A DNA stretch of 28,109 nucleotides from Prasinococcaceae sp. CCMP 1430. Taxonomy: Eukaryota; Plantae; Prasinodermophyta. The stretch spans positions 1-28,109 of the forward strand of contig RQSC01000003.1 of the NCBI GenBank assembly GCA_013416795.1. Reading direction: 5' to 3'. The notes below the pieces were generated by a model that was given only the letters and a program-made list of their open reading frames with translations, was not told the DNA's origin and made no database searches. Position numbers and translations under genes: made by a program. Within the stretch, counting starts at the first letter, position 1; each line of letters begins with the position of its first letter. Of this stretch, positions 1 through 28,109 are shown piece after piece.

Positions 1-540
1 GCGCGCTCTGCCGTGCGTGCGCGCGCGCGGGCCCGCCCGGCCAGCGCGCGAATCCGCAAATCCAATCCTCCACCCGGCGCACTCTTCCGAAATGCCCGTC
101 GACTCGCATCAAATCATTCAAATGTTCAAATCCGAAGCCCCCCGCCCGGGCGCCCCGCCCCGCAGACAGACAGACAGCACCCTCCGACCGCCCGAGGCGA
201 TTCGCGCACGTTGGCAGCGTTTGGGTTCAATCCGCGGTCGACGCCTCGAGTGAGGGTTCGTGATGGGCGGATGGATATGGATCGAGGCTCGTCGAGGATG
301 GAGATAGAGACCCTGACCCTGCCTGCAAATGTGTGTGTGGGGAAAGGAAGATTTATCCGCTGGGCGCACGCGCGTGTGCTGCGATTGTGAGATTGTGCGA
401 TGGGTGGGAGGGAGTCGCGCTCGGCGCGCACCCGCGGTGCGGCGCCACACGCGCGGCGCGGGGCAGGGGGCGCGGTCGGCAATTTCAGTTTTGGCCGGGC
501 GCCGCGCAGCGCAGCCACCGGCGGCGGCGGGGACAGCGCC

Positions 541-654
541 GCTCAGGGTGCCTTTGCCACCGGCGCGCTCGCCGCCTTTGTCGCCACACCCTGTTCGGGA
601 CCGTTTCTGGGCGCGGCGCTGGGTGCGACGCTGGCGCTGCCGGCATGGGCGGCG
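541..654 (+). other. Fragment encoding a bacterial DsbD-like transmembrane motif
   Basis: Frame 400..945 gives QGAFATGALAAFVATPCSGPFLGAALGATLALPAW, resembling the second catalytic-Cys helix (ATPC[ST]xPF) of DsbD beta domains. The flanking translation shows no such similarity. Confidence 0.65.
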
Positions 655-3140
655 CGCGCGGCATTGCAGCGGCGCGCGTGCGCCTCCTCGCTGCGGCGGA
701 AGCTGCGCGCATGCGTGGCGGCGCCGGCGGCGACGCTGGCGCTGACTGCGAGCGCGTTGCCGCGGGCGCGCACGCTGCACTGGGCAAGCTCGAGATGCTG
801 TGCGGCAACGATGCCGCTGCGCAGGCGCAGTACGAAGCAGCGCTGCGCGCGTTTGCAGCGCATGCACCCGCGAGGTTGGGTCTCGCACAGCTGCTTGAGG
901 CGCGCGGCGATGCCGAGGGCGCCGCGCGTGTGCTCATGCCAGTGAGCGACCGTCGTGGTGGCGGCGGCGGCAGCAGCAATAGCAGCAGCAGCAGCAGCAC
1001 CACCACCACCACCACCACCAGCAGCGGCAGCACTGCTAGCAGCAGCAGCACTGGCGGCGCGAGCGACCACGCCGATGTTTACAGCGCAAGTAGCGTCACC
1101 CTGGGCCCCGACCGCGACCGCCTGCTATCCGCAGCTGGGGCGCTGGCGGAGCGCCGCGGGCGCGCGGCGGACGCTCGCTCGCTCTTCGCCGCCGCGACGT
1201 GCGTCGCACTGCGCCCTCCAGCTACATGCGCGGCCAAGGGCAGTGGCAGCAGTGGGAGAGACAGCGACGGCGACAGCAGCGGCGAGGGCGAGACTCTCTC
1301 GCTCCCTGACGGCGCCGAGGGGCCTCTCATCGCATGGGCGCAGTTCGAGTCGCGCGAGGGCCGCCACGCGTGCGCGCGCGCGCTGCTCGAGTACGCGCAG
1401 GCGCGGCTCGGCGGCCCTGCTCGCGCTCGGCGCTTGGGCGCTGACTCCGGGGCCGTCCTGGATGTCGAGCTTAATGAGATCGGTGGGATCGATGGGAGCG
1501 GCAACGAGATGGAAGGTGGGCAGGAGGGGACGCTGGTGGTGGTCGAGGAGCCCCGCGAGCTGCTGCTGCAGGAGGATTCCGTGCCGGGCGCGCGCGTGGG
1601 CGCGCTGCGCGCAGGCGGCGCGCGCGCAAACAGGCGGCGGCGAGCGCTTGGTCGTGTGCTCAGCGCGCGTGCTGCGGTCGAGCGAAGAGCGGCCGATCAT
1701 GGTGATGCTTCGCCGATCGATGGTTCTGTTGCGGAAGGCGATGGCAGCGCTGCCGCCGCTCGCGCTTACTACCGAGCCGCCGCCGAGGCCTCGGGCGCGG
1801 TCGACCCGCGCGTGTGGACCGCGTGGGCAAGGGCAGAGCTGAGTCACCTGACCTCCAAGGCGACGCGCGATCGCGGCACCTCGGCGGGTCGCCGCAATGG
1901 CAAAGGGGCGCGCACACCCGGCGCTGGAAGACGCGCGGAGGATGCGGTCGTGAGCGCGTCTGGGGGAGACGCGCGGCTGAGCCGCGCGCAGGCACTCGAG
2001 GGAACGCGGGCGCTGCTTGGGCGTGCACTGTCATTGGACCCGAGCGACGAGCAGGCGCTGCACACTCTGGCGCGTCTGGAGCGCGCCTCTGGCGGCGGGC
2101 GCGGCGCGGGGGCTGCGGCCTCGGAGCGTGCGCTGCGCATGCTCGCCACTGCCAACCCGCGCTCGCCGTACGCCTGGCACGCGCTGGCGAGTGCCTTGCG
2201 CGCAAAGGGTGACCGGCAGGGCGCGCGAGAGTGTCTCGTGCGCGGCTTCAAGTACGGCGGCGCGCACGCTGGCAGCAGGAGTGTGGCGGCCTCGTGCGGC
2301 GTTGACCTCGCCAGGCACTACTTGAGCGAGAGGTCCGAACGCTTGGCGACGTTCCAACGTGCGGCGGCATTGGACGCCACCTCACCGCGCGCGCTGCTCG
2401 CGTGGGCGCGCTTCGCCAGTGACAGCGGAGGTGGTGACTGCCGGGATGGCAGCCGACGCGTAGGGGTTGACGCCGACATCGAAACCTCTGCCGACGAGCT
2501 CTACGCACGCGCCGCGGACCGCTATCCCACCGAGGGGCGCGTGTGGATAGAGTGGGCGGCCCACGCGCAGAGGGAGCGCGGAAGTACAAAGCGCGACGGC
2601 ATCATCGGCGACGCAGCAGCTGAACGGGGCGCTGGTGCGTGCGCCGGCTCCTCTGCCAACCCTCGCGCGGTGTACGCCGCAGGCCTGTCGAACCTACCCG
2701 CGTGTGCCGAGCTCTGGGCGGCCGCAGCCGCCTACGAGGACGCCTGCGGCGACTGCACGCGCGCTCGCGAGCTACTGGCGCGCGGAGCAGCGCTCTGTGG
2801 CGCGGAACCGCTGAGCGGCGATGATGGCTCCTCCTCGAGGCCGCCTCGGCGCAAGGGCGAAGCTGACGCGGCAAGCCTGTGGACGGGCGCGGGCATGCTG
2901 GCTGCGAGGGATGGGTACGCCGCCGAGGCCAGGGGCCACTTCAAGAGCGCGCTCGCGGTGCACGCGCAGGCGGGGGATCCCCCTGGCCTTGCCGAGCGCG
3001 CGGGCGGGGCGGCCGCGTCGCCCACGGCGGCGCCTGAGTACGCGCCCGCCCTTCGCGGCTGGGCGCAGCTCGAGGTCGACTGCGGCAACTTCAGGCGCGC
3101 CAAGAAGCTCAAGGCGCGCCTGCGGCGCGCCCTCGCGTGA
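645..3140 (+). CDS. HAT/TPR-repeat protein (HCF107/Mbb1-like architecture); start uncertain
   Basis: Open frame 333..3140 with first in-frame ATG used here at 645. Repeated HAT/TPR helices: AWAQFE, RVWTAWARAE, LGRALSLDPSDEQALHTLARLE, NPRSPYAWHALA, RVWIEWAAHA, ELWAAAAAYE, GWAQLE. Ser/Thr homopolymer at ~960-1050. Confidence 0.75.
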   Translation: MGGARGIAAARVRLLAAAEAARMRGGAGGDAGADCERVAAGAHAALGKLEMLCGNDAAAQAQYEAALRAFAAHAPARLGLAQLLEARGDAEGAARVLMPVSDRRGGGGGSSNSSSSSSTTTTTTTSSGSTASSSSTGGASDHADVYSASSVTLGPDRDRLLSAAGALAERRGRAADARSLFAAATCVALRPPATCAAKGSGSSGRDSDGDSSGEGETLSLPDGAEGPLIAWAQFESREGRHACARALLEYAQARLGGPARARRLGADSGAVLDVELNEIGGIDGSGNEMEGGQEGTLVVVEEPRELLLQEDSVPGARVGALRAGGARANRRRRALGRVLSARAAVERRAADHGDASPIDGSVAEGDGSAAAARAYYRAAAEASGAVDPRVWTAWARAELSHLTSKATRDRGTSAGRRNGKGARTPGAGRRAEDAVVSASGGDARLSRAQALEGTRALLGRALSLDPSDEQALHTLARLERASGGGRGAGAAASERALRMLATANPRSPYAWHALASALRAKGDRQGARECLVRGFKYGGAHAGSRSVAASCGVDLARHYLSERSERLATFQRAAALDATSPRALLAWARFASDSGGGDCRDGSRRVGVDADIETSADELYARAADRYPTEGRVWIEWAAHAQRERGSTKRDGIIGDAAAERGAGACAGSSANPRAVYAAGLSNLPACAELWAAAAAYEDACGDCTRARELLARGAALCGAEPLSGDDGSSSRPPRRKGEADAASLWTGAGMLAARDGYAAEARGHFKSALAVHAQAGDPPGLAERAGGAAASPTAAPEYAPALRGWAQLEVDCGNFRRAKKLKARLRRALA

Positions 3141-3477
3141 GCGCGCACCCACCAATTAAGAAGCGTTCCGCATTCGCCAAACACGTCGCGGCCGTGCCAA
3201 CTCGCCCGGCACAACAACAAATCTGCGCCACCCATAGCGGGCCTCTGGCGGTGGGGGCGTTTTTGGGTTGGGGAATGTTGAAGTTTCCGATTGGCCCAAT
3301 CCCAATCCGCTTTGCCACCCAAATCCCCGCCCCGCAAATTCGCGCGGGCGGCGGCGGTGGCGGCAGTCAGCGCGCCCCCGCGGCCGCACATCCCGCGCCC
3401 CTCCCGTCCACCCTCCCCCCCCCGCCCCCCCTCGGGGCGCGCAGAGCGGCTCGCGCGCCCCCCCGCGAGCCGCCGCG

Positions 3478-4533
<1,056 letters not shown>

Positions 4534-4709
4534 TTCACCATAGTTCCGAAAATCTCGCTACCCTGACATGTATGGTACTTTGTTACAGTACAGCGCCTCG
4601 CGCGTGCTGGCCGGCATGCTCGCCGCCTGTCGAGCGGCGGTGGCCGTTCGCGTAAGTGTCAGCGTCGAGCACCACGGCAGTCGCAGCCGCCGCGTCTGCC
4701 GCGAGCGTT

Positions 4710-4819
4710 CTCCGTCAGACAGCCAAGGGAAATGCGGTATAGTAATCACGCTCAGTACGAAGATGTACGAGCAATCAGAAACTCTAGTCCTTCTATACCA
4801 TAGAATATCGTCACCGGAG
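4710..4819 (-). ncRNA. Box C/D snoRNA, U53/SNORD53-like, dual guide for LSU rRNA
   Basis: Box C GUGACGA (4808-4814), D' CUGA (4775-4778), C' GUGAUUA, D CUGA (4715-4718), terminal stem CUCCG/CGGAG. D guide is complementary to LSU ACAGCCAAGGGAA (13 nt; D+5 rule gives the C methylated by human U53). D' guide is complementary to LSU ACUCUAGUCC. Confidence 0.9.
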
Positions 4820-5038
4820 GGGCCTGGGGCGAGCGACGGAGGGATTGCGCATCGCCAGTGGTGACGTACCTTGTCTGCGCTCACTCCTGCGGGGCAGACG
4901 ACGCCGCGCGATGGCAGTTGCATTCCTGGCGGAGTGCAATAGAGAGGATGTCGCACGCGCGCATACGCGGGAGGCGCTTGCTGGTCAGCAATCTCTTGCA
5001 CGAGCAACAAGGGCGATCGGAGCCTCATGCGGGCGACA

Positions 5039-5137
5039 TCGAGCCAGTCCTCAGGAGCGTAAGTACGTTTCTCAGCAGGGTTTATCTCAGGCGGTAATTC
5101 CAGTCTAAGTATTTGTGTCATCTTTGGTCTGGCTCGA
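5039..5137 (-). ncRNA. Box C/D snoRNA, snR77/SNORD65-like (SSU Um578 equivalent)
   Basis: 9-bp terminal stem UCGAGCCAG/CUGGCUCGA, box C AAGAUGA (5118-5124), D' CUGA (5087-5090), D CUGA (5051-5054). D' guide is complementary to SSU GCGGUAAUUCCAG (13 nt); D+5 falls on the U after GCGG. Confidence 0.9.
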
Positions 5138-5349
5138 AGCCTCGGCGCGGGCGCACGACACGTCGCATGCAGCGGATCGCACCTTCAAATTTCGGGAGTG
5201 CAGCCATCGTCCTGTGGCGAGACACGGCAGCAGATCCGACGAGCGCCTTGATAGCGCGGCGGGCCACGCGGGAAGGGCAGAGCCCCCAGTGTCAGCGGCA
5301 GCGCATTCCCGGCTTTGTTGTGCTCAGCATGCACGCGTGAAGGCGGGCG

Positions 5350-5432
5350 TTCCTCGGGCACTGTGCAGTGTCGCATCACGGTAGAGGATCAGAAGATGGC
5401 AACAGGATTATACTGCAATGTCGTCCTTGGGC
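5350..5432 (-). ncRNA. Candidate box C/D snoRNA, target unidentified
   Basis: Degenerate C AGGACGA (5421-5427), D' CUGA (5389-5392), C' GUGAUGC (5373-5379), D CCGA (5354-5357) in the correct order and spacing. It is a lower-GC island alone in its intron, like its neighbours. Terminal stem weak. Confidence 0.5.
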
Positions 5433-5629
5433 GTCCCTCGTGTCTCGCGCCACCACAAGCGGAGCGTCGGCGATGGCGCCACTCACCTGCAGAGGGCGCA
5501 GACCGCGCGCGTGCCCGCGTGTCAGCGTCCAAGCTCCATGAGCGCCCGCAATCGCGACGTGCGCGTGCGCGCCCAGCTCCCAGTCCCCACGATCGCTGGC
5601 TCTGCCGCACAGAGTGCGGCAAGGCCAGG

Positions 5630-5718
5630 TTCCCTCAGTACTTCTTAGAGATTGATCCCACACTGCTTTACAGGCTTCGGTGGATTGACAGATAAAATTC
5701 GTCGTCCCAGGGGGAGAA
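5630..5718 (-). ncRNA. Box C/D snoRNA with two SSU guides (SNORD110/snoR14-like and U61-like)
   Basis: C-like ACGACGA (5699-5705). D' CCGA (5677-5680) follows a 12-nt complement to SSU GGAUUGACAGAU. D CUGA (5635-5638) follows an 11-nt complement to SSU ACUUCUUAGAG. D+5 positions correspond to human Um1288 and Um1442. Confidence 0.88.
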
Positions 5719-6075
5719 CAGCGAGAGCAGAGGCGCACGGCGCGTATCGCACACGCGGCGCGGACCCGCACACATGCGCGTGCGTGCACGCGTGCACACG
5801 GACACACGGAGAGCGCGGTAGCGATGGCCAGGCGGCTGCCGCGCGCGCACGCACCGTGTGCCTCTCTGTGTCCCATGGAGAGCTTCCCCAAAACAGCCGA
5901 CGCGCCGAGCCGCAGCCTGCGCGGATTGTCGCCGGAGGGAGAATGCGAGGGCCTGGGTCAGCGCTGTGCCACGCACCATCGCGCGGTGCATCGTCGAGGT
6001 TCGGGGCGCAGCGCGATGTGCGGTGCTCCTTTCAGATATGGACCCTGTGTGTAAGCACAGCGGGCGGCCGTGGCC

Positions 6076-6142
6076 GCCAGCTCAGACGGCACTTCCTGTT
6101 CTAGCACAAGGCTAAGGATTCATTTCATCAGCAAGGGCTGGC
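6076..6142 (-). ncRNA. Candidate short box C/D snoRNA, target unidentified
   Basis: UGAUGA (6125-6130) and CUGA (6082-6085) closed by the stem GCCAGC/GCUGGC, in the predicted first intron of the host transcript. Confidence 0.55.
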
Positions 6143-6281
6143 CGCGCCGTCGTCGCAAGGCTTGCACGGCGCGCAGGGCAAGCGCTGGAGAGGCGCCGAG
6201 GGGCAGAGCCCCACGCGCGGCGAGGGCAGCGACCGCTGCGAGCGCGCGGCGTCCGCTGCCCGCAGCGTCTCCGGTGGCTTT

Positions 6282-6440
6282 TTAGGGCGCGCACACACTG
6301 CCAAACCCCGGCTGCCAGCCGCCGCCGCGCGCCGCCTCCTCCTCGGGCTCCCCGCCGCGCGCGTCGCGCTCGCGTCGCGCGGCGGCCGCCTGCGCCCCCA
6401 GCACGCCAAAGGCGTAGCTGAGCTGCTCCTGCAGCCCCAT
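6282..6440 (-). CDS. Possible 52-aa small ORF at the 5' end of the snoRNA host transcript
   Basis: ATG 6440 to TAA 6282, MGLQEQLSYAFGVLGAQ..., with strongly G/C third positions. No family recognised. Confidence 0.3.
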   Translation of the reverse strand: MGLQEQLSYAFGVLGAQAAAARRERDARGGEPEEEAARGGGWQPGFGSVCAP

Positions 6441-6841
6441 TTCGCCGCGAGCCCCCGCTGCCCGCGCGGGATGGCCCCCTCCCCCGCCCTCGCGCCAAGG
6501 GGGTTGCGGGGGAGGGGCGCCCGCGCGCGCCGCACTGGCGCGCCCCCCGGGCGAAGACCACACACTCCCTGCCTGACGACGTGGCGGCGGCCATCAAATC
6601 CAATCGGCCACCGCTCCCTTCCACGCCGGTGCTCGCCGTGCCACGAGGCGACGTCACACGTCAAAGAGCACGCCGACGCGCGCGCCAATCCTCACCCCAA
6701 AACAACATGATTTGAGGTTAGATACCACAGTAGGGTCCAGATAAGAAGCAGCCTCTCTCTAGCTAGCTAGCTCTCCAGCTGGAGCCTCATGCACGGCCTC
6801 GCATCCGAGGATTTCATTCGGGGCTGTCACCAGGGGATCGA

Positions 6842-8665
6842 ATGGGAAAGCCGGAACGCGCGCCGGAGATGGTCTTTGCGCACAGGCTTCGGCGGGGACC
6901 AACCAAAGGTCGACGAAGATGCGTTGCGAGGTTTTCGGCGGAGACCGGCCCCGAGGGCGAGCGCTGCTTCCGCGGGCGTGACGGCGATCGAGCGGCGGGG
7001 GCGCGCGTGGCCCAAGGGGCGGGACGGGGGGTGAGAGGGAGGGGGGGCGCGGCACACGGTGCGCGCGCGGCGCGCGCGCTCGCGGGCGGGTCGGCGCTGG
7101 CGGCGGCAGCGGCGGTCGCGCTGCTGCGCGCCCCGCAGGCGCTGGGCGCCATCCACAGGTACAACGGCGAGCGCTTCTTCGAGGTCGGCGACGCGTTCAT
7201 CTTCCGTGGGGGGCGTGAGGGGCTCGTGGCGCGGTCGAACGCGGCGGACCTCGCCGACGAAGAGGCGGCCGCGACGGCCGCGACGGCGCGCGTGGGCAGA
7301 AACGTAGGCAACGGCAACACCTTCATCCGCTTCTCCAAGGTGCACTTCCACCGGACGCAGCAGGTCGCCAACGAGTACGCCGCCGGCCGCGTCACCAACG
7401 GCAAGCAGAACTACGTCGGCATGGTGCAGGCCGTCGTTTTCGAGGTCGGCGACCGCGATCGCATCGGCCACGTGATGCCCGACGGCCGCACGCGCCGCTT
7501 CTGCTGCACCCCGACGCTGCAGGCGCAGACGGGCTGCGAGGCCGACCGTCTGATCGTCAAGGAGCGCGAGGACGAGCCCGGCTGGCCGTGGGTGACGGAA
7601 ATCTTCTACGAAGACAACGCCACGGTGGCATACGCGGTCGACGACGCCGTCGTCATCGACAGCACCGGCATGTACTACCTGTGGTTCGTGGTGTGCGACC
7701 CCAACCTCGCTGGCGTGTCCATCGACGGCCAGACGACGTGGAAGAACCCCACAGGCTACCTGCCAGGGATGATGGCGCCGAACCTCGACCTCTTCATGTG
7801 GATGAGCATCGCCTACGGCGTCCTGGCCGCCGGCTGGCTGCTAGCGTACGCCGTGCACTGGCGCCACATCATGATGCTGCAGCACTGCATCAGCGCCGTC
7901 ATCTTCCTCTCGCTGGTGGAGATGTCGGCCTGGTACTTCGACTTCGAGAAGTTCAACATGACTGGCCTGCGCCCCGAGGGAGTCACCGTCTTCGCGGTGC
8001 TCGCCGGAGCGGCGCGCAAGAGCGTCTCGCGCCTCCTCGTGCTGGTGGTTTCCATGGGGTACGGCGTCGTCAAGCCCACGCTGGGCGGCATCACGCAGCA
8101 GGTGTTGTCCCTGACGGCCGCATATGCCGTCGCGACCGCCGCGCTGGACATCATGACCAACGTAGGCACGGTTGATGACCTTGATTCGGGCCTGCGCGTC
8201 ATCCTGGTGCTCCCGGTGGCCGTCCTGGACGCCGTCTTCATCCTGTGGATCTTCACGTCGCTCAGCCGCACGCTCGCCCAGCTGCAGGCGCGCCGGCAGA
8301 GCGCCAAGCTGGACATGTACCGCAAGTTCACCAACGCGCTGGCGTTGATGGTGCTCTTCTCGATCGCTTTCATCGTCTACGAGATGATGTTCAAGATCAG
8401 CGACAAGTACAACGAGCGCTGGCAGGAGGATTGGATCACCACGGCGTACTGGCACGTGCTCTCGTTCGTGCTGCTGCTGATTATCTGCGTGTTGTGGATG
8501 CCGCGTGAGCACTCGGTCAAGTATGCGTACCACGAGGATGACGTGGCGGAAGTTTGGGACGAGGTGGACGTTATCACCGAGAACTTCGGCGACGACACCG
8601 GCAAGGCCATCGCTGCGGACGTGTTCGCCCTCGAGGAGGAGGACGGCAACGCCAAGCTTGAGTAG
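6842..8665 (+). CDS. GOST/lung-7TM family protein (TMEM87/GPR107-like); 5' end uncertain
   Basis: Signal-like hydrophobic stretch before AIHRY, lumenal domain ending TGMYYLWF...WKNPTGYLPG, seven hydrophobic helices, LVVSMGYGVVKPTLG, AKLDMYRKF, acidic tail. Confidence 0.9.
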   Translation: MGKPERAPEMVFAHRLRRGPTKGRRRCVARFSAETGPEGERCFRGRDGDRAAGARVAQGAGRGVRGRGGAAHGARAARALAGGSALAAAAAVALLRAPQALGAIHRYNGERFFEVGDAFIFRGGREGLVARSNAADLADEEAAATAATARVGRNVGNGNTFIRFSKVHFHRTQQVANEYAAGRVTNGKQNYVGMVQAVVFEVGDRDRIGHVMPDGRTRRFCCTPTLQAQTGCEADRLIVKEREDEPGWPWVTEIFYEDNATVAYAVDDAVVIDSTGMYYLWFVVCDPNLAGVSIDGQTTWKNPTGYLPGMMAPNLDLFMWMSIAYGVLAAGWLLAYAVHWRHIMMLQHCISAVIFLSLVEMSAWYFDFEKFNMTGLRPEGVTVFAVLAGAARKSVSRLLVLVVSMGYGVVKPTLGGITQQVLSLTAAYAVATAALDIMTNVGTVDDLDSGLRVILVLPVAVLDAVFILWIFTSLSRTLAQLQARRQSAKLDMYRKFTNALALMVLFSIAFIVYEMMFKISDKYNERWQEDWITTAYWHVLSFVLLLIICVLWMPREHSVKYAYHEDDVAEVWDEVDVITENFGDDTGKAIAADVFALEEEDGNAKLE

Positions 8666-8746
8666 CGAGTAGCCGCAGACTCGTGTGCCAGGGCGCGCTT
8701 GATCGACAATGCACGCACGCTATTATTTTAAGAATAGTATTAGGCG

Positions 8747-10216
8747 CTAGGCGCTCTCGGAGTCACTGTCAGAGCCGTACGCCCCCAGCAGGGTCAGTGC
8801 CTCGGCGCTCTTGGGAGACGGCCCCTGCGCTCCCGCTGCAGGGGCGACTGGCGCGCCGATTGGCCCAGCAGCCGGCGCGACAGGCGCGGCAGCCGGCGCG
8901 ACAGGCGCGGCAGCCGGTGCGACGGGCGCGACCGGCGGCGCTCCCTCCTCGACGCGTGTCACCTCGCAACACACGTCCTCGTACTCGTCTGGGTCAAAGC
9001 TCACCGCGCCCGCGGGCCGCTGCGGTCCTTCGACGCTGCCGAGCGCAGCTGCGAACTGCGCGGATGTGTCCGGGTACACGCCGTGCTCGGTCGCCAATCG
9101 TCGCATCTGTATGGCGCGCAGGGCTTCCGGGGGCATGTCCGCCGCCCGCTTTGAGCGCGCGGCTGCCACTGCCTCGCGCACGATGCCCTCCTCGCGGCGC
9201 TTGGACATCGGGTTGGGGTCTTCGTGCGCCCACTTGATGACAAGTGGATCGGCGTCAGCGGGCACCGCAGCACCCATCAGTCGGCGCCCAGACAGCGCTT
9301 CCAAGGCGAACTCGGCTGAGCAGCGCCAGTGGTAGCGCACGAAGAGGAGACACTGTTTGCATCGACGCGAGCGACAGCAGCGTCAGGTGATGCACACGCG
9401 CGCGCGCGGATCAGGTGGCGGCGTTCGCTACTCCTATTCTCTAGAGCGCGCGCTCGAGCGAGCGAGCGCACCTTGGTGGGCACTACATGGATTCCAGCGA
9501 CGGGCCCGAACTCCTTGAAGTTGTCCAGAGCGATGGCCTTGACCGCCTCCGCGGGCGTGGGTCGAGCCGTCCTGCCGCCCGCCTGGTGCGCGCGCGCGCG
9601 GCGCGTTAGAGCGCTGCTTGCCAAGGGGTACTGGCGCCGCCGACCGCGAGCGCAGGCCGAACACAGGCAGCGCGCTGTGCGCATCGTCGCGCACCTTGAA
9701 GGTGCCCTCGTAGTTGACATAGAGCGACCTGTTCGGGAAGAGGACGCACCCCACGCCACCCATGTCATGCCTCTGCGTCGCGTGGCGATTGCGGCCGAAG
9801 CAGTCGACGCCATTGCCCAGCCGCCTCTCATCGGCGCCGAGCGGAAGGCGGTGCAGGAACGAACAGCGCGCCCCTGCGGAGCAGCAGCCGCCGGCGAAGT
9901 ACGTGCAGATGGAGGCTGTCGCACTCCCCTCGGAGGCAAGGGTGTCGCCTGAGTCGACGGCCACATCGACGCGCGTGTCGACCGCGATACGCGGCGCGTT
10001 CCGGCCGCGGCGCGCGTGGTCACCGATGCGTCCGCCATGCCACAGGTTGATCTCCGCATCGCGGTTGGCCGAGCGCATTGGGCCGCTCGCGCGTTGCTGG
10101 CGCGCCGGCCGGCCGCGGTACGGCGCGACGCTCGCCGCCTCGAACGCGCGCGCGACCTCGGCCGGCGCATCGCCGGCAAGCACGCGCGCGTCCCACGGCG
10201 GGACGACCAGCGCCAT
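8747..10216 (-). CDS. CWC2: Pre-mRNA splicing factor Cwc2-like (Torus, CCCH, RRM); exons 10216-9695, 9582-9472, 9352-8747
   Basis: RPARQQ, EINLW, DSGDT, CTYFAGGCCSAGARCSFLHRLP, DCFGR, DMGGVG, NRSLYV, AEFALEAL, IKWAHEDPNP. Two phase-0 GTGCGC..AG introns. Confidence 0.92.
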
Positions 10217-10799
10217 CGCGCAGAGCGCGCCCGCGCCACGAAGGGCGGGCGCGCCACTGGCGCAGTGTGGCACACCCGAGGGGTGCGCGCGCGCGACAAC
10301 CCATGCCAGCAATGGAAAATGGGTGCATTTCGACGTGGGGCTTGCGCGCGTGCACCCGCTCGTCCGGTGACACCACATCTGGTGCCTCGTCCTGCCGCCG
10401 CCCCGTCGTGCGCTCGAAAGCGGCGACGCGGCATGCACGCGTCGCTCTAGCTCGCTCGGGTGGGGGCACGTCGCGCTGCGACCTCGCAGTGGTGGTGCGA
10501 GTAGACCACAACAACGTGTTGCGTTGGTGCTACGATATGCGTGCCCGCCGCCGTTCGCTGCTAGTCGCGAGTAGTACTACCAGCTGCTAGCTACGAGATC
10601 TCAAAAATATAGTGAGTTGGGCGTCCGTTCAGATGTGGAGGATGTCCAGAGGATGTGTCACGGGTCCTTCCAAGCGCGAGGCTCTTCGTCCGTCGTGGAC
10701 TGGAGCCTTGGACGGTTGCCGACGGGGCGTTGCTGTGTACACGTCGCCCCGTCCGTCCTACTCGCCTGCATCACCTCTGTCTGCCAAAGAGCCGCGCTA

Positions 10800-12405
10800 T
10801 CAGATCACGTAGGGCACGAAGACGTACGGGACCCTCCTCTTGTACTCCTCGAAGGCGTGGCCGTACTTCTTTTGCAAGCGCGCGTCGTCGCGCGCGAGGC
10901 GGTGCAAGATCATGGTCGTAAAAAAGACCGAGTAGAAGTACGGCAAGACGTCGCCAAAGCCACATGCGAGGCCCCAGACGAGCGCCATGACGATGTCGCA
11001 CGTGTAGTGCACCTTCCGTGCATATGCGTACCAGCCGCTGACGAGAAGCTGAGAGCTTGCATTGCCGGTCGCAACGATGACCATGGGATCCTGCAGCGTG
11101 CCCCACGGAAGCTGTGGGAACGCCCACTCTCGGGGGGCGTACGTGCCGCGGAGCTGGGCTTTGAAGCGGTTCTTCTGGCTGTTGCAGGTGTCCCACACGT
11201 AGTACGTGACCAAGAGCACCGCGGTCAGGACTGCGGTGTAGGCATGGCTGTGCTCTTGCTTGCCCAGCTTAGTCAGGATATAGTATGGCTGGTACGAGTA
11301 CACCAGAGGGACGCCAGCGGCGTTCCAGAAGATGAGCATCCAACCCCATTTCTCGTAGAAGACATCCCATGTAGTGGTGACGCACTCCTCACCCTTGACG
11401 CAGGCGTTGGTGTACAAGAAGTGCGCGCAGAGCAGGATCGCCATTGGCCCCGAGATGTTCCCATGCACTTCCGCCTGCTTGACGGCGGCTGACAGAGTGA
11501 GCAGGAAGAGGCCGATCCAAGCCACCCTTATCTCGAACTGCGCGATGTCCAGCGCGGTGTCAGTCAGGGACGTCGGACGGCCGCGCGCGCTCACGACTCG
11601 AGCACCCTTGGCAGACGCGCTAGTGCTGGCGCGCGGGCGCGCGCCTTGAAGATCGCACCATCATTTTGAGGTCAACGCCCAGAATCCTCGGGTTCAGCCA
11701 GGCGCCCATGAAGTAATCGTAGGCCGGGTTGTGGCTCATGCGATGCGTCGCCTTAGCGCCAAAGGCCCCGAGATACACAGCAAGAGACAGGGCGTCTCCG
11801 AAGAGCACCGCGATGGTGGTCAAAGGGCCCAGTTGGTCTGCCACGGTGGCCAGCGAGAAGACGTCGTAGTAGTGAGCGATCGCAAGCGCGGCCAGCGTCA
11901 CCCACCACGTGGACAACGAATTGCAATTGTAGGTGAGGACTCGAAAGCCCTCCGAAGGCACCGGCAGTCCGCTGGACTTCACACCTGGCATGAGGCTGGT
12001 CGCCGAAACAAACATCCAGCCCATGAAGCCGAAGAATATGCATGCCGCCGTGGTGTTGGGCGCGCAATCGCGCGCCAACCTCCTCACCAGGGCGCGCGCC
12101 CATGCAGCGGCGCTCTCCCCGGGCCCGGGAGCTGGCAGCCCGCCATCGTAGTACGCGTTTGAGGCGTAGAGGAAATACACGATGACGTGAGACACGACCA
12201 TGATAAATGTCGCTCCCCACGCTCCTCCGAACTCTTTGACGACCTCGGCGTCAAGCTCGATCGCGCGCTTGCGCGACCTGGTGGCCGCGCCCTTGGCATG
12301 CCCCGCCGGTTTCGACGGCAGCACCGCCGGCGGGCTCGCGTACTTGGACCGCCGCGTGTCGCCCGAGCGGGTATGGATCATGCTGCCGCGCGTCGACACC
12401 GTCAT
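10800..12405 (-). CDS. ERG4: Sterol reductase, ERG4/ERG24 family, most like delta24(24(1))-sterol reductase; exons 12405-11659, 11537-10800
   Basis: EFGG, YNCN, YDYFMGAWLNPR, DLKMM|FEIRVAW, NACVKGEEC..TTWD..YEKWGWML, LLVSGW...ARKVHY, HR..RDD....KYG. The intron junction restores the conserved motif. Confidence 0.9.
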
Positions 12406-12812
12406 CGCGCCGCCACACGCGCACTCGTCGCGACACCAACCGCGCCAAGGAGCACCGATCAGTCCTCCGTCCGCCGCGCTGGGCTACGCCCTGCCCGGGC
12501 GCCTGCACGCAGCACTTACGTACTGCCGCGCCACGGCGCTGTCGCCGCTCCCTCCGCCGCGCGCCGCACCGCGAGTCCGCGACACGCCGCACGCGCACGC
12601 TGTGCCCCCGCCTCCTTCCCCCCTCCTCTTGCCGCCTGCCGCACTGCCCCCGTCGCTGCCCTCGTTGCCGCACGCCTGTGCCCCGACCCCAGCTGCCACA
12701 GGCAGCGGGGCGCCTGCGCTCCCCCCGTGGTTCGAAAGGCGCGCGGCGCGCCACGCGCGCCGGGACTGCTTCAACACCCGCGTGCGCGCGCGCGCTTCGC
12801 ACAGTGCGCACG

Positions 12813-12840
12813 TTAGGGTCAGGGTTTGAGGCAGGGTTAG
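12813..12840. promoter_or_regulatory. Degenerate telo-box/telomere-like motifs in the divergent ERG4-NAXD promoter region
   Basis: TTAGGGTCAGGGTTTGAGGCAGGGTTAG between two divergent genes. Confidence 0.4.
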
Positions 12841-13053
12841 ATCGAGGCCATGATTCAGGCCATGCGAGACACACGATTGCTGCAGCAGGCACAGTGAGCG
12901 CGCGGAGCGCCTCCCCCCCCCCCCACACACACACACACACACCGACCCACCCACGTACCTCTGCGTGCGCGCGCGCGGCTCTCCGCCCGTCCGCCTGCCA
13001 GCACGCCCGCCCGTCCGCGCTCCCAGCTTGTTCGCGACCCCCGCCGGGTGCCG

Positions 13054-14246
13054 ATGGCGATTGCGGGCGCGGCGGCGGCGGCGCTGCGCGCCGCGCGGCT
13101 GCTGGTGCCGCCGCTAGGCACACCCGGCCAGTACAAGGGCGCAGCCGGCGGCAAGGTGGGGGTCGTCGGTGGGTGCGCAGAGTACACCGGCGCGCCCTAC
13201 TTCGCAGGCATGTCGGCCCTGCGCGCAGGGGCCGACCTCGCGCACGTGTTCTGCGCAGAGGAGGCCGCTGCAGCGATCAAGGCGTACAGCCCCGAGCTCA
13301 TTGTGCACCCGGCGCTAGCGACCCGGTTTGACGGCAAGGCTTCCAGCGCGGGCGCGGTTCGCGAGAGCGTGCCTGTCCGGACGCGCGAGGCACTCGACGC
13401 GTGGGTGCCGCGCATGGACTGCCTCGTCATTGGGCCAGGCCTTGGGCGTGACCCGGCCATGCTGGCAGGCGCGCGTCACGCGCTACTTGCCGCGCGCAGC
13501 AGTGGCGTGCCCGTCGTTGTCGATGCCGATGCACTCGTGCTCGTCGCCAGCGAGCCCGCGCTGCTGCAGGCGGGTGGCGTCGCAGGCAGTGGAGGCCCAC
13601 CGGTGGTGCTCACCCCCAACGCGAACGAGCTCGGTAGGCTGGTGTCTGCGCTGGCGCCGGCAAGTGACGCGGCGAGACGAGCTGCTGAGACTGGCGCCAA
13701 GCCAGCACCTCGCGACGGCGCGCAGGCTGTCGCTGCGGTGCTAGCCGGGCCTGTCGTTCTTGCAAAGGGCGCCGAGGTGCGCGGGCCCAGCAGACGCTGC
13801 GTAGGGCGCGTGTGCGCGAGTGTGCGCGAGTGACCGTCGCCCACAGCGCTGACACAGCTCGCCCGTCGCTGCTCCTGCGCGCGCCGTAGGACGTCGCCAT
13901 GATGCTCGGGAGCGGTGGCGCCGGCGCAGAGTCGCGCTTCGTTGCGTGCGACGAGCCGGGAGCGCCGCGGCGATGCGGCGGGCAAGGCGACGTGCTGGCG
14001 GGCACGCTCGCCACATTTCTCGCCTGGGCGCACAGGGGGCAGGGGGGGGCCTCCGGCCCAGGCGATGACCACGAGTCCGACGTGGACGTGGTCGCGCTGC
14101 CCCCGCAATTGGCTGCCGCGTATGGCGCGTGCCTGATAACGCGGCGCGCGGCGCGTGCCGCGTTTGCCAAGCGGAAGCGGTCAATGATCGCCGGTGACCT
14201 CATCGAGGAGCTGGGCGGCGTTGTTGACGCTTTCGCCCCGTGCTGA
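13054..14246 (+). CDS. NAXD: ATP-dependent (S)-NAD(P)H-hydrate dehydratase (YjeF C-terminal); exons 13054-13776, 13890-14246
   Basis: KG..GKVGVVGGCAEYTGAPYFA, IKAYSPELIVHP, VIGPGLGRD, VVVDADAL, LTPNANE, KGAE|D, RRCGGQGDVLAG. A further upstream exon (donor 12894, acceptor 13026) is possible. Confidence 0.95.
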
Positions 14247-14432
14247 GATATCACACCGTCAGACTGTGCCGTGCCTCCCGACCAATCAGATGCGCGCCGG
14301 CCGCGCGCGCGTGCGCGAGGTCACGCGCGAGGATACACAATGATGATACTGTACAGATCAGAACGACCGCGTCGCCATCTCGTCCGTGCGCGGGGTGAGC
14401 GACCCACAGCCGCCGGCCACGCGGCCGCCTCT

Positions 14433-17400
14433 TCACTTGGCAGACTTTTTCTTGGCCGTCTTCTCCCGCGGCGCGTCAATGAGGCCCACAGCCTGCGCGG
14501 TCGCGTTACTGGCGTCCTTGATGAGCTGCGAAAGCGACGCGTCGTGCTTCTCCGCGATCTCGGTAAATGTCTTGGATTTGTCGCCCTTGCTCATGACTGC
14601 CCCCGTTCGCGGGCCCTTGTATATCCTCAACAGGTCGTCCTCCACCCACATTGGCATGCTGAGCGTGTCGTTGAAGGCGGGAATGGCGAATTCCTGCGCG
14701 CGCTGCGCGTCTCCCAAGCGGCACACGACCGCTGACTCGGCCCAGTGGAGCTGCTTTTCGCGGAGCGCCGTCCGCACCACGTGCGCCATTTCGATGGGCC
14801 CGCGCGCCCGCTGCAACTTGGCGAGCACGTCGATCGGCACGCTGCCGTGAAAGAGCGGAAGGATGTAGTGCGCAGAAGCGACGAATTCATCGCCCTCGTG
14901 CTCAGTGTCTGGGTCGCAAAACACGTTCACGAAGCTCCAGCCGTACGACACGACCTTGCGCTTGTTCTCGGTGAGCGGATGGTCAATGCGCCGCACGTCG
15001 ACGACGTACACGAGGCTGGGGTCAACCCCTACGCCCGGGTGATACACCACGCCATCGAGGAAGCGCGGATTGAAAGCAGTGCTCTGTTGCTCGAGCTTCC
15101 TCGCCAGGTTGACCGTCTCGAGCAGCCGCATGTCCGCGCTCGAGGTCTGGGCAATGTCCTCGCTGTAGAGCCCGCCGGGCGGTGACAGGGAGTGCACCAC
15201 GCACGTGGCGTGGCCCGCGGAGGCGATGAAGTCCTTGAGCCCGCCAAAGATGCCCCTGCTGCGCTTCTCCTCGTCGACCAACCCCCCAGTGACATTCAGC
15301 ACGCCGTCGACGCTGACGATGATCCCCAGCTGGTGCACGTACCCGCTGGCGAGGCGATAGTCAAGCATGGGCATCTGGCGGCGGCGCGGCGAATTGTAGG
15401 CGTTTGCCCGCTCGTCGGTCTTGAGCACCACCTTCGCAAACTCGGCGAGCGCCTCGTCCGAGGCGACGTCGACCTCGCCGCTGGCGACGAGTCCGTACGC
15501 GCCCGCCAAGGCTGCCGTCTCCTCGCGGATGGCGGGCGCAGGCCACTCGAGGCGCCGGGCATACACGCGACGCTCCACCGGATCAGGGTACGACCCGGTG
15601 CTGGCGTACACGCCGTCCTCGTAGCGCGGCAGCAGCGAGGTACCCAGGGCGGAGTCCGCAGCGCGCGACACGATGCGGAAGAGAGCGGTCGCGCACGGCA
15701 CACGCGGGAAGGCGCGCACCTCCGCCGCGCTGAATCCCTGGACTCTCAGTGGCAGTGACGTGTGGAGCGGGAGCTGGAAGGCACCCTCGTTGAGCACGTA
15801 CGCGCGCGCCCCTTCCGGCGGCGGCGCGCGCGCCTCGAAGTCTTCTGCGCTCTCGCGGCTGACGAAGAGGTTGATCGCGGCGTAGCCTATCACACATGGC
15901 GAGCTGTGCCGATCGGCAGGGTGCAGCACGCTTGGTCGCTCGATGGTCTCCATCTGAATGAGCAGCGAGGCCTGCGGCATGTCGTCAGGCCACTCAGACG
16001 TCTGCACGACTACCCGCATACCCAGCTCCGGATGCAGCGCGCTCGAGCCCATGCGCGCGACGCTCCTCGAGAGCGGCGTCAGGCGGTCGAAGGACGTGCT
16101 CATCACGCATGCCGTGACCTGCACCACCGTGGCGTTCCGGGGCGCGAATCGCAAGCCGTCCACGTAGATCACGAAGCTCTCTCCGAGCTGGAAGGGGCGG
16201 TTCTGAGGGGAGGGCTGACCGACGTGCATCCACGCGGCGCGCGGCACTCCAGGCACGTCCTCTGCGCTCTCCTCGGGCAGCTCATCGTCGTGGCCAAGAG
16301 CGGCCCCGTCGCCACCTTCGCCATCGGCGTCGTCGCTCTCGTCGTCCGAGTCCTCAACCGGCGACACGTCCACGGCGAAGTCGAGCTTGGCGCCGTCGAA
16401 GGGCAGTCGTGCGCCCAGCGCGCCGTCAAGCAGCAGGGGTAGGCGATGGACGTCGAGCGTGTGCGAGCCGTGCAGCGCCCTGCCGGACTTGCCATCTATC
16501 AACGGAACGGATGCCCAGCCGACCGTCTCCTCACGAACGGCCCCTCCTCCCACGCTCGCCGCGCGCCGCTGCCTCTGCCAGACGATCTCGAACACGAGGG
16601 TCGTCGCGTCGCTGACCTCCACCGAATTCATTTCAATCACCTCGTCGAAGTCGTACTCGTGCATGCCGGGCACGGACGCCATCTCGCCGCTCGCCGCGCG
16701 GGTCATTCGCCGCGCATCCTCGTCTTCGTCCGGCACGATGCCCCTGTACAACGACGCCACCACGCGCGTCCCGCCGGCGAGCGAGATGGGCCCCAGCGTC
16801 TTCACGCGAATAGCAACATCGAACAGGTCGGGCTCGTAGGAGCCATCCGAGGTGCCGTCGTCCTCGTCCAGTGGCGCGAGCGTCGGGAAGCCCTGCGGCG
16901 TCCCTTTCGGGGAGCTCTTCCTCGAGTTTTCTCGCGAGGCGCGGCGCGAGTGCTCCTGTGCGGATCGCGGCGTGGCAAAGTCGGGCTCTTGATGTGCGTC
17001 GCTGCGCCGACCTGCCGAGCCGTACCCTTGCTGCTCTGGGCGGCCATGCCCGCTGCGCACGGACGCGTTGTCGGTGCGAGGCGTTGGATCGACCCCCAGC
17101 ACGCTCCCGCCGTGTACGCTCCCGGCAAGGCTGGCGCGCTCGGCTCGCGTCTTTTCGATTTCATTCTCGCGCCGCTCGCGCTCCAGCTGCTGCTTTAGGT
17201 GCGTCATTTCGCGCACGTGCTGCTCGTGCTGGCGCCGCATTGCGTCGTCCCCGGCGAGGGCCTCTGGCAGAGGGCTCACGCCAGTCGGCGGGCGCTCCTG
17301 CTGCTCGACTCTCCTCTGGGGGCGCTGCCCACGATGGGGGTGGGGTTGTTGCTGCTCGTGCTCCTGCTGCCGGGGTGGCGGCTGCTGGTTTGGCTGGCGG

Positions 17401-18437
17401 GGATACGCCCCAGGCGCCGCAGCGTCCGCGGGCGGAGCGCCAGGGTAGTGAGGCGGCGGCGGGGGATACTGCGCCATGTGAGGAGGATACGGGTATCCGT
17501 ACGGCATTGCGGGCTGCTGCGGATACCCATACGGGCCGATGTGGGGGTGGGGTGGGTAGCCATACGGAGGGTGCGGAAGGCCGTAGGGCGGAGCGTCGTG
17601 GAGATGGCCATACGGCGGTGCGCCAGCCTGCGGCTGCGCGCCAGCCAGCATCTCGGTGACCCTCGCGAGCTTCTCCTCCAGCGTGGCGATGGCGGCGTCC
17701 TTCTCCTGCTTCTTCGAATGGGCCGGCTGCTCGCCAGCCCGCGGCGCGCCCGCGGTGCCGGGCGTCGCGCCACGCGACGCGCCCATGGTGCGCGCCTCGC
17801 TCGCGCCAGTGGGCGGGCGCGACCGTTGCGCGTCGAACAACTCCACCGGGGCTCCGCCGTCGTAGCCCATCACTTTGTTTTGTCCCTTGCCTTGAGCCGC
17901 GTGCGCCGCGGACACTCCGGGAGCCACCGAGCCAGGCGCGCGGAAATTCGGCCGCGCGGGCTCCTGCTGCGCGGCGGCAGCCCTCGCCGCGGCGGCGACG
18001 GCTGCCTCGCGCCCCTTGACCTCCTTCTCTGCGACGTCGTCGGCCTCGCGCTCCGCGACCGACGGAAGCTTGCCTGCCTTGAGCGCTCGCAGAAGGACCT
18101 GATCGCGCGTGCGGGAGGCCACCGCGGCTGCGACCGCGTCGGCGATCCTCTTGTCCCGCACGGCGCTCTTCGGCTGCAGCGCCACGTTCGCCCGCGCCTG
18201 GTCCATGGCCGACAGCCTCTCGTGCAGCCTGCGCACGTCCGCATCGGCGGCGGCGGCCGCCGCCGCGCGCTGCTTGCGTCGCTCGGCAGCCTCGGCGTCG
18301 CGCGCCTCGGCCGCGGCGCCCTTCTCACGGCGCGCTCGCTCGCGCAGCATGTCGAGATCGGCCTGGGCCCTCTTGTGCGCCTCCTCTGCGACCTGGAGCG
18401 CCGAGCGCAGCTCTGGGGTCTGCGGTATGCCGCTCAT
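14433..18437 (-). CDS. Large uncharacterised protein (~1334 aa): coiled coils, Pro/Tyr-rich region, C2-like beta domains; tentatively CCDC17-related
   Basis: Long uninterrupted frame with ATG 18437 in GCCGCCATG context. Strand motifs LVFEI...VGWASVPL and YVVDV...YGWSFVNVF resemble B9/C2-type domains. Also IYVDGLRFAP, LNEGAFQLPL and RVPCATALFRI. Confidence 0.75.
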   Translation of the reverse strand: MSGIPQTPELRSALQVAEEAHKRAQADLDMLRERARREKGAAAEARDAEAAERRKQRAAAAAAADADVRRLHERLSAMDQARANVALQPKSAVRDKRIADAVAAAVASRTRDQVLLRALKAGKLPSVAEREADDVAEKEVKGREAAVAAAARAAAAQQEPARPNFRAPGSVAPGVSAAHAAQGKGQNKVMGYDGGAPVELFDAQRSRPPTGASEARTMGASRGATPGTAGAPRAGEQPAHSKKQEKDAAIATLEEKLARVTEMLAGAQPQAGAPPYGHLHDAPPYGLPHPPYGYPPHPHIGPYGYPQQPAMPYGYPYPPHMAQYPPPPPHYPGAPPADAAAPGAYPRQPNQQPPPRQQEHEQQQPHPHRGQRPQRRVEQQERPPTGVSPLPEALAGDDAMRRQHEQHVREMTHLKQQLERERRENEIEKTRAERASLAGSVHGGSVLGVDPTPRTDNASVRSGHGRPEQQGYGSAGRRSDAHQEPDFATPRSAQEHSRRASRENSRKSSPKGTPQGFPTLAPLDEDDGTSDGSYEPDLFDVAIRVKTLGPISLAGGTRVVASLYRGIVPDEDEDARRMTRAASGEMASVPGMHEYDFDEVIEMNSVEVSDATTLVFEIVWQRQRRAASVGGGAVREETVGWASVPLIDGKSGRALHGSHTLDVHRLPLLLDGALGARLPFDGAKLDFAVDVSPVEDSDDESDDADGEGGDGAALGHDDELPEESAEDVPGVPRAAWMHVGQPSPQNRPFQLGESFVIYVDGLRFAPRNATVVQVTACVMSTSFDRLTPLSRSVARMGSSALHPELGMRVVVQTSEWPDDMPQASLLIQMETIERPSVLHPADRHSSPCVIGYAAINLFVSRESAEDFEARAPPPEGARAYVLNEGAFQLPLHTSLPLRVQGFSAAEVRAFPRVPCATALFRIVSRAADSALGTSLLPRYEDGVYASTGSYPDPVERRVYARRLEWPAPAIREETAALAGAYGLVASGEVDVASDEALAEFAKVVLKTDERANAYNSPRRRQMPMLDYRLASGYVHQLGIIVSVDGVLNVTGGLVDEEKRSRGIFGGLKDFIASAGHATCVVHSLSPPGGLYSEDIAQTSSADMRLLETVNLARKLEQQSTAFNPRFLDGVVYHPGVGVDPSLVYVVDVRRIDHPLTENKRKVVSYGWSFVNVFCDPDTEHEGDEFVASAHYILPLFHGSVPIDVLAKLQRARGPIEMAHVVRTALREKQLHWAESAVVCRLGDAQRAQEFAIPAFNDTLSMPMWVEDDLLRIYKGPRTGAVMSKGDKSKTFTEIAEKHDASLSQLIKDASNATAQAVGLIDAPREKTAKKKSAK

Positions 18438-19309
18438 GGCGGCGGTTTGGCCCCGCGGGAGGGGGGGAGGGCCGGGGGGGGGAGCCACGCGCGTGCGATT
18501 GAGTGGATGCGTGGGCGGATGTGGCGCGCCACAGCGCGCGCACGCGTGGCGGTGCCACGCGCGTGCGATTGAGAGGGGGGGGGGGAAAGAGAGAGAGCGA
18601 GCGCTTGTGTGTTGGGGCTGGCGGCGACGTCGGCGGCCGAGGCGGCGGCGGCGGCGCGCTCCGGGGGGCTGCCGCATCCGCAGCTCCCTCTGGCGCCCCG
18701 TGCGCGAGGCACATGTGGGCGTAAGTGGTCGTGGGGGGTTGGGGGGGTTGGGGGGGAAGGGGCGCCGCCGGGCCGCTCGCGGCCGTCTGCCTGTCCCCGC
18801 GGCTCGGATGGACGGACGGAGGTCCCCCCGGGGAACGCGTGGTGCCGGCGCCAATCGGGCCGAGCGCGGTGCGCCCGAATCGTACCGGACAAAAACACGC
18901 GCATGCGTTCTGATTGAATTCTCACGAGGTCAGACTCGCCCGTGGGTAAAAACCCTCCGGCCGCGGGGGACCTATTCCGGACGCACCCCCCAACAAACAG
19001 CCGTTGGCAGCAGGCACGCACGCAGCGCGCGGGAGTTGAGGTTTTGGGGTTCTATTTGAGGTAGGGTCCTTACATGCGGCGCCTCGCGTGCGTTTTGACC
19101 ACGGCGGCGCGCGCGGTCGTGGGTGTTGTTGACCCGTTCGCGCGCGCGGGATGGGGCGCGGCACCCTTCGAACGGGCGCCATCAGAACGCATTCGGGGCG
19201 TCGCCCGCTCGCCGCGCGCGCGCTGTGTGTGCGCGGGGAGGGAGGGGGGCGGGGCACGCGGCGTGAAGTGACGCCGGCGCGCTGCACGCCCGCGACACGG
19301 CCGCGGCAG

Positions 19310-20211
19310 CGTATGAGGCGGCTCTCGGCGAGGGCACGGCGTCCCTGCGCCAGCTCGCCGCTGCGCAGACGGCCGCCGCCAGAGCGAGCGCGAGGCCCGC
19401 ACCTTTCATCAAGCCGCCGGCCGACCCCAATACGCTCCCGCCGGATGCGGCCGCGCTGGCGCGCCGCGCTGCTGGCATCTCACAGCTCGCCGTCGTGCAG
19501 GCGGCTGCCGAGGCGGCCGCGAGCTGGGAGGCTGCAAGCGCCGCCGAGGCCGCGCCGAAGAAGCCCGCGAAGAAACCGAAGCGCACGAAAGGCGTCGCGC
19601 ACCCCTCGCCCGCACCGCGTCACATGACTCTCGCGGACTTGGAAAGCAGCGGGGAGAATGGGCTGGTGTCTTTTGCCGTGGAGAAAGGGGTGCAGCGCGC
19701 GCTGGAGCTCTTGGCGGCTGGTGGGGTTGAAGGTGACGAATATATTCGGGCGCACACTCTCTCGCCACCCGAGGCGCGGGTGGCGCCCCCGGCCGCCGCG
19801 GTCAAGGCCGCGCGCGCGGCCGCGTCCGCTGCGGCGGTCGCTGCGGAGCGCGCGGACGCGTCGTGGGGCGACAGCGTGCTCGCAGCGGCGCTGGGCACCG
19901 CGCGCGACGAGCTCGTGCAGATCAAGGGCAAGGCGAAGGATGACGTTCTCGGTGGAAAGGAGACAGATGAGGCGATGGATGGGGGCGGGAAAGACGCGCG
20001 TGTCGCAGCGGGCGTCGCTGCGTCCGCGGCAGGCGCGCGCGTCGCCGCGGGCGAAGCAGCGGCGGTGCCGTCGGCCGATGCGGTCGTCGTCAGCGAGGGG
20101 GCGATGAGGACGGCTTGGGAGGCAGCTCGGGGGTTTTCGAGGGATGAGGAGGAGGTGGTAGGAAGAGAAGGGGGCACGGCGGCGGCGGGCAAGGTGGTTG
20201 GGGGGGGGTGA
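19310..20211 (+). CDS. Hypothetical Ala-rich protein, probable terminal exon; first exon unresolved
   Basis: Frame open from a candidate acceptor CAG at 19307-19309 to TGA 20211. Protein-like composition with a basic KKPAKKPKRTK patch; no domain recognised. Confidence 0.45.
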
Positions 20212-20223
20212 TGAGCCTCTGAC

Positions 20224-20263
20224 GAGCCGAGAACCGGCGAGAGCCGAACCGGCGAGAGCCGAA
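20224..20263. repeat. Short tandem repeat, ~15-bp unit GAGCCGAACCGGCGA, ~2.5 copies
   Basis: Read directly from the sequence. Confidence 0.8.
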
Positions 20264-20269
20264 CATGCG

Positions 20270-20410
20270 GCCTGATCGGTTACATGGCGCGTGCCGTCGC
20301 TCGAGGAGATGGCGTCGCCTGATCGGTTACGTGGCGCGCTCCGCCGCTCGAGCCAATGGCGATGCCTGATCGGTTACATGGCGCGCTCCGCCGCTCGAGC
20401 CAATGGCGTC
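20270..20410. repeat. 47-bp tandem repeat, 3 copies
   Basis: Units start at 20270, 20317 and 20364 with GCCTGATCGGTTAC[A/G]TGGCGCG. Confidence 0.92.
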
Positions 20411-20545
20411 GTCTCCGAGCGCGCTCCGCCGTGTCCCGCTTCTTTTGGTGTGAGAGCATTGCGACCTTCTGCTGTGCCGTCATCCTTTGGAGTCGCGCTT
20501 CCTCTGCTCGCCAGATGCGCTCGACGCCGCGCTCAACGGCGTCGG

Positions 20546-20776
20546 TCATTGCCTCTTAGGAAGTTGCCAAGAGTACCCACACGTGGCCTCAGGGCAGCAC
20601 ATGTGATCCACATCCTCATCACCACGCGGAGCTCTCATAGTGAGTATGGGTGGGCGGTATTCGCGACGTGGGCACCATGGGCACCACCATTGGCCATCCT
20701 CCAACACAGGAAGTGGCTTGCCTCTGTTGAGGTCATCAACAACGTACGGGCTGAGCACCTCATCTGGCGGGCGCAT
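20546..20776 (-). CDS. Small putative zinc-ribbon protein or exon (CPWC...CPEATC)
   Basis: 76-aa frame with CxxC and CxxxxC pairs, preceded by an acceptor-like CCTGTAG. Its stop overlaps the ATG of the 20280..20549 ORF. Confidence 0.4.
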   Translation of the reverse strand: MRPPDEVLSPYVVDDLNRGKPLPVLEDGQWWCPWCPRREYRPPILTMRAPRGDEDVDHMCCPEATCGYSWQLPKRQ

Positions 20777-20839
20777 GCTACAGGAGGCCGTGGATGATGT
20801 TCAGGGCGGGAATTATGGCTTGCCCTCCGCTGCTTCACC

Positions 20840-20880
20840 CCCACCCACCCACCCACCCACCCACCCACCCACCCACCCCA
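20840..20880. repeat. (CCCA)n microsatellite
   Basis: Read directly from the sequence. Confidence 0.9.
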
Positions 20881-21207
20881 TCGTCTGCGGCGGCGCGCGC
20901 GCGCGTAAATGTTTCACGAGGGCGCGCTGCGACGCGACAGCCGGTGACATGGGCCGGCCGCGCGCGCGCTGCCGCCGGCCCGTGGTTGCAGCCGCGCCGC
21001 CATTTCGTGCCACGCGAAGCAGCCCGGCTTGGTCGGTCGGTCGGTCGATCGGCGGAGAGTACATAGAGGTTTTGGTGAATACCTCTGTCCATTAAAAAAA
21101 GTAACTCTTTCGTTTTGATATACGGATAGGGTCTTACCCCAATGGTGCATAAATTTTTGTGTGATAGGTCACTTCTAATCTGTGTAGCTATGGAGGAGTT
21201 TTTGGAC

Positions 21208-22598
21208 GGAGATTGTATGGTAAAATAGGAGGGAGATAGTGATATGGAGATATAATATGTTTGTGGTGGAGTGAGAAGGGAGATGATGTAGTTGTTGGAG
21301 TTAGAGTGGAAGATGGAATGATGTTTGTGTAGGTGTGGATGTGGTGTGTGGGTTTGTGTAAGTATTGGTGAGTTAGAAGAAAGAGAGATAGGTGGAGAGG
21401 GTGTGAGGGTAGTGGTAGGGAGGTGGGGTTAAAGGGGAGGTGGGGATGTCAGGACAGTATAGTAGAGGTGGATGAAGGGGGTGAGGGGAGTGAAGGGGAG
21501 GTGGGGATAAGAGGGAGGTGGGGATGTATGGAGATTGTGGTAGATGTTGATGATTGGGATGTGGATGAAGGAGGTTGTTAGAGTGGGTGGGTGATGTTAA
21601 GTTGGAATGATGTTTGTGTAGGTGTGGATGAGGTGTGTGGGGTTGTGTAAGTATGGTAGAGGTTGATGATGGGGATGTGGATGAAGGAGGTTGTTAGAGT
21701 GGGTGGGTTAGATAAAGTGGGATTGATGATTGTGTAAGTGTGGATGAGGTGTGTGAGATTGTGAAAGTATGGGTGTGTTAGAAGAAAAGAGGTTTGGGGT
21801 AGGGTGTGAGGGTTGTGTAAGGGAGGTGGGGATATGGGGTTGAAGAGGAGGTGGGGATGTATGGAGAATGTGGTAGAGGTTGATGATGGGGATGTGGGTG
21901 AAATGGGGATGTGGATGAAGGAGGTTGTTGTGTAAGTATGCGTGTGTTAGAAGAAGAAAGGTTTGGGGGGTAGGGGATGAGGGTAGTTAAGGTGAGGTGG
22001 GGTAGGTTAAAATGGAGATGTGAATGTATGGAGAATGTGGTAAAGGTTGATAATGGGGATGTGGATGGGGATGTAAGGAGAGTAGGGTAGAGGTGGATAA
22101 AGGGGATGAAGGTAGTGAATGGGAGGTGGGGTTAAAGGGGGAGTGGGGATGTATGGAAAAGAGGTTGGTGGGTAGGATGTGAGGGTAGTGATGGGGGAGG
22201 TGGGGATGTAAGGAGAGTATGGTAGTGGTTTTGGTGAATTTTATTGTAATATGTGGAAAATGGTGGGAAATGGGTGGAAATTAATGAAAATAATTGAAAA
22301 TTGAGGAAATGTTTGGATGTGTTTTGGGTAATATTGTTGGAATATTAGTATTATTGAATTTTGATGTAATATTTGTGTATTTTGATTAATATGTATGTTA
22401 AAATGTATGTACTGTATATTGTAAAGTTGGTGTAATTTAAAAAGTAGTTTTGATTAAAATATTAGTGAATGTATTTTGATATTGAAATAAAAAATAGGAT
22501 ATTTTGGAATATTATTTGAAATTTTGTGTTTATTGTGTTAGTTAAAAAAATTTGGATTATATTGTTTAGGGTTAGGGTTTGTATTGTATATTAAAATG
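21208..22598. repeat. Cytosine-depleted, strand-asymmetric block: G-rich patchwork repeat (~21240-22230) then an AT-rich tract (~22230-22600)
   Basis: Only four C on the + strand (21450, 21455, 21941, 22412). Recurring modules such as GAATGATGTTTGTGTAGGTGTGGATG (21317, 21605), GGGATGTGGATGAAGGAGGTTGTT and GGGAGGTGGGGATGT. No ORF in the track. Confidence 0.92.
22565..22580 (+). repeat. Interstitial telomere-like repeat TTTAGGG-TTAGGG-TTT
   Basis: Read directly; lies at the right edge of the C-depleted block. Confidence 0.6.
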
Positions 22599-22603
22599 CA
22601 TGC

Positions 22604-22609
22604 AAAAAA
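22604..22609 (-). terminator. Pol III oligo-T terminator of the tRNA gene
   Basis: T6 run starting 4 nt after the discriminator base. Confidence 0.8.
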
Positions 22610-22612
22610 GAG

Positions 22613-22714
22613 TTACCGCGCCGGGACTCGAACCCGGGTTTGGAGAGTGAGAGTCTCCTGTGATGACCACTTGAGCTTCTGAATCAAGGGATGCAGATAC
22701 TACACTACGCAGTA
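22613..22714 (-). tRNA. tRNA-Glu(CUC) with a 30-nt D-loop intron or insertion (22669-22698, boundaries slide by up to 3 nt)
   Basis: Acceptor stem UACUGCG/CGCGGUA plus discriminator A, anticodon arm GGAGA-CU-CUC-AC-UCUCC, T arm CCGGG-UUCGAGU-CCCGG. Removing 30 nt gives D arm GUGUAGUGGUCAUCAC and a 72-nt tRNA. Confidence 0.9.
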
Positions 22715-23265
22715 CGCGTTCTTTTTTTTGAACGCTGTTGATGTGACCGCTAACAGGCCAGTATACATACCATACAGACAATGCAGAGAGACGTTTGCGT
22801 TCATTTTGATATGCACATGCTGTAGTCGCCGCCGTTCCAGTCCCCCATGTGATATCCACCCGGACGCAGGTGCAAAGGAAACACTCTCTCGATCGATCAA
22901 ACGAACGAAGCCCGAAGTTACATTCGATATTGGTATCATCGCGAACATCAAAATTCACAGCACTTCGCACGAGCCTACGGCCCGGTTTCGCGGCGGCGGG
23001 CGCCCCGGGCGGTGGGGCGCGCAGGTGCCGCGCGGGCCGTTTTGCGGTATGGGGCACGCGCAGCCTTTGCAATCCGCGAAATTTACTCGCGACAGACACA
23101 CAGGCCCACCCCGCGCCGGCTATTCGGCCAACAGCCGGCGCGGCGGCCGGCAGAGCCTCACGTCGCTCGCAGGCCGCGCGCGGCGCCACTCGGCGGCGCG
23201 TACGCTGGCCTCCCTGGCCTCCCGCCACCGCCGCCGCCGCCGCCACCGTCGCCGCCTCCACCACG

Positions 23266-24533
23266 ATGGGCGAGTCTTCCATCCACTCCCTCTCCAGGCG
23301 CACCCTCGTCCTCATGCTCACGTACGGCATCGCCTCGGCGTCCATGCTCGTCGTCAACAAGGCGGCGATCACCATCATCCCCGAGCCGAGCCTGCTGTTG
23401 CTCACCCAGGTGGGCTCCACCGCGCTGCTCGTGGCCATCCCGGCCTCGATGGGCATCACGCCGTCGGCGGTGCGCCTCGTCCCAGACGCCGCCACGGCGA
23501 AGGCGTACTTCATGGTGGCGCTCGTCTTCCTCGCCACCATCTACTGCAACATTCGCATGCTGCAGTACGTCGGCGTGAACGCCTTTGTCGTCATGCGGTG
23601 CAGCACGCCGCTGGTGGTCTCCGTGCTGGACTACGTGCTCATGGGCCGCGAGCTGCCCAGCCGGAGGAGCGCCGCGGCGCTCGCCGGCGTGCTCGCCTGC
23701 GGCAGCCTGTACGTCCTCCTGCGGATGCGCGCGGCGACGGGGGCGGCGAGCGCGGGCGACGGCGACGCGGGCGGCCGGGTCGCGGCCGCGGGGATGTTCT
23801 GGTCTGCGGGTGCGTGCGGAGCCGTCGCAGCAGCAGCAGCAGCAGCACGAATACCGCCCCTGCACCTCATCGCCCCCCCGAGCACTCCCGCTGGCTGGCT
23901 GGCTGACTGGCTGACTGACGCTTGCAAAACCTCCGCCTTCCCCGCAACAACAACAACAACAACCCCCCCCACACACACACGCACACGACCAAAATTTTTT
24001 GTTGTTGTTGCTCCATCACAAAAAAAGCGTGGTTCGTCTCCTTCCTGACGGACATGCTCTTCGTCAAGCACGTGTGTGACACGCACCCCGCCAACGGCAT
24101 GGAGCGCACCCTCTACCAGAACGCGCTCGCGACGCCCGTGCTCGCGCTCGCGCTGGCCGTCGGCGCCGACGGGAGCGGCTCGGCCTCCGAGGCGGCCGGC
24201 ACTCTCGTGAGCGAGATCACCGGCCTCGCCATGGTGCTCGCCTCGTGCCTGGCGGGGCTCTGCCTCAGCTACACGGGGCTTTCGCTGCGCTCGGAGGTCA
24301 GCTCGACCGCCTTCGCCGTGCTGGGCGTCGTGTGCAAAATGGGATCCATCATCCTCAACGAGCTCTTCGTGGACCCCGAGAGGGACCTCTTCAGGCTGCT
24401 CGTGGTGGTCGGCGTGATCGTGTGCAGCTCGCAGTACTCGCAGGCCCCCAAGCGGCCCACGGAGCCGCAGCGGCTCGTCGAGGTCGAGCTGGCGGACGAC
24501 GAAGAGCGCGGCGCCGGCGGGAGCGACAAGTAG
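23266..24533 (+). CDS. Nucleotide-sugar transporter (GONST/GDP-mannose or GDP-fucose type, SLC35/TPT superfamily); exons 23266-23809, 24028-24533
   Basis: SMLVVNKAA, LLLTQ, IYCNIRMLQYVGVNAFVVMRCSTP, LYQNAL, SSTAFAVLGVVCK. A phase-1 intron joins FWSA|AWFVSF. TGTAA at 24630. Confidence 0.9.
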
Positions 24534-24870
24534 AGGTGGGGGCAGGCAGGCCAGCGCGAGGACGAGCACCACCCGGCCGCGCCCCCGCCCCGCCGCGCGC
24601 GCGCCACTTGCCGGCAGCGGAACCCGCGATGTAATGTGTACACTAGTACTACGAGTCCACACTAGAGTACTCTAGAGTCTGTCCGAGACCACAGGAACAA
24701 CATCGTCTCTAGCTGCACTACTAGAGTCGTGTGGTGCTCGTGTGAGGTCCGGTGTGTTAAAGTAAATAATGGCGCCGCCGCCGCTGGCTGGCTCGCTCGC
24801 TCGCTCGCTGGCTCGCTCGCTCGCTGGCTGGCTCGCTCGGCGGCAGGTGTACAACAATGTATGTTTCCCA

Positions 24871-27309
24871 TCAATCCAAATCGTCCGCGGTGCCCTTCGT
24901 CGTCGGAGGAGCCTCCCCCTCGGTCTCCATGGGGGCCTCGCCGTCGGCGGCCGCGGCGGCGGGCTCCTCGGCCGCCTTGGGGGCCTCGACCTTGGGCTTG
25001 GGCTTGTCCATGATGGGCCCGCACACGCGCCTGAGCGTCTCCTCCTTCTTGGAGATCTCGTGCGAGAACAACACCGGGACGGCCGTCTTTGCCATTCCCG
25101 CCTGCTGCGCGGTCTTGTCCTCCAGCCACGCCTTGGCTGCCGCGCACTCCTTCACCATCGTGTCCTTCTCCTCCTGCTCCAAGTGGGCGTACCTCGCCTC
25201 GCCTCCGACGGCCACGCCCTCGAAGAGCGCGACGGCCGCCACCAGGCCGGCCGCCGCCTTGGGGCGCCTCTCCGCCTCGTCGTAGCGCTCCACCACCGGG
25301 TCGGTCACCGCCCTCAGCTCGTCGAGCTTGGCCACGTACACCGCCTTGGTCTCGTCCTCGCCCTCGTCGTACAGCCAGTCCTCCAGGTCGTCGAGCTTCT
25401 TGAGGAAGTCGGGCTTGCCGGCCTCCTCCATGTACTCCGAGTACTTGCCGCCGCCCAGCGCGGTGCGCATGCTGTACACGTACTCCTCGAGCGCGTTCTT
25501 GCGCTCGGCGGTCTCCTCCATGAGCGTGTCCTGGTCCTTCATGCGCTGCTCCGCGGCGACCCACTCCGCCACGGTCGCCTCGGCGTTGCCGAACACGCGC
25601 GCCGTCGACACGGGCACCTCGGTGCGCTTGATGCGCTTCTTGGTGACGAACTCCGGCGCGGCGGCGGCGGCGGCGTCCTCCATGGGCGCGTCCCCCCCCT
25701 CCTTCTTCTCGGCGGCCGTCGCGGGCGGGTCGACCTTGACCTGGTACTCCTCCTCCTCCACCATCTGCGCGCCCTCCACGGTGACCACGCCGTGCAGGTT
25801 GAGCTTGACCTTGACCTTGATCTTGGGCTTGGCGCCGGCGGCCAGCGCCGTGGTGGGCTTGGGGATGGGGCCCACGGAGAACGTGGCGAGCTCGCGCGCG
25901 GCGTCGCCGATGGGCGCGGCCTCGGTGTAGCGCGCGTCGAGCGCGAAGGTCTCGTCGCGGAAGAAGGTGAGCATCTTGGTGGAGGGCGTGGGGTTGTACG
26001 CCGAGAAGACCTCCGCGCCGGCGGCGGTGCCCGCGGCGCCGTCCTTGGAGCCCTCGGTCTCCACGGTGGTGTCCTCGCCGCCGGCGGCGGGCGCCCACGA
26101 GAGCGACACGGGGAAGGGGAAGACGTCCTGCACGTCGAAGTCGCGCACCTTGAAGACGGGCGACAGCATGGCGCACTGCAGCGCGCAGCCGCGCGCCACG
26201 CACTCCGAGGCGTTGAGCGTGCGCGAGATCTCGCGCTTGAAGACGTCCTGCAGCGTGCCGCAGATGGCCGGCACGCGCGAGCCCGAGCCGACCACCTCGA
26301 GCGAGGCGATCTTGTCGACGGCCACGCCCGCGTCGGCGAGCGCCTTCTCGCACGGCGCGCGCACGCGGGCGAGCGTCTCCGCGCAGATCTCCTCGAACTC
26401 CTCGCGCGTGATGTGCGCCCTGACGTCGATGTCGTTCGCCAGGCACTCCACGTTCATGGTCGCCTCCGGGTTGGCGCTCAGGATCTTCTTCGTCTTCTCC
26501 ACCTCCTTGCCCAGGCGCAGCATCGCCTTGTTGTTGCCCAGCACGTCGCCGAGCCCGGGCTTCTCGGCGGCGAACTTCTTGGCGAAGTGCGTGGCGATCG
26601 CGCGGTCGAAGTCGCGGCCGCCGAGGTTGGCGTCCCACGCGTGCGACAGCACCTTGAGCTGGCCCTTGCGGAACGCCACCACGCACACCTGCATGGAGCT
26701 GTGGCCCACGTCGACGAACGCCACGTTCGTGTCCTCCTTCTCGGGCAGGTCGGTCTTGAAGATGCCGTACGCAAGCGCGGTGGCGGTGGTCTCGTGCATC
26801 AGGCGCAGGCAGTTGAAGCCCGCGATCCTCGACGCGTCGAGCACCGCGCGGCGCTGCGCGTCGGTGAAGTACACGGGCACGCCCAGCACGACGTCGGTCA
26901 CCTTGGAGCCCTGGTCCTTCTCGGCGATGCTCTTGATGTCGCCCATGACGATGGCGAGCAGCTGCTCGGGCGTGAGCTTGGTCGCCTTGCCGAGGTACTT
27001 CACCTCGACCTCCACGCCGCCGTCGGCGCGCTCGCTGATGGGGTACATCGCGCGGGCCGCCTCGGCCTGCACGATCGGGTCGGAGAACTTGCGCCCGATC
27101 AGGCGCTTCAGCTCCTTCACCGAGTTCTTCACGTTCATGTTGACCTGCGCCTGGCCCGCGCAGCCCACGAAGCGGCGCGTGGGCGTGAAGCCCGCGACGG
27201 CGGGCGTCTCGCGCGCCGACTCGGAGTTGAGGATCATGTCGATGCCGCGCTTGCGCGCGAGCGCCACCAGCGAGGTGGCGTTGCCCAGGTCGATGCCGCA
27301 GACCGACAT
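24871..27309 (-). CDS. HSP110: Hsp110/SSE-subfamily Hsp70 (812 aa), intronless CDS
   Basis: MSVCGIDLGN, NSESARETP, LMHETTATALAYG, FVDVGHS, LGGRDFD, VVGSGSRVP, RTLNASECVARGCALQCAMLSP, KNALEEYVY, EDWLYDEGED. Confidence 0.97.
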   Translation of the reverse strand: MSVCGIDLGNATSLVALARKRGIDMILNSESARETPAVAGFTPTRRFVGCAGQAQVNMNVKNSVKELKRLIGRKFSDPIVQAEAARAMYPISERADGGVEVEVKYLGKATKLTPEQLLAIVMGDIKSIAEKDQGSKVTDVVLGVPVYFTDAQRRAVLDASRIAGFNCLRLMHETTATALAYGIFKTDLPEKEDTNVAFVDVGHSSMQVCVVAFRKGQLKVLSHAWDANLGGRDFDRAIATHFAKKFAAEKPGLGDVLGNNKAMLRLGKEVEKTKKILSANPEATMNVECLANDIDVRAHITREEFEEICAETLARVRAPCEKALADAGVAVDKIASLEVVGSGSRVPAICGTLQDVFKREISRTLNASECVARGCALQCAMLSPVFKVRDFDVQDVFPFPVSLSWAPAAGGEDTTVETEGSKDGAAGTAAGAEVFSAYNPTPSTKMLTFFRDETFALDARYTEAAPIGDAARELATFSVGPIPKPTTALAAGAKPKIKVKVKLNLHGVVTVEGAQMVEEEEYQVKVDPPATAAEKKEGGDAPMEDAAAAAAPEFVTKKRIKRTEVPVSTARVFGNAEATVAEWVAAEQRMKDQDTLMEETAERKNALEEYVYSMRTALGGGKYSEYMEEAGKPDFLKKLDDLEDWLYDEGEDETKAVYVAKLDELRAVTDPVVERYDEAERRPKAAAGLVAAVALFEGVAVGGEARYAHLEQEEKDTMVKECAAAKAWLEDKTAQQAGMAKTAVPVLFSHEISKKEETLRRVCGPIMDKPKPKVEAPKAAEEPAAAAADGEAPMETEGEAPPTTKGTADDLD

Positions 27310-27718
27310 GGCCGCCGGCGGGGGGTCGCTGCGCAAACCCGTAGCTCGTACCGCCGTACCAGTGGTCTGGTTCCATGGTCTGCTCGCCCAGAAGCGTGCG
27401 GTTGACGCGCGTACCAGCCCTAAAGTTGCCATTCNCGCGCAGCCGCCGCGCGCGCGCGGCGGCGGCTGCGGGCGCCCGGTACGCCTGCCCCCTCGTTTGC
27501 CCCCGCCGCAGACCCGCCCGGCAGCCCAACCAACCAAAAAGCAACCGGGGCTTTTACTGTACCATCGCGCCCTGCATTCGGGGGTTTTGATTCGAGAAGC
27601 GCCCCACCGACCGCGCAGCCGCTTGCGGCGGAGACGCCATCCCGGATCAAATTCTTCGGTATTGCGCTCAATCGGCGAAGGCGCGGCGGCCGACGGAGGA
27701 GGCGTCGGCACGCGCGGC

Positions 27719-27731
27719 TTCCAGAAGCTTC
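27719..27731. promoter_or_regulatory. Perfect three-unit heat shock element upstream of Hsp110
   Basis: TTCcaGAAgcTTC about 410 bp upstream of the ATG; a two-unit TTCgaGAA also occurs at 27591-27598. Confidence 0.75.
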
Positions 27732-27740
27732 GTCGTCGCT

Positions 27741-27762
27741 CGTTCGTTCGTTCGTTCGTTCG
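27741..27762. repeat. (CGTT)n microsatellite
   Basis: Read directly from the sequence. Confidence 0.85.
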
Positions 27763-28109
27763 TCGTCGGCACGCATTGTGCTTTACGCACGCATTCATCG
27801 ATCAAGCAATCGATGCGCGGTGGTGCGAGTTTCGGTTGGAAACGCGATCTGATAAGGGTTGGGTGTTGCGCATCCATGGGGAGGGTTTGGTGCTCTTTTT
27901 TTTTGGCGGGAAACGGCGTGCGTCTGGGGGCGCGCGCGCGCACGCCCATGACACACACCACCACAACGACACCACCACCACCACCACCACCACCGGGTTG
28001 TGCTCGCTTTGCAGCCTCCTGGCGGCCACAGCGCACACGGGGGGCGCCGCGCCCGCTCGCCGCGGCCGCGATGCCCGCTGTCAAGCGCGGCGCCGCCGCC
28101 GCGGGCCTG

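Follow-up and report, generated by a model that had tools for sequence, protein, structure and literature searches.

We found that a 1391-nt block (positions 21208-22598) of the window analysed, a 28,109-nt stretch of contig RQSC01000003.1, is almost devoid of cytosine on its plus strand, that it is the interior of a repeat-bracketed element with a multicopy left end, which the initial annotation had missed, and that the plus-strand cytosines were very probably once present and lost as C>T. It is very unusual for nuclear DNA to carry a fixed, near-complete C>T change of one strand over 1.4 kb, and the more so given what is known of P. coloniale, with a Ts/Tv of 2.6, no AT bias, a low mutation rate and methylated C that is not hypermutable (PMC11884799). 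The block points to a hitherto unknown process that edits exposed single-stranded DNA in this lineage.

The cytosine-free block and the element around it

Recounting gave 384 A, 4 C, 566 G and 437 T in the block, with the remaining cytosines at 21450, 21455, 21941 and 22412 and a single CpG; the contigs of two sequencing runs agreed, bearing out what had been noted of four cytosines amid abundant G and of the near-absence of CpG. The window outside the block contains about 34% C, with a CpG observed/expected ratio of 1.21 and no other C-free run longer than 36 nt. The shortage of C among C+G reached a log10 P of -162 for the whole block and of -22 for the non-repetitive tail alone. The edges had been described as sharp, which is true of the right edge, but the left edge is graded, with C kept at 21188 and 21207. 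Similarly, the patchwork does consist of diverged repeat modules as reported, but its GGG and GGGG runs are no commoner than expected from 47% G, GG having an observed/expected ratio of 0.88, and canonical G4 matches in the block number only three.

The block is genuine, as far as short-read contigs go. Its resemblance to bisulfite conversion and the fact that no single contig crosses it entirely (the breaks coincide with exact internal repeats) might suggest an assembly or library artefact, such as bisulfite-like reads. However, 97% of sampled words are present in 22 public sequencing runs, which are probably lines of one clonal strain and hence technical rather than biological replicates, and the block is fully tiled by Logan contigs of two runs (X17 and X1), which show no difference from it, no C alleles and a depth equal to that of the flanks (single copy). 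The artefact proposed in the initial annotation is therefore hardly credible.

Read along the minus strand, the tRNA gene, its T6 run, 5 nt, the 15-bp repeat, the AT-rich tail and the patchwork are followed by the shared module, the second 15-bp repeat, then 10 nt able to form a weak stem, and lastly a T7 run (Table 1). Repeats occupy about 64% of the element, and the patchwork, with 47.5% G, has module lengths of 47, 78, 116 and 167 nt.

Table 1. Coordinates of the block, its parts and its flanks
Feature	Position	Strand	Basis
Hairpin-forming 35-nt segment, C intact, outside the multicopy part	21054-21088	+	Three-letter BLAST, fold
Multicopy left flank	21094-21185	-	Summed contig depth 17-30x single copy, up to 10 contigs
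T7 run at family boundary, putative 3' terminus	21094-21100	-	Sequence; other copies align from 21094
15-bp inverted repeat, unconverted, subterminal, 17 nt from T-run end	21111-21125	+	
Graded left edge, two C kept	21186-21207		
Non-coding G-rich patchwork of repeats (copies 60-89% alike), with three C in 1023 nt	21208-22230	+	
Direct copy of 21054-21088, four C>T, no C kept	22212-22247	+	Score 41 vs shuffle maximum 32
AT-rich tail, 1 C in 368 nt, 22% G	22231-22598	+	
GAAA words, six, spaced about 10 nt	22256-22306	+	
Telomere-like motif, 2.5 units	22565-22580		
15-bp inverted repeat, converted, 4/4 C read as T, ends at last C-free base	22584-22598	+	
Terminator (T6) of tRNA gene; putatively the 5' flank and insertion site	22604-22609	-	
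tRNA-Glu(CUC)-like gene, D-loop insert of about 30 nt, single copy	22613-22714	-	

The left flank (21094-21185) is a previously undescribed repeat with 17-30 copies. Summed contig depth over 21094-21149 was 17-30 times that of single-copy sequence and dropped by about 21165, while four contigs reached 21184 before running into unrelated C-containing sequence. The repeated unit spans about 60-90 nt, including the 15-bp repeat and the T-run. The copy in the window keeps its C, with one C>T and one G>A relative to the majority, both in CpG. Since this copy contains C and the homology ends near 21184, conversion begins where family homology ends and stops at the far repeat, so that both conversion edges follow the anatomy of the element.

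Several minor sequence matches were also observed. The left flank holds an 8-nt match to a TCTAGGG-type telomere repeat, the telomere-like units at 22565-22580 could be either C>T-converted TCTAGGG units or a telo-box, and six words spaced about 10 nt apart in 22250-22310 would be E2F-like sites if T were changed to C; an E2F-like site lies near 23080. An internalised subtelomere, as suggested earlier, finds its sole backing in the 2.5-unit motif.

Very probable loss of plus-strand cytosine as C>T

A three-letter parent, which the initial annotation had made a check on deamination, was not found elsewhere in the 28,109-nt window, but short unconverted counterparts are present at 21111-21125 and 21054-21088. 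When every C is read as T, which takes four conversions, the reverse complement of 21111-21125 agrees with 22584-22598 at 15 of 15 positions, and the converted repeat stops at the last base before the first flanking C. Only one in 5000 dinucleotide shuffles reached this match at the edge, and the same comparison yielded eight matches under C>A and five under C>G. Weaker inverted similarity extends inward to 21158/22546, with eight C>T and no C kept. In addition, 22212-22247 matches 21054-21088 as a direct copy with four C>T (three-letter BLAST E 2.4e-5).

The internal repeats, 11-40% diverged, show a C/T difference at no majority column. Of 43 derived alleles in the repeat modules, only two are C and no T>C change occurs, compared with the roughly 30% C expected (P 5e-5) from the spectrum of mutations in P. 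coloniale (PMC11884799), taken as that of the host, indicating that C was removed after or during divergence of the repeats. The three surviving C that could be aligned stand opposite A or G and none opposite T, and so look like later mutations. If the purge was a single event, four C represent only 0.3-2.5% change per site since then; strains differ by 1.2-1.7%. Cytosine is absent in every sequence context, with no sign of context preference. Thus, the earlier proposal of strand-specific deamination of persistently single-stranded DNA is supported as regards one-strand C>T, by the repeat pair, the hairpin copy and the derived alleles; more than one kind of single-stranded state could have been the substrate.

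Could the block instead have never held C, having grown from C-free G-rich units with end matches due to chance? Many satellites are C-free on one strand by construction, about 2% of shuffles give a three-letter 15-nt match at some place in the tail, and the word statistics of the block are unlike those of converted ordinary genomic DNA. Nevertheless, such an origin is highly improbable, because the repeats diverged without gaining C (P 5e-5), the non-repetitive tail has one C against 80 G, and C>T appears in both of two independent homologies.

Several parents and processes were rejected. A protein-coding parent was excluded by stops in all frames and by the absence of three-letter codon periodicity, for which converted real genes gave P values of 3e-4 to 4e-10, and converted ordinary genomic DNA by Markov word tests (z about 0); the lack of codon periodicity, together with the unlikeness to average genomic DNA after conversion, implies a parent that was non-coding and already purine-rich. 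A structured RNA, telomerase RNA or snRNA was likewise discarded, Rfam returning only the tRNA, and the fold of the 92-nt module was no better than shuffles on the plus strand (minus strand z -2.1). Methylation avoidance fails, and the selected unmethylatable element proposed earlier finds no support, since 485 would-be CHH sites are also without C and all four survivors lie in CG or CHG. RIP and methyl-C decay resemble the present case as C>T transitions in repeated DNA, but they are dinucleotide-specific and act on both strands, whereas here one strand is affected and G is intact (40.7% G against 0.3% C in 21208-22598); the initial annotation was right that strand-symmetric processes offer no explanation. 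Searches for the block gave no match in metagenomes or phages, and one chance match each, with nothing else, in viral contigs and bacterial genomes.

Resemblance to Helitron2 elements and rival origins

Helitron2/Helentron elements have asymmetric repeats of 8-15 bp, one 5'-terminal and one subterminal before a hairpin, and insert in T-runs without target duplication (PMC3627910, PMC11417382, PMC5148889); HINE subfamilies have their last 60 bp in common (PMC4067079), and non-autonomous HINE/DINE-1 copies have tandem-repeat interiors (PMC3627910, PMC4067079, PMC11417382, PMC5148889). The block resembles a HINE, with family membership being putative and judged from sequence features. As in HINE, DINE-1 and the Chlamydomonas Helitron-1N1_CRe, asymmetric repeats are near-terminal and subterminal, the 15-bp pair falling within the 8-15 bp of asymmetric terminal inverted repeats and being exact once C>T is allowed. 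Also shared with HINE/DINE-1 are the flanking T-runs (T6 and T7 on the minus strand) with no target-site duplication seen, the tandem-repeat interior, the lack of coding capacity and a 3'-terminal 60-90 nt common to the family, here the dispersed 17-30 copies of 21093 to about 21165. In contrast to these elements, one strand here is C-free, the repeat-to-end distances are slightly off and the hairpins are weak. Specifically, with true termini not fixed, the T-run is 5 nt away from the 5' repeat, where 0-4 nt is reported, and the T-run end is 17 nt away from the 3' repeat, where 20-60 nt is reported; the 3' stem has 4-5 bp (-2.1 kcal/mol), terminal hairpins reach -1 to -2 kcal/mol, a stronger hairpin 22 nt past the subterminal repeat is outside the common part, and the 5' end cannot fold after conversion. 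A DIRS/PAT tyrosine-recombinase retroelement was rejected, there being one direct repeat only and no B1/B2 pair. We therefore tentatively regard the structure as a 1.5-kb non-autonomous Helitron2/Helentron-like element of the HINE/DINE-1 type that, read on the minus strand, occupies about 22603 to 21094 within the T-run terminator of a tRNA gene and was deaminated at the donor site, a reading for and against which the evidence is nearly balanced.

Helraiser nicks and displaces the top strand alone, starting at the 5' end, and its donor is resynthesised and used again (PMC5876387), so that the bottom strand is the one left behind. By analogy, a RepHel-type nick at the 5' end of the element might be followed by unwinding or resection of the top strand, which would expose the bottom (plus) strand as single-stranded DNA between 22598 and a point about 110 nt away from the 3' end, provided that peeling or resection outpaced refilling. 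Exposed plus-strand cytosines would then be deaminated in one or repeated rounds, most plausibly by a putative enzyme, and refilling would fix the T's, the present copy being perhaps a scar that serves no evident function. Because hydrolysis deaminates too slowly for one episode to suffice, an enzyme or very many rounds would be needed. Several observations count against this donor-site scheme: the peeled strand, the obvious target of a deaminase, is the other one; the Helraiser scheme refills the donor at once; the repeat distances (5 and 17 nt) are off and the hairpins weak; and conversion is near-complete and context-free, which exceeds typical APOBEC clusters. Moreover, the scheme explains neither the direct copy of the hairpin segment at 22212-22247 nor the exact inverted match of 10 nt that links 21101-21110 to the 3' end of the tRNA (22607-22616).

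An ordinary TIR DNA transposon (MULE- or MITE-like) might instead have been broken at its right end, 22598, resected on one side so that the plus strand lay exposed, swept once by a deaminase in the manner of kataegis and rejoined to the tRNA side. The inverted similarity, which continues for about 48 nt and, after an 8-nt insert, for another 10 nt, would suit this origin, as would the polarity, C-coordinated clusters to the left of a break being located on the top strand (PMC6786661), and the similarity of the change since the purge (0.3-2.5%) to that between strains. Features of cut-and-paste TIR elements (MULE, hAT, Mariner, MITE) were lacking, however, in that the repeats are asymmetric to the family boundary and no target-site duplication was seen, although the right end may be truncated; only one short end is common to the family copies, the completeness is far beyond known cluster densities, and no G is lost to the right of the edge. 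We consider a broken transposon unlikely. Chronic R-loop or G4 formation, in which read-through from the left plus-strand gene yields G-rich RNA that displaces the plus strand for long-term deamination, with the convergent tRNA gene as the right barrier, appears quite unlikely as well. Its polarity fits, transcript contigs stop near 20830, about 380 nt upstream of the block, the G-rich strand has three to five G4 matches, and 14 nt separate the right edge from the 3' end of the tRNA. But 20830-23265 is covered by no RNA contig of two probable RNA runs (of little weight, as these are contigs, probably from poly(A) RNA), strand-specific loss is absent from the multicopy module and from the 250 nt closest to where the gene ends, an R-loop would be poorly held by the AT-rich tail, and a C>T excess of about 100-fold, as estimated from composition, would be required.

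A selected chromosomal element with inverted repeats on both sides, such as an origin or a small regional centromere, present once per chromosome and skewed by fixed fork direction or by selection, has a low probability, and the centromere reading is unlikely. The 17-30 copies of the left module compare with 20 nuclear chromosomes, the AT-rich tail has A-tracts phased at 10 nt, a tRNA gene is adjacent, and genes are absent from a 2.4-kb gap. On the other side, other copies of the left module enter C-rich sequence after 21184, the flanking genes lack a GC3 trough (GC3 0.96-0.98 on the right), methylation avoidance fails, and no second such block is named in the model-written notes on 668 windows, an argument of little weight.

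Known deaminase systems and neighbouring genes

The block can be compared with several deaminase systems. APOBEC kataegis of resected or break-induced-replication (BIR) single-stranded DNA shares with it C-only, strand-coordinated change of one strand, a kilobase-scale tract and the expected polarity; here, however, the change is near-complete, C is gone from every context, with no preference for TC or CC motifs visible, and the result is fixed in an alga genome. APOBEC3 hypermutation of retroviral or hepatitis B cDNA likewise involves massive one-strand C>U on a mobile element, but here an LTR, primer site, poly(A) tail or reverse-transcriptase link was not found. In Bigelowiella natans, also a marine alga, integrated viral DNA shows local extreme deamination-like mutation (bioRxiv 10.64898/2026.01.13.699255), but there both strands undergo A>G change specific to TpA, whereas the present process is C>T on one strand. 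Among algae, AID/APOBEC-like enzymes have a sporadic distribution (PMC5889660). We found no report of strand-wide conversion in Helitrons in the literature searched, and no paper in the open-access literature on the combination of a rolling-circle-like element with one strand stripped of C.

It is a doubtful but conceivable extension that a processive, context-free single-stranded DNA cytosine deaminase in Prasinoderma strips rolling-circle transposons of cytosine at the donor site. If true, this would be strand-specific heritable anti-transposon editing in the green lineage that branched earliest, and it would differ both from RIP and from animal APOBECs. Much as a natural bisulfite footprint does, the block would show precisely how far a stretch of DNA had been single-stranded in vivo and, if tied to Helitron2 ends, would reveal the exposed strand in a group whose mechanism is experimentally unexplored. 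It is also a concrete substrate for seeking deaminase-based genome defence in green algae.

An AT-rich tract abutting a tRNA gene had been noted previously; both the AT-rich tail and a tRNA-Glu(CUC)-like gene are present, but the latter was not called by ARAGORN and scored below threshold in Rfam (RF00005, 25.8 bits, E 0.026), both owing to the D-loop insert, and its cloverleaf fold has a z of -2.4. Its acceptor stem has an unusual start, TAC instead of TCC, and its D-arm is reminiscent of tRNA-Val. To the left, the unannotated gene at 19151-20211 had no Pfam match, and its transcribed 3' region contains three 47-nt tandem copies (20270-20411). To the right, 23266-24533 (plus strand) is a two-exon nucleotide-sugar-transporter-like gene with weak EamA and TPT matches, syntenic with Hsp110 in marine contigs L009-L013. 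Marine contigs match the flank at 98.5%, and the environmental P. coloniale-like contigs L009-L013 end near 23200, short of the block. P. singulare-like loci were not syntenic and had no skewed tract. The neighbouring Hsp110 is identical to a EukProt entry, and its nearest named relative is that of Prasinoderma singulare (73%). Together with the 98.5% match of the marine contigs and with some two dozen small runs from 2024, as would be expected of the mutation-accumulation lines of PMC11884799, this makes Prasinoderma coloniale the probable source of the DNA. In a P. singulare-like genome (L001-L008) the Hsp110 gene has an intron and lies next to argininosuccinate synthase and AAA ATPase genes.
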